Source of the DNA: an uncultured Parachlamydiaceae bacterium
GTDB lineage: Bacteria > Chlamydiota > Chlamydiia > Chlamydiales > Parachlamydiaceae
Direction of reading: 5' to 3'
NCBI GenBank assembly: GCA_963752155.1
Contig: CAVVXH010000004.1
Location: forward strand, 64,001-128,000
DNA: 64,000 nt
Shown here piece after piece: positions 1-64,000 of the stretch. Each line of letters begins with the position of its first letter. Position 1 is the first letter of the stretch. A program made the translations under genes and the position numbers. The notes under the pieces were generated by a model. The model saw only the letters and a program-made list of their open reading frames with translations, was not told the DNA's origin and made no database searches.

Positions 1-1117
1 TACTCACACAAAGCGTTGAAACATTATCTAAGAAAAAAACTATTTCTTTAGAAGAAATATCTCAAGATGGGATGAGAGTTAGAGCTAATGCTGGAGGTAG
101 TTCTTTTAAAAGAGATAACACACTCCAAGAGCATTTAATCTTATCAGAAAAATTAGTTGATGATTTAAAAGATGAATTAAAAAAAACCTTTAGACTTTGA
201 ATCAAGAACTATTTCAGCACAGCTTCGTTGTGCTAAAGAAAAAAAAGAAAAATTAGAAAAAGCTATTGAAGAAAAAAACACTACAATAAAAGAAAAAGAA
301 GAACAATTAAAAAAAAATCGAATAAAACTTAAAGAAGAAGATAAAGCAAAAATAAGGACTTCAGTTACTGATCCGGAAGCAAGAATAATGAAAATGGCCG
401 ATAATGGATTTAGACCTGCTTATAATGTGCAATTTGCTACAACTAACTTAGGTAAGGCCATAGTTGGAGTGTTTGTTACTAATCAATGTTCAGATAGTAA
501 ATTATCTGTAGAGATGTTATGGCAAGTTAAAAAAAGATAAGGTGTTAATGTCAAAAAACTTTTAATTGATTCTGGATATAATGCACACTTGGATGTTGAA
601 GAAATAGAAAATAAATTTCCTGATTGCAAAGTTTATTCTCCAATAAAGTCTGTATATGAAAATAAAATTAAAAATGACCCTAATAAATCTGTGCAAGAAT
701 ATGCGAACAGAATGGAATCAGATGAAGGGAATAAAAGTTATAGAATGCGTTGTGAAACAGCTGAATTTTCAAATGCACAGTCCAGAAATAAAGGGCTTCA
801 ACAATTCTCTGTAAGGGGTATAAATAAAGTTCTTTGTTCTACTCTTTTTTATGCTGTCGCTCATAATATGCAAATTTTATTTGGACATTTATGAATGATA
901 TGATTTATGCGAAGAATATTTCTAAAACTAATTTATAAAATTTAAATAATAATTTTTTACTACAGATTTATTTGAAGTCTAAAACTATTCATTATACTCA
1001 TTCCAGAAACAAAGTCATTTTAATTTCGTTAAAAAATGATATTATCATTTAAATTTTTAATTCTTCTATCAATTACTCCGGAAACTAAATTTTATATTTT
1101 GATTCTTTCACATCCTC
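1..1117 (+). mobile_element. IS1182-family insertion sequence, right part, with transposase pseudogene (runs off the window start)
   Basis: Translation from nt 3 gives SQDGMRVRANAGGSSFKR. After a frameshift in the poly-A run at ~180-190 it reads TSVTDPEARIMKMADNGFRPAYNVQFATT, then has an in-frame TAA at 538-540, then ORF 589-894 (YRMRCETAEFSNAQSRNKGLQQFSVRG). Putative right end GATTCTTTCACATCCTC at ~1101-1117. Confidence 0.8.
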
Positions 1118-1341
1118 TCTGCCACAGCGCATGAAGAAGGTTTAATCATAAAGTATGCAATTAAAAATTATAGGATGTTGTCTCGCTTTATGACAGGCCT
1201 CCTACTCGTAGCTTCATTCAGACCATAAATGTATGTCAGGAACAGATTTGTAAAACAACAAAACCCTTGACAACCGAAAGGGAAATTTTTTTTTAATTGC
1301 ATGCTTTATCATCTAAACCTTCTTCACGCGCTGTGGCAGAG
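1117..1341. repeat. Palindromic element with ~50-bp imperfect terminal inverted repeats (MITE-like)
   Basis: CTCTGCCACAGCGCATGAAGAAGGTTTAATCATAAAGTATGCAATTAAAAA from 1117 pairs with TTTTTAATTGCATGCTTTATCATCTAAACCTTCTTCACGCGCTGTGGCAGAG ending at 1341. Confidence 0.8.
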
Positions 1342-1412
1342 CCACAGCACTCCAAAAAGTTCTTGGATGTTATAGTCAGAGGTGCATACTTAATTAGAAG
1401 TCACATATAAAT

Positions 1413-1573
1413 AGTCTAAACCACTCCGTGAAATCGCATCAGCTAAGAAATTTGCTCAATTTTTTGGTTACTACGACTTCACGCAGCGGTTTAGACCACT
1501 TGGAGGCTACGTGGCTGCACTCAACATCGGAATGATGAGCTACAATTTGCGCAGTTTCTTAGCTATCTCGATT
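1413..1573. repeat. Modular dispersed palindromic repeat, copy 1 (modules A+B+C)
   Basis: Hairpin GTCTAAACC..CGTGAAATCG...CGACTTCACG..GGTTTAGAC. 1478-1527 matches 59769-59818 (2 mismatches in 50 bp). CGGAATGATGAGCTACAATTTGCGCA matches 35886-35911. Confidence 0.85.
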
Positions 1574-4500
1574 AAGCTTTTTTCTCAAGCAAAACCATAT
1601 AAACGTCTTTGCTGTGATTATTAAAATTACTTATCGTCTTTTTGTGATCATCGTACTCAACCCACTCACTACCATTTTCAGAAGTGGAAAAACGTACGCA
1701 TGCAGTATAATGACCCGCATGTAAAGTATTACCATGATGATTCACATAAGCAATAATCTTATATTGGACACCTTCAACAGTCACCTCAAGATTGTCCGGA
1801 AATTCGACCATTCCATTGATTTTATGATGAACATTCAGAAACCGGTTTAAACTTATGATAAGGTGATTGGGATGTGTTATAATTTTTATTGCTTGCTTCC
1901 AACCTGGTTTATCTTCAACAGGTTCAATCTCAAAATATTTGTTAATTTTCTTTTGAAAGTTTATTTTGTTGGAATCTCCTATATCAAGTCCTATTGAAAA
2001 GATAGATTCACTTGTTGGGTTATTATTAATTACTTCGGAGCCCTTTTCCAGTTTTTTATAAACAGTAATAGGTTTCCAATTTAATAAATCTAGAATTTTG
2101 TTTAGAAATTCATGGGAATCTTGTTGATCGGTAATATTTCCTGGAAAATTAAAAGGAGGTAAAAATAAATTATTTCTTAAATTTACTAAATAGTCCTTAA
2201 GGGTTGATTCATTGATTGATGGTTTTGAATGAGCTTCCATAATTAAACGTAAATTAGTTAATGTCGAGTTATCTAGTTTGCTATCATTAATTAATGTCGG
2301 AATTCCAGGAATATGAAACATCATTTGAAGTGCAGCATTTATATAACAGGAATTGCGAATATTGGGAAATCCTCGGGCATACTTTGAGAGACCAACATTA
2401 GGAATATTGATAACCACGCTTGTAAGTTCAACAGGCCCTTCCATTTTTGGCTTTGCTGATGCCGGAGCTGAAGATGGAGGTACAGCTTTCGGATTAGCAG
2501 GCTCAGCAGGTAGGGGATTATGAATTTTCTTTTTAGACTTTTTCATTTCTAGATATTCGCTATCCATTTGCAAACATCCAATGTTGTCTCCTAAAGCCTT
2601 ACAAATTGTCTGTGCCCCTGTTTCTGTAATGGAATTATCCAATAGATTAAGGTAAGTCAAATTTTTGCCATTAGTTTGTAATGACAATGCCAATGCGTTC
2701 ACATGATTATCATTTATATAATTTGATGCAAAGTCTAAATAGACTAACTTATTTTCCTCACTGTTTAATAAAGGATTCAGAGATTGAGAGAAGGATTCAA
2801 AATCATTAGTTCTTATGTAGAGTCCTGTAATAGGCAATACCTTTATAAAATCAAACAAGTCAGACCAATTATTCCCGCCATTTTCTATACGAATTACCAG
2901 AGTAATCAGATGCGCTTGTGCCATATTTGATAGACACTTGCTTACTTCACTTAAATTGTCTTTATCAATCGAACCTAACTCTAAAAGAAGCTGACCATTA
3001 TTTAAGGCGATTTTATTACCTTTAGGTAGAGTTCTGGCTATTTTTTTTAGAGGGTTAGGAATAAGATCGTATTCAATTCTTTTTTCTTTATTCGGAAATA
3101 TCCAATCAAGCTCTTTTGCATTGAATTGAAGATCGCGTGCTATATTCCATAACACCTCTTTTTCTTCTACCGAAAATATTTTCCTTACATCTGGATCTTG
3201 AACTATATCCGAAAGTTTTTGTAAAACAGTTTTAGACCTTCCCAACAATGCATATTTCAATGCATAAAATAAAATCGTGTGTCCATTTTTTTTTGTTAGT
3301 AAGTTTTGTTTGTTGGTAAGGATTTCTACTATACTTTCAAAGCCTCTTTCACAAGCGATATAGAGAGGAGGTCTTTGACGATGATCGCAATCCTCAAGAT
3401 ATATTTTTTCTTTTATCCAACGAATAGCTTGACTCTTTGCTTTTTCAGAATCTTCTAATAATAAAGATGTATGGAGAGGTGTAAATTTCACTCCATTAAT
3501 TTTATCATCAACACCAATTTGACGTCGAATTTCATTTGCTTTCGCTTTATACATGGCTTTTTCTTCGTCTCCAAACTCTGATGAATAACCAAATTTTAAT
3601 GCATATTCCCACAATTCAGCTCTAGTCAATTGACAGCCAATATCATCTCTAGTGGAAAACAAGGTTAAGGCAAGTGAAAACATCCCTTTTTTGCACGATA
3701 AATTGAGCAAAGTTTCACCACTTCGAGTCAATCTTTTTCCAAGTGCTCTAGGATCTACTGAAAGCTTGTTACGCAAGGCAATTGCAATATCTAGGAATCC
3801 ATTTTCTACTGCCAAAATAATTGGAGTATAGTCACTGATATCGCTGATATCGGGGAAGGCGTTTTCATTGATGATCTTCAAAGCAATTTTTGGCATATTC
3901 ATATTGAGTGCTTCATGAAGTGGAGATCGGTTGTTGTTATCTAAAGCATTAACGTTAACTTTTTTCATTATAAGCTTACGCGAGAAGGATTTTCGCCTTT
4001 TTAACAAAGTCAAGTGAAGAGGAGTATGCCCTTTCGCATCGGGCTTACTTAGACGAATCGGATCTAAGTTTTCTATTAAATAGATAGATATTTCTTTTAA
4101 CCCATTATCGAAAGCCCAATGAATTGCTGTTCGTCCATCAGTGGGGTCCACATAATCATACAAGGTTTGTTCATCTTTTAACGCTAACGCTAAATTTGTG
4201 TACCTATGTTTGCATGCAAAGCAGAGATACTGAGTTAGATCTACTTTTGTTTTTGCAGATTCAATATCGAGCCTGGCATTGTAATTTAAAAGTATACCTA
4301 CACAGTCCCTAGAGTCTGACTTCAAAGCTAGATCGACCGGAGTATCTCCACTGGTCTGCTTTGTATTGAGCCACTTTGTTAAATTTTCGGGACTTACCTT
4401 CAGATCCAATGCTTTTTTAATCAATTCCACAAGAATCGAAGCATTTCCAACTTCACATAAAGCATGAAACAAAGTAGAACCTGTTTCAATCTTTTGATTT

Positions 4501-6437
4501 TCGAGAGCATTTTCTAATTCTTCAGCTGTTTTATAGCTTGACAATAAATCGAAAGCTGTAGAATTATTTTTATCTTCGATTAACATATTTGCTCGTTGTT
4601 TAATTAATTCTAAAATACAGGAGTTTGATCTCGCTTTTATAGCTAAGTGAAGATTTGTATCTCCATCTCCATTTTTCTTGTCGAGATATTGAGTAATTTT
4701 ATCCTTTGCGGATATTATCAATTGTTGTAAGGAACTGTGGTTTCCAGCTTTAGATGCTATATGAAATAAAGTGAATCCGTTTTGATCTGTTTCATCTAGA
4801 TATCTTTCCTCTAACTTGCTTAAAAGAGAAGTGACTATCTCACGATAATTTTGATTTCCATCGACATGGACTTCAAAAATATATTTAAGTAATTTCCAAA
4901 CATTAACTTGTTGAGGATTGTCTTTAAATGTTAACCCTCTCTTCAGAAAGGAGTATACAATCGGATAGGCTTCATTTTCCATAGCAAGGTCTATTGCTCT
5001 TTTGCCATCTTGATTTTCAATTTCCGCATTAGCATCTTTATCTAAAAGGGATGTTGAGGTTTTCAAACATCGGTGGGCTGCAGCTAAATGCAATGGAGTG
5101 TTTTTAGCTTCCGTCAATATATTCACATCAACATTTTTTTTAAGAAGTGCGTTAAGCAAATCATCGTCATCTTCTTTTGCTGCACAATGCAAAAGAGTTG
5201 ACATCTCACGTTGTAAAAGTATTGGTTCCTTTGGTTCCTCACAATTTTTGTTCAAAAAATATTGGAAACAATTCCTAATATTTTTAGCTCTGTATTCGAT
5301 CTCGGTTGTTAAAATTAAATAGCGAGCAACATGATATTTCATCTTTTCAATTATATATATATCAGCAATGTTTGGCAAATCTGGAACGACTTGAAGCGTA
5401 GCTTGGAGGCACTCAATATTTGGAACAACATGACATGTCCTAGTTAGCCATATGACAAGATCTAAATGTCCATTCGTGCATGCGAGAAGAAGAGCTAAAG
5501 GATATTGCGATTCTATATTGACATTCCTTGCCTTTGCTTGTGCAGACAGCATCATTGCAACTGCAATATTTCCGGATCGACATGCGTAATGGAAAGGAGT
5601 CAGACCCCACTTGTCTCTCTTGGTCAATAGGACAGTGAAAGATTGGCCTGTTCCACACAATCCAATAACTTTATCAACTAAGGATAGATGTTGAGTTGGA
5701 TTGGCCCACGAAGAGGCACACAAAATATGAAAAGGAATTTGTCCCTGAACATTTTCAGACTCTCTCATGATTCTTTGCCCATCACGAGCCTGGATTAATC
5801 GTATTATCATATTAACAATGTCACGTTTACAAGCATAATGCATAGCTGTATTTAGTTTTTCATCTCGATAATCGAGATTTAGATTATGTTCTGGCTTTAT
5901 TAAAATTGATAATATCTCGTAAGTTCCGTATTTACAAGCAAGATGAAGTGGCCTACGTTCTTTTGTTAATTCGACTTCCAATTGCTCACGATTTTCAATA
6001 ACATTTTCAATAAATGAGTTTAACTTATTCTTATAAGCTTTCTCAATATGGTATGGCATTAAAATAATGAGATCCATAGTTCTGAAGATTTTCAGCAATA
6101 ATGTGGCTTTTTCATCCTTTTTCTTGATTAGAAGATCCATTAGTAATTCTTCTAAATTCTTTTCTCCTTTTATTGTAATGATTTTAACACTTTGTTGAAG
6201 TAAGCTCCTTTCTTCTCGAAACCCATCATTGATTGATCTTGGTGAAAAATTAAACGTATGTTCAGCCCATTGACCAATTGATTTGTCGATTTGGTTAAAA
6301 ATCTCACCAGCCTTACTTGTAACCAAATCGGAATTTATCTCGCCATCTATCTTGCCATCTGTTGTGACTTCCTTTATAATCCTTTTCCATTCATCCATAA
6401 AGTTGGGCATTTGGCCAATTGCTTTTGCAGGTTCCAT
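1572..6437 (-). CDS. Giant ankyrin-repeat protein with RNI-like LRRs and a C-terminal USP (peptidase C19) deubiquitinase domain; putative secreted effector
   Basis: Many TPLHLA-type ANK motifs; LRRs LVYLDFASNYIND and LTYLNLLDNSITETGA; USP boxes GFPNIRNSCYINAALQ, QQDSHEFL, NHHGNTLHAGHYTAC and WVEYDD. Confidence 0.9.
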   Translation of the reverse strand: MEPAKAIGQMPNFMDEWKRIIKEVTTDGKIDGEINSDLVTSKAGEIFNQIDKSIGQWAEHTFNFSPRSINDGFREERSLLQQSVKIITIKGEKNLEELLMDLLIKKKDEKATLLLKIFRTMDLIILMPYHIEKAYKNKLNSFIENVIENREQLEVELTKERRPLHLACKYGTYEILSILIKPEHNLNLDYRDEKLNTAMHYACKRDIVNMIIRLIQARDGQRIMRESENVQGQIPFHILCASSWANPTQHLSLVDKVIGLCGTGQSFTVLLTKRDKWGLTPFHYACRSGNIAVAMMLSAQAKARNVNIESQYPLALLLACTNGHLDLVIWLTRTCHVVPNIECLQATLQVVPDLPNIADIYIIEKMKYHVARYLILTTEIEYRAKNIRNCFQYFLNKNCEEPKEPILLQREMSTLLHCAAKEDDDDLLNALLKKNVDVNILTEAKNTPLHLAAAHRCLKTSTSLLDKDANAEIENQDGKRAIDLAMENEAYPIVYSFLKRGLTFKDNPQQVNVWKLLKYIFEVHVDGNQNYREIVTSLLSKLEERYLDETDQNGFTLFHIASKAGNHSSLQQLIISAKDKITQYLDKKNGDGDTNLHLAIKARSNSCILELIKQRANMLIEDKNNSTAFDLLSSYKTAEELENALENQKIETGSTLFHALCEVGNASILVELIKKALDLKVSPENLTKWLNTKQTSGDTPVDLALKSDSRDCVGILLNYNARLDIESAKTKVDLTQYLCFACKHRYTNLALALKDEQTLYDYVDPTDGRTAIHWAFDNGLKEISIYLIENLDPIRLSKPDAKGHTPLHLTLLKRRKSFSRKLIMKKVNVNALDNNNRSPLHEALNMNMPKIALKIINENAFPDISDISDYTPIILAVENGFLDIAIALRNKLSVDPRALGKRLTRSGETLLNLSCKKGMFSLALTLFSTRDDIGCQLTRAELWEYALKFGYSSEFGDEEKAMYKAKANEIRRQIGVDDKINGVKFTPLHTSLLLEDSEKAKSQAIRWIKEKIYLEDCDHRQRPPLYIACERGFESIVEILTNKQNLLTKKNGHTILFYALKYALLGRSKTVLQKLSDIVQDPDVRKIFSVEEKEVLWNIARDLQFNAKELDWIFPNKEKRIEYDLIPNPLKKIARTLPKGNKIALNNGQLLLELGSIDKDNLSEVSKCLSNMAQAHLITLVIRIENGGNNWSDLFDFIKVLPITGLYIRTNDFESFSQSLNPLLNSEENKLVYLDFASNYINDNHVNALALSLQTNGKNLTYLNLLDNSITETGAQTICKALGDNIGCLQMDSEYLEMKKSKKKIHNPLPAEPANPKAVPPSSAPASAKPKMEGPVELTSVVINIPNVGLSKYARGFPNIRNSCYINAALQMMFHIPGIPTLINDSKLDNSTLTNLRLIMEAHSKPSINESTLKDYLVNLRNNLFLPPFNFPGNITDQQDSHEFLNKILDLLNWKPITVYKKLEKGSEVINNNPTSESIFSIGLDIGDSNKINFQKKINKYFEIEPVEDKPGWKQAIKIITHPNHLIISLNRFLNVHHKINGMVEFPDNLEVTVEGVQYKIIAYVNHHGNTLHAGHYTACVRFSTSENGSEWVEYDDHKKTISNFNNHSKDVYMVLLEKKA

Positions 6438-6449
6438 AATAATTCTCCA

Positions 6450-9400
6450 TTAATTTGGTTTAAAAAGAAGATATCTATTTCTTAAGTCTCGGTATTTGAA
6501 ATTACCTAGAGAATGTACGAAATGAAAGAAATCTTGTAAATCGTCATAGTTGTCCATTGAAATTTCAATATTTTCAAGTTCATTAAAAATTGATTGATAT
6601 TTTGGAACGTTAATTAAAGGTAATGCTCTGAGAGACTCTACTTTAACCAAAAAACGTAAGATGAAATTTTTTGACATCAGAAAGTAAGGCAAAGCCTCCA
6701 AACAAGCTTTCAATTTGTTCTCATCTTTGTTTAAATGGTTGTTAAATAATAATTCAAATATTTGCTCCAAACCTTCCCTAGGAACATTTTGAGATAATTG
6801 AATTTCATTCTTATTTCCGCAAGGAAAATCTTCGAATATATTTTTAAAATAATCTGAATAAAATTTTAAAATATCGAAGTTTACAAAATAAAGACGACTG
6901 TTAATAAAAATCTTATCTGAATAGCTTGGATATTTACACAAAATTTGGAGGTTTGGTTGTTCCTTATTTTCGTTTAGTATTCGTAATAAATGAATTTGTT
7001 TTGAGATGGTGATTGTTTTTACTAAGAGATTTGCTATGTCGGGATAATCACCGCTGCAAGCTAAGTGTAAGGGGGTATTCCCATTTCTATCTTTGTGATT
7101 CAATTGGGTCTGTTGCACGACGTCAAATAAAGTAGATTTTCTACTACATCGACATATCCTCGCTCACAAGCCAGATGAATGGGATCTCTTTTTCGAGAAT
7201 CACATACTTCAATATACAATTTTGCCTGAACATATTCTAAAGCATGTTCACACTTTCCCTTCAATAAAGCTTGATGAAGAGGAGAGGTTTCGATGGCCAT
7301 TAAACCTATTGGAATTGTTTGCACCTCATCTTTTCTTATTAAAGCGTGAATGAGTTCACTTTTTATAATAGGATCTTTAATTGATGCAATTAGAGTCGAT
7401 TTTCTACCCAATGCAAAAACAATAGAATAGATTTCCTTTTCACAAGCAAGTTGAAATAGTTCCTCAATCTTTTTTCTAGTCATTTTTATTTGAGAATTCC
7501 TTATGATTGACATGGCTGCAGCTTCAAATCCCCTTTTAGCCATCTCTAGTAATTCATTTTCTCCCATAGGTTGTTTTTCACTGATTTTTAGAAAGATCTT
7601 TTCCGAAAGAGGGAGGTTCATTATTCCTGTGATGTTAACACCTTTATCCATAAGTATGTCAATAATTACTTTACATCTGGCTTGAGCAGCCAAATAAAAG
7701 GGAGTAAAACCATTTATGTCTTTTGTATTGAGAATATCAATACTAATTGCTTGATCAATAAGTTGCTTTGCAATTTCTATTAGCCCCTTTTCACAGGCCC
7801 AATGGAGAGGAAATCGACCTAAGTTATCTAAATTCCAAAATGAAATGCCGGTATTTAACAATTTCTGCGCAACTTCCCCCCAACTGTACTCACAAACCAT
7901 ATGGAGATAGTTTTTATTAGTATTTTTATAACGAAACGAGCTCAGTTCGTGCAGTGATAGGTTTTCAATGGTCTGCAATGTTGTTTTCAAATCCCTTTTT
8001 CGACAGGACAGCTGAAGTAGATAAGTTTGGTTTTCTATTTTTTTCCAAGGGTGAGCCCAATCTTCTGAATGCCAAAGATCCATTAATATATTTTCGAATT
8101 CATCCGAAATGTGTTTTTGATCAAGTCTTTCAATTAAATCGATTGCAGATTCGCCATTTTGATCACGTAAATGCGTATAAACTTTTTGTTGAAGTAGAAA
8201 ATGAACGCAAGGCAAGACTTGAGATTGCAAGGCCAAATGTAAAGGAGTACTTCCATTTTTAGATTGGTGGTTCAAGTATATATGTAGATTTTCAAAGGGG
8301 ACTTGCTCACATAATTTTCTTAACAAACTTAGATTTCGATCTTTACAAGCAAAATGAAATAATGTATATCCAGTTGCTAAGTCTTGAGTTCCTAAATCTA
8401 AGTTAGAGTATTGTGTCAGCAAAGTGTCAGTGATCTTTTCTACTACCTCTCTAGTCAGAGGATCTAATGAATTAGATTGTGGGTCATTTTTATTATCTAT
8501 AATTAATTTGTGATAAGATGAGAAAATTATTTTCCACATTTTGAAAGGTTTTGGAAGTCCCGTATGTAAATTATTTTCGAGGCAAAAACTGACCACGGGA
8601 GAAATCTCCTTCTCGACAGCCAATCCAAAAATGGTCTTCCAATTCTTATATTTATTTTGATCTCCTAAGTGTATATATAAATATTTTACAGTGCTCAATT
8701 GCTTATAAGCCATTTCTGGCTTTACAAGTGAGGAATCAAATTTGATGTTTTTTGAATTTAATAGGAATTCCATCAGATTTATGTGTCCTCCCTCCATAGC
8801 AAAATCTATGGGGGTGAGTCCTTTTTTGGATTTTGCAAGAACATTTGCTTTTTTATTTACCAATAATTCAGCAATTTCTACATGACCTTTTTTCGAAGCG
8901 ATATGGAGGGCTGTTTTTTGGGATTGGTTGAAGGCTTCAACTTCGATAGAATTTACTTGAAATAAAATTTTTGCAAGCGAGGTATTATTAGTAGCGCTGG
9001 CTAAGTGGAGCAGAGATCCCAATCGCCCTGCATGGCGATTAATATCACAGATGCCAAAGTTTATGCTTAGTTGAACGAATTGGTTTTTGTCATAAACAGA
9101 ATAGATATCTTTTAATGTGAGGTTCACAATTTTTTCAGCTATTTCTTTAATGAGTATATTGCTTCTACAAGCCATCACAAAATAAATATGCTTTTCTTTT
9201 TTCTTTTGATGCAATTCTTGAGTGGAATATTGTTGAAAAATTAATTTTGCAACAGCAGAATGACCTGCTTGAAGGGCAGCTGTTAGTGGATCATATTTGG
9301 CATGGCTTATTTCACGGGGGCATAGGTTCATTAACCAATTAATTAATTTGATGCGATCTGTCTGACAAGCTGCGTGAAGCGAAACAGGAAGATTCGTATG

Positions 9401-10246
9401 ATATTGTAAATAATTGGCTATTGCTATATCGGCCTCTCCACCTAGCATCTGAAGGGGGATTTTTCCCATATTATTTGACACATATGCATCAGATGAAGCA
9501 TTTCCATATTTGACGAGTTCTTCAACAACTTCAAATATTCCTTGTTCACAAGCATAGTGGAGGGGTGTGTTTCCTAAATTGTCTTGATGTTTTGCGATGA
9601 TTCCTTCCTTTAACAATGCTTTGACAACGGGAAGCATTTCCTTGCCCCCCCGACAAGCAAGATGAAGCTGTGTTTGCCCTTCTTCGTTTAAGGGGATCCG
9701 AAGGAATAGTTTTTTTTCGATCCATTTCAAGATAAATGCATTGAGCCTTTTTTCATAAGCTAGAAGAATGAGAGAAGGGGTAATAGGGATGTTTTTTTGT
9801 AAGAATACCTCAACTAAATCCATTAACCTTTTTTGTTGAATTTCTGTTGGAGAAGAGTTTAATATTTGAAATAAAAGTAATTCCAATTTCTCATTGTCTT
9901 CATAGGCTTTTAAGAAAATTTCGTTAAGTACAACAATTATTCCTTCTAAACCAAAATCACAGTCTAAAGTAAAAGATTCATCCTTAATTACTACTACCTT
10001 CAGTCTTTTATCTGGATCCAAGCTGATAAAAGTCTCATCTGTAATTTTACACCACTTTTCCAAGGATGTTTTGATTTGTTCAAAAAGTCTTTCAAAAGCT
10101 GTGTCGGAACAATTTTGAGACCATTCGACAAAATAATTACTTACTTTGTCAAAGAGCCATTCAATACTATGTTGATTATAAGGTGCCGGATTATTAAGAA
10201 TAGTTTGCCAAACAGTTCTGTAACCTAGATCAGAATCATATATCAT
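6450..10246 (-). pseudogene. Ankyrin-repeat + BTB/POZ protein split by a 1-nt frameshift (ORFs 7100..10246 and 6450..7118)
   Basis: Colinear paralog of 13995..17144. The junction LLYLT|VQQTQLNHKDRNGNTPLHLAC aligns to LLMNPEVQKNQLGSQDRNGNTPLHLAC with one base missing near 7120. BTB-like segment SDKIFINSRLYFVNFDILKFYSDYFKNIF. Confidence 0.85.
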
Positions 10247-10257
10247 TTCATCTCTAA

Positions 10258-13200
10258 TTATAAGTTGTAGTTAATAACTATTTCCTGTCTATTAAGAATT
10301 TTATCCTTATAGTAGACAGGAAAATCCCAAAAACGCGCATAAGAAACTTTCAGTTGTTCTAATTCATTATTTGTCCACAAAATTTTTAAACCTAAAATAA
10401 AGAGACACATTTCATAATGACCATGAGAATAAGTTTCAAATCGTATGGGTTCTAATTCATTATTATTAACTAATTGATTAAACCAGTTCGGTATTGAATC
10501 AAATCGATATATTTCTATTAAAGCTAGAAAAAAATCTACATCTTCTCCTCTTGCAGCTAAAAGCACGTTTTTGTTGGTTTCGTTGGTGCAAGATATACAA
10601 ATCAAATCCTGAAGACCTTGGACATTGCCTGATAGGAAAAATTCTTTTGCTCGCTGCTGATCATCAATTGGCTGCTGTACATTTCTGTCTACATCTTCAA
10701 GCTGTACTTTTGAAATCTTTTTCAATTGTATGACAATACTTTCATGTCCACATTCTTTAGCAATGTCTAAAGGAGATCTCCCTATATGATCTCGTTTATC
10801 AAGATACAAATCATTGTTAATATATTCTTCTGCCAACTTAAGTTTCTCTGGATCTAGTTTTCCATCTAATAAGGCTTGATGAAGAGGTGTCATTGAAAGC
10901 GAAAGGATGGAGGTTTCAGGTTCATTGTCTTTTGTGAGTAAGTTTTTAGTTACTAAAAAATGATAACATTCGCTTTGGGTATGCTTTTTCAATTTGCTTA
11001 GATCTATATCAGCTGTTTCAGGTATAAGAGAAAACATTTCGTTATTACAAGCCATTACAATCAGATTATCTATCTTTTTTTTATTTATTTCTCTAATGGC
11101 TTTTATTATTTCATTACCATCTGTTTTCGGAGATAACGATAATGAGTAATTTGTCTTCGTAAGAGGTATAACGATTGTTTCTGAATTAATCTCTTTTGTA
11201 AGTAAGCCTTTATTCAATAATAAATGATATAATTGCCTTTGAATATGTGCGTCGAGTTGATTCAGATCTATCTCAGTCATTTTCAATAACATTTCATTAT
11301 AACGGACAAGTGGAATCAAATCATTCATTTCCTCAGCTCTATTCGTAAGAGCTTGTATGATTTCACCGCTGGCTGTTCCTGAGGATAATGCCAAATCAAA
11401 AGGTGTAAATCCTTCATTATCGATCAAATTTAATTTGTCTTTTTCAGATCTTCTAATGATTTCTTTGGCAACGCTCAAATTTTTTTCACAAGCCCAATGT
11501 AAAGCTGTTCTGCCACGATGATCCTTTGGCGTTAATGAAACCCATTTATCAAGTAAAGCTTGTGCAAGTGGGCCATGTTGATATTGACATGCCAAGTGAA
11601 GATATGTTTTTCCAAAGTATAGGGGTTGAGAGAGTTCTTCTCTGGACATATTTTTGACGAGCTTATCAAATTTTAGGTTCTTGTTATAGACGGATTGTAA
11701 TAGCAGATATCTGCTTTGAGATAATGAAGTTTCTCTTAAATGTGCTCGTAGAAAAAATTGATCATCGATATTTATTGCATATTGATCAATTTTTGCTCCG
11801 TGTTTGACTAATAGCAACGTACAACTTATTGATTGTAATTTCAAAGCTATATGAAGGGGGGTGTCGCCGTTTATATTAGGAAGATTGAGCAATTCAGTTA
11901 TTTTAAGTTGTGGGCAGTGTTTAAGAAGCTGTTTTAAGACGATATAATTTCTTGCTTTAACAGCAAGATGAAATACCGTAGATTTTGAGGTTTCTTCTTC
12001 TCTGGATAAATCCTTTTCTTTAAGATGACTTAATATTTTCTCAGTAATCTTATAAAGATCCTCCAAGTTATGATGAGGTTGCTTTTCTAAGTGTATTTGA
12101 GGATCTTTTTTACAGAGATAGCACAAGAATTCCCAGATTCCATTAAATGTACTATGGATTTCTAAATTTAAATTTTTTAAAAGTAAGAAAAATGCAACAG
12201 AATAAGATTTATTGCTTAATGCAATTTGGAAGTAACTTTGCAGACTTATGGCTTTTTTTGTTTCATTATAATGCTTTAAATATAATTCCACTAAGGGTTG
12301 ATGATCCTCTTTGCAAGCTAATTCAAGAGGATTAAGCTTTTTAAGATTAACTCTATCGATTAATGTTTTATCCTGTTTAAGCAGATGTTTGGCAATCTTT
12401 GTTAGACCAAGTTTTGTTGCAAGATGCAAAGGAGTATCTTTGTCAGGGCCAATGGATAAAGTTACATCTGCCCCGATTACTGTAAGATAATTCACAACAT
12501 CTAAATCGTTTACGGAGGTTGCAGTATGTAGAACATAAGTGACTTTGTTTATTAGTTCATTAACATGCGTAGTCAAAAGTTCTGTTATTTTTTCATTTAA
12601 TATCGCGATTGAACCCTGCTTTTCCAAACACATTTGATTGAAATCTTTTATATTAGGTGTAATTACCTTTAAAATTTCTAAAATAACGCTTTTGTCTACA
12701 CCACTTTTACAGGCTGTTTTTAATATTCGATTGCATCCTTCCTGATCCTTCATTCCGTCTACGTTTTTCTTAAATTTTTGAATCAGGAAGAAGGCAATTT
12801 CTTTTTGTTTCGATAGAAGTGCATTTTCTATCATAAGACATTCATCAATGGGATCTAGAAGTTTTTTGCTTTTATCAATCAAATCACGCATCGAATTGAG
12901 AATTTCCACAGAAGAATTTAAGCCAAGACCTGATGAAATAGTATCGATGCAATGAGTAGGATTCGATAGAGATTCCTTTAAGTTAAGCATTTTGTTTACA
13001 ACATCTAAATTTCCATGCTTGCATGCAAGGAATAAGATAGTATTGAAAGAAGCTTTTATTTCCTCTTCATCGCAAAGATCAAATAATACTCCGGCAAGTT
13101 TAGGATGTTGACGGTTCCAAAAAGCACGTTGAAAACCGGAGAAAAGATAGCCCCTTGCCTTCGTAGTTCCTGTTGTTTTATCTCTTAAAAGCATGAGATC

Positions 13201-13992
13201 GCAAAGTTTTTTAACAAGGATAGGAGTCCCTTTTGAACATGCATACTCAAATGGCGTTAAGGAATTCTTATCCAAACAGTAAAGATCGCTTTTATAATTC
13301 TTTACAAGATGCCCTGCAATGGGAGGAGTTTCATTATTCTTAGCCTTGCTCAGCATATGCAGAGGGGTTTGTCCCTTGTTATTTTGTCGAGCTGCAGTTT
13401 TTGCTGAAGCATTTCCAAATTGAAATAGCACATGAACAAGAGTAAATGATCCAGTTTTAGCCGCATAGTGAAGAGGTGTATTTCCAAATGTGTCTTGATG
13501 TTCTACACTGACTTTAGGCAATAAGAGTTGGACAAGATTTAAATACTTTATATTTTTACAAGCGAGATGCAGTTGTCTTTGCTCCTTTTTCAATGGACAA
13601 TGACAAAATAAATTTAGAGTGATTGTCTCTTTAATAAATGCACTGCAATGAGTACGATAGGCTTGAAGGAGATGCTGAGGAGTAATTGGAATATGATTTT
13701 TTTGAAAAATTTTAAGTATGCAAACACTTTTTTCATCATAAGATTTTTCTAGTAATTTAGATAAGATTTTATGTAAGGGGGAAAAACCAACATCTAATTT
13801 TAGAAAAGCCTCTTTTAATACAGAAATAACTTTCTCTAGAAGATTGTTTTGACCATCGTGCTGTGGTGACCATGCATCTAAAGAATAATCAATTTTCTTG
13901 TAATGACCTTCTTCTTTTCTTCTTAAATAATCATAAAGATCTTCTGAGTGTTTATCTAAGAGTTTTTTCCAATAAGAAGTTGCTTCAATCAT
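10258..13992 (-). CDS. Giant ankyrin-repeat protein (1244 aa)
   Basis: Repeated GNTPLHYAA/GDTPLHIAL motifs; paralog of 17141..21127 (LSQPLYFGKTYLHLACQ vs LSSPIYNGKTYLHIACQ). Confidence 0.9.
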   Translation of the reverse strand: MIEATSYWKKLLDKHSEDLYDYLRRKEEGHYKKIDYSLDAWSPQHDGQNNLLEKVISVLKEAFLKLDVGFSPLHKILSKLLEKSYDEKSVCILKIFQKNHIPITPQHLLQAYRTHCSAFIKETITLNLFCHCPLKKEQRQLHLACKNIKYLNLVQLLLPKVSVEHQDTFGNTPLHYAAKTGSFTLVHVLFQFGNASAKTAARQNNKGQTPLHMLSKAKNNETPPIAGHLVKNYKSDLYCLDKNSLTPFEYACSKGTPILVKKLCDLMLLRDKTTGTTKARGYLFSGFQRAFWNRQHPKLAGVLFDLCDEEEIKASFNTILFLACKHGNLDVVNKMLNLKESLSNPTHCIDTISSGLGLNSSVEILNSMRDLIDKSKKLLDPIDECLMIENALLSKQKEIAFFLIQKFKKNVDGMKDQEGCNRILKTACKSGVDKSVILEILKVITPNIKDFNQMCLEKQGSIAILNEKITELLTTHVNELINKVTYVLHTATSVNDLDVVNYLTVIGADVTLSIGPDKDTPLHLATKLGLTKIAKHLLKQDKTLIDRVNLKKLNPLELACKEDHQPLVELYLKHYNETKKAISLQSYFQIALSNKSYSVAFFLLLKNLNLEIHSTFNGIWEFLCYLCKKDPQIHLEKQPHHNLEDLYKITEKILSHLKEKDLSREEETSKSTVFHLAVKARNYIVLKQLLKHCPQLKITELLNLPNINGDTPLHIALKLQSISCTLLLVKHGAKIDQYAINIDDQFFLRAHLRETSLSQSRYLLLQSVYNKNLKFDKLVKNMSREELSQPLYFGKTYLHLACQYQHGPLAQALLDKWVSLTPKDHRGRTALHWACEKNLSVAKEIIRRSEKDKLNLIDNEGFTPFDLALSSGTASGEIIQALTNRAEEMNDLIPLVRYNEMLLKMTEIDLNQLDAHIQRQLYHLLLNKGLLTKEINSETIVIPLTKTNYSLSLSPKTDGNEIIKAIREINKKKIDNLIVMACNNEMFSLIPETADIDLSKLKKHTQSECYHFLVTKNLLTKDNEPETSILSLSMTPLHQALLDGKLDPEKLKLAEEYINNDLYLDKRDHIGRSPLDIAKECGHESIVIQLKKISKVQLEDVDRNVQQPIDDQQRAKEFFLSGNVQGLQDLICISCTNETNKNVLLAARGEDVDFFLALIEIYRFDSIPNWFNQLVNNNELEPIRFETYSHGHYEMCLFILGLKILWTNNELEQLKVSYARFWDFPVYYKDKILNRQEIVINYNL

Positions 13993-13994
13993 CT

Positions 13995-16900
13995 TTATTT
14001 TCTCATGTAGTTGTTATACCAGTAGCTGCAATATAAACTATAAAGGATTTGCATAAGCTGGGGATCATTAGTGGATTTTAGCTGAGTGAATAGATTGTAG
14101 AAAGCGTCGTCTGTAATATCAAAAAAAACCAAAGCTTTTATGCATGCTTCCTGCTGCTTCAGATCTTCAGGCAACTTATTTGCTAGCAAAAATTTAAAAA
14201 CTAATTTCATAGTATGGATATTTATATCCAAAGTCAATTCGATCTCTTTTTTGAGCCAATCTTTAAGCAATTTTTTGAAATATTCAGATTTAGCTTGCAA
14301 GAGATCGAAATTTACTAAAAAGCAATGGTTATCAATAAAGATTTTATCTGAATTGCTTGGATATTTATATAGAATTTGAATTCCTGGTTGTTTGTCAGCT
14401 TTATTTAAAATGGTAAACAAATCTAATTGTTTTCCAGCAATAATTATTTTTACTATAAAATGAGCTAATGCAAAGTGATGATAGCTGCAAGCCAAGTGTA
14501 AAGGAGTGTTGCCATTTCTATCTTGGGAACCCAATTGATTTTTTTGAACTTCCGGATTCATAAGAAGTTGTGTGACGACATTAAGATATCCTTTCTCAGA
14601 AGCAATGTGGATTGGATATCTTTTTCGTGAATCGAGTGCATCAACATATAAATTTTCCTGTACATATTCTAAAGCACATTCACTGTTACCCTTCAATAAG
14701 GCTTGATGGAGTGGAGTGGTAAATAATTCATGAGAGGGTATTTGATGATTTTTCATTTTATTGTTTATAATGGAAAAATGCACGAATTCACTCTTTAGAA
14801 TGAGATCATCAAGTTTTTCAACGAGTGTCCATTTATTTTTAATCTTTGAAACAAGCGTATGCATTTCTTTTTTACAAGCAAGTCGAAATAGCTTTTCAAG
14901 GTTGCATGGACTAATGTCTTCTATATTCTTTATAGCTATAGCTGCTGCTTCAAATCCATTTTTTACAGCTTTGAATAGAGTTTTTACATTGATAGATCTT
15001 TTTTCTATGAGTTTATGAAAAATTTTCTTAGGGAGCGAGTGACTCATAATTGCTGTTGTATCTACGCCTTTATCAATAAGTTTTTCCATAACCAATTCAC
15101 ATTTTGCCTGAGAGGCTAAGGCAAGAGGGGTAGCTTTCATTTTATCCTCTTGGTCAAGGTCATTAAGGCAATCTGTTTGATCGATAAGTCTGAGTGCAAT
15201 TTTTTGTAGACCCTTTTCGCAAGCCCAATGTAAGGGATATCGGCCAGACTCATCTAGATTCCAAAATGAAATGCCCGTATTCAACAATACATCAGCAACC
15301 TCATCCCAGCTGTACTCACAAACCAGGTGAAGATAGGTCTTATTGGTGTTTTTATAACGAAAAGAGGCTAATTCTTCCAACGATAGACTTTCGATCGTTT
15401 GTAAGGCTGTATTTAGATCTCTTTTTTGACAAGCTAGTTGAAGTAAATAAGATTGATTTTCTATTTTTTTCCAAGGATGGACCCATTTTTCTCGTTTCCA
15501 AAGATTTAGCAATAGCTCATCCTCACCATGTTGTATGGCTAAATCTAGGGAGGATAATCGATCCTTGTTACGTATATAAGTCAAAACCCCTTTTTCAATG
15601 AGAAAATAAACGCAAGACATCGAAGATGATTGCAAAGCTAAATGTAATGGTGTATTACCGTCTTTAGTTTGTAAATTCAAATAATACGTTGGTTTATTTT
15701 TTGTAAAATTACTTTCATAGAGTTTTTTTAAAAAAAATAGATCACCCGCTTGACTGGCTAAATGAAATAAAGTAAAACCAGATGTTGGATCTATAATTAC
15801 TGAATCATGGAGAGTTGGATAATACGTCAGTACAGCAGAAAACAAGATACTCAAATAGCTGCCTTCTATATTATTTTTTTCTATGCTTGTAAAGCTACTC
15901 ACTTCTTGAGGGTTTTCATAGACATAATAAAAAATTTTCCATAGATTTAGCTCTTTTGGAGGTTCTATCGGCACACCATTTATTAGACAAAAACAAATTA
16001 CAGAATCAATCTGATCTCTTATTGCAAGATTAAAAATATCCTTCCAAGCATTATATTTGGAATTTAACGTACCTAATTTGTTATACAAGCTTTGTACATT
16101 TTTTAGCTCTTTATAGATGCTTTCGGGTCTTACTAATGCAATATCTAATTGGATGCTTTTGAAAATAAAATTGAAAAATTCTATATGCCCTAATTCTCTA
16201 GTAACTTTACGAACAGCTAATTCTTTCGCTTGACAATCTTCTGGTGCATTTAATGTTTGCGAACTGCTTATTTCAGTAGGACTCAGACTAATTAACCAAT
16301 TGATTAACTCGAAACGATTAGTCTGTCGTGCAGCACGAATGGCTTCGTAAAGATTATCTTGATAACCTAAACAGCAGGCTATTTGAATATCAGATTTTCC
16401 ACAAAGCATTTGGAGCGGAATTTTTCCTTCTTTATTCCGTAGATAAGCATAAGAAGCCCCGTTTCCGAATTGGGTTAACTCTTCAACAATTTCGAATACT
16501 CCTTGTTCACATGCATAATGAAGAGCTGTATTTCCCAGAATATCTTGATGCTTTATGGATATTCCATTCCTCAATAAAGCTTTTACAATAGAAAGCATTT
16601 CTACACCATTCTGACAAGCAAGATGGAGCTGAGTTTGGTCCAATTCATTCAAAGCCCCACGAAGATAGAGTTTTTTTTCGATCAAATAGAGGGTAAATTC
16701 ATTAAGCTGTTTTCTGTAAGCTAAAATGACATGATTAGGCACAATAGGGATATTGTTTTGTAAAAATGCTTCTACTAGAGTGATTGCCTTATCCTGCTCA
16801 TCCCGTGCTTTAGGCGAGTCTAGCAATCTCGATAAGAGTGATTCTAATTTTCCATAATCTCCATCAACATTTAGAAAAATATCGGTGAGTGCTGCAACTA

Positions 16901-17144
16901 TTCCCTCTAAACCTTTATTCTGATCTAATCTTAAAAGAGATGACTGTGTAATTTCAGAATCTTGCCAGGTATTTTTGATTTGCACAAAGAAATTTTCAAA
17001 AGCTGATGAAGTACTGTTTTCAGACCAAATTTTAAAATAAGTAGCCACAGTGGAAAAAAAAGTGTCTACATGATGCTTTTTATTTGGTTGCGACCTATTA
17101 AGAATAGTTTGCCACATATCCTCATAACCAATTCTAGAAATCAA
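13995..17144 (-). CDS. Ankyrin-repeat protein with C-terminal BTB/POZ-like domain (1049 aa)
   Basis: ANK motifs; C-terminal SDKIFIDNHCFLVNFDLLQAKSEYFKKLL...EIELTLDINIHTMKLVFKFL fits the BTB pattern. Confidence 0.85.
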   Translation of the reverse strand: MISRIGYEDMWQTILNRSQPNKKHHVDTFFSTVATYFKIWSENSTSSAFENFFVQIKNTWQDSEITQSSLLRLDQNKGLEGIVAALTDIFLNVDGDYGKLESLLSRLLDSPKARDEQDKAITLVEAFLQNNIPIVPNHVILAYRKQLNEFTLYLIEKKLYLRGALNELDQTQLHLACQNGVEMLSIVKALLRNGISIKHQDILGNTALHYACEQGVFEIVEELTQFGNGASYAYLRNKEGKIPLQMLCGKSDIQIACCLGYQDNLYEAIRAARQTNRFELINWLISLSPTEISSSQTLNAPEDCQAKELAVRKVTRELGHIEFFNFIFKSIQLDIALVRPESIYKELKNVQSLYNKLGTLNSKYNAWKDIFNLAIRDQIDSVICFCLINGVPIEPPKELNLWKIFYYVYENPQEVSSFTSIEKNNIEGSYLSILFSAVLTYYPTLHDSVIIDPTSGFTLFHLASQAGDLFFLKKLYESNFTKNKPTYYLNLQTKDGNTPLHLALQSSSMSCVYFLIEKGVLTYIRNKDRLSSLDLAIQHGEDELLLNLWKREKWVHPWKKIENQSYLLQLACQKRDLNTALQTIESLSLEELASFRYKNTNKTYLHLVCEYSWDEVADVLLNTGISFWNLDESGRYPLHWACEKGLQKIALRLIDQTDCLNDLDQEDKMKATPLALASQAKCELVMEKLIDKGVDTTAIMSHSLPKKIFHKLIEKRSINVKTLFKAVKNGFEAAAIAIKNIEDISPCNLEKLFRLACKKEMHTLVSKIKNKWTLVEKLDDLILKSEFVHFSIINNKMKNHQIPSHELFTTPLHQALLKGNSECALEYVQENLYVDALDSRKRYPIHIASEKGYLNVVTQLLMNPEVQKNQLGSQDRNGNTPLHLACSYHHFALAHFIVKIIIAGKQLDLFTILNKADKQPGIQILYKYPSNSDKIFIDNHCFLVNFDLLQAKSEYFKKLLKDWLKKEIELTLDINIHTMKLVFKFLLANKLPEDLKQQEACIKALVFFDITDDAFYNLFTQLKSTNDPQLMQILYSLYCSYWYNNYMRK

Positions 17145-20100
17145 TTGTGGCTCCCAGTTGAATCTTTATAATTATACCTTGTTGTTGGGACAGAAAAATC
17201 AAAATGAGCATAGTTGCTATCATCACTCCTGGAGATTTTTGTTGGCCCTGATATTTTTTTAAATTTTTTAAAACTTCTAAGATCTTCTCTGTTAGTTTTT
17301 GATGTTAAACCTAAATCTGTTATTATTGATCCGCTTTCTTGTAAACCATTAAATGCATCTTTTATTTCTTTCTTTAAGTCTTCGTTATGCAATATACTAG
17401 CTTTTAATAAATCTATAAGATAGGAAAAATCTTCATTGGATACGTTGAGTAATAGTTCCTTTAAAAATAGGTCATTAGAAATAAGCCCTTGACAAATGAC
17501 ATTTTGATAGATAAACCTATTTTGGGATTTATGGCACCAGGGCATCTTTACTACAAATAATGAATTTGAATACACGAGTTGGAAACCTTCTAGATCGTCA
17601 AAAAAAATACGAAGATCTTCTATGTGAGCATTATGAAGAATCTGCAATGCAATAGAGGAAGAAATATCGCTTTTTCGGAGAATTTTTTTAATAATCCTTT
17701 CGGATCTACCCTTGCAAGCATACTCAAGGAGCTCTTTCATTAATTCCTGATCTGGCAATGCTCGATAAATTAATTCATCGAAAATTGTTTCTAATTCTTT
17801 TTCACAAATAATGTGGAGAGCTGATCTTTTTTGATCGTCTTTTTCATCAATATACAAACCTTGTTCTATATATTCTTGAGCCCATTCTATATTGTCATTA
17901 AGTAAAGCCTGATGAAGTGGGGTTGAATTTATTAAGGGAAAATCATTATTATCAATAAGATGAGAGAAATCATCATTCTTAATAGTTATATTTTCTTTGA
18001 TCGTATAATGAAATAAACGACTATACAAAGCTTTATTCTTTCTTAAAATTAAGGAGATCAGATCTGCTTGTTTTTTACTATTTATTAATAACTCAAGAGC
18101 TAAAGAAAACATCTCCTTTTCACACGCTAATACAAATAATTGAGTTCCAGATCGAGTTTGATGCATTCCTAATTCTTTTTCAGATTTCATTTTCACATAT
18201 AACTGCTCTGCAATATTTCTAAAACTATTTTCAACTGCAAAAACGATGGGGGGGTGGTGCCCTTCTTCATCTAAAATATCGCAGTTAACATCTAGATCAA
18301 TTAATTTTTGAACGATGCGTGGCATTTTTGCATCTAAAGCCACATGCAACAAATAACTTTGTGATTTTATATCTTTGGTTTTCTGAAGCAGTGTCATAGC
18401 AATTTCTTCAAGACCCGCTCGACAAGCTAAGAAAAGAGGGGTTTGCTTCTCTACATCCTCTTCATCAAACCCAACACTGTTTTGATCTAAAATTTCTTTC
18501 GCAATTTGATGTAACTTACCTTCACACGCCCAGTGAAGTGGATATCTTTTGCTATCATCTTTCTGATTGAGCAATACCCCTTCGTCAAGCAAAGCTTTAG
18601 CCATCACTTGATTTTTATTTTGGCAAGCAATATGCAGGTACGTTTTTCCATTATAAATTGGTGAAGAAAGCTCTTCTGTAGTCATTGCTTCTATGATCCT
18701 ACGGATAGGGTCCAGAGATTGTTCGATTCCTTGGCAAGCCATCAAAAGCCGATATTTGGAATTGAGATCTTTAGTTTGTAAATTTTTCTTTATTAGACTT
18801 TTTACAAAAGCCCTAAGTACAAAATTGTGATCTAAATCAAGAGGAGTTTTCCCGTAACCGTTTTGTAAAGTTACATTACCGCCATTACGTATTAACTTTA
18901 TGACACAAGGAAGAGACTCTGCAACAACCGCCAAATGCAGAGGAGTATTTCCATCTTTCTCAGCAGTGTTAAGACAATTTGTTAATCGATCCGGTTGGAC
19001 TTTATGTACATAATTAATGAATTCATTGAGTACATAACCCTCTTTATCATTAGGAATTTTTGAAGCAAGATGGAAAAGAGTAGATCCCGATTCAGTTATT
19101 TTTGTAAAGATTGTAAATGGCACGGTTGTATAAATATTATTTAATATACGAGGGAGAACAATTTTAACACTATCTAGCTCTTCCTTGCCGGAACAAGCAT
19201 GGCAAAGCAGTTCCCAAATGAAGTATGTTAAAAGGTTTCGAAAACCTATTTCTTCAATCATATAGAAAGGAACAGAATATATCTGATTCTTTAGAGCACT
19301 CCTAACAGCATCTTCTATTCTGGTGCGAGCGAGTTTTTCTCCCACTTTTTTATATCTTTTGTAAAAATAGGCAACAGTATCGAGATGGTCGTTCTCCGCT
19401 GCAAGCATGATCGGCATGGTGCCAAAACCCATCAAATTTTTGACGCTATCTATTTGGGCACCATTTTTACAAAGAATTTTAACTATATCAATATGACCTA
19501 ATAGCGAAGCGTTATGAAGTGCAGTTCTACCGTTTTCGTCTGTTGCTTCAAGATCAACTTTTTTATCTATCAAGTACTCAACCAAACCAATTGCATTTTC
19601 ATGACATGCAGAATGTAGAAGAGTGCTCTTTAGGATATATCTATTAAAATCTACAATTTTAACATTTGCATTGAATCTCGGAAAAATCAAATGGCTTTTC
19701 TCATGCATGCTCAGATAGTATAAATCTTCGAGAGTCAAATTGCTGATTTTAATTTTATGCACAATCTCAAGGACCACATCCTTAGGAACTTTATTTTCAC
19801 AGGCGAGCTTAAGAAAAAAATGAGAGCCATTTTCCATTTTTTCGAAATCAGACTCTTTTTTATTTTTGATCAAAAATAGAGAAACTTGAGAATTATTTCC
19901 AGAAAAAGATTTTATTAAAAGTTCATCTACTAATTTATTCTCAGCTAAATCCTGAGATGTAAAAAACAAACTTTTAAATAATTCTAAGTGATTATTTTGA
20001 ACAGCGATATTCAAGCACTTGATCAATTGTTCTTTATGTGCACTTGGATCATGATCACATTTTTTCAATAGTTCTTCAACGGTAGCGATCTGTCCAAAGC

Positions 20101-21127
20101 TTGCAGCTCCCAAAATCCCTTTGAAAAGCTGATTTTTTAAGAGATCTGCATGTTTTGAAGATTTTACTTTTTTTTCCATTAAGGCATAGAGTTTTAGGGC
20201 GGCATGCCAATAGCCACTTGTGCAAGCATAATAAAACGGAGGATAGAGTTTCTTTGGTTCACAGGTCTCTGACAGCCATGTAAGCGCAGTTAGATCCTTA
20301 TTGCTACAGACTAGGCAGAGAGGGCTTAGCCCTATATTGTTAGGTTCATTAAGAACGGAAATTCCAGCTCCATGTTGATATAACTTACTTATTATGAGAT
20401 AATTTCCATTTTCACAGGCGTAATGAAAGGGGGTATTTCCATAATCATCTTTTATCTTTTTATTAAGATTGGTGAGCAATAGCTGATCGACAAATGTGGG
20501 CCTACCATGGATGCATGCGAGATGCAATTGAGTTTTTCCTTCTTTTAATCGATTAAAAAGAAATAATTTGCTTTCAATGATTTTTTGAATTAATTTGTCG
20601 GAGCCAGTTTCATAAGCATCAATCACAGTTTGAGGAGAAAGAGCTATCTTATTATCTAAAAATACTTCAAACAAAGTGACCGCCTTATCTTCTTTCTTCT
20701 CTTTAATTAGAGTTAATAGAAATTCTTCTAAAGGGAAGGGACCTAATAAGGAAAACAAATTTTTAAAATCTGAGATTATTTTGCTCAGTTTCGTGGCATT
20801 GGTATCAAGGTTGATTTGTTTTGAAAAATATTTTTTAAATTCATTTATAAATTTATCTTTTTCCCGTCGAGTCAATGAGAGAAATTTATCTTTAAGCTCA
20901 GATTCAGTTAAATTTTCTGTTTTTGAGAAAAAAAGGCGTTTGAATATATTCAGAAGGTCTTCGGTTATGGGATTAAACTTTGATATTCGCCCTCTTAATT
21001 CTTTATAGTTTATTCCATCTGCTCCTATTAGGGGAAAAAGTTCATTGTTAGCTAAGCCTTCACCTTCAGAAGAAGAAAAAAGGGGAAGAGAAGTAGGAGT
21101 AGGTTGGATTGGTGCAATAGGTAGCAT
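17141..21127 (-). CDS. Giant ankyrin-repeat protein, first gene of the array (probable ATG at 21127; ORF open to 21169)
   Basis: Many ANK motifs; P/S/T-rich N-terminus MLPIAPIQPTPTSLPLFSSS; stop overlaps the next start (ATGA at 17141-17144). Confidence 0.9.
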   Translation of the reverse strand: MLPIAPIQPTPTSLPLFSSSEGEGLANNELFPLIGADGINYKELRGRISKFNPITEDLLNIFKRLFFSKTENLTESELKDKFLSLTRREKDKFINEFKKYFSKQINLDTNATKLSKIISDFKNLFSLLGPFPLEEFLLTLIKEKKEDKAVTLFEVFLDNKIALSPQTVIDAYETGSDKLIQKIIESKLFLFNRLKEGKTQLHLACIHGRPTFVDQLLLTNLNKKIKDDYGNTPFHYACENGNYLIISKLYQHGAGISVLNEPNNIGLSPLCLVCSNKDLTALTWLSETCEPKKLYPPFYYACTSGYWHAALKLYALMEKKVKSSKHADLLKNQLFKGILGAASFGQIATVEELLKKCDHDPSAHKEQLIKCLNIAVQNNHLELFKSLFFTSQDLAENKLVDELLIKSFSGNNSQVSLFLIKNKKESDFEKMENGSHFFLKLACENKVPKDVVLEIVHKIKISNLTLEDLYYLSMHEKSHLIFPRFNANVKIVDFNRYILKSTLLHSACHENAIGLVEYLIDKKVDLEATDENGRTALHNASLLGHIDIVKILCKNGAQIDSVKNLMGFGTMPIMLAAENDHLDTVAYFYKRYKKVGEKLARTRIEDAVRSALKNQIYSVPFYMIEEIGFRNLLTYFIWELLCHACSGKEELDSVKIVLPRILNNIYTTVPFTIFTKITESGSTLFHLASKIPNDKEGYVLNEFINYVHKVQPDRLTNCLNTAEKDGNTPLHLAVVAESLPCVIKLIRNGGNVTLQNGYGKTPLDLDHNFVLRAFVKSLIKKNLQTKDLNSKYRLLMACQGIEQSLDPIRRIIEAMTTEELSSPIYNGKTYLHIACQNKNQVMAKALLDEGVLLNQKDDSKRYPLHWACEGKLHQIAKEILDQNSVGFDEEDVEKQTPLFLACRAGLEEIAMTLLQKTKDIKSQSYLLHVALDAKMPRIVQKLIDLDVNCDILDEEGHHPPIVFAVENSFRNIAEQLYVKMKSEKELGMHQTRSGTQLFVLACEKEMFSLALELLINSKKQADLISLILRKNKALYSRLFHYTIKENITIKNDDFSHLIDNNDFPLINSTPLHQALLNDNIEWAQEYIEQGLYIDEKDDQKRSALHIICEKELETIFDELIYRALPDQELMKELLEYACKGRSERIIKKILRKSDISSSIALQILHNAHIEDLRIFFDDLEGFQLVYSNSLFVVKMPWCHKSQNRFIYQNVICQGLISNDLFLKELLLNVSNEDFSYLIDLLKASILHNEDLKKEIKDAFNGLQESGSIITDLGLTSKTNREDLRSFKKFKKISGPTKISRSDDSNYAHFDFSVPTTRYNYKDSTGSHN

Positions 21128-21249
21128 AGAGTAGCCTTTAGATAGATGGATATGGGCAAATCCTACCAAAATCTAATTTTTAATTTCTATTCTTTTTTTT
21201 TAGAGCTTCATACCTTGGTTTATTTTTTTTCAATGATCTCATTTCCCGA

Positions 21250-21954
21250 TTACGGTAATTGCCAATTAATCGGAGCTTTCCCAAGTGATTTCAATAGGAC
21301 ATTCGCCTTTGAAAAGTGCTTGCAGCCAAAAAACCCAGCATGTGCGGAAAATGGTGAAGGATGCGGAGCTGTCAAAATAAAGTGGTGTGAACCTGCTTTT
21401 AATTCAGCTACATCGATACATTTTTGCATAGCATTTCTTCCCCATAGCAGAAAAATCACAGGGTCTTCACGTTTAGCTAAAGCACGGATCGCAGCATCCG
21501 TAAACTGTTCCCAACCCAGATTTTGGTGTGCCAACGGCTTGCCTTCCTGTACAGTTAAAATCGCATTCAATAAAAGCACCCCTTGCTCAGCCCAAGCTTC
21601 CAATGAACCATGAGACGGAATAATCACACCCATATCGCTAGCAAGTTCTTTGAAGATATTCTGGAGAGATGGGGGCGGCTTGACCCCCTTTTGAACACTA
21701 AAGCTTAGGCCATGGGCCTGACCGGCACCATGGTAAGGATCCTGCCCCATGATCACGACCTTCACTTTATCGTATGGAGTCTTTTGAAAGGCATTGAAGA
21801 CAAGTCCCTTAGGTGGAAAAATATTTTTTCCACTCTTTCTCTCGGCTTGAATAAATGCGCCTAGCTTAATGAAGTAAGGCATCGTATATTCATTTTTAAG
21901 TTCTCTGTCCCAAGAAGGATCAATAGTAAAATCATCCATCATTTTGCCACCCAT
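21250..21954 (-). CDS. ung: Uracil-DNA glycosylase
   Basis: Motifs GQDPYH, HGLSFSV, PPSLQNIFKEL and HPSPFS. Confidence 0.97.
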   Translation of the reverse strand: MGGKMMDDFTIDPSWDRELKNEYTMPYFIKLGAFIQAERKSGKNIFPPKGLVFNAFQKTPYDKVKVVIMGQDPYHGAGQAHGLSFSVQKGVKPPPSLQNIFKELASDMGVIIPSHGSLEAWAEQGVLLLNAILTVQEGKPLAHQNLGWEQFTDAAIRALAKREDPVIFLLWGRNAMQKCIDVAELKAGSHHFILTAPHPSPFSAHAGFFGCKHFSKANVLLKSLGKAPINWQLP

Positions 21955-22002
21955 CGATGTGTTTCAGTTCTTGAAAGGGACTTTGCATAAAGTGTATATA
22001 AT

Positions 22003-22061
22003 ACGTGAAATCATAACAACCAAAAAATTGCGTAAATTTCTTAGCTATTTCGATTTCACAC
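22003..22061. repeat. Dispersed palindromic repeat, inner part of module A
   Basis: ACGTGAAATCATAACAACCAAAAAATTGCGTAAATTTCTTAGCTATTTCGATTTCACAC; its reverse complement aligns with ~1427-1483. Confidence 0.8.
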
Positions 22062-22072
22062 ACAAGCTTGAA

Positions 22073-23311
22073 CTAGCTGAAACGCAACACCCCACAAACT
22101 CCTAGATTTTTATAGACTCCAGGGTTAATGCTAAAGCAAGTTAAAATTTGATGGCCTCTTGCATCATTGAGAATTCCAGCAACTACTCTATTATCATTAA
22201 TTTCTTCTTGACATTGTGTAAGAATCGCGACTCCAAGTAGATCTTTTCTTATTTTAGTCTGCGCAAAAATAGAAATTGCTGCTTCTAGGGTACTTGGTAA
22301 GGTATAATGAATGTTGTTTTCTTCTGAAATTTTTACTAATTCATCTTTTTGTTCTTTCAGTGTTTTATTTATAGTTTCATCAATGAGATTTTTTTTCATG
22401 AGCACCCAGTATGTTTTTGTATTGGAGGCATCCATCATCAAATTTGGAATAACAATACGTGGAATTGTATTAAAAATATCATTCTTAAATAAATTGATGA
22501 AATAAAACCCTAATAAATTAAATGGTAATAAATTTAATGAGCGGTGTTGGGCTTCTTTTAAGGAGAAATTTTTGGGAATAAGTGTCAGTACATAGTTATC
22601 GCGAATTTTTTTAGTAGGTTCCACTGGACACGGTCTATTTAAGATCTCAATGATGTTATAAGGAATCGGCGGTTCAATTCCCATGTTCAGGTTAAAATGT
22701 CTATGCCATTCTTTCTTGCCAAAAATGATTTCTTTTACAGCAGCCTTTCTTTGTTCGTTAATGTTAAAAATCATTCTATGAGATCCCTTGCTAACTTGAG
22801 AAAAGGATTGTTGATCCTTAAAATTTAAGTTGCAAGCAATTTTTGCTAATACATCGATAATTAAAAAATCGGATTTTATCTCTGATGGATATAATGTGAT
22901 CGATTCAATATATTTAAATCTACGATAAGCTACAGAGATAATCCCTGTAAACATCCATACTCCTAATAGATACGCCTGATAAGCAGAAAAAATGTAGCAA
23001 GCAACATTAATAATAACTGCCGCTAATATTGTTTTAGCAATATGACCGATGCCTTTTACAAGATTAGAATTTTTTTCAATAGTGTAACGATTCATCATTT
23101 CCATACTATACATTCCCAAAGCCATATTTCCTGCATAAGAAATTGTAGTTTCAAGGCCAAACATTGAAGCTATTAAACCAATGAATATTCCTGTGGCAAT
23201 AGTACCAATGATTTTGTTTAGATCTTCATCATCTAGAGGTTCATTATAAAAAGAATACAATGTTTGAACACATTGATTCCCTAGGTTTACTATATTTTCC
23301 ATATTTTCCAA
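22073..23311 (-). CDS. Membrane-anchored F-box-like protein with chlamydial FGKxEW...EPPxP domain
   Basis: Hydrophobic N-terminal helices; F-box-like DVLAKIACNLNFKDQQSFSQVSKGSHRMI; FGKKEWHRHF..GIEPPIP..ILNRPCP. Confidence 0.7.
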   Translation of the reverse strand: MENMENIVNLGNQCVQTLYSFYNEPLDDEDLNKIIGTIATGIFIGLIASMFGLETTISYAGNMALGMYSMEMMNRYTIEKNSNLVKGIGHIAKTILAAVIINVACYIFSAYQAYLLGVWMFTGIISVAYRRFKYIESITLYPSEIKSDFLIIDVLAKIACNLNFKDQQSFSQVSKGSHRMIFNINEQRKAAVKEIIFGKKEWHRHFNLNMGIEPPIPYNIIEILNRPCPVEPTKKIRDNYVLTLIPKNFSLKEAQHRSLNLLPFNLLGFYFINLFKNDIFNTIPRIVIPNLMMDASNTKTYWVLMKKNLIDETINKTLKEQKDELVKISEENNIHYTLPSTLEAAISIFAQTKIRKDLLGVAILTQCQEEINDNRVVAGILNDARGHQILTCFSINPGVYKNLGVCGVLRFS

Positions 23312-23378
23312 GTAAAGTAGTTTAAATTAATCATTGAATTTTAGTTTCCTCACTATACTATAATACGAATTTAATATC

Positions 23379-23422
23379 AATTGCGCAATTTTTTAGCTAT
23401 TTCGATTTCACACATAGGCTTG
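23379..23422. repeat. Partial copy of dispersed repeat module A
   Basis: AATTGCGCAATTTTTTAGCTATTTCGATTTCACACATAGGCTTG resembles 22026-22070. Confidence 0.75.
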
Positions 23423-23430
23423 GACACTCA

Positions 23431-24668
23431 TTATCTATCCAAATATTTAAAACGCAACACGCCACAAACTCCAAGATTGCTATAGACTCTAGGGTTAGTG
23501 ATAATGCATCTTAAGGTTTGATGTCCCGTTCCACTATTGAAAGTCCCAGCAATTACTCTACCGTTATTAATTTCTTCTTGACATTGTGTAAAGATTTCGC
23601 CTTTAAGCAGATCTTGTCTTATTTTAGTCTGCGCAAAAATAGAAATTGCTGCTTCTAGGATACTCGGTAAAGTATAATGAATGTTGTTCTCTACTGAAAT
23701 TTTTACTAATTCTTCTTTTTGTTCTTCGAGTGTTTGGTTTATGGTTTCATTAATGAGATTTTTTTTCATAAGCACCCAGTATGTTTTTGTATTGTGGCAT
23801 CCACCATAGGGCTACTAATCACTGGAAAAAAATTACCTTTCATGAATAATTTGATATAAGTCCCTAAAAAATTAAATATAAATATATTAAGTGAACGGTG
23901 TTGGATTTCTTTTAAAGAGAAATTTTTGGGAATAAGTGTCAATACATAGTTATCTCGTATTTTTTTAACAGGTTCTACAGGGCACGGTCTATTTAAAATC
24001 TCAAGGATGTTATAAGGAATTGGCGGTTCAATTCCCATGTTCAGGTTAAAATATCTATGCCATTCTTTCTTGCCAAAAATGATTGCTTTTATAGAAGCTT
24101 TTCTTTGTTCGTTAATGTTAAAAATCATTCTATGAGATCCCTTGCTAACTTGAGAAAAGGATTGTTGATCATTAAAATTTAAGTTGCGAGCAATTTTTGA
24201 TAATACATCTGTATTTAAAAAATCGGATTTTATTTCTGGTGGATATAAAGTGATCGAATTAATATACTTAAATCTGCGATAAACTACAGAGATAATCCCT
24301 GTAAACATCCATGCTCCTAGTAGATAAGTATGATAGGCAGAAAAAATGTAGCAAGCTACTTTAACAGTGCCTAGCATTAACATCAGCGAAGCAAAACAAT
24401 CGATGCCTATTACAAGAAAGGATTTTTTTTCAATGCTGTGACGAAAAATCTTTTTCACACAATACATTGAATAAATTATACCCCCTGCTGCATTAATAGT
24501 TGCATTTTCAAGGCCCTGTATTGAAGCTATTAAACCAATGAGTATTCCTGTGGCAAACGTACCAATGATTTTGTTTAGATCTTCATCTTCGAGAGGTTCA
24601 TTATAAAAAGAATACAATGTTTGAACACATTGATTGCTTAGATTTACTATATTTCCCATAATTTCCAA
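23431..24668 (-). pseudogene. Tandem paralog of the F-box-like gene, frameshifted (ORFs 23766..24668 and 23431..23775)
   Basis: High similarity to 22073..23311. GTATTGTGGCATCC versus the paralog's GTATTGGAGGCATCC shows a 1-nt loss at ~23795. Confidence 0.85.
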
Positions 24669-24726
24669 GTAAAGTTTAAATTAAATAATATTCACTCATT
24701 GGATATCAATTTCCTCATCTTACAAT

Positions 24727-24774
24727 AATACGTGAAATCATAACAACCAAAAAATAGGTATTTCGATTTCACGC
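24727..24774. repeat. Internally deleted copy of dispersed repeat module A
   Basis: ATACGTGAAATCATAACAACCAAAAAATAGGTATTTCGATTTCACGC. Confidence 0.8.
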
Positions 24775-24985
24775 ATTTTTTTCTCACTTTTCTTTAAAGA
24801 AGAGATATTAATTATATCTTTCTTCTTCTTTTTCTTAGGCTGTGGGCTTGTTTATAAGTTACTGTTTTCTCCTGTAGAAATGAATGTTCAGCTCGTGTAG
24901 ATAAAGTGTTCAAAAGATAGGACTTGTCTACAACCGCGTATTTACGAACAATTCTGTGAACAAAAAAAATGAAGTTGTGGTTGGG

Positions 24986-25843
24986 TTATGAACATATATA
25001 TGTCATCCCTATCTTTACGAAAATAGGTAAAGTCACCATGCTAACTATTGATACCACTGGATGAATATTTCCAATGCTCCAGAGAGCTATAAAATCATGA
25101 GATATATTGTGCCGTGATTCTCCAAAAGCTGATAGGGCATATAGCACATGACTCGCAATTTCTGTTATTGCACCGGCATTAAGTGTTCTAGATATATCCG
25201 GATGGTCTTTTTGGCAATGATGCGCAAAAATGAGTTTTATGGTAGCTGAGAGGATTCCAAAGGCTGGACCAGCAGCAGCTACGAATAAGTAGGAATTTTT
25301 ATTCCCTAGGCATTCTCCTAATTTTGTTAGAGGTCCTGGACTGATTCTAGTGAAGCCACCCTTTATAGGAAAAATACTTATTTTAAGCCTAGGATTTTGA
25401 TAAACTGTGAGGGCTGCAACAGCATGTCCAAATTCATGTATGAGAGTTGCAGTAGTGGTCAATTCAAAAACACCAAATGTAAATGCATTAAACCATCGCG
25501 TAAAATGAACCGCTCTTAGCACTAAGCCTAAATCTTTTTTTTCTTTAATCTGATCTGCTCGATATTCTAGATAGGCGAACGATGTTCGAAATAGAGCATT
25601 TAAAGCGATGGTTGCTATGGCTGTGGTGATCAAAAGCCCAATTGAGGTACTTGCTACGAAACAACATGTCACTGCCGTCATAGCTGAAGAAACTCCCATT
25701 TCAGCAAAGGTTGCTAATGCCACATCATAAATTAATTTGTTAATCTTAGATTTTTCTGGATTATGACTATTATCAATTTTTTGATTAACGAAATTTAATT
25801 TACAAGTATTATTACAATTGATTGAGTTTTTAGAATTTCCCAT
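24986..25843 (-). CDS. Membrane zinc metalloprotease, M50/M50B-like
   Basis: HEFGH (HExxH) motif, AAAGP, SHDF and several hydrophobic helices. Confidence 0.75.
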   Translation of the reverse strand: MGNSKNSINCNNTCKLNFVNQKIDNSHNPEKSKINKLIYDVALATFAEMGVSSAMTAVTCCFVASTSIGLLITTAIATIALNALFRTSFAYLEYRADQIKEKKDLGLVLRAVHFTRWFNAFTFGVFELTTTATLIHEFGHAVAALTVYQNPRLKISIFPIKGGFTRISPGPLTKLGECLGNKNSYLFVAAAGPAFGILSATIKLIFAHHCQKDHPDISRTLNAGAITEIASHVLYALSAFGESRHNISHDFIALWSIGNIHPVVSIVSMVTLPIFVKIGMTYICS

Positions 25844-25945
25844 ACTATCTTTCTGTCTTTTTTTATCTTTTCATAATGAATTGTAAATTATTTAAAAATT
25901 AAACGCAAATGTAACTTCGAAAGATGCTGCGATATTAGGGAATAT

Positions 25946-26269
25946 AGGAAAAATTAAACGCAAAGCGAGACAGTTGCCTGCGGCGCCCTCTATCGGGAAA
26001 TAACAGATTTTTAAAGCCCCCAAGATCTACGCAACTGAAAAAAGCGTCGTTTTCAATTAATAACAAGATACTAAATTCTGAGAGGTAACGTTTAGCCTTG
26101 GTTCCAGACCTGACATTCTGACATTTGCCCTCCTGGTAGGTTACGTTATCATTGTAGGCAAATGTCAGAATATCAGGTCAGGCACCAATGGCAAGGCGCT
26201 TTAAAAATCTGTTATTTCCCGATAGGGGGCGCCGCAGGCAACTGTCTCGCTTTGCGTTTAATTTTTCTT
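25946..26269. mobile_element. MITE-like long palindrome, copy 1 (left arm has an internal ~90-bp replacement)
   Basis: Arms AGGAAAAATTAAACGCAAAGCGAGACAGTTGCC... and ...GGCAACTGTCTCGCTTTGCGTTTAATTTTTCTT; near-identical to 53126..53378. Confidence 0.85.
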
Positions 26270-26434
26270 AGTATTCCGCATCAGTCGAACTTTTACTTGC
26301 TTGAAGAGGAGCCAGAGGTAACATAATGATCCTTAAATGATATTAGTAAAATGAAATATATTATTTTCATTTTAATATGTCACTCGAAAAAATAAGATTT
26401 TTAAGGAATTATAGATGTTATAATAAATTTGCAT

Positions 26435-27595
26435 TTATGTTAAAAGTTGATTTAATTCCTTAAGTAAAACTTCTACTCGTTGATCCCAGGTGTGATGATG
26501 GTGTACGGTATGAGATCCATTTTTTGCTAAAATTGCTCGTTTAGGTTCATCAGTTAACAAATTGTTAATTCTATCGTTGACAGTATCGAGAGTTTCTTCC
26601 GTATAAAAAAGAATATTCTTTCCTTCTTCAAACGTTTCTTTTAAATAGATATTTTCATTGGTTAGGACAGCAGCTCCACAAGCCATTCCAGAAAATATCC
26701 TTTCATGCCCTCCTCCTTTATTGACAACGCAACTATTTAACAGAATTTTGGTTTCCTTCATCTTCTGAAATGCTTCTTCAAAAGGCAAAGGGCCATGGAT
26801 GGTGCAGTTAGACTGTTTTCCGAGGTAGTATTTCCACAATTCCTTAGTATTTCCAAAAATATCAATATGGGCATCTTTAATGGATTTAATGAGACGTATT
26901 CGATCGTATCCAATAATGTAGGCTTCGATTTCATCAAGAATAGAAATTATATCTAAGGATTGAATATTAATCTCTCGGTGTTTTTTTGAATAGCTTTCAA
27001 CGGTTTCTGCTAAGGCATCAGCAAAGTAAGTTGTTTGATCGGAAAGAGTGATTCTGACTGCTTCAAAGATGGCATCTACTAATGGTTTGGAATACTTGGC
27101 TTTCCAGTTTTTGGCAATGGCTTCATAATCGATGCATGTAGCCATAACGAGCACTTCATAGGGACGATGTGCATCTTGAGAATAAGTCAATGAGTTGTCT
27201 GTTGCATGAGGAATAAAAAGAGTTTCCTTACCTTGCAGATTTTTAAAAAACTGACAAGCTCCTCGATCGACGCAAGCCAAAATGTTGTAGGAACTTTGAG
27301 CCAATGGAATAAATTGAAGTGGTGAATCGACTAACATACACACATGGGGTATTTTTATCATTTCAGATAAAAATCGTCCTTCTTCGTCTGGGAGGACCCC
27401 ATTGAATGAAAGGGTGCAGTCAGGTGGATCACTAAAAAGTTGCGTAAGGAAAGGACGTGGGTTGTGTTTTTCTGCGACTAGAATCCTACAGTCGACCCCA
27501 GCTCGCAGTAAAGCTTCGTAGAGTTTCTTTGTAAAATAATGCAATACGGCATATTGACTGTTCAGTGGCATAAAGAGATCAATGCGTCGAATCAT
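26435..27595 (-). CDS. Glycosyltransferase (GT-B, CgeB/Glyco_trans_1_2-like)
   Basis: KILLN...GGHERIFSGMACGAAVLT...HHTWDQRV C-terminal GT motif. Confidence 0.8.
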   Translation of the reverse strand: MIRRIDLFMPLNSQYAVLHYFTKKLYEALLRAGVDCRILVAEKHNPRPFLTQLFSDPPDCTLSFNGVLPDEEGRFLSEMIKIPHVCMLVDSPLQFIPLAQSSYNILACVDRGACQFFKNLQGKETLFIPHATDNSLTYSQDAHRPYEVLVMATCIDYEAIAKNWKAKYSKPLVDAIFEAVRITLSDQTTYFADALAETVESYSKKHREINIQSLDIISILDEIEAYIIGYDRIRLIKSIKDAHIDIFGNTKELWKYYLGKQSNCTIHGPLPFEEAFQKMKETKILLNSCVVNKGGGHERIFSGMACGAAVLTNENIYLKETFEEGKNILFYTEETLDTVNDRINNLLTDEPKRAILAKNGSHTVHHHHTWDQRVEVLLKELNQLLT

Positions 27596-27608
27596 AACAC
27601 TCCCTAAA

Positions 27609-28490
27609 TTAATTGTTTACATTCACAGGAGAATATCGATGGCTCACATGGATAAATAGGCGACGTATCCAAGGTAATAAACAGACGACATAACTTATTC
27701 CTGCAACTAATGCTATGGTTGCTCCTCCAGGCCAGTCCATGTAGTAAGCAAGATCCATGCCGCCAAGGCAAAATGCACTGTTGATGAGTACTGCACCGAT
27801 CATCATCCTCGATAAACTCGTTGTAAATAGATTGGCAATTGCAGGAGGTATTGTCAGCATGGTCATCACTAAAATAATCCCTACTACTTGGATGAGTAAG
27901 ACGATTGAAATGGCGATTAAAATCAGGAGCAACATGTACAAGCTATTGACATGTAGTCCTTGAAGTTGTGCTTGCTCTTCATCGAAACAGATGGCTAAAA
28001 AGCGTTTGTGCATACATAGAACGGTGGCTAAAATGATAATATCGAGTGCAATCAGAATGTACAGGTCTGTATGTGTCACCCAAAGGATGTTTCCAACCAG
28101 TAAGTTCGACAGTTCTACATTGTATCCTGGAGTTTGGGATATAAAAAGGACTCCAATGGCCATCCCAATAGACCATAGGGCCGCAATGACAGAGTCTTCT
28201 CTTTGGCGATAATTGATGCGGATCCATCCAATAATAATGGCAGAGGCTATGGCGGCAACAAGAGCACCAAATAACGGAGAGATCCATTCGATTCCTCGAG
28301 TCCTTTCAAGCCACAAGCAAAAGCCGATCCCCGCAAGTACAGAATGGGAAATACTGCCGCTGATAAACACAATGCGTTTGACGACAACATAGGAACCGAT
28401 AATGCCGCTAACCACGGAGGAGGCCAAGCCCGCGATTAAGGCAGACAGCAGAAGGGAGTTTTCCATCAAGGCTTCGAAAAATGAAATCAT
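27609..28490 (-). CDS. Zn/Mn ABC transporter permease (ZnuB-like)
   Basis: GSYVVVKRIVFISGSISHSVLAG, FDEEQAQLQG and multiple transmembrane helices. Confidence 0.92.
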   Translation of the reverse strand: MISFFEALMENSLLLSALIAGLASSVVSGIIGSYVVVKRIVFISGSISHSVLAGIGFCLWLERTRGIEWISPLFGALVAAIASAIIIGWIRINYRQREDSVIAALWSIGMAIGVLFISQTPGYNVELSNLLVGNILWVTHTDLYILIALDIIILATVLCMHKRFLAICFDEEQAQLQGLHVNSLYMLLLILIAISIVLLIQVVGIILVMTMLTIPPAIANLFTTSLSRMMIGAVLINSAFCLGGMDLAYYMDWPGGATIALVAGISYVVCLLPWIRRLFIHVSHRYSPVNVNN

Positions 28491-29212
28491 AAAGTGTTCT
28501 CTCGATTAAGCAAAGGCTTGTGGTAAAGCCCAAGGGCAAAGTGTTCACATACTTCCTGAGGTTGTAAAGAGAGAAGCGTATGTTGTACGCATAAAACTCT
28601 TTGAACTTGGTCAATGGCAGTACTTAAGTCATGTGTTACCATCACTATTGTGATCTTCCCACTTAATTCTTTTAGGAGTCTATAAATATTTGCTTCCGCC
28701 TTAACATCGACATTCGCTGTGGGTTCGTCAAGTAAAAGGAGTTTAGGTTGAGACACTAAAGCTCGCGCGATAAGAACTCGTTGAGCTTGCCCTCCGGAAA
28801 GGGTTCCGAAAGCGCAGTGTTTGTATGGAGTAAGCTCAAGATGTTCAAGTATTTCCTGGGTAATTTGATGATCTTCTTTGCTATAGATTCCATACCAAGG
28901 AAGTCTTGAGAGCCTTCCTGAAAGAGCAATTTCATAAACCGAAACGGGAAATTGTCGATCGAAACGCATGACTTGGGGAACATATCCAATTTCACGGATG
29001 GCTTGTTGAGGCAATGAGCCGAAAAGCGAAAGTTTCCCTGTTGTTGGTTTTAAAAAGCCCATGATAAGCTTTAGAAGTGTGGTCTTTCCGCCACCATTGG
29101 GTCCGATGATGCCAACAAATTCTCCAGCCTGGATAGTGAATGAGATATTTTTGAGAATAGAAGTCTCTTCATAAGCAAAAGAGAGATTTTCGCAACAAAT
29201 AGGGATATTCAT
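28487..29212 (-). CDS. Zn/Mn ABC transporter ATP-binding protein (ZnuC-like)
   Basis: Walker A GPNGGGKTT, signature LSGGQ, Walker B LLLLDEP. Confidence 0.95.
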   Translation of the reverse strand: MNIPICCENLSFAYEETSILKNISFTIQAGEFVGIIGPNGGGKTTLLKLIMGFLKPTTGKLSLFGSLPQQAIREIGYVPQVMRFDRQFPVSVYEIALSGRLSRLPWYGIYSKEDHQITQEILEHLELTPYKHCAFGTLSGGQAQRVLIARALVSQPKLLLLDEPTANVDVKAEANIYRLLKELSGKITIVMVTHDLSTAIDQVQRVLCVQHTLLSLQPQEVCEHFALGLYHKPLLNRENTL

Positions 29213-29229
29213 GCTTTTTAAACCTTCAA

Positions 29230-30141
29230 CTATTGAGCAGCAAAATGAGATGCCACGTCGCGCATCATGGTAAAATAATTCTCAGCATAGGGGTCGAGTG
29301 TAATCACTTTTGCACCTAATTCCTTAGCTACAAGTAAAGCCCCTTTGTTGTTGTATTGCAACTGAATATAGACAGCTTGGCTGCCGGCTTGCCTTGCGCG
29401 AGTGATGATATTCGTCAATTGTCTAGGAGAAGGATCCTTGCCTTCAAATTCGATAGATAACTGCTTAAGGTTATAATCTCTTGCAAAATAGGCATAGGCC
29501 GGATGTGACACTAAAATTGTGCGATTTTTTAAAGGGGCTAATTGAATTTCAATTTCTTTGTCGAGAGCATCGAGTTCTTGGATAAAGATTTTAAGACGTT
29601 GGGCATAAAGAGAAGCATTTTTTGGATAACGTTCGCTTAATGCATCAGCAATCGTTCGAGCTTGTATTTTAGCCTGTCTGGCACTCAACCAAAAATGGGG
29701 ATCTGCACAACATTCCTGAGCATGTGCTGAACAATGACATCCTCCCTCGGTATCGATGATGAGGTCGACCCCTTGGCGAAGATCTATTAATTTTAAATGG
29801 GGATTGTGTTCTAAAAGGGCTTTGCTTGCGCGCGGCTCAAAATTTTCACCAATTTGAAACCACATGTCAGCTTTGCCGGCATTGAACATTTGTTTCGGTG
29901 TTGGTTCGAAAGTATGTGAACTAGCTCCGGTGGGAACCATAAGTTCGACAATCACGGTGTCTCCGGCAACTTTTTCCACAAAGAATTTATCCGGGGCAAC
30001 ACTCACTAAGACATAAGGAAGGGTTGTGGAATGAACAGAATTGGCTAGGAGATTTCCAGTGATGTATGTTAAAAGTATAAAAAAGAAAAGTAAAAATTTT
30101 TGAGACATTAGCAGACCTTTGATTGCAATTTCCTTTATCAT
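29230..30141 (-). CDS. Zn/Mn ABC transporter solute-binding protein (ZnuA/TroA family)
   Basis: Signal peptide; SHTFEPTP, DPHFWLS, HPAYAYF. Confidence 0.93.
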   Translation of the reverse strand: MIKEIAIKGLLMSQKFLLFFFILLTYITGNLLANSVHSTTLPYVLVSVAPDKFFVEKVAGDTVIVELMVPTGASSHTFEPTPKQMFNAGKADMWFQIGENFEPRASKALLEHNPHLKLIDLRQGVDLIIDTEGGCHCSAHAQECCADPHFWLSARQAKIQARTIADALSERYPKNASLYAQRLKIFIQELDALDKEIEIQLAPLKNRTILVSHPAYAYFARDYNLKQLSIEFEGKDPSPRQLTNIITRARQAGSQAVYIQLQYNNKGALLVAKELGAKVITLDPYAENYFTMMRDVASHFAAQ

Positions 30142-30206
30142 ACTCTATTGCATCTTTAGCTTGAACTATAAATCCATTTTCTTATACAGTTATTGTGTAT
30201 TCTTCT

Positions 30207-30293
30207 GGAGGAGTGTCCGAGTGGCTTAAGGAGCACGCTTGGAAAGCGTGTGTGCGTGAAAGCGCACCGTGGGTTCGAATCCCACCTCCTCCA
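30207..30293 (+). tRNA. tRNA-Ser(GGA)
   Basis: Acceptor stem GGAGGAG/CTCCTCC, anticodon arm CACGC-TTGGAAA-GCGTG, long variable arm, T-loop GGTTCGAATCC. Confidence 0.97.
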
Positions 30294-30452
30294 TACTTAG
30301 GAGGATCTGACATTGCAATCAACTTATCAAACGGTTCACTCGGTGTTATGATCGCCTTTTAGTCCTTCATTTCCAAGTTCGAAAATAAGAAATTCAGGAT
30401 TTGTCGTTTTTCCTCTACTTTCGAACTTTTTAGATTTCCTTGGCTCGTTTTC
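30294..30452 (-). pseudogene. C-terminal remnant of a large serine recombinase abutting the tRNA 3' end
   Basis: Minus strand reads KRAKEI/SSKVEEKRQILNFLFSNLEMKD*KAIITPSEPFDKLIAMSDPPKY and runs into the tRNA. This resembles the C-terminus of tRNA-targeting large serine recombinases. Confidence 0.6.
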
Positions 30453-30483
30453 TCCTTCTTTTGATCTTTTTTATGCAGTCAAA

Positions 30484-31035
30484 ATGTCACTTTTTGATGG
30501 TATCAAACACATCAAAATGTTGACTTTTGATGCTTTTAATGCAATCATAAAGGAAAAGAAGGTAGATTTACTCATGTTAAAACCTAAAAAATCTGAAAAA
30601 TTATTTTTAGAAGAAATTTTTCTTGAGGGAAAAGTCTTGCAGAAAAAGCTTCAAGGCCTCTCAGTGGGACAGTTGATCCCGCTTATTCGGAGCCAGCTAG
30701 GGATGTCGCAACGCATCTTGGCAGCGAGGGCTGCAATTCAGCAATCTAGTGTAGTGAGGATTGAATCTGGACACTTCGATCCTAACATTTCAACCTTGAA
30801 AAAAATTGTGGAAGCGATGGAATGCGACTTAGTAGTCACAATTGTTCCGAGAACCGACTTAAAAACAACCAGAGAAAACCAAGCAAAACTAAAGGCGGAA
30901 CAAAAAATTCGCTACCTCCATGGGACGATGAGTCTGGAAAAACAGTCACCAAACCAAAAACTATTAAAAGAATTGCACGATGAGGAAGTAAAAAACCTTC
31001 TCGACTCATCTAGTTCAGCACTATGGGATGAATAA
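30484..31035 (+). CDS. Mobile mystery protein A-like XRE HTH protein
   Basis: IRSQLGMSQRILAARAAIQQSSVVRIESG HTH; CDLVVTIVP..HGTMSLEKQ..LWDE; paired with the Fic gene downstream. Confidence 0.85.
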   Translation: MSLFDGIKHIKMLTFDAFNAIIKEKKVDLLMLKPKKSEKLFLEEIFLEGKVLQKKLQGLSVGQLIPLIRSQLGMSQRILAARAAIQQSSVVRIESGHFDPNISTLKKIVEAMECDLVVTIVPRTDLKTTRENQAKLKAEQKIRYLHGTMSLEKQSPNQKLLKELHDEEVKNLLDSSSSALWDE

Positions 31036-31037
31036 TT

Positions 31038-31631
31038 ATGAAATTTACTTACCCTGAAGGTGCTACTCCTCTTGATGACATTAGCGGCCTAAAGCCTGTG
31101 TGGGTCAAAACTCAAGAAGATCTCAATAACATTGAAGCTGAAAACATCTCAAATGCCGCTAGCAAATATCTTTTAAGACCAGTTGGACCGCCACAACAGT
31201 GGTTTAACGTTCTTTTTTTACAGAAGATCCACCACGACATGTTTCATGATGTTTGGGATTGGGCAGGCAAATTTCGAACGACACAAACGTGCCCGGGGAT
31301 CAAACCTTATCAAATTTATGGAGCACTTGCTCATCTTTGCGATGATGTCCTGTATTGGTGCAAAGGAGGATGCGATTTAACGATTGTTGAGCAAGCGGCA
31401 AAAATCCATCATCAGCTTGTTTACATCCACCCATACCCAAACGGTAACGGTCGGTTTTCACGGCTAGTTTCAGACCGATACCTCAAGGCATGTAAATGCC
31501 CCTTTCCGAATTGGCCCGTGGACTTGAATAAGGATGGGCAATTTCGTAAGCAATATATCGCTGCGTTAAAAAGCGCTGATATTGGAGATTACGAACCTCT
31601 TATCCATTATATGATGGGGCTGGAGCGATAA
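31038..31631 (+). CDS. Mobile mystery protein B-like Fic-domain protein
   Basis: PEGATPLD N-terminus, WDWAGKFR, Fic motif HPYPNGNGRFSR. Confidence 0.9.
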   Translation: MKFTYPEGATPLDDISGLKPVWVKTQEDLNNIEAENISNAASKYLLRPVGPPQQWFNVLFLQKIHHDMFHDVWDWAGKFRTTQTCPGIKPYQIYGALAHLCDDVLYWCKGGCDLTIVEQAAKIHHQLVYIHPYPNGNGRFSRLVSDRYLKACKCPFPNWPVDLNKDGQFRKQYIAALKSADIGDYEPLIHYMMGLER

Positions 31632-31810
31632 GGAAAAGTCTAATCTATCACCTCTAATTTTTTTTTTTAGGGTGCTGACTATTTCAAAGTCAACTTTAAA
31701 AAAGTCATGACCATTTCAAATTAGGCTTTGAAATGGTCAGGTAAAACCTTTCACCTGTGAGGTGAAAATCGATACTTATCTATATACACGTGAAAGCTAC
31801 TATTGGCGCC

Positions 31811-31852
31811 ATTACAATTTAACCAAAAAGTATTTTTTGGTTAAATTGTAAT
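31811..31852. terminator. Perfect 19-bp hairpin between convergent genes (bidirectional terminator candidate)
   Basis: ATTACAATTTAACCAAAAA-GTAT-TTTTTGGTTAAATTGTAAT. Confidence 0.6.
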
Positions 31853-31871
31853 CTTTACGTTGATAATTGTG

Positions 31872-32702
31872 CTATGCAGATTGATCTTGATGTGCTTCTG
31901 CAAATAATTTTTTCAAATATTCGCCGAAAGTAGGCTCCACAATTGAATTTGAGGAGCCTTCTCTCTTGTAAATAGGTAAGGCAAAGTGATTATCCATAAA
32001 GATTCCAAATGAAATTCGATCTTTAGAAACTTGTTGAACTCGATGCCAAGCTGCTGTTAATTCCTCTGGATTATTGATATAAGTTTCGAGGGCTCGGCCG
32101 AAGTTAATAATAAAATGATCTTCTAACGGATTGACATCCACATATTGATCATTAATTTTAGCTTGCAAACCTTTTTGGTTGATAAATAGAACCGTGATTT
32201 GTCCAAAATCGCGGTGAGGGTAAAGGCCTTCGACTTCTCTTGATGGAGTGTAATGATTGAAGGTAAAAAATGTTTGCCCTTTTTCATTGGCTGCGCCACC
32301 TGTTGCCAAATCACGGTCGCTTTCAAGCACATCGCAGACTCTTAGAGTTTCGTTAAGAACTTTTGTACCTATTTCATGCATTTTTTTTGCTAAGAGTGCA
32401 ACTTCAGGAGAAAAGTATTGATCCCAGTATTTATTTTCTAAAATAAGTCGCTGATTTTGGGTATGATTTTGGACTCTGAACCCATTCGGCATCTCTAATT
32501 GTAGATTTTGAATGTGAGGAAATGTAAAAAATTTGTTACCAAATTCAACAGCAAAGTGTTGAAGTTTTTTGCATTCTTCTGGCATTTCTAAATAAAAAAA
32601 GCCCAATTGCGTAGCTTTTTTTAATTTTTCATCTAGATTCTTACCTAAATTAAGCTCTTGTTGTGAAATTTTCACAAGAGTATTTTCAGACACTATATTC
32701 AT
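31872..32702 (-). CDS. 2-oxoglutarate/Fe(II)-dependent oxygenase (IPNS-like)
   Basis: LGFFYL, HRDFGQITVL (HxD), INFGRALE, WHRV...RISF. Confidence 0.9.
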   Translation of the reverse strand: MNIVSENTLVKISQQELNLGKNLDEKLKKATQLGFFYLEMPEECKKLQHFAVEFGNKFFTFPHIQNLQLEMPNGFRVQNHTQNQRLILENKYWDQYFSPEVALLAKKMHEIGTKVLNETLRVCDVLESDRDLATGGAANEKGQTFFTFNHYTPSREVEGLYPHRDFGQITVLFINQKGLQAKINDQYVDVNPLEDHFIINFGRALETYINNPEELTAAWHRVQQVSKDRISFGIFMDNHFALPIYKREGSSNSIVEPTFGEYLKKLFAEAHQDQSA

Positions 32703-32861
32703 TTGATGAACTCCTATAAATTGTTAAGAAAAGTCTTCTTGTCAAAGACACATATTGATGTGTTAGACAATAGTAATATTACTATTTAAGGGATTTGTAT
32801 TATAACCGTATAAAATACCGTATCCGGCGTAAGAATTTCCAAATGAGACCAATTTGATTTA

Positions 32862-33620
32862 CTACTCCCAGTAAAATCGTTCATGCAGTTCAGATTTTGA
32901 GGTGCAGCCTAATTTTTGCAAGATATTTATAAAATAGTGCTCTACAGTCCGTTTTGAAAGACCCAGAATTGCTGCAGAGGATTGTGCAGAGCGTCCTTGC
33001 AGAAACAAGGTTAAGCATTCCTGTTCTCTTTTTGTTAGAGGATTAATTGCTTTAAGAAATTGATGTGTTGAAGCTTGATTAGAAAGGGGAAGCGAAGAAG
33101 AGCGTTCGAAAAATGATTGACCTTTTGCATCAATAAGATTAAATTTTTCAGCAGCTATTTGATTTAAGATGGAATCAGCTTCATTCTTAAAATATTTAAT
33201 AAATCGTTCTATCAAAAACAAATTCTCTATATAATTAGTTTTTGAATTTCCGAATAGAAAACCTTCGCATGAACAATTTCTTTGCTGGACAACTAAAAAC
33301 GTATTGTTTAGATTGAATCGATTACGAGATAATTCGATGGATTTCTGATAATTAGAATCCGCGGTTGTCGCTGTAAATACACATCCAGATTTGACTAGCT
33401 CAGGACTGACTAAGTAAGGATTAGATAGATAAAATTTTTCATGATAATAGAATTCCATTTGTTCAATGAAATTAGAAAATGTAATTAGTGTCCCATCATT
33501 GTAGATTTTATAATATGTAAGTATGGGGATATCTAAATGATCTTTTAGAGGAGAGCAAATTTTTTTAATTTGCTTTTCAAATTTTATAGAATATTTAACA
33601 ATATCTTTGATTGATTTCAT
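32862..33620 (-). CDS. LuxR-family transcriptional regulator
   Basis: C-terminal HTH LTKREQECL..GRSAQSSAAILGLSKRTVEHYFINILQKLG. Confidence 0.9.
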   Translation of the reverse strand: MKSIKDIVKYSIKFEKQIKKICSPLKDHLDIPILTYYKIYNDGTLITFSNFIEQMEFYYHEKFYLSNPYLVSPELVKSGCVFTATTADSNYQKSIELSRNRFNLNNTFLVVQQRNCSCEGFLFGNSKTNYIENLFLIERFIKYFKNEADSILNQIAAEKFNLIDAKGQSFFERSSSLPLSNQASTHQFLKAINPLTKREQECLTLFLQGRSAQSSAAILGLSKRTVEHYFINILQKLGCTSKSELHERFYWE

Positions 33621-33798
33621 TTTAAACGAACCCTTAAGTTAAAAAATCTTGTGACTTTCCGAAATTTTTGAGTGTATATGAAGTGAAAAATGATCAAAAA
33701 TTCTAAATAGGTTAGCTCATCATCCACCATAAAGAAATCTTGGTTTATTGTCAATAGATTATGATAGGAATGATAGAAAATTTTAAGAGTATTTTCCA

Positions 33799-33827
33799 TT
33801 GACTTTAATGGTAATTTGTGATATTAT
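33799..33827 (+). promoter_or_regulatory. Sigma70/sigma66-type promoter candidate
   Basis: TTGACT-N17-TATTAT with an extended TG, upstream of RBS AAGGAG and ORF 33905. Confidence 0.55.
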
Positions 33828-33904
33828 TAATAGAAAACAATATTTGACCAGTGACCATTTGCCTATTGTTGCAGAAGTTACTGTAAAATAAAAAGGAGAC
33901 CACA

Positions 33905-34540
33905 ATGATGAACACAACTATTTATATAGTCAAAGGTGGAGAATCTACTTCAGCTGGAGTCTGGCATGGAGCTGATACGAATAGTCATCTTACTGAGCAA
34001 GGAAAGCAGTCAGCTGCAAATTTACAAAGTAAAGTTTCTTCTTGGGGCATTACAGCGGCCTATACATCCCCGCAAAAACGTATTATAGACTCCGCTGCGC
34101 TGGCTTTGAATGGCTCCGGTATTACAGCAACAGTTAGCGAAGATCTTCGACCCAGAAAAATAACTCCTTTTGAGGGGATGCCGGGTGATGATGTAAAAGT
34201 GCTTTACAAACAACATAATGGGCTAGATCCACTCCATAAGGTAACTTCGGATGGAGTCTTCTCTAAAGAATGGGGACCATGGGAATCAGGGGCTTTTGAA
34301 ATCAACGAAGTTCTTAGAGCTAGAATAAAGAATTTTAGTGAGATGGTATTAAGTTCTCATCAAGGCGAGAGCGTGTATGTTCAAACGCATGTTGATTGGA
34401 TTCGTGAGGCATATCGTCTGTATACAAAAGCTCCAGATACTGAAGATTATGCTGTAACTCCCAAAACTGTATTGATCTTAAAATTTAACGATTCTAGGGA
34501 ATTTATCGAAGCAGAACGTATAGAAATGCCTAATCGTTAA
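33905..34540 (+). CDS. Histidine-phosphatase (PGAM) superfamily protein with degenerate active site
   Basis: TTIYIVKGGES (RHG replaced by KGG), LTEQG, YTSP..R, THVDWIR. Confidence 0.75.
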   Translation: MMNTTIYIVKGGESTSAGVWHGADTNSHLTEQGKQSAANLQSKVSSWGITAAYTSPQKRIIDSAALALNGSGITATVSEDLRPRKITPFEGMPGDDVKVLYKQHNGLDPLHKVTSDGVFSKEWGPWESGAFEINEVLRARIKNFSEMVLSSHQGESVYVQTHVDWIREAYRLYTKAPDTEDYAVTPKTVLILKFNDSREFIEAERIEMPNR

Positions 34541-34588
34541 TTAAAGTTTAATTAACGAAATCGAGTTACATTTTTGTGGCTCGATTTC
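34534..34588. terminator. Two adjacent hairpins between convergent genes
   Basis: TCGTTAATTAAA-G-TTTAATTAACGA and AAATCGAGTTACA-TTTT-TGTGGCTCGATTT. Confidence 0.5.
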
Positions 34589-34678
34589 TATATAAAACAT
34601 TTCTCTTTTTTTTAAGAAGGTTCAATATGAACTTATCGATGTTATCATTAAGAATTTCTTCTAAATGGTCAAGTGAAA

Positions 34679-35254
34679 CTACGAGAGAAAATTGGACGGT
34701 TCGACAGAAAAAAATCGTCCTAATGCGACTGCCTGAGGATATGAAAGTTGAGTACGTCCCTTGCGTTGATTTATAAATTCAGACACTTGACTTTCTGATT
34801 TAAAACAGTTAGGGACTAAATCTTTCTGATTTAAGTTATTTTCTTCTAATAACAGCTTGAGAAATACATATGGTTTGATATCTTTTGCAGTAGGAATATA
34901 ATGTTTTTCATCAAAATCTGAGATTAGCAACAACAAAACTTCTTTATAGTGCCTTATTTCTAATGGAGGATTAGATTCAAAAGCTCTTTCAAGATATTCT
35001 AAAAGGCCTTCTGCTTCGCGAGCTTCTTTTTCTGACTTTATTTGTCTTAATCTAAAAACTTGTAATAACGCGGAAAATAAAGAGTCAGCCTCAATGTTCT
35101 CTAATTTTTGGGAGATCTTCTCTAGCCCCACTACAGAAGGAAAACAAAAAAGTGATACTTCCTTAAGGGTTTTGCTTGTAATTAATCTCATGTTAATTCC
35201 TCTATTTCTTTTCATAACAGTTCGCATATTGCGAATCAAGATAATTCTAACCAA
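34679..35254 (-). CDS. HigA-like antitoxin (HTH); N-terminus may be a fused HigB stub
   Basis: EVLLLLISDFDEKHY...LKLLLEENNLNQKDLV..FKSESQVSEFIN..LGRFFSV. Confidence 0.8.
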   Translation of the reverse strand: MVRIILIRNMRTVMKRNRGINMRLITSKTLKEVSLFCFPSVVGLEKISQKLENIEADSLFSALLQVFRLRQIKSEKEAREAEGLLEYLERAFESNPPLEIRHYKEVLLLLISDFDEKHYIPTAKDIKPYVFLKLLLEENNLNQKDLVPNCFKSESQVSEFINQRKGRTQLSYPQAVALGRFFSVEPSNFLS

Positions 35255-35292
35255 GCAGCAATTCTCGCTAACTTTTCGTGCTCAGTAAGAAA

Positions 35293-35912
35293 TTGCGCAA
35301 ATTGTAGCTCATCATTCCAATGCATACGCATCAGGATAAGGATAAGATAAGGAATAAGGAAATTAAAATTTTATTTCCTTATCCTGAATCCTGATGCGTA
35401 TGCATTCCGAGTATACAGCTTGACACGTTCTGTTGCTACTGTGGATCAACGATAAGAACGATAAGAACGATAAAAAACTATAAAAACGATGGAAGAAGTC
35501 TGGTTGTAGGAAAAACCGTAATCGTGGAATTAAAATGTTGTAAAAGTTTGGTTCGCGAACATCAGGCGCAATTATTCAACTATTTAAAAGTTTCTCAACT
35601 TTAAATCGGTTTGTTAGCAAATTTCCGGCATAGGAAATTACTGCAAAACAATGAGGACTTTTCGACTAATCTAGAAGAAATCTGTGACGTACTGAGTATT
35701 CCACAAATTTTTATCGTTCTTATCGTTCTTATCGTTCTTATCGTTTTTATCGTTTTTATCGTTGTATCGTTGTATCGTTGTATCGTTGTATCGTTGATTA
35801 CGTCTACATAAAAAAACATATCCCGACAACATCGTGAATGCGTGTTAATGTTAATTTCCTTATCCTTATCCTGATGCGTATGCATCGGAATGATGAGCTA
35901 CAGTTTGCGCAA
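35293..35912. mobile_element. Nested palindromic element: 54-bp outer inverted repeats and inverted 8-9-mer arrays enclosing a GxxExxY remnant
   Basis: 35293-35346 vs 35859-35912 (2 mismatches). About 5 AACGATAAG-type units at 35447-35490 face 10 TTATCGTTN/TATCGTTG units at 35711-35796. Confidence 0.8.
35489..35700 (+). pseudogene. GxxExxY-family gene remnant (C-terminal half)
   Basis: From 35500: LVVGKTVIVELKCCKSLVREHQAQLFNYLKVSQL*IGLLANF, aligning to ILVENKVIIEVKATEKEQDIHKAQLLTYLRLSDIKLGLLINF of the gene at 46646. Stop at 35602-35604. Confidence 0.85.
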
Positions 35913-36091
35913 ATTTATATTGTTTAGGATGTCGATGTAACATAAAATGAATTTAAATTTTACATTTACCAATAATGTCGGTGCCAATATAATCAAATTT
36001 TTAGGCACTTCTTTCATAAATAGGTGATTTATGTCCCTATGGGTGTCGATCAGCGAAAAATAAAGCAAAAAAACAGTGGAATGCATCCAAA

Positions 36092-36934
36092 ATGCAAATA
36101 AATAAAGCATATAAATACGCACTTCAAGCAAATCAGAAAAATCTATTCTCCGATTTGAAGCATTTTCCCAAAAATCTTAAACAACGTAATTCGATTTTAT
36201 TTTATTTTGGAAGTTGTTTGATGGCCTTATTTGTGTTATTTTTAATTGCTTTTACAATTTGTCAATATTCTATCTATGAACTTTGCCATTGGCTAAAACC
36301 TGGGAAGTTCACTTTTTCTTTCGCTATGTACGTCTTTGCGATGGGTTGGTATCTTCACTATCTGAAAGATTCTCTTTCTGAAACCACCTTAAAAGCAATC
36401 ACCTGGATGATTATGATTATTATTACCTTAGAAATAATGATCATGTTGGCTCAAAGCTGGATGGCCTCTACATCGTATCTTTCATTACATGTTCCACCTC
36501 TATTGACCCAATCTCTTCAAGAGAAATTTTATGTTGCATGTAATGTTCTTATATTAGGTGGTACAGGCATTGCAGTATTTATTGCTGCACAATTTTTTAA
36601 AAACATACAACTTAAACCGATGATCTATCTGTGGTCTATTCGTGTGAGCTTTGTGATTTTTATATTAAGCTGTTTTTTGGGTATACTGATGATGACCTAC
36701 TATGGACAAACAAATCTTGGTTCAAGTGGTCTCAACATTCCATTTACTCAGTTTTCGACAGTGCGTAGCAACTTGATTTCGATGCATTTTCTTGGTATTC
36801 ATGCTATTCAGATCATCCCTTTAATCACCTATTATTCACAAAATTTCTTAGGGAAAGGATTTCTTATTTCCACTGTGACAATTTATTCTTCTGTATGTCT
36901 CATCTTGTTTTTGATGATCAATAATTTCTTGTAA
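36092..36934 (+). CDS. Hypothetical integral membrane protein
   Basis: Several transmembrane helices; WLKPGKF and HFLGIHAIQ motifs. Confidence 0.7.
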   Translation: MQINKAYKYALQANQKNLFSDLKHFPKNLKQRNSILFYFGSCLMALFVLFLIAFTICQYSIYELCHWLKPGKFTFSFAMYVFAMGWYLHYLKDSLSETTLKAITWMIMIIITLEIMIMLAQSWMASTSYLSLHVPPLLTQSLQEKFYVACNVLILGGTGIAVFIAAQFFKNIQLKPMIYLWSIRVSFVIFILSCFLGILMMTYYGQTNLGSSGLNIPFTQFSTVRSNLISMHFLGIHAIQIIPLITYYSQNFLGKGFLISTVTIYSSVCLILFLMINNFL

Positions 36935-37045
36935 ATTGTAGCTCTTCATTTATGTAGTCTGATCCTTGAATAAAAAAAGCAAATCTTTTACGGTAAATGA
37001 ATAAGGAGATTTCCTAAATAATACTATAAAAATGAGGATTTAAAA

Positions 37046-38210
37046 ATGAATAGGATTAATCCTGCTGAGGAAGGACTGGATAAGTTCTTCTTTTTACATG
37101 ATAAATCAAGAAATAGGCTCTTCTGTCATTTACATGTGGTTCATTTAGGTAGATTAGCTTCTACGAGTAAATTAGGAAATTGGATAGCCAATGAAGGAAT
37201 GAAGTTTATTGCTAGCAAATATGGTTATTCAAACATTTATCAATTTGGAGCCGCTACATATTTAAAAAAAGTATTCCATTTGATTCACTGGCTTGATAGA
37301 AAAAAATATATTTCTCCAAGCAATTTTTTAAAAATAAAAAAAATGGGTCGAATTAGTTTCACTTTAAAAAAAAATATGATGGAATCATTAAGAAGTTTGT
37401 ACTCATTAGGCATTTTAACTCCTTTATTGAATGTTAACAAGCCCGAACGTGTATGGAAGAAAATAGATGCACTGATTCGTCAATGTCGCTGGGGGCAGTT
37501 TTCATTAGTTCTAAATAGTGTGAATTCATCCCGCACAACACTCCTCCATTACGCAGTAAAAAAAGGAGAAGGGGAAGTTGTGAATATGTTATTGAACTTA
37601 GGGGCTGACCCCAATAAATTAAATATTTATCAGCATTCTCCCCTCCTTGATGCCAAATGTCCTCGAATTGTCAGTCAACTTCTTAGGCATGGAGCCCATG
37701 TAAATCACCGTGGTGGCTTTACTAGTGTCACACCATTACATTTGGCTGTAGAGGATGGACGAATTGATATTGCTAAGATTCTATTGGAGAATAAGGCGAA
37801 TCCAAATCTATTGAATGGTTCTGGTTTATCGGCTTTACAAACCGCGATTTATTCTAGAGAAAAAATAATAATAGAAATGGTCAAATTATTACTAGAATAT
37901 AACGCTAATACCAATATCCATAATAACTATCCTCTTTTGAGTACCCTTACCGGAAAACCCGATATTATGGAATTATTCTTAACAAAATGGAGCCGATCCA
38001 AATGCTCGCGTACCTAATACCAGTAACCATACTCCTTTACATCTTGCCGTCGAAAAAGGACATTTTTGCGCAGTAAGAATTCTTTTAAAATATGGTGCGA
38101 TCAGTAGCCTCCAAACATTAGAAGGACTTACCCCAATGGACATGGCGATTAACAACAACGATATAATGTTAATAGATCTATTAAACAATTTCGATGTATT
38201 AAACAACTAA
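37046..38210 (+). pseudogene. Ankyrin-repeat protein (possible N-terminal F-box), frameshifted near 37982
   Basis: ANK motifs in ORF 37046..38017. The shifted frame continues QNGADPNARVPNTSNHTPLHLAVEKGH...GLTPMDMA to TAA at 38208-38210. Confidence 0.8.
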
Positions 38211-38217
38211 AAATGTG

Positions 38218-39063
38218 TCAGATATAGTCTACAGCTATCGTACAACATAGTGTCATAATGATCGCAAGAGAACAGACGAACATTTTTTTTGCCCACACGA
38301 TATCATTTTTGTTGTCAAATCCTTTAAGGCATAGCCCAAGCCAAGCTAAACCAAGGATGGAGGCAATGATAAAATACAGATTGCCCGTATAGCCGGTAAC
38401 CGTTAGCAGAAGTGTTGTTACCATATAGGCGATGATATAGAAGAGCATTTGTATTTTTGTGGCAAAGATTCCCTTTTCAACTGGAAGTACGGGAATAGAG
38501 GCTGCAGCGTAATCTTGCAAACGATAAATGGCGATTGCAAAAAAATGGGGCATTTGCCAAAGCAACACAATCATGAAAAGAAGTAGCGCGCCCATATCAA
38601 ATCGATTGCTCACAGCGCAGTAACCAACCACTGGTGGGACTGCTCCAGCTATACTACCCACAAATGTGCCATAAAATGATCGATATTTCCAGAAAGCATA
38701 TAAAACCAAGTAAACAAAAAATCCCGTAGCGGCAACAAAGAAGGTCAATAGGTTTGTGAAAGTTAATATGAAACCTCCAATTGCTCCAAGCAAAGAACCA
38801 AATAAAAGTGCATTTTGATTGGACACTGTTCCCTTGACTAAGGCTCGTTCCTTAGTTCTTTCCATTTTTGCATCGATGACGCGATCAAGGTAATTGTTGA
38901 AAACCCCCGCAGATGCAATCACAAAGGCTAATCCTAAAAGAGTGATTAAAAATAGCCTATAATCAATATCTCCTCTCGATGCTAAAGCAAAGCCTGCTGC
39001 TGTGGTGACGATGTTACCAAGGATAATACCGGGCTTCGTGAGCATATAATAAACTTTAATCAT
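38218..39063 (-). CDS. cyoE: Protoheme IX farnesyltransferase (heme O synthase)
   Basis: LTKPGI, DRVIDAKMERTKERAL, WQMPHFFAIA. Confidence 0.95.
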   Translation of the reverse strand: MIKVYYMLTKPGIILGNIVTTAAGFALASRGDIDYRLFLITLLGLAFVIASAGVFNNYLDRVIDAKMERTKERALVKGTVSNQNALLFGSLLGAIGGFILTFTNLLTFFVAATGFFVYLVLYAFWKYRSFYGTFVGSIAGAVPPVVGYCAVSNRFDMGALLLFMIVLLWQMPHFFAIAIYRLQDYAAASIPVLPVEKGIFATKIQMLFYIIAYMVTTLLLTVTGYTGNLYFIIASILGLAWLGLCLKGFDNKNDIVWAKKMFVCSLAIIMTLCCTIAVDYI

Positions 39064-39089
39064 GCAAATCCTCTAGTTTTAATTTTTTT

Positions 39090-39442
39090 CTACATTTCCA
39101 TCATTGGCATCGTGCGTTCCATCAGGTTGTACATAATCCATAGACTACCTGCTACAAGAATAAACGCTAATACAAGCATGAAGAGAAATGTAAATAGATT
39201 CCATTGGGGTTTTGATTCATCTCCTAAATGCAAGAAATAGTGCAGTTGGACAGTGGCTTGAAATAATGCTAAAAACACGAGGACTAAACTCAAGGACCAA
39301 CCTGAAAATATCTGCCCAAGGACAAGAAAAAAGCTAGTAGAGTCAATCCAATGGATAAAAGAAAGCCTAGCACATAAGATCTATAATTCCCTTGAGGGTG
39401 TGCTTTACTTAAGGCCTCTAGTTTGTCGGTGGTGTGGTCCAA
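39090..39442 (-). pseudogene. cyoD: Cytochrome bo3 oxidase subunit IV, frameshifted
   Basis: TTG at 39442 reads ...SYVLGFLLSIGLTLLAFF, shifts frame at the T run near 39330, then continues QATVQLHYFLHL..GSLWIMYNL. Confidence 0.85.
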
Positions 39443-39443
39443 G

Positions 39444-40059
39444 TTATTGTGCTCCCATTAAATATACGAAAGTGAAAATGAAAATCCAAATCACATCTAA
39501 AAAATGCCAAAATAAGCTTAGGCATGCCAGTCGTCTGTGTGTGGACAATGTGATCCCTCTGAGTCCACACAAGATAGAGCATGACACCGATCCATAAAAG
39601 GCCAAAGGTGATATGCAATCCGTGGGTGCTGACTAATGTAAAAAAAGCCGATAAAAAGGCGCTTGTTCTCCAGCTGTGACCTGCTTCAATAAGCTCTCTA
39701 AATTCAAACAACTCCATTGCCAAGAAAGCTGCCCCAAGTAAAAACGTGGCGATGAAGAAACCGATCACCTTGCTTTGGTCTTTCTTATGAGCCGCTAACA
39801 TTCCTAAGCCACATAAGAAGCTACTTGTCAAAAGAAGGAGGGTTTCGACTAAAGCAAAGGGAAGAGAAAAAAGCTCTTTTGATGTGGGGCCTCCGAAGGT
39901 TCCATTGTGGAGCACTGCATAAGTGGCAAAAAGAATGGCAAAGAGGATACAATCAGTTAAAATATAGATCCAAAATCCAAAAAGAGTGCGGTCATAGATT
40001 TCTAAATCTGCATCGTGGTGAGCGTGAGGGGACAGATCTGCCGTTATGGGAGTTGCCAT
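39444..40059 (-). pseudogene. cyoC: Cytochrome bo3 oxidase subunit III, frameshifted
   Basis: [30 protein letters not shown]. The conserved tail [26 protein letters not shown] lies in another frame after ~39560 and ends at TAA 39444. Confidence 0.9.
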
Positions 40060-40065
40060 AAAAAA

Positions 40066-40956
40066 TTACCCTTTTATCGTTTCAGTCTTATTTGATTCAC
40101 TTGGCATCATGTACTTCATTATAATTTGATTAAATAAATCATTCTCTTCTAATGAGTAGAGATGTGTCTTATCATATGAGCTAGGTTGAACAAGTTGTTG
40201 ATATTCTTTTTCGTTTAAAACGATGCTAGATTCCTTAGCAGACTTTACCCATTGATCGAATTCTTCTTGAGTGCTTGATTTAGCAATAAAATGCATCCCC
40301 GAAAATCCTTGACCACTTAAATTTGCAGACGATCCTCTAAAATCGCCTGGTTCCAAGGCCAAAAGGTGCAGTTGAGTTGACATGCCTGGCATTGCGTAAA
40401 TTTGTCCACCAAGCTGTGGAATCCAAAATGAGTTCATGGGGGCATCTGCAGTGATTTCAAAATCTAAGGGGGTATTTCCAGGAAATTGGAAAAAATTCAG
40501 AGACGCTATCTTCTGTTCAGGATAAATGAATAGCCATTTCCATTGAAGAGCAACAACTTGGATCTTAACTGGCTTGACACTGCTATTAAAAGGCTTAAAA
40601 GGATCTAATTCGTGGCTACTTTTCCATGTCACAACAGAAAGGACGAGAATAATTAAACAAGGAAACCCCCACCAGATGATTTCAGCTAGGGTATCATCAT
40701 GCCAATTTGGAGCATACTCCGCTTCTTTATTGCCGGCTCTATAGCGGATACAAATAGCAAACGTTAAAATAAGCACAGGAATCACAACGATCAACATGAG
40801 CAAAGTTGCAATATACATGAGGTCTTGCTGTTTAAGCGCAATAATTCCTTTAGGGTCTAAAACAGCGCTTGACATCGCATAGGGATAGAGAATAAGCGAA
40901 AGTAATACCGTGAGCGTAAGCAGAAAGGCAAAAAGAAATTTGTGTTTAATTTTCAT
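40066..40956 (-). CDS. cyoA: Cytochrome bo3 ubiquinol oxidase subunit II
   Basis: VLDPKG, QVVALQWKWLFIYP, MNSFWIPQLGGQIYAMPGM. Confidence 0.95.
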   Translation of the reverse strand: MKIKHKFLFAFLLTLTVLLSLILYPYAMSSAVLDPKGIIALKQQDLMYIATLLMLIVVIPVLILTFAICIRYRAGNKEAEYAPNWHDDTLAEIIWWGFPCLIILVLSVVTWKSSHELDPFKPFNSSVKPVKIQVVALQWKWLFIYPEQKIASLNFFQFPGNTPLDFEITADAPMNSFWIPQLGGQIYAMPGMSTQLHLLALEPGDFRGSSANLSGQGFSGMHFIAKSSTQEEFDQWVKSAKESSIVLNEKEYQQLVQPSSYDKTHLYSLEENDLFNQIIMKYMMPSESNKTETIKG

Positions 40957-41074
40957 TACGTATCGCAGGTAGCGGGTTTATAAATTTTAGTTTTATACGA
41001 AATGGAAACTCTTTGTCTAGCAAAATTTTCGTAATGATTCACGTTTTGCATTTAGGATCATTGATATCAAAATA

Positions 41075-41113
41075 TACCTGATGTATTATACATCATGTAC
41101 AATACATCAGGTA
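41075..41113. promoter_or_regulatory. 19-bp near-perfect inverted repeat between divergent cyoA and glycosyltransferase genes
   Basis: TACCTGATGTATTATACAT-C-ATGTACAATACATCAGGTA. Confidence 0.4.
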
Positions 41114-41194
41114 AAATTATGCAAATGATGAGCAGCAAACAATAGTTCCTTAGTCACATGAGAAGATCTTTAGGCAATATCTAAGAGGTTAAAA

Positions 41195-42079
41195 ATGCAA
41201 CTTTTCCTATTCCTTATCATCGCAATATTTTCTTTTCAACCTGTATTGGCTGAACCCTCCGGGACAGCAAAAAAAGAGTTAAAAATACTCATTTTGATTA
41301 TCGCATCAGACACTAATCCAGCTTACAGTAAATTGCAAAAGGTCTGGGAAGCTTATATGAATAGTGATCCTAAACATTTTGATGCTTATTTTATTCGAGG
41401 AGATGCAGACCTGGCCGCTAAGTTTGAAATAAAAAGAAATGAAATTACCGTAAAGACCCATGAAAGTTTGGTTCCAGGAATCATTAACAAAACTTTACTT
41501 TCACTAGAGGCCTTACAGCCTAGTCTCCATGAATATGATTATATCATAAGAACGAACCTTTCATCATTCTACGTATTTCCTAAATTATTGACTTTCTTAG
41601 AGACTCTTCCAAGGGCAAATTGTTATGGTGGCGTTCCCCTCTTTCCTTGTGAATTATCACCAGAATTCTTGAATATACGTTTTATCTGGGGAGCAGGAAT
41701 TATCATGTCTAACGATGTAGTTCAAACACTTCTCAACGAAAGCTGCCACTATGAAAAATACAAAGCTGAAGTTCCGGATGATGTATTTATTGGGCTAATC
41801 TTTCAAAAGAAAAATATCCCACTCACGTATGCTCCACGTAATGATTACCCGACTAAGGCAACATGGTTGAATAATAAAAAATCCATACCGGAAAATGCGT
41901 TTCACTTTAGAGCAAAAAGCCATCACCTCGTACGCCAAGAAACAGATTCGTTTACTGATGAATTATTTATTTTGAATGAATTGTTAGAGCAATTTTATGG
42001 GATAAAGGACTGTAAAACCGACAATGTTGACTTTTTAAGCAAAAATTTCATTTCTATATTCAATCAGTGCATGCATTAA
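41195..42079 (+). CDS. Putative secreted glycosyltransferase (GT-A / galactosyltransferase-like)
   Basis: Signal peptide; YDYIIRTNLSSF, FIWGAGIIMS, PDDVFIG. Confidence 0.6.
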   Translation: MQLFLFLIIAIFSFQPVLAEPSGTAKKELKILILIIASDTNPAYSKLQKVWEAYMNSDPKHFDAYFIRGDADLAAKFEIKRNEITVKTHESLVPGIINKTLLSLEALQPSLHEYDYIIRTNLSSFYVFPKLLTFLETLPRANCYGGVPLFPCELSPEFLNIRFIWGAGIIMSNDVVQTLLNESCHYEKYKAEVPDDVFIGLIFQKKNIPLTYAPRNDYPTKATWLNNKKSIPENAFHFRAKSHHLVRQETDSFTDELFILNELLEQFYGIKDCKTDNVDFLSKNFISIFNQCMH

Positions 42080-43504
42080 AGCTTGACTAAGTAATTGTTT
42101 AGACAACATAATTTCAGCATCTGCTTTCTCCATTGGAAGTAAGCTTTGGAGTATTTTAGAAAGATTATCGATAGACATGTGATTTAAATTTGTATTGATT
42201 AATACTCCTTCAATAAGACCCATTAATTCTTTTAAGAGCGCTTTTTTGGACTCACTTTCTCTTCCTATCAATGCCTTTAATTCACCTACAATTTGATCTT
42301 TTTGTTGATTGATTTCATCTGGACTTAATCCGAATTGTGATTCACTAAAATTCTTACACAATCTCCCTAATTCTTCACATTCTTTTTCTTTTCCTTCAAA
42401 TAAGTGTATTAGCCGTTTTAGTGCGATTGCTTTATCTGTAGCTGGTATCTCCTTCGTTTCAATAGAGTTAATATCATTGGATAGTCTATATTTTTCCATT
42501 AATGGATTTATGATTCTATCATCTCCTGCTAATCGAAAAATACCTTCTGTTTGTAAATCATTTATTGTAAAAGATTCGATCAATTTACTTGCGATCTGAA
42601 TGGCTTTATCTCTAGAAATTTCTGCTGGTTGAGTCAATAAACTCAGAGACTGAGTGAAAGATTGGTAAGCTCCGGCGATGTATCCCCGAAGAATGTTATT
42701 GATTGCAAAACTGTTAACAGGTTCTAAATTTTCTTTGTGTAAAATTTCAGTTGATTTCAAGTCTGATTCACTAAGATTGTATTTTTCCATTAAATTAGAT
42801 TTTACTGCAGAAATCACTTTAATAGTAGTTTCTATTTGGAGAATTCTTTCTGGTGTAAGGGTATGTTTATCGAGAGAATGTGTATGTTTTAATCTTTCTA
42901 AACCATTTATTGCATTTTTTATTAGTTTTATAAATTCAATTTTATCATCAGGAACGTAAAATTTAGATTGGCTTATGTATTGATGAAAACACCCTGCAAA
43001 AGCCATTAAGTTTTTTGTATCGTGATTTTCATAACGAGTATCAATTAGGGCTCGATTAAAGATTCCATTTTCTGCAAAATTAAGTTTATATCGTGGTTGA
43101 ATATTTGATAGTGTTTTTAAAATATCAATAATATTATCGTCTTTGTTGTAATTGAAATTAAAATCAGACTCAAGTTCGTTAAATTGTTCATTGCAATCTT
43201 CGATTGCTTTATTTAATGAAGAAGTATCATTCTCCCCAACTGGATTTAATTGTTCATTTTCAATTTTTTTAGCCGCTTCTCGGATAATTGTATTTAATTC
43301 CGGATTTCTGATTCTACTAGAGAAATCATTCGTTTTCAAATTTAAATCATTTACAGTCTCATTTTGATTAATAGTATTGGGAGCATAAAAATGAATTGTT
43401 TCACCAGTTGGAACTTCCTGGTCTCCAACCATGAATTTGCCTTCACGCTTATCAACATTAAATTTATTATCATCTCTTATTACAAAACCAATCGGTGGTT
43501 CCAT
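42035..43504 (-). CDS. RhoGAP-domain protein (putative effector)
   Basis: Arginine-finger motif TEGIFRLAG, ALKRLI, and NHMSIDNLSKI. Confidence 0.8.
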   Translation of the reverse strand: MEPPIGFVIRDDNKFNVDKREGKFMVGDQEVPTGETIHFYAPNTINQNETVNDLNLKTNDFSSRIRNPELNTIIREAAKKIENEQLNPVGENDTSSLNKAIEDCNEQFNELESDFNFNYNKDDNIIDILKTLSNIQPRYKLNFAENGIFNRALIDTRYENHDTKNLMAFAGCFHQYISQSKFYVPDDKIEFIKLIKNAINGLERLKHTHSLDKHTLTPERILQIETTIKVISAVKSNLMEKYNLSESDLKSTEILHKENLEPVNSFAINNILRGYIAGAYQSFTQSLSLLTQPAEISRDKAIQIASKLIESFTINDLQTEGIFRLAGDDRIINPLMEKYRLSNDINSIETKEIPATDKAIALKRLIHLFEGKEKECEELGRLCKNFSESQFGLSPDEINQQKDQIVGELKALIGRESESKKALLKELMGLIEGVLINTNLNHMSIDNLSKILQSLLPMEKADAEIMLSKQLLSQALMHALIEYRNEIFA

Positions 43505-43679
43505 ATTTTCTCCTTTACTATAAATAAATTAATGTATTTGTGCTTATAAATTTATTATACAATTTTTGGAGATTAATGTGTTTTATCAAGATAAGTTAAT
43601 TAATAAAAAAATTGTTTTATCTTCACAATGGTAGCTCAATATTAAAAAATGTTGAGCTACCATGAGCCTTGTTCACTTC

Positions 43680-43780
43680 TTCGCTGAATTATTCCTCCTC
43701 TGTGTTCTCTGTGATCTCTGTGGTAAAAAAAATCTACCACAGAGATCACAGAGAACACAGAGGAGGAATAATTGAGCGAA
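43680..43780. repeat. Perfect palindrome (39-bp arms) built of CACAGAGA(A/T) 9-mers
   Basis: 43687-43725 AATTATTCCTCCTCTGTGTTCTCTGTGATCTCTGTGGTA is the exact reverse complement of 43735-43773; 9-nt loop. Confidence 0.92.
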
Positions 43781-43821
43781 AGTGTCTCGTGTACAGGTGA
43801 ACATAGCCCTACCGTGCTTAG

Positions 43822-44492
43822 CTACATAATTAAGCAGTCATTGTTCTCTTCGTCTCTTTTTAGTTTCATCAGTGCTCGGTCAGATTTCCTCATCTCTTCC
43901 AAAGTTTTCAGTTCTTCATTAAGAGATAATTCCTTAGGAAGAGTGTTTATAAAAAATGAATGCATTATATTATCTGTTACTTTCATTGCTATAAGAATTG
44001 TTTGTTACCAATCCATTCACGTTCCTGATGTTTTCGACTTTTTATAAATTGCTTTTAGCGTTTATTAATGATTTGTTCAACATAGGGACGGATGTATTGA
44101 TGAAATTTCTCCACTTTTATAGTATCTTCATTAGAAAGTTGGTTATTGTTAATAAGGGGAAGCAAATTAATGTACCTTTCCAGCGTTGCATTTGAAATAT
44201 TTGCTTGTGGTCGGATTAGACATAATAGAGAGTAATCTAGATGCCTATCGATGCCGTTTAAAAAACGCCGTGCTGATTGTTCGTGCCTTTGTTGCCAGTT
44301 GTTTACTGGCTGGTTGTCGGATGTTGTAATATACGGTGTTTGAATGCCTTGAATTAAGTTACTCATGAATAAATACCTTATTGGATTGGTGTTGTGAGTT
44401 AATGCGTCTGAAGCTGTTTTTACTCTTTTTGCTAATATATTCCAAGGCATTTGTTCAATCCCCCAGAGAGTAAAATAAAGTTTTACAAACAT
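43822..44492 (-). pseudogene. Disrupted hypothetical gene ending in a CaaX motif (CLIM)
   Basis: ORF 44055..44492 continues past TAA (KR*KQFIKSRKHQ..) and shifts into 43986..43822, which ends ...RDEENNDCLIM*. Confidence 0.55.
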
Positions 44493-44691
44493 CTACTATC
44501 ATTTGTATAGTAAATATTATAGAAAAGGTGATGCTTGTTTATTTGATCGTCTATTTGCGGAGGGATTATGGATAAAATTGGCGGATCGATTCAAAATTAC
44601 AACAATTTTATTATTAATGGCAGTAAAGAAGAACTCCTAAATTTTGTAAATGATAAGGGATTAATTTTATCTTGAAGATCATCCAGACTTT

Positions 44692-45389
44692 ATGGAAGAA
44701 GTAGAAATTTATCCTGGAAAAACTGTCTGGGCAGTTACAGATCTTGCGGATAAAATGAGAAAAAATGGGGCCTTAGGTTTAATACATGGCATAGGAAAGG
44801 AGGATTTAGAATTCAAAGAAACTGCAGAAATTCTTGTAAAAATTCTCAAAAATGGAGCCTTGTCATCTCAGGATCGATTTCAAAATGGTTTGTTTATAAC
44901 AGGAATGTCTTCTGAAGCGGATTTAAGGTCAGGGGGTGGAGATCAAGTTTTCACACGACTAGTTACTGAAGAAACCAAAGGTTCCATGACAAACATTTAT
45001 GGTATGGGTAAAATACAAATTTTATTTGATTTAGATGTTGTAAACCGTGGCGGTACGCCTATAAGGAAGATAAGTATGGCGAAAAGAATTCCAATTCAGC
45101 AGCCTATCGAACGAGAAACAATCTTATCGAGCACACCGCGCTTATAGAACCAGAGGATTCTAGTAATGAATTAATGGTTAAAAACCGTATTGCTCCAAAC
45201 TTTATTTGTGGAGTCGTACTTGAACATGAGTATCAGAAAAATGAATTAATTAAAATTTTAAGAGAAAATAATTTAATTACCGTTAACGAAAAGGGCAAAG
45301 AATTTATAGTGGGTATACCGGTGGATAAATTCATTCACAAACTTGATGACCTTTACGACTCATCGATATGGGAAAAAAATCAAGATTAG
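44692..45389 (+). pseudogene. Frameshifted hypothetical gene, possible ADP-ribosyltransferase-like fold
   Basis: ORF 44692..45147 shifts near 45053 into YAYKEDKYG...SSNELMVKNRIAPNFICGVV, which is continuous with ORF 45174..45389. Confidence 0.55.
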
Positions 45390-45642
45390 GAGGTTTATAT
45401 GAAATGAATATAACCGACTGTAAGATTGAGTTGAATGAACAAACGACGATACCTAAAATAATAACACTAGTCAAGGTGAAATTTTGACTCTACAATATCT
45501 TAGACGTGATCTATTTAACGAAAAATTAAAAAGTCGGATTGCAAGACGTCCTACTTTTTCTTCTGATGAAGAAGTTCAAAATTTTTATTTAAAGACAAAC
45601 TTTTCTTCCTAATCTTCCTTTGGATCAAAATGGCATTATAGC

Positions 45643-46129
45643 ATGAAAAAGTTACCCATTGGCATACAAACCTTCGAGAAGTTGATCAAAGAAGAGTTTG
45701 TCTATGTAGATAAAACTGCAACGATTTTGCGGCTAATCACAAGTGGTGATTATTACTTCTTGTCTCGACCTCGTCGTTTTTACAACGATTAAATCACAAG
45801 ACGCTTACTTACGCTTTGTTTTTTTAACTGGCGTGAGTAAGTTTTCTCAAGTTTCGATTTTTTCGGGATTAAATAATCTAGATGACATTTCTCTAAACGG
45901 TCAATATGCTGAATTGTTAGGCTGCTATACTGAGAAAGAGATCTTGTGTAGTTTTTCCGACCGTTTAGCATTAATTGCTTCGCAAAATAATCAAAAGATA
46001 GAAACAATTATAGATGAAATGAGAAATTGGTATAACGGTTATCGCTTTTCTCGTACCACAGCTTCAGTTTATAATCCATTTTCTGTTTTAAAATATCTTC
46101 AAGAAGGCATATTAAGGAATTCCAATTGA
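45643..46129 (+). pseudogene. AAA-ATPase-like / PD-(D/E)XK family gene remnant
   Basis: MKKLPIGIQTFEKLIKEEFVYVDKT...YFLSRPRRF, then an internal deletion, then FLTGVSKFSQVSIFSGLNNL...WYNGYRF..VYNPFS; C-terminus truncated. Confidence 0.85.
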
Positions 46130-46389
46130 TTGACAATATAGTCATACGTTCAATGGTGATAATGAAGTTTGCGCTTGGAGTGAACGTCATTTTGAATTTT
46201 TCCATAAATACCTAAATATTTAAATTTTTTGTGTGTGACAATGACATTTATGATAACCAATTACCTGAGCAGAGTCAATATCAGCTAGATGATGAGGTGT
46301 GATTTCTTTTCGTAGATAGCTAAGCCGCCAATTTCGTAGAACCCTCATTCAGAAACCCCATTGATTTCTTACAGAAGTAAAAGCAGGGG

Positions 46390-46536
46390 TGAGTGTAGCC
46401 ACGTAACCTCTAATTAGTCTAAACCAATTCGTGAAGTCGAAATAACAAAAAAGTTAGGTGGAAATTTATAAAATCTATCTTCTGGGAATAGTTTAGACTA
46501 TTTAGAGGCTACGTGGCTGCACTCAACATCGGAATC
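46390..46536. repeat. Dispersed palindromic repeat (modules B-A-B) upstream of GxxExxY
   Basis: TGAGTGTAGCCACGTAACCTCTAATTAGTCTAAAC...GTTTAGACTATTTAGAGGCTACGTGGCTGCACTCAACATCGGAAT; matches 1490-1533. Confidence 0.85.
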
Positions 46537-46645
46537 ATGCTTTTAACTCAATCTTTTTTTGAATCCTAGAATCAAGAGGCACCAATGGCAAGGCGCGAAC
46601 TTGTTATTTAGGAGAAGCAAGCGAAGGCACAAAGACACAAAGATC

Positions 46646-47104
46646 ATGGAAAATGAAATTTCTTATAAAGTAATAGGGGCCGCTATTGAGGTTCATCGAT
46701 TGCTAGGGGGACCAGGACTTCTGGAAAGCATTTACGAGAGTGCTTTATGCCATGAGCTGACTCTCAATGGATTAAGAATAGAGAGACAAAAACATGTCCC
46801 TGTGATATACAAAGGCATAATGATTAGAGAGCCGTATATCTTGGATATACTTGTAGAGAATAAAGTGATCATCGAGGTAAAGGCCACAGAAAAAGAGCAA
46901 GACATACATAAGGCTCAGTTGTTGACATATTTACGCTTGAGCGACATCAAATTGGGTCTTTTGATTAATTTTGGAAAGAGTGCTGTCAAATTTTTCGGGC
47001 AAGAAAGTTTAGCGGAAATTGCTGCTATTGGATCAAACAATGTTTATTCTTCGTCACTCCATTCATCAAGCTTGTCTTGCACAAAATTCCAAATGGTTTT
47101 TTAA
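46646..47104 (+). CDS. GxxExxY protein (PD-(D/E)XK nuclease-like family); C-terminus atypical after NFGKS
   Basis: IGAAIEVHRLLGGPGLLESIYESAL, DILVENKVIIEVKA, AQLLTYL..GLLINFG; preceded by CACAAAGA x2. Confidence 0.92.
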   Translation: MENEISYKVIGAAIEVHRLLGGPGLLESIYESALCHELTLNGLRIERQKHVPVIYKGIMIREPYILDILVENKVIIEVKATEKEQDIHKAQLLTYLRLSDIKLGLLINFGKSAVKFFGQESLAEIAAIGSNNVYSSSLHSSSLSCTKFQMVF

Positions 47105-47154
47105 AAATTGATTATATTCGTTTAGATTACCCCAAACCAATGCCTGAAAGTCCT

Positions 47155-47847
47155 TTATTGCCTTTTTAAAATTGTAAATCCATGATTATTGAAGCGTCTT
47201 TCAAGAAGTACCCAGTCAGGATGAGTTGATAAAAAATCCTCTACGGCTGCCCATAAACCCTTTTTAGTTCTATTAATGCTATTGGGATATTCAGAATAGT
47301 TTCCACTGTATTCGTTATCGTCTTTGTACCCCCATGGTGGACTCGTATCATGCATGGTGATGTATTTGTTTACACTTGATGCAAACTTATTAAGCTCGTA
47401 AGTAAGATGAGCATAAGTATGCAGTGAATCAATAAAGAGCATGTCAGTATTGGGGATATCGATATGCATATCATTAGCTTCTTGAAAATGAAACGCAATC
47501 CCATTTTCATTGGCTAGTCGTCTAATTAAATAAAGTTTATCTAGTGGGGGCTTCTTCAAATCAATCCCATGATAAAATCGATTCGAAAAAGAACTTTCTG
47601 ATAGCCCTTGGATGATCCCCCAAGTCGATATCATATTTCTAGTTCCAATTTCAACCACCGATGAACACTCTTTTGCTAATTTTCTAAGGACTGGGACGTG
47701 CTCATTAATGTCTGAAGGAGTTAAGGCGTGATGCTCATAAAGTTCTGAGAGTTCTTGCTGTGGATTTGAGAGGGTTTCTGAAGATTCTAAGGAGCAAATT
47801 AAAAAAGTAGAGCACAATAACCATTGTTTAAGTCGATTTTTCTTCAT
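47155..47847 (-). CDS. Class I SAM-dependent methyltransferase-like protein (Methyltransf_24-like) with signal peptide
   Basis: VVEIGTR, DMLFIDSLHTY, ITMHDT. Confidence 0.75.
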   Translation of the reverse strand: MKKNRLKQWLLCSTFLICSLESSETLSNPQQELSELYEHHALTPSDINEHVPVLRKLAKECSSVVEIGTRNMISTWGIIQGLSESSFSNRFYHGIDLKKPPLDKLYLIRRLANENGIAFHFQEANDMHIDIPNTDMLFIDSLHTYAHLTYELNKFASSVNKYITMHDTSPPWGYKDDNEYSGNYSEYPNSINRTKKGLWAAVEDFLSTHPDWVLLERRFNNHGFTILKRQ

Positions 47848-47948
47848 TGATTTTCCTGGAGTAAATTGTGGGTAATATACCAGACTCGGTCATAAAATCC
47901 AATTTTATGACCGAGCCTGGTATAAGTAGCCGAGGCTTCAAATGATCT

Positions 47949-48890
47949 CTAGAACATATAGCCAGCATCGAGTCGAACTTTTCCTGACGAAAGGCGAAGG
48001 AAATCGCGATGGTCATCAGAGGTCCAATAGGTGTAGCTAACAGCAGCTTCCAAATACCAATTTTCACATAGGACATAGTTAGCCCCAATGCGAGTTGTTG
48101 TACCCCAGAAAAACTTCGTGCGCTCGTAAGAATCAATGTACTGTGGGCCATTTCTACTGTTGCGTTTTCTTTCAACTCTTCCTAAGTGAACTTCAAAATT
48201 GCCGAATGCATTCCAGCAAAATGAATTATATAAGAGGTCAAATCCAAAATAAGGGCCCCACCATCCTGTTCTGTAAGAATTTGTGTTTTTGCAAAACCCA
48301 TCGGCATCCTCTCCTGAATCATAGTGTGGTTTGTGCTTCGTACCGGATTCAAAAAGTCGTTCTCTATTGCGAGCTTTAAAACTTTGTCTATTGTAAGAAA
48401 ACCCTACTACCGGAGCAACTTGGTATTCACTGCATCCACAATCAATAGGTAATCCGAATTTTGTATCTAGATCCCAAACAAAACTACTAGTACGTAGTTT
48501 ATTGTGGGAGATCGCTCTACTAAAGCTTCCTACGGTTTTTAACCCGTTGTGATTAAAATGCTCGACTCTACGACGATGATTAAGATTTAGTTCTTCCCGT
48601 AAATTACCATCAACGACCCAACCATAATCGTAGCTTGTGTGGTTATAAATAGACTCGCCTAGTTTTGCTTTAAACTTGGTTGTAATCATGACAATTTCTA
48701 CATCTCGGAAGTGGAGATTGGATTTTACGCGAGGATTAACCTCTCCTAAATCCTTTAGCTGCCAAGATAGGGAATCTTGTCGATACCCTACACCCACCTG
48801 CAAGCCATAGTCGTCAGAAAAAAGCGGGTTAGATAAGAATGTAACCATCGTAGCAAATACGAGAGTAAGATTTTTGACGAATTTTCCCAT
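47949..48890 (-). CDS. Outer-membrane beta-barrel protein (Pom-like family of environmental chlamydiae)
   Basis: Signal peptide, VGVGYRQDSLSW, WWGPYFGFD, terminal aromatic DAGYMF. Confidence 0.7.
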   Translation of the reverse strand: MGKFVKNLTLVFATMVTFLSNPLFSDDYGLQVGVGYRQDSLSWQLKDLGEVNPRVKSNLHFRDVEIVMITTKFKAKLGESIYNHTSYDYGWVVDGNLREELNLNHRRRVEHFNHNGLKTVGSFSRAISHNKLRTSSFVWDLDTKFGLPIDCGCSEYQVAPVVGFSYNRQSFKARNRERLFESGTKHKPHYDSGEDADGFCKNTNSYRTGWWGPYFGFDLLYNSFCWNAFGNFEVHLGRVERKRNSRNGPQYIDSYERTKFFWGTTTRIGANYVLCENWYLEAAVSYTYWTSDDHRDFLRLSSGKVRLDAGYMF

Positions 48891-48976
48891 GATACCTCTT
48901 GTTGTTTGTCAATTTATATATGAAAATATATAGTATCAGCTATTTTTGTCAAACAATATCTTTTATATTAAATATT

Positions 48977-49789
48977 CTAGAGTCCAAAAGGATAAAGAAG
49001 GGAAATAGATACGGAATAAGCTTGTTTTGGAAAATTGTGGGCATAAAGGCGATAGGAGCCTTTTAGGGTAGCTTGAAGTCCTTCCTCAAACAAATAGCTA
49101 TAGGTGGTAGTAACGTCAAGGGAACGGTGAGCAATCGGTCCATAGCCATGGAAATGTTTTTTTCGAGAAAGAGCATCACCTCCAAATCCCCAAAGTCCAT
49201 TTAAAAACATGGCCAATTGTTGATTTAAAGCATATTTTTTTTCAGCACATAATTTACAGTACCCCCAAGGAGAACCTACATCGGCCACTCCCAATCCCAG
49301 TGTTCCCCAAAGACGGAAATCCCAATCCTGGTCATGTGAGAACTCTTTGCCAAGAGAAAAGTGAATCAATCCTTCAAATTTTCCATGGTGAAATGAGCTT
49401 AAATCATCCAGGGCTCGTCTGGATGCTGAAATGATTGACAATCCCGCTGTACTACTTAAAAAACTATCTCCGGGTACATCGTTTGTAATCAAATAACGGA
49501 AAGTTCCTATGCAACTATCATATCCGAAATCGCGATGAGTGTCATTGGCAAGAAGCACTTCTCCCTCGCCATACCAATCGTAATAAGCTAGGGACATGCT
49601 CCCACGTAGAAAAGTTGCATTCAGGTGTCTGTGAAAATTGCCATGGTTTGAAGCGACTTGACTAGAGTGTAAAGAGAGAATTTCGATCATTGGTTGAACT
49701 TCAAAAATATTTGGATACCAAGGGGAAAATTCTGTGGCATAGCTTAGAATAGAAAATCCAAGCAGGAAAGAAGTTATTGGAACCTTCAC
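48977..49789 (-). CDS. Conserved hypothetical exported / outer-membrane protein
   Basis: Signal peptide, amphipathic aromatic strands, C-terminal LYPFGL; coupled to trxB. Confidence 0.65.
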   Translation of the reverse strand: MKVPITSFLLGFSILSYATEFSPWYPNIFEVQPMIEILSLHSSQVASNHGNFHRHLNATFLRGSMSLAYYDWYGEGEVLLANDTHRDFGYDSCIGTFRYLITNDVPGDSFLSSTAGLSIISASRRALDDLSSFHHGKFEGLIHFSLGKEFSHDQDWDFRLWGTLGLGVADVGSPWGYCKLCAEKKYALNQQLAMFLNGLWGFGGDALSRKKHFHGYGPIAHRSLDVTTTYSYLFEEGLQATLKGSYRLYAHNFPKQAYSVSISLLYPFGL

Positions 49790-50739
49790 TAGCTTAGACC
49801 TCTAGCTGATAAGGATCTTTCTACTTCGATAGCTGCCATACATCCCGAACCTGCAGCTGTTATAGCTTGACGATAGACATGATCTTGTACATCACCCGCA
49901 GCAAACACCAGATCGATTTTAGTTTTGCATGTACCGGGTTCAACTTTGATATAGCCATTTTCTAAAAGAGGAACTTGTCCTTTTAAGAATTTAGTATTAG
50001 GTGTGTGGCCTACAGCAAAGAAGACTCCCGCAGCACAATATTTAGAGATTTCTTTTGTTTTAACATTCTGAACTGTAACGTTTCTAACGACGGTGTCACC
50101 AGTTACTTCAGTCAAAACACTATCCCATAATATTTTGATTTTAGGGTGCTCGAGGGCTCGTTTTTGCATAATTTTTGACGCACGAAACTCATTTCGGCGA
50201 TGAACAATATAAACAATGCTTCCGAATTTTGTCAGGTAAGTCGCTTCTTCTATAGCAGAGTCTCCTCCACCAATCACAAAAAGAGGATGGTTTCTAAAGA
50301 TGGGCATTGCTCCATCACAAACAGCGCAGGCGGTGACTCCTCTTTGCCAAAATTCTCCATCACGGGTGCCAGGGATGTCCAGCCGATTTGCGGAAGCGCC
50401 TGTGGCGATGATAATGGCATCTGTCTGGTATGAGAGGTTAGAGCTAGAGACTTTATAGGGATGGTTTTGTAAGTCCACTTCAACAACATCTTCACTGATG
50501 ATTTTAGTGCCAAAGCGAGCCGCTTGCTTGCGAAAATGTTCTACCAATTCAGGTCCTGTAATTCCAAAAGGAAAGCCTGGATAATTTTCAACATCAGTTG
50601 TCGACATTAGCTGTCCACCGGCAGGCCCTGAAAAAAATCCTTCAAACAAGACAGGTTCTAAATTGGCACGGGCGGCATAAATGGCGGCGGTATATCCTGC
50701 AGGTCCAGATCCGATGATGGTTAATTTAACTTTTTTCAT
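49789..50739 (-). CDS. trxB: Thioredoxin reductase
   Basis: GSGPAG, CAVCDG, GGGDSA, AAGDV. Confidence 0.97.
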
Positions 50740-50749
50740 AATTGTTCCT

Positions 50750-51622
50750 CTAATGGAATTTTTTATAATAACTCTTCAAAGTGTTTTTTAGTAGCATTGC
50801 AATAGTCATAGGTCCCACACCGCCCGGGACCGGAGTAATGAAAGAGCATTTGTTTTTAACATGATCAAAGTCGACATCTCCAACAATTTTATAACCGCTC
50901 GATGATGAGGAATCGGGAATTTTATTGATTCCTACATCAATGACGATAGCTCCTTCTTTAACCATATCAGCAGTAATCAGTTTAGGTTGACCTACAGCAA
51001 CGATCAAAATGTCACCGAAGGTACATAACTCCTTAATATTGGTTGATTGGCGGTGAAGAATGGTTACGGTGGCGTTTCCTCCAGCCATACTTTGCATAAG
51101 CATTGCTGCCATTGGCTTTCCGACGATATTACTTCTGCCAAAAACAATGACATGCTTTCCGGAAACCTCAATACCGCTTCTCTCAAATAATGTTTTTATG
51201 GCTAAAGGAGTGCAAGGGAAAAATCCATCGGTTTCACCACATAGCAATTTCCCGATGTTCATTGGATGAAAACCGTCGACATCCTTTTCCGGTGAAATTT
51301 TTTGCATGATTTTTCCAACATTGATATGTGGAGGCAAGGGCAACTGGACTAAAATGCCATCTACATTTGGATTTAAATTGAGTTGTTCGATTTCTTGAAG
51401 AAGTGCATTTTCAGTCATTGTATCAGGCAATTGTTTAGATAATGAAAGAATTCCAACATTTTCGCATGCCTGGATTTTACGCTTTACATAGATTTGTGAA
51501 GGAGGGTGTTTTCCTAACATAACAACAGCTAGGCAAGGTTTTCGCCCTTGAAGCATTGCTATTGAAGCTTTGAGCTCCAGTTGGATCTCCTCAGCGATTT
51601 TTTTGCCATCAATAAGATTCAT
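50750..51622 (-). CDS. folD: Bifunctional methylene-THF dehydrogenase/cyclohydrolase (probable start 51622)
   Basis: [35 protein letters not shown]. Confidence 0.97.
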
Positions 51623-53027
51623 TTGCGCCTTCAAGTATAGATTCAATGGCGAATTCATTCATCAAAACAGAAATTTGCTCAAATCCTTCTGCAAAAGAAG
51701 GTGCACGTCCAATACTGATATAATCAAAACCCAAGTTAGACATTTCTTCCGGATTAAATTGATTGCGTCCATCGAAAAAAGTATTTCCAGACATATGGAG
51801 GAGGAGTTTAGCATAATCCAAAACTCGGAACTGCTTCCATTCTGTCATTAATACAATGGCATGAGCATTCTCTGTTGCCTCAAATTCATCCTTACACCAA
51901 TGTAGAGACTGATGTAGGCCAAGTTTCTCCTTTGCTTTATCCATAGCGGCGGGATCATACAACCGCAACGTAGCCCCTACTTCAAGGAGTTGCTCGATTA
52001 AGTCTAGTGCTGCTGATTCGCGAACATCATCCGTATCAGGCTTATAGGAAAGCCCTAACACAGCAATGATGGTATGGGTCATTCCTTGAGTTTCTGAGAA
52101 GTATCTATAAATTTTCTTCGCCATCACTGATTTTTGATGCGTGTTAACGATCGAAATCCCTTTGGTTAAAGTCATCTCATAACGGTGCTTAGCGGCCTGA
52201 GAACACAATGCTCGTACATCTTTAGGGAAACAAGATCCTCCGAAACCTGGTCCAGCATATAAAAAGCTCTTCCCTATGCGCGAATCACTGCCGATTCCTT
52301 TCCGAATTTCATTGATATCGGCACCCATTAGTTCACAAAGACCTGAGAGTTCATTCATAAAAGAAATTCGCAATGCTAGCATAGCATTTGCTGCGTATTT
52401 AGTCAGTTCCGCTGACGCAGGATCCATTACGATGAGTCGATCGTGATTCAACATAAATGGTGCATAAATATGCTTCATGATTCCAATTGCTTTTTCACTA
52501 TTAGAACCGATGATCACACGATCAGGTTTCATGAAATCATGAATTGCATTTCCTTCTTTCAAAAATTCAGGATTAGAAATAACGTCAAATTCGACCTTGA
52601 CGTTTCTGCGATTGAGTTGCTCATTGATGGTTTGAGTGACTAGTTGAGTTGTGCCGACGGGTACAGTGGATTTATTGACGATGATTTTATAGTCATTTAA
52701 ATGTTCTGCTATTGAAGTTGCTGCTTGTTGAACATATCGAAGATCTGCATTCTCATCTTTTCCCATAGGCGTTTCTACGGCGATAAAACAGACGGAAGAT
52801 TCCTCTACGGCCATTTTGTAGTCGGTTGTAAAGAATAAACGACTAGCTTTTGTGTTGCGACGAATAATTTCTTCTAAGCCGGGCTCATAGATGGGTATTT
52901 CACCTCGATTGAGTCTTTCAATTTTTTCGGCATTAATATCTATGCAGGTGACACTGAAACCCATCTCTGCAAAGCAAGCTCCGGTGACTAAACCGACATA
53001 TCCAGCGCCGATAACCAATAAATGCAT
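51609..53027 (-). CDS. ugd: UDP-glucose 6-dehydrogenase
   Basis: GAGYVGL, NPEFLKEG, GFGGSCFPKD. Confidence 0.95.
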   Translation of the reverse strand: MHLLVIGAGYVGLVTGACFAEMGFSVTCIDINAEKIERLNRGEIPIYEPGLEEIIRRNTKASRLFFTTDYKMAVEESSVCFIAVETPMGKDENADLRYVQQAATSIAEHLNDYKIIVNKSTVPVGTTQLVTQTINEQLNRRNVKVEFDVISNPEFLKEGNAIHDFMKPDRVIIGSNSEKAIGIMKHIYAPFMLNHDRLIVMDPASAELTKYAANAMLALRISFMNELSGLCELMGADINEIRKGIGSDSRIGKSFLYAGPGFGGSCFPKDVRALCSQAAKHRYEMTLTKGISIVNTHQKSVMAKKIYRYFSETQGMTHTIIAVLGLSYKPDTDDVRESAALDLIEQLLEVGATLRLYDPAAMDKAKEKLGLHQSLHWCKDEFEATENAHAIVLMTEWKQFRVLDYAKLLLHMSGNTFFDGRNQFNPEEMSNLGFDYISIGRAPSFAEGFEQISVLMNEFAIESILEGANESY

Positions 53028-53125
53028 CGATTCCCTCTTAATTTTTTGAATTATATGTTATCAGGTTTACTTTGATTATAGGTCATTTAGTCTATTTGTT
53101 AAAGAGTTAATAGCCAGCAAAGTCG

Positions 53126-53378
53126 AGGAAAAATTAAACACAAAGCGAGACAGTTGCCAGCGGCACCCCCTATCGGGAAATAACAAATTTTTAAAGCGCC
53201 TTGCCATTGGTGCCTGACCTGACATTCTGACATTTGCCCTCCTGGGAGGTTACATTATTATTGTAGGCAAATGTCAGAAAATCAGGTCAGGCACCAATGG
53301 CAAGGCGCTTTAAAAATCTGTTATTTCCCGATAGGGGGTGCCGCAGGCAACTGTCTCGCTTTGCGTTTAATTTTTCCT
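53126..53378. mobile_element. MITE-like long palindrome, copy 2 (113-bp arms, 27-nt loop)
   Basis: 53126-53238 vs 53266-53378, about 5 mismatches. Confidence 0.9.
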
Positions 53379-53415
53379 ATACTTCATACTCCCAATATCG
53401 CCTTGATATCCAAAT

Positions 53416-54695
53416 TTAAGAAAATATCTTAGAATGAAAACGAATCAATGTCGATAATACAGCGTTCTGAATCAATAGAGCTTTAGCGTTTTGTTGCATT
53501 AAAGCCGCAGCTTCTTCACTAGTGAGTCCTTGTATATTAGCGATCGGTGTAAAATTGAAAATGGACTTACATGAAATACATAGATTGTTAACTCCCATTT
53601 CATTAATTGAACTAAGATTCGAGACGTTAACAAAAATATCTATCAACCCTCTTAGAGCTTTTTGCTGTATTGAAGGTAATTCTTCGACTAAAGCTCTTAA
53701 TTCCTGAACAATCTCATCTGAAATATTATTTCTAGCATTTATAATTTTTTCTCCCAATGAAATGAATTTATCATTCAACGCATTAGATTTAAATAAATTC
53801 ATTTTCATAAAAATTTGTTTCAAAGCAGAAGTTCTAATAGGTAATTCAAATTCTTTTAATGTTGTGGCATCAATATTTTGGTTTATCATTAATGTTTCTG
53901 CCAATTGTTTGTAGATATTAACATTGCCGGATATTCTAAAAATGCCTACTTTTTCATAGTCTTCTTCGAAAAAGAGGTCATTAAGAATAAAGCAGCTCTT
54001 GCAGCATTATTACTTATTTCTTCGTGATATGGCTCATCTGAAGGTAAAAGATGCTCGGCTTTAACCGATTTTGGAGGAGTTCGTTCGACGTCCGGTTTGA
54101 GTATTGCATTTGCAACGACGACGACTATAGGAATGATGACTGCAGCTGCTCCCATCAATCCTCGAAATGAGAAGAAGCTCGGGGGAGTTTCATTTTCAAC
54201 TTGAACTTTTTCAACCTTCGGATTGGCATTGATAGTCGGGTTGTTTGTAATAGTGATAGTATTATCTGAATTTGAGCGAATCTGGGACTCAACAGTCTTT
54301 ACAATTTCCTTTGGAGATAGTATTTCATCTTCTTTGTCAGTTGCTTCTGTTTGAGGATCTTCTAATGGATCTTCAGCTACAATCTGCGGAACATTATTAC
54401 TAATAATTTTAGCTTGTTCAACTATTTGTGGGCTTTCTTCATTTGCATTGCGTTGAATCATAAAATGACGGGTAGAGACCTTGAAGATTCTAGCAAAAAG
54501 AATGGTGGCTGTAGCAACAACAATTGACCCACACAAAGGGGTCCCGATAACACAAGAAATAGCACTTCCGATCAAGGCTCCTGCAGCAACACATTTAATT
54601 GTCTCAAAACTGTTCTTAATGACATTTTGGCTATTTATCTGTGTATTTATCCAAGAAGATAAATGATTTGTACTTGAGATACTATTATTTGACAT
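53416..54695 (-). pseudogene. Inc-like membrane protein with RhoGAP domain, frameshifted near 53970
   Basis: Hydrophobic hairpin VAAGALIG..TILFARIF. After LMTSF the shifted frame reads EEDYEKVGIFRISGN..LAET into ORF 53416..53904 (SALKQIF, NEMGVNNL). Confidence 0.8.
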
Positions 54696-54891
54696 ATGAT
54701 TCCTTAAATTAACGGTTTTTTTACATCTTTGATGATTTATTCATCCAGTGTTGTAACATGGATGTCGATTTTAATTCAATAGCTATTCTGTAGTTACACC
54801 TCTATCTCATTTATTTCTCAGAGTGCCTTGCTCTCATTTACCCTAATATGTTACGATAAGGTAAAAGTGATAGTACAAAATTCAATAGTAA

Positions 54892-56082
54892 ATGGTGAGG
54901 TATTTTATTATTTACGATACAGGTGTTATTTTAAAGCCCGAAAAGGAAAAGGCGATTCTAAATCGTCATCACTGGATCTTTTCCGGAGCAATTGCTCAAT
55001 TGCCTTCCTTTAAAAATGGGGACATTCTCCCTGTTTACAGTCATAAAGGCCATTTCTTGGGGAATGGATATTTTAATCGACAATCAGGAATTATCGGTCG
55101 AATGTTGACTTTTGATGATATGTCCCCTTTGGTTGCTCTGGAGGAAAAGCTTCAACATGCTGTTGATTTACGGCATAATCTTTTTGATCCAACCTTGACC
55201 AATGGTTATCGTTTGGTCAATGGAGAAGGAGACTTTTTACCTGGACTAGTGATTGATTGTTATAAAGACACATTGGTCGTTCAGATTGGCACCGTCGGAA
55301 TGGAAAAACTTAAAGGTTTTATTGTCGAATGGTTAGTTGAACATTTAAAACCTAGAGTTATTTTTGAAAAATCCGATAGTTCATCACGCAATGAAGAAGG
55401 TCTGAAACCGATATTAGGGTTGCTATTTGGAATAGATGTATCGCCGGTAGAAATTCTTGAAAATGGTCTTAAATTTAAGATAGATTTTACAAAAGGTCAA
55501 AAAACAGGATTTTTTTGTGATCATCGACAAATGCGGCAAGAAATAAGAAAATTGGCCTCTGGGAAATCGGTCTTAAACTGTTTTGCCTATAGTGGAGGTT
55601 TTACTGTTTATGCACTAGCCGGAGGGGCTGTCAATGTAGACTCCGTTGAACTTTCTGATGCGGCCTTAAACTATGCAAAAGAAAATATCTCTCTCAATGG
55701 CTTTGAAGTTTGTGAAGAAAGATTCCATCAACAAGATGTTTTCGAATTCTTAAGAGATAATCCTATCGACTACGAAGTGGTCATATTAGATCCACCTGCT
55801 TTCGCTAAAAAACAAAAAGATCAAATGGCTGCATGTCGTGGCTACAAAGATATCAATCGTTTAGCGCTTAAAAAAATGCCGCAAAAAAGCTGGTTATTAA
55901 CTTGTTCTTGCTCATTCTATGTCGATGAACCGCTTTTTCAAAAAGTTATCTTCCAAGCTGCAGTCGAAGCCGGAAGAAATGTGCGCATTGTTGGGCGTCA
56001 TCAAATCGCCCAAGATCATCCTATTAATATTTGTCATCCTGAAAGTGATTACCTTAAGAGTTTACTTTTATATGTTGAATAA
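54892..56082 (+). CDS. RlmI-family SAM-dependent rRNA methyltransferase
   Basis: HHWIFSG, NGEGDFLPGL, GQKTGFFCDHR, ILDPPAF. Confidence 0.9.
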   Translation: MVRYFIIYDTGVILKPEKEKAILNRHHWIFSGAIAQLPSFKNGDILPVYSHKGHFLGNGYFNRQSGIIGRMLTFDDMSPLVALEEKLQHAVDLRHNLFDPTLTNGYRLVNGEGDFLPGLVIDCYKDTLVVQIGTVGMEKLKGFIVEWLVEHLKPRVIFEKSDSSSRNEEGLKPILGLLFGIDVSPVEILENGLKFKIDFTKGQKTGFFCDHRQMRQEIRKLASGKSVLNCFAYSGGFTVYALAGGAVNVDSVELSDAALNYAKENISLNGFEVCEERFHQQDVFEFLRDNPIDYEVVILDPPAFAKKQKDQMAACRGYKDINRLALKKMPQKSWLLTCSCSFYVDEPLFQKVIFQAAVEAGRNVRIVGRHQIAQDHPINICHPESDYLKSLLLYVE

Positions 56083-56098
56083 GGGACTTGGAGGAAAA

Positions 56099-56575
56099 AT
56101 GAAGAAATTAAAACCTCTAGTTTTATCTCTTACCATGGTTTCAATCCTCTTTGGAATCTATCCTTCAGCGCTCTTGGCGGACGTTTCTCCTCTTTGCTAT
56201 CGACAAATCCAAGTCACATTTTTTAATTCTCAGATTGTTGTCCAAGCCCTCGGACTTCAGCGGGTCGATCAAAGTTTATGGCGCTTCATTTTGAGCGATT
56301 TACAAGGTTCAATGTGGAGGGTTCCCAGTATGGTTCAAGCTGAAGCCCAATCTATGGTACCAAACCCCTTAGATCCTCCTTTCAATAACGACGAAGCCTT
56401 TAAAATTCTTCAAAAGGTGCTTTATAGAGTCTTTTATGCGGTTATGATTAGGAATCAAAGTAAACTAGGAAACAGCAATATTAATTATTCTTCCATTCAA
56501 GGTGCCTTTAGGTATATTTGGCTTCAACAACAAGCTGTGATCGTAAATTGCTTATACCAGGCTCGGTCATTCTAA
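56099..56575 (+). CDS. Hypothetical exported protein
   Basis: RBS GGAGG before ATG 56099; signal peptide MKKLKPLVLSL..ALLA. Confidence 0.65.
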   Translation: MKKLKPLVLSLTMVSILFGIYPSALLADVSPLCYRQIQVTFFNSQIVVQALGLQRVDQSLWRFILSDLQGSMWRVPSMVQAEAQSMVPNPLDPPFNNDEAFKILQKVLYRVFYAVMIRNQSKLGNSNINYSSIQGAFRYIWLQQQAVIVNCLYQARSF

Positions 56576-58066
56576 GCTTACACGAGGATCTAACAGCATA
56601 TAAGTAATGTCTGCAATTAAAAATCCTAGCAAAGAGAGAAACGATCCCGCAAGTGTTGAAAACATGATCACATTATAATCTCGATTAACAACAGCCTCGT
56701 AAAAAAACTTTCCAAATCCATTGATTTCAAACAGAGTTTCCACAATCAATGATCCACCAAGTATGACTCCAAGAGAGCCTGCCAGTGAAGTTACAATTGT
56801 AATTGCAGCATTGCGTCCAACATGGTGAATAAGAATATTCGATAAAGTTGCCCCTTTGGCCCAGGCTGTACGTACATAATCTTGTCGCAATACTTCTAAA
56901 ATAGCAGTTCGCGAAAGACGAGTTTGAGCAGCTAAACTTCCGTACATCACAGCGATCATAGGCAAAACTAGATGTTGAATTGTATCGTAGAGGCGTTGTA
57001 AGGATGTTTGTTTAAGATAGATGGCATCAGGGCTTGTAAATCCACTCAACGGAATGGGAATGTTGGTGAATGGAAAATTTCTGTTAAGAGCCATTTCAAT
57101 TAAAAATGGGGCCACAACAAATATAGGTGCTGCATATAACAATAAAAAAATGATATTAAGCAAATGATCCGGCCATTTTTGTTGTTTTAATGCCATGATG
57201 AAGGCGAAAAATTGACACAAAAAAAACGTGATGATCATAGGAACAAAAGCTAGGGTTAAGGAGTACTTAAACCTTTTCGTGACTTCACTAATCACAGTTT
57301 TGTTGTTATCATTCCGCAAGGTTCCAAAATCCAAAGTCAATACACGGCTCATGTATTTATAAAATCGAGTTTCAAAGAAAAATATAACCATTTTTTCTTT
57401 TAAAGTAGGTTCAAATTGATAAAATTTCTTGTTTTCATCGTACCAATCTCTTGCCGAGTTTATTTTATCTTCAAGTTTCTCGGCAGAATAAGTTGGTAGC
57501 AAAAGAAACGTTTTGAGTCGTTCGCTATCCTGATTGACTTTTTTATTAAAGTGTTTTTGATCCGAAGTTAAATCAGGTCCTACAAAAATTTGTGCGCTCC
57601 CCCCTCGTACAAAAAAAGTCATGGCCATCTGTCTCACATCAAAAGGCTCTGAAGGATCACTAAAAATGGCTACAAGTTTGTCCATGATAAAACGTGCGGT
57701 ATCTCCAAAAGAGATCCTTAAGGTATTATAATCTGCCACTGAAAGTGCAGAGGGGTTTTTAGTCGAAGGTTTTTGCCTCACTAACATTTGTAACTGATTC
57801 AACACCCCCTCTTTAGTCATAAAAGGCCGTATATTGAATAAAATCGGCAATGTCAGTCCATAATGCTCTCGAAAATGTAAAAAACGTTCATCGCTGCCAA
57901 AAGCAACAGCTCTATCTTCGCGACGGACTCCCCCACCCTCTTGACTAACTTCAGTGATAGTAACGGGATCTCCAGGAGCTAAATTGATGATCACAAAATT
58001 GACAAAGATAATGGCTAAAAGTGTCAGGGGCAACAAAAGTAGACGTCTACAGATATAGTGAAACAT
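56567..58066 (-). CDS. Oligopeptide ABC transporter permease (OppB/DppB-like)
   Basis: NLAPGDP, DYVRTAWAKG (EAA loop), ETLFEINGFG, LLDPRV. Confidence 0.9.
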   Translation of the reverse strand: MFHYICRRLLLLPLTLLAIIFVNFVIINLAPGDPVTITEVSQEGGGVRREDRAVAFGSDERFLHFREHYGLTLPILFNIRPFMTKEGVLNQLQMLVRQKPSTKNPSALSVADYNTLRISFGDTARFIMDKLVAIFSDPSEPFDVRQMAMTFFVRGGSAQIFVGPDLTSDQKHFNKKVNQDSERLKTFLLLPTYSAEKLEDKINSARDWYDENKKFYQFEPTLKEKMVIFFFETRFYKYMSRVLTLDFGTLRNDNNKTVISEVTKRFKYSLTLAFVPMIITFFLCQFFAFIMALKQQKWPDHLLNIIFLLLYAAPIFVVAPFLIEMALNRNFPFTNIPIPLSGFTSPDAIYLKQTSLQRLYDTIQHLVLPMIAVMYGSLAAQTRLSRTAILEVLRQDYVRTAWAKGATLSNILIHHVGRNAAITIVTSLAGSLGVILGGSLIVETLFEINGFGKFFYEAVVNRDYNVIMFSTLAGSFLSLLGFLIADITYMLLDPRVSLE

Positions 58067-58084
58067 TGTATTCTTGCACGGGTC

Positions 58085-58945
58085 CTAAACCTGAGTTATA
58101 GCTAAAAGTTCTGGAGAGTCGAGTCCAATCTCTGCCAAAAGTTTTATATACAATCCTATTTCTTGATTAAACAACATCGTTGCTTGTTCCTCACCTACAG
58201 TGATAGCAATATTAATGGCGCAAGAGCGCAGAAGATCTTGTTGTACATCATTAATGTCGTCAGCAATTTGAAAGGCCATCCCATAATGATAGGCTATTTG
58301 TTTTATGATTGGAACTTTTCGTATGTCACCTCCACTATAAAGCCATCCTAAAACAAAAGAAATTTCAAATAGAGAAGCTGTCTTTTTCTGAGCTATTTCA
58401 TAGAGGGTTTTAAAGGTCAAATTTGGAGGGTACAGGTCTAAATATTGGCCTCCGCTGGCTCCAAAGAGGCCTGTATTGTGGGATACATTTTCTACAGCAA
58501 GTTTACAAATCTGATAGGCTGATGGGGCATAGGAAAGGTTTGAATTTGCCAACAATTCAGCATTTTTAGTCAGGCATTCATATCCTGCAGAAATTAATGT
58601 ATAGCTTGCTATTAAAGCTGTCGCTTCGCCAAAAACGACATGCAGAGAAGGTTGATTGCGTCTTTCATGATCATTGTCCATGCAAGGTAAGTCATCGGCA
58701 ATAAGAGAAGCGGTGTGAAAATATTCAATAGCAAGTGCTGCTAAAGATAGGTCTAAAGAAGTTTTTAACGCATTTGACATCATAAAGACTAACGCAGGGC
58801 GAAAACGTTTTCCTCCATTTAACAGCGCATATTCACAAGCATCACGCAATTTAGATTTTTCTCCTAATTGTGGAATACTTTTTATGATTAGATCATCAAT
58901 TTTTAATCGGTAATTTTCTAGAATTTGATTTAAAGGAGTTGTCAT
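58085..58945 (-). CDS. ispA: Geranyl/farnesyl diphosphate synthase
   Basis: GGKRFRP, DDLPCMD, FQIADD. Confidence 0.9.
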   Translation of the reverse strand: MTTPLNQILENYRLKIDDLIIKSIPQLGEKSKLRDACEYALLNGGKRFRPALVFMMSNALKTSLDLSLAALAIEYFHTASLIADDLPCMDNDHERRNQPSLHVVFGEATALIASYTLISAGYECLTKNAELLANSNLSYAPSAYQICKLAVENVSHNTGLFGASGGQYLDLYPPNLTFKTLYEIAQKKTASLFEISFVLGWLYSGGDIRKVPIIKQIAYHYGMAFQIADDINDVQQDLLRSCAINIAITVGEEQATMLFNQEIGLYIKLLAEIGLDSPELLAITQV

Positions 58946-58947
58946 TT

Positions 58948-59649
58948 TTATTCTTTTGCCTGTTGTGTAGAAATGATAATCTCAGCATTTGATCTTAAAA
59001 TACTGTTTTCAGAGGCTATTCCTCCAAAATTTGTACAAGGATAAAGACGACAGTTTTTTCCTAGCAATGTACCCGGATTAGTGACTGAATTGCACCCTAG
59101 TTGGACTCTATCACCAACGAGTGCTCCAAATTTACGTAGGCCGGTAGGATATTTATTCCCATAATGATAGACAATAATTTCAGAGCCGTCGAATTTTAAA
59201 TTAGCACATTTTGCACCGGCACCTAGATTACAGTGATTTCCAAAAATGGAATCTCCCCCATAGGCATGATGTGCAAGATGAGCGTGATTTAAAAGAATGA
59301 CATTTTTGAGTTCTGTACTGTTTCCAATGACACATCCATGACCGGTGATTACGTTTTTCCGAATATAAGCACCATGTCGTAAGGTACAATTTTTTCCAAT
59401 AATGCAAGGACCTTCAATGTAGGCTCCAGGTTCTACTACGGTTCCTTCTGCAATAAAAATGGTGTCCGGATTGACTAGGATCGATCCAGGATATGATTTG
59501 GGGTTAGGAGTTTTATTTTTTGTTAGAAAATTTTCAATGTAGCTTTCAATCTTAGCAAGTGCATTCCAGGGATACTCGCAATCTTCAAAAAGAGTGTGAT
59601 GTTCATAATCGTCTAAATCAATATATGAATTTATCTCTAGAATTTTCAT
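58948..59649 (-). CDS. Hexapeptide-repeat acetyltransferase (GlmU C-terminal-like)
   Basis: Left-handed beta-helix repeats; RKFGALVGD..GCNSVTNPG. Confidence 0.85.
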   Translation of the reverse strand: MKILEINSYIDLDDYEHHTLFEDCEYPWNALAKIESYIENFLTKNKTPNPKSYPGSILVNPDTIFIAEGTVVEPGAYIEGPCIIGKNCTLRHGAYIRKNVITGHGCVIGNSTELKNVILLNHAHLAHHAYGGDSIFGNHCNLGAGAKCANLKFDGSEIIVYHYGNKYPTGLRKFGALVGDRVQLGCNSVTNPGTLLGKNCRLYPCTNFGGIASENSILRSNAEIIISTQQAKE

Positions 59650-59768
59650 GAATGGAGACCTTTCGTTGATTTTTTGAACTCGAGCTTATCATAGGCCCTT
59701 AGGATGTTTTTTGAGAACAGCTATTTGTAGAAATCCACTATTTATTGTACTTATTGGGCTTTTACATT

Positions 59769-59888
59769 TTCACGCAGTGGTTTAGACCACTTGGAGGCTA
59801 CGTGGCTACACTCAACATTCGAATCCATACGCATCAGGTTTCAAGATAAGGAGATAAAATTTTAATTTTCTTATTCCTTATCCTGATC
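59769..59888. repeat. Dispersed repeat (modules A/B followed by module D)
   Basis: 59769-59818 resembles 1478-1527. CATACGCATCAGG...TCCTTATCCTGAT resembles 35323-35395. Confidence 0.85.
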
Positions 59889-59984
59889 AGATTTATAGGG
59901 ATGTATTTGCATAGAAAGAATGAGAAGAAATTGGTATCATGGGAAGCGATCCTTTGTGTTAAAAGTTACCCAATTGGTAAACAA

Positions 59985-61088
59985 ATGCATCGTTTTGATG
60001 AAAAAGCTTTAAAAGAATGGTTTCACGAACAAAAGCGATCTCTCCCTTGGCGTGATAATCCTTCTCCTTATGCAGTGTGGGTTTCTGAAGTGATGCTTCA
60101 GCAAACGCAAGTTTCGGTAGTCATTCCCTATTTTCAACGTTGGATGCAACTTTTCCCTACAATTGAAGCTTTGGCTTCTGCGCCTTTAGAGGACGTGATC
60201 AAAGCATGGGAAGGATTAGGGTACTATTCAAGAGCTCGCAATTTGCATGCCGGAGCAGCCATGGTGGTCAAAGATTATGGAGGTCAGTTGCCTAAAGAAG
60301 CTTCGCAACTTGGTAAAGTTAAGGGGATAGGCCCTTACACAGTTGGAGCCATTTTAGGTTTTGCTTTTCATCAAAAAGCAGCGGCTGTAGATGGAAATGT
60401 GATCCGAGTTTTCACACGTTATTTCTTTATCGAAGAGGATTTATCTCAACCCCAAACTTTAAAAAAAATTTGGCAAATTGCTGAAGAAATCCTTCCGGAA
60501 GAAGAACCATGGGTTTTAACTGAAGGTTTAATCGAGCTTGGTGCTACGGTTTGTACTAAAAAACCTAAATGTAATATTTGTCCGCTTAGAAATTCATGTC
60601 AAGGGTATATCTTAGGGGGTGTTGAAGATCTCCCCTATAAATCAAAAAAAATAAAAGCAGAAAAGCTCTATCGATCTGTAGCCGTTGTTAGAAACTCAAA
60701 GGATGAGTTGCTTGTCAAGTGTGTCCAAACAGGTAAAGTGATGTCGGGATTGCACGAATTTCCATATTTTGAGGTTTCTTCTGAAGGCGTAGCGCCAGAA
60801 CTATTAAAAGATCAAATTGAAGATAAATTCGGACTTAAAGTGATTTGGAAAGGTATTTTTCCAAATATTCAACATAGCTTTACACGCTATCAAGTCAGTT
60901 TATTTTCCCATCACTTTTATTGTGAAAATAGTTTAGAAAATAGCAACGATATTTTTGGCTATCAATGGATGCCTTTATCGAAGCTAGAAAAAGTGGCCTT
61001 TTCTTCGGGCCATCGCAGGCTTTATGAAGTCGTAAAGCAATCGACGAGTGTTGGGACTAATAAAGTGTCTAGTGAGTTTTCATCTTGA
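59985..61088 (+). CDS. mutY: A/G-specific adenine DNA glycosylase
   Basis: [31 protein letters not shown], CxxxxxxCxxCxxxxxC Fe-S motif. Confidence 0.97.
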
Positions 61089-62434
61089 AAGAGATGTGTA
61101 AGATCTTCGATGTGGGAGGAAGTAAATCGATTCTGGAGATTGGCTTTGAATTTTTTAAAAAGAAGGGGTGTTCCTTCTGTTCGCCTTCTACGATGGCCGA
61201 GGGGATATTCAATTGTAATTGATTCTTTAGGACGATTGCTTTTGAAATGAATTTCTAATGTTGTTGCAATAGAGCGTTTGTCAGGATGGAGATAATCCGC
61301 AGAAAAATGGGGATTTTCAAAAGTGTGCATTTTATGACGCAATCGATCAATTCTAGGATCAGAAGCAAATTCATCTTCGTAGTGGTCTGCATGGAGTTGA
61401 CCTTCTAATAAGCCAATAGCGACCATATATTGTAAACAATGGTCTCGATCAGCAGGATTATTTAAAGGCCCCGTTTTATCGATAATGCGCATGGCTGAAT
61501 CATGTGTGTGTATGTCAATTGAGTGTATATCGTCATAGTTTTCTTTGATTTTATCATGTAGTCCAATTGCACATTCTACAGCTGTTTGAGCATGAAATTC
61601 TGCCGGAAAAGCAATTTTAAAAAGGATATTTTCCATCACGTATGAACCTAGGGGTCTTTGCAGTGTAAATGGTTCACCCTTGAAGAGAACGTCGTATAAT
61701 CCCCAACGGGGAGCTGTCAGAGCCGTCTTATAACCCATTTCTCCTTGTAAGGTCATCCAGGCTAGTTGCACTCCGCGACTGGTCGCATCTCCGGCCGCCC
61801 ATGATTTTCGAGAACCCGTATTCGGTGCATGTCGATATGTGCGCAAGGGTCCCATGTCGATCCATGCATTGGAAAGGGCATCAATCACTTGCTGCCTTGA
61901 TCCTCCTAATAAAACTGTTGCAATGGCAGCGGTGGCAACTTTGACTAAGATGACATGGTCGAAGCCGATACGATTAAAACTATTTGATAAAGCTAAGATT
62001 CCTTGAATTTCATGGGCTTTGATCATAGCCAATAAAAGATCGCGGATGGTAAAAGCTTGTCTTCCTTCGCTTAATCGTTCGCGACTTAAATAATCCATCA
62101 GAGGTAAAATGCCTCCGATATTATCTGAGGGATGCCCCCATTCTGCTGCCAGCCACGTGTCGTTGTAATCTAGCCAACGAATCATGCTTCCTAAATTAAA
62201 CGCTCCGCGAATAGGATCCAGAATATAATCAGTACCGGGAATACGACATCCATTAGGAACAATAGTGCCAGGAACAATGGGCCCTAGAAGTTTTGTACAA
62301 GCTGGATAATTTAAAGCTGCTATTGCACATCCCAAAGTGTCTGCCAGGCAAATTCTGGCGGTTACCAGAGCCTCATTGGAGGGTAATGTGAAGTTGCAGG
62401 CATATTCTGCAATGATTTCGTTAATTGTATCCAT
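61022..62434 (-). CDS. prpD: 2-methylcitrate dehydratase
   Basis: [39 protein letters not shown]. Confidence 0.96.
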
Positions 62435-62616
62435 AAATTCAAAGTAACAAAGTCATCAAATATATTCAATTGAAGCGTGTTGACTTCGCAAGAGATGTCT
62501 ATGAAAATCTTATTATTTAATCCTCCTAGCTGCATTCTGAAGGTTATTTTAAAAAAAATGAAAAAAAAGTGAGATGCGAGTGTTGACATTAAATGTGCAA
62601 ACATGCAATATAAAGG

Positions 62617-62904
62617 TATAAAGAATGCATCGACTGGTGCAATCCTTGAATAGCGGAAAGCAGTGCGGAAGAAATTGTAAATGGTGTAGTAGATGTTTAA
62701 ACAACAAGTGTTTCACCGGCGAGCTTGAAACGGTTGTTAATAATAAAGCTGTAATAATAATAAGTATTAATAATAATTAAGGTTTACAATTCCCGCAGTG
62801 CGATTCCGCCAAAATAATTTAATAATAAAAATAAAGATTAATTCTAAATAATATATTAATAATAAATTTTCATAAGATGAGAGGGCTTGACTTGTTCAAG
62901 CCCT
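62617..62904 (+). ncRNA. Candidate structured non-coding RNA (rod with central bubble, 6S-like)
   Basis: Upstream TTGACA at 62583. 62653-62682 pairs with 62782-62809; apical hairpin at 62698-62740; closing hairpin AGGGCTTGA/TCAAGCCCT at 62882-62904; no ORF. Confidence 0.5.
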
Positions 62905-62947
62905 TGCCATTTCTAGACCATTTGACAATCAACTTGCAAGATTACGC

Positions 62948-62976
62948 TTGACTTTATTGATCAATACTTCTAAACT
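62948..62976 (+). promoter_or_regulatory. Sigma70/sigma66-type promoter candidate for ORF 63019
   Basis: TTGACT-N17-TAAACT; RBS AAGGAG before the ATG. Confidence 0.55.
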
Positions 62977-63018
62977 AAGAATAGTTTTAAAAAAGTTGTC
63001 TAAACAAAGGAGTAATAA

Positions 63019-63927
63019 ATGAATTGTCTTCCAAGCTTACTAAATATCTATACGAATTATCTTGCAGGCGAAGTATTATCTGCTAAACTGCTTATTTTTA
63101 GTAGTGATTGTAAATTAGATAAAGATTCAATAAAACAAACATTTAGATCTAAAATTTTTGAAAATGATAAAAATGTTCTAGCAAAAAAAGTTATATTGTT
63201 TTCAGCTTGTACGCTTCCTCGTGAAGTCCTCTCCCAAATTACCTTTGATCTTGAACTTGTTAATTTCCATATGCATCTGAATAATCTACTCCAATGGCGT
63301 CCATTTTCTGAATTAATGCTCATCAAAGAAATGGAGGCTAAACACTCTAATGAAAAGAATGAAGACGAAAAATCCCTTTTGGAAGAACAAATACAACAAA
63401 AAAAAGACGAATTTGAATACGATTGTGCTACTGACACCTCAAAAGCAATATGTGATTTAGCCTCTGCACATATACAAAATCAACCGATGAACTTTAGCGA
63501 TTTTAATGTGATTAATGATGGCAATTTAGATGAAAATAAGCTATTTAATTTAATTCGTATAGCTCTAAAAAACAAAGAAATTCAAATTTTTAAAGGAATT
63601 AGATTGTTATCAACATGCAATTTTCTACCCAAAGAGCTCATACAAAGAATCGCTTGCAAAATAAAAGAAATCATTTTCTTTCAAACTAAAGAAGGCCTTT
63701 TAAATTTCGAAGTAACTATTGTAGATGAGAGTAGTCATACTATAACATTTAAACCCTTTTCAGATTTGCTGGATCTTTTAAAAATTCGCAAACAAATGAG
63801 CATTGAAACAAGTGAAAGTGAAAAGGTAAATTTATCACTACAGCTTCGAGCCCCATCCAAACGAATTACAAAATTATATTTGCAACACTATTTGCAACAC
63901 TTAGATCCATCTGCCGAGCCGCTATAA
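63019..63927 (+). CDS. Hypothetical protein with an internal duplication and F-box-like LPxE motifs
   Basis: LFSACTLPREVLSQI..RPFSELM vs LLSTCNFLPKELIQRI..KPFSDLL. Confidence 0.6.
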   Translation: MNCLPSLLNIYTNYLAGEVLSAKLLIFSSDCKLDKDSIKQTFRSKIFENDKNVLAKKVILFSACTLPREVLSQITFDLELVNFHMHLNNLLQWRPFSELMLIKEMEAKHSNEKNEDEKSLLEEQIQQKKDEFEYDCATDTSKAICDLASAHIQNQPMNFSDFNVINDGNLDENKLFNLIRIALKNKEIQIFKGIRLLSTCNFLPKELIQRIACKIKEIIFFQTKEGLLNFEVTIVDESSHTITFKPFSDLLDLLKIRKQMSIETSESEKVNLSLQLRAPSKRITKLYLQHYLQHLDPSAEPL

Positions 63928-64000
63928 ATTCTGAAAAGATCAAATATATAGTCCCTTAAAGGCTTGCTGAGGGCCTCGCCCTTGGTTAGAATATGTTTAA

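Follow-up and report, generated by a model that had tools for sequence, protein, structure and literature searches.

In REPIN–RAYT systems and TIRtrons, as the excerpts of PMC3337134 and PMC3733652 available to us describe them, a small enzyme gene of roughly single copy is under purifying selection and has its own repeat class in its flanks. The same repeat is also dispersed between genes as gene-less inverted doublets that form hairpins, several enzyme–repeat classes share a genome, and reversed doublets derive from neighbouring copies. The GxxExxY cassettes reported here are alike in each of these respects. The family to which their gene belongs (TIGR04256; PDDEXK_3, PF13366) has its function given as unknown in the accessible part of PMC3424549, and flanking repeats are not mentioned in that part. 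The literature searched, in which subscription journals were mostly outside coverage and supplements were not included, held no description of repeat-bracketed GxxExxY genes, and the listed papers that name GxxExxY do so in passing. Among insertion sequences, IS1549 and IS1634 make target duplications of 8–514 bp (excerpts of PMC2266710).

The window is the whole stretch of 64,000 nt that was analysed (G000:C4:64001–128000), part of a metagenome-derived assembly of 3.13 Mb that is 80% complete. Within it, a sequence-only reading had taken the 620 bp from 35293 to 35912 as a candidate palindromic mobile element, a GxxExxY gene remnant packaged in inverted short-tandem arrays and outer inverted repeats. 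The locus was resolved into the following features, in window coordinates:

35256–35281 (+): lone end of V, a miniature inverted-repeat family whose ends occur genome-wide; no partner end at the locus
35293–35318 (+): left end piece of X, a palindromic family of ~250 bp, forming the outer half of the 54-bp inverted repeat; 44 genome hits, most of which continue into X's own interior
35319–35406 (no strand): complete Y palindrome (GGATAA array; 19 hits), its left 28 nt forming the inner half of the 54-bp inverted repeat
35407–35447 (+): left outer flank, conserved in the AACGAT cassette family (21 hits)
35448–35492 (+): left box array of five units by box reading (four ACGAT, one degenerate), the last of which contains the former start codon (35489), no longer in frame
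35499–35687 (+): 3′ half of a GxxExxY (PD-(D/E)XK) gene, ~205 nt deleted together with E33 and D72, stop codon at 35602–35604; the deletion is common to nine copies
35709–35796 (−): right inverted box array of 10 units by box reading
35797–35850 (+): right outer flank, conserved in the cassette family by repeat comparison
35851–35885 (+): second, half copy of the Y palindrome, a direct repeat of 35367–35405
35887–35912 (−): right end piece of X by repeat comparison

The protein remnant was real. The span 35500–35630 had been said to encode the C-terminal half of a GxxExxY protein, and in profile searches 35500–35601, a translation of 34 residues, matched both TIGR04256 (36.8 bits, cut-off 35, E 4.3e-9) and PF13366 (38.7 bits, cut-off 22); DNA likeness to the intact gene of the genome spans 35499–35687. 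The ten inverted units to the right of the remnant were found as described (four measure 8 nt, the other six 9 nt), as were the enclosing 54-bp inverted repeats (35293–35346 and 35859–35912, complementary at 52 of 54 positions). The roughly five units on the left, the last of which supplies an ATG, were also present, but this ATG is not in frame with the remnant and reads MEEVWL before a stop. About 205 nt of the gene are missing, including the codons for E33 and D72, and the complete active site (E33, D72, E82, and K84 in an open frame) has been lost to this deletion, a frameshift, and the stop. With its ATG out of frame, two catalytic residues deleted, and a stop codon present, the window copy is therefore dead.

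The copy is intergenic and sits between divergent genes (34679–35254 and 36092–36934), for which Pfam and NCBIfam gave no match of note; the left one we take from its sequence to be transcription regulator-like. A promoter scan returned three sites against 4.8 expected, and Rfam returned only generic hairpin matches far below the gathering score. When an empty site was sought, the right-hand neighbour was not found in five relatives with the query used, and the left-hand neighbour was matched at two loci, at only 43–44% identity. Elsewhere in the window (30484–31631), a helix-turn-helix gene is followed by a Fic-domain gene, likely a toxin–antitoxin-type pair.

One AACGAT-class cassette in the genome is intact (C10:276528–277354, 28 + 10 units). 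Its gene product, P0001 (G000:C10:276675–277100), scored 135.7 bits against PF13366, retains the complete active site in an open frame, and was matched by 14,144 clusters at 50% identity (E ≤ 0.001). Across 119 aligned sequences E33, D72, and K84 were invariant and E82 was at least 90% conserved. Values of dN/dS were 0.06–0.17 in the nine of 33 pairs with unsaturated dS, the remainder being saturated, and by this measure the GxxExxY gene is under purifying selection. A sequence search returned no solved structure for the protein. The model of P0001 had a pLDDT of 90, and its best Foldseek matches were lambda exonuclease and Cas4 (E ~1e-4); VIA gave a middling Z of up to 8.3 (rmsd 3.1, 98 aligned). 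A PD-(D/E)XK, restriction-endonuclease-like fold is thus predicted for P0001. Some relatives (P0122, P0123, P0138, and about 17 others) are 250–295 residues long and carry two GxxExxY domains, with at most one complete catalytic motif per protein in a rough motif scan, a hint that such proteins may correspond to a dimer with unequal halves.

Arrays of the AACGAT class were numerous in this genome, with 87 in 44 clusters, and chance is excluded for them because a shuffled genome held only 2. All but one of the 44 clusters lay outside ORFs of at least 150 codons, which cover 76% of the genome. Besides the intact cassette, 29 other loci matched its interior (a few over only ~40 nt); nine copies, the window copy included, begin at the same point and share its deletion, and six carried a second deletion. 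The window copy is one of about thirty dead copies in the genome. It was 94–96% identical to six of the eight other copies with the same deletion and 86–87% identical to the remaining two, whereas its identity to the intact gene was 84% in an alignment that includes divergent ends. It follows that dead copies multiplied after the deletion had occurred. On sequence comparison the intact C10 cassette is the closest living relative of the dead copies and not their literal parent. In two genomes of the same genus, no array was seen upstream of the gene that neighbours the intact cassette, but that region was not alignable.

The copies have also been rearranged. Among the 30 copies, 20 could be typed for the right flank, and in six of these the interior was flipped relative to the outer flanks, so that the right flank stood at the 5′ side of the gene. 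One locus had expanded to nearly all array (26 + 57 units) and carried the right outer flank on both sides. These flipped interiors and the doubled right flank point to crossover inside the arrays, whose units, in a reading of unit patterns, show ordered variants and block duplications. The true unit is a GxxExxY gene with inverted arrays of three to four boxes.

A second GxxExxY gene in the window had been read as intact and preceded by a short tandem unit:

46624–47104 (+): second-class GxxExxY gene (CACAAAG-type boxes at 46624–46643, ORF from 46646) with its 3′ end replaced by a V end at ~46990–47024; TIGR04256-type profile match of 142.6 bits, 34% identity to P0001

Family membership and the upstream boxes stood, but the claim of an intact gene did not. 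The right-hand array was overwritten by the same V-family end, and the gene is neither the parent of the remnant nor fully intact, since it is only 34% identical to P0001, has another box type, and has lost both its own 3′ end and its right array.

The genome holds further repeat classes of similar build. A third full-length GxxExxY gene (G000:C6:157328–157672) has CACAAAG-class palindromes on both sides, and gene-less inverted CACAGAG-class arrays in back-to-back order lie in the window at 43698–43762; about 33 places of the CACAGAG class and about 75 of the CACAAAG class were counted. At G000:C1:43222–43428, a four-helix-bundle-family gene stands between inverted GGACAA-type arrays, a motif found at about 57 places in the genome. 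The inverted short-array layout is therefore not specific to the GxxExxY nuclease, as this gene, which has no nuclease fold, is bracketed likewise. Two Y1/HUH transposase genes (PF01797; G000:C10:596730–597053 and C11:40824–41105) are each flanked by a repeat family of their own. The PF07592 profile had no match in the genome, and the controls were equally without a match.

The layout was then compared across 80 relative loci from the species collection, of which seven were too short and 73 were tested. The strict test, which asks for one 6-mer repeated in tandem upstream and again, inverted, downstream, was positive at 42 of 73 loci, or at 30 of 61 after 13 near-identical copies of one genome were collapsed; the controls gave 1/134 offset windows and 1/1460 shuffles. 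A looser ungapped alignment found arms in 48 distinct loci and none in 15, against 3 of 141 control windows. The expected enrichment of GxxExxY loci for inverted short tandem arrays was thus observed (30/61 independent loci vs. 1/134 controls). In each cassette, private variants found in one arm recur in the other. Most AACGAT-class relatives had three to five boxes per arm, with 9–14 in 2 of 15 (short-read genomes may under-assemble long arrays), and in two genomes with an intact gene every array inspected had four boxes. A tree of 61 rows was built with 14 near-duplicates and the short loci left out; in it, AACGAT boxes occurred in 16 of the 17 rows of a clade with 99/98 support, and box type changed twice, compared with 14.3 times when shuffled. 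Box type is thus coupled to protein clade; because kin share labels, the tree shows coupling and is not proof of co-evolution.

Among 73 genomes of the family, the triple-box pattern was present in 16 and occurred at least five times in 13. An AACGAT-class gene or remnant was found in nine of these 13; the other four (73–89% complete) had no AACGAT-class gene that we could see. Of the remaining 60 genomes, three had a gene of at least 64% identity, one of them of the AATGAT class. Array load differed sharply within genera (143 vs. 0 in one, and 11 vs. 0, 0, and 0 in another). Among 20 regions, gene-less 4 + 4 doublets (67–245 bp) and gene remnants were seen in three genomes (G020, G022, and G009) within palindrome loops of the CAGGAT, CACAGAG, or CGCAAAG class, and in a fourth (G018) at unrelated flanks. 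Dispersed gene-less and deleted copies occur both in the window's genome and in others of the family, and the suggested insertion into other palindromes agrees with their frequent placement in palindrome loops, in the window's genome as well as in those three.

For a Bacteroidota family, presence and absence at an orthologous site could be followed across a single operon junction, which was matched in 26 of 41 genomes. We take this junction to be leuC–leuD. A GxxExxY cassette or remnant filled it in 6 of 26 genomes (the query genome included), another repeat-bracketed insert in one, and neither in 19, where 0–121 nt separated the genes; strain-to-strain variation of this kind had been predicted. 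The filled sites begin within ~10 nt of the upstream stop codon, run in the operon's direction, and belong to different box classes. In G094 (locus L120), this junction holds a 476-nt insert with inverted GCCAATGT-type arrays on either side.

The explanation we prefer, to whose being right and being wrong we give about equal weight, is that the window holds a dead, deleted cassette copy nested in unrelated repeats, that the intact protein binds and nicks or cuts its own boxes, that repair reshapes the arrays, and that outer elements do most of the dispersal. A repeated box with a conserved core, a variable spacer, a pitch of 8–9 nt, and no RNA-strand bias is most readily interpreted as a DNA array bound by a protein, and the intact GxxExxY protein would probably bind it. 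Because the start codon falls inside the upstream array, binding would also repress the GxxExxY gene. The conservation of the active site, together with rearrangements that centre on the arrays, suggests that the protein would nick or cut DNA at the boxes, after which host repair would lengthen, flip, delete, and re-nest the arrays. Long-range copying would probably be mostly the work of outer IS-type or REP-type miniature elements, with the cassette as cargo. Mobility driven by the nuclease itself is putative. A bolder version, which we put forward tentatively and lean against, makes GxxExxY proteins box-specific nucleases that define a selfish-element class of their own: each clade would recognise an array of its 6–7-nt box and cut there, inserting gene-bearing and gene-less copies at operon junctions and palindrome loops without target duplication, and runaway array growth would be the footprint of repeated cutting.

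The rival that survives best regards the cassette as a pure passenger, its boxes serving at most as an autorepression operator or end marker, while unrelated transposases (IS-type miniature elements, RAYT/TIRYT) do the copying and replication slippage lengthens the arrays. We consider it unlikely. In its favour, every clear transposition signature belongs to an outer element. Genome-wide, the V family has 169 end hits and 49 pairs, 26 of them with a duplication of at least 8 nt (22 of 9 nt), and its members with 9-bp duplications include four whose cargo is an inside-out array junction of the AACGAT cassette. A second case was found in genome G104. There, a 14-nt terminal repeat with 34 hits forms pairs that enclose a 717-bp unit, present in about 16 copies and containing an intact GxxExxY cassette:

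L144–L173, L043–L096 of G104: 717-bp miniature element with IS1634-like ends and an intact GxxExxY cassette

Exactly abutting duplications of 92–503 bp accompanied seven of the 15 copies examined, and four more fitted in part. The 14-mer also follows an IS1634-family ORF in another genome (G226; E 1.6e-19, below the full-length cut-off). An IS1634 gene is present in G104 itself, at a locus without the 14-nt end at up to three mismatches. No other relative has many intact copies, and those of G104 are owed to the carrier, with the cassette as cargo. In fact, each time a transposition signature can be seen, an IS-type miniature element is carrying the cassette, with 9-bp duplications in the window's genome and 92–503-bp duplications in G104. 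The multicopy status of a cassette can thus reflect hitch-hiking, and copy number alone is no proof that the nuclease moves DNA.

Also in favour of a passenger are the two Y1 transposase genes, which have separate repeat families of their own, and the block duplications in the unit patterns, which are typical of slippage or unequal crossover. Moreover, flanks 90–150 nt outside the AACGAT clusters were multicopy in 48 of 88 cases, compared with 67 of 300 intergenic controls. A passenger does not, however, readily explain why gene-less 4 + 4 doublets of several genomes have unrelated flanks and also lie in other box palindromes, why different box classes entered the same operon junction, or why the gene keeps its active-site residues and is under purifying selection.

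An RNA-level intervening sequence is a rather improbable alternative. Pairing of the arms in the transcript would loop out the gene and mask its start codon; the insert would be removed by RNase III, as in ORF-carrying 23S rRNA intervening sequences. The fold of 35293–35912 is indeed very stable (z = −17.4 as RNA and −15.2 as DNA, vs. 20 shuffles each), the junction cassettes follow the upstream stop codon within ~10 nt in the operon's direction, and four-helix-bundle genes, the family of rRNA intervening sequences (excerpts of PMC4990558), show the same layout. However, G–U-type mismatches numbered 55 in sense and 53 in antisense, and this absence of strand bias gives no support to selection for an RNA hairpin. 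A hairpin can pair without any box being repeated at conserved spacing; in 12 of 59 loci the upstream ORF runs on the other strand, and the window copy itself lies between divergent genes.

The original proposal treats all 620 bp, along with the ends, as a single self-contained palindromic mobile element that its own nuclease would move, and it is very improbable. In its favour, a composite of Y palindrome, cassette derivative, and half Y recurs about seven times in the genome and was therefore copied as a block. The ends, however, differ among copies and are drawn from high-copy, unrelated families, and the enclosed gene is dead. The 54-bp outer repeat consists of 26 nt of X and 28 nt of Y (families with 44 and 19 hits); it is not the terminus of the cassette but belongs to these other repeat families. 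X ends stand on both sides in only two of the nine same-deletion copies (the window copy and C17:46578), while the others end in other modules, and such variable outer ends contrast with the fixed terminal inverted repeats of a miniature element in its own right. No target duplication was found at the window copy or at most of the others; among 13 cassette loci examined (the window copy and 12 others), 12 had none and the remaining one had a 6-mer at shifted boundaries. The window copy was likely transported by outer repeat families of the X/Y type. X was also present in one of 60 genomes searched, which is of the same genus, and at C10:253036 it lies inside the loop of a CACAAAG-class palindrome; no transposase gene was seen beside X at ten loci of genome G002. 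Genome-wide, X end pieces pass into other modules mostly at a shared, box-core-like CCGAT, in events that are not independent and were not counted as evidence.

Mis-assembly of the long arrays and mosaics has next to no probability, for although the metagenome assembly is 80% complete and the locus is not spanned by independent reads (a small-share DNA run contributed just scattered pieces), the arrays have ordered variant units, the copies share derived changes, and 15 of the 72 other genomes of the family have the same arrays.

If GxxExxY proteins are box-specific nucleases, they would represent a repeat–enzyme partnership like REPIN–RAYT in which the enzyme has a restriction-like fold, and nature would offer a collection of compact nucleases whose target boxes can be read. 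For an orphan nuclease family of very large size, the adjoining box array would be a specific, testable substrate, with a matched box for each clade and hence cognate and non-cognate controls at hand. The AACGAT cassettes explain a large share of the intergenic repeat load in some environmental chlamydiae (44 clusters of one class in a 3.1-Mb assembly). Equally important is the caution that cassette copy number can come from IS-type hitch-hiking.

Set beside known systems, the cassettes resemble MITEs and transporter IS elements, including the IS1634/IS1549 type as treated in the excerpts of PMC2266710, in that derivatives with internal deletions multiply. The 717-bp element of G104 fits that type closely, with exact terminal repeats and duplications of 92–503 bp that fall within the range given for IS1549 and IS1634. 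Those ends and duplications are the carrier's, however; for the cassette itself no fixed end or duplication was found, and it encodes no DDE transposase. With the ORF-carrying 23S rRNA intervening sequences (S23/four-helix bundle), which the accessible part of PMC4990558 describes as selfish, the cassettes share a small ORF within complementary arms, and four-helix-bundle genes in the window's genome have arrays like those of the GxxExxY cassettes. Those sequences reside in rRNA, whereas the cassettes are intergenic, show no RNA-strand bias, and carry a nuclease-family gene. The REPIN–RAYT enzyme, in the excerpts cited at the outset, is an HUH/Y1 tyrosine transposase whose repeat arm is a palindromic REP, whereas the cassette gene is a PF13366 member of the PD-(D/E)XK type and its arm a tandem of non-palindromic 8–9-nt boxes. 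Also unlike REPIN–RAYT systems and TIRtrons as described there, the cassette places its start codon inside the last box, and its arrays reach up to 57 units.
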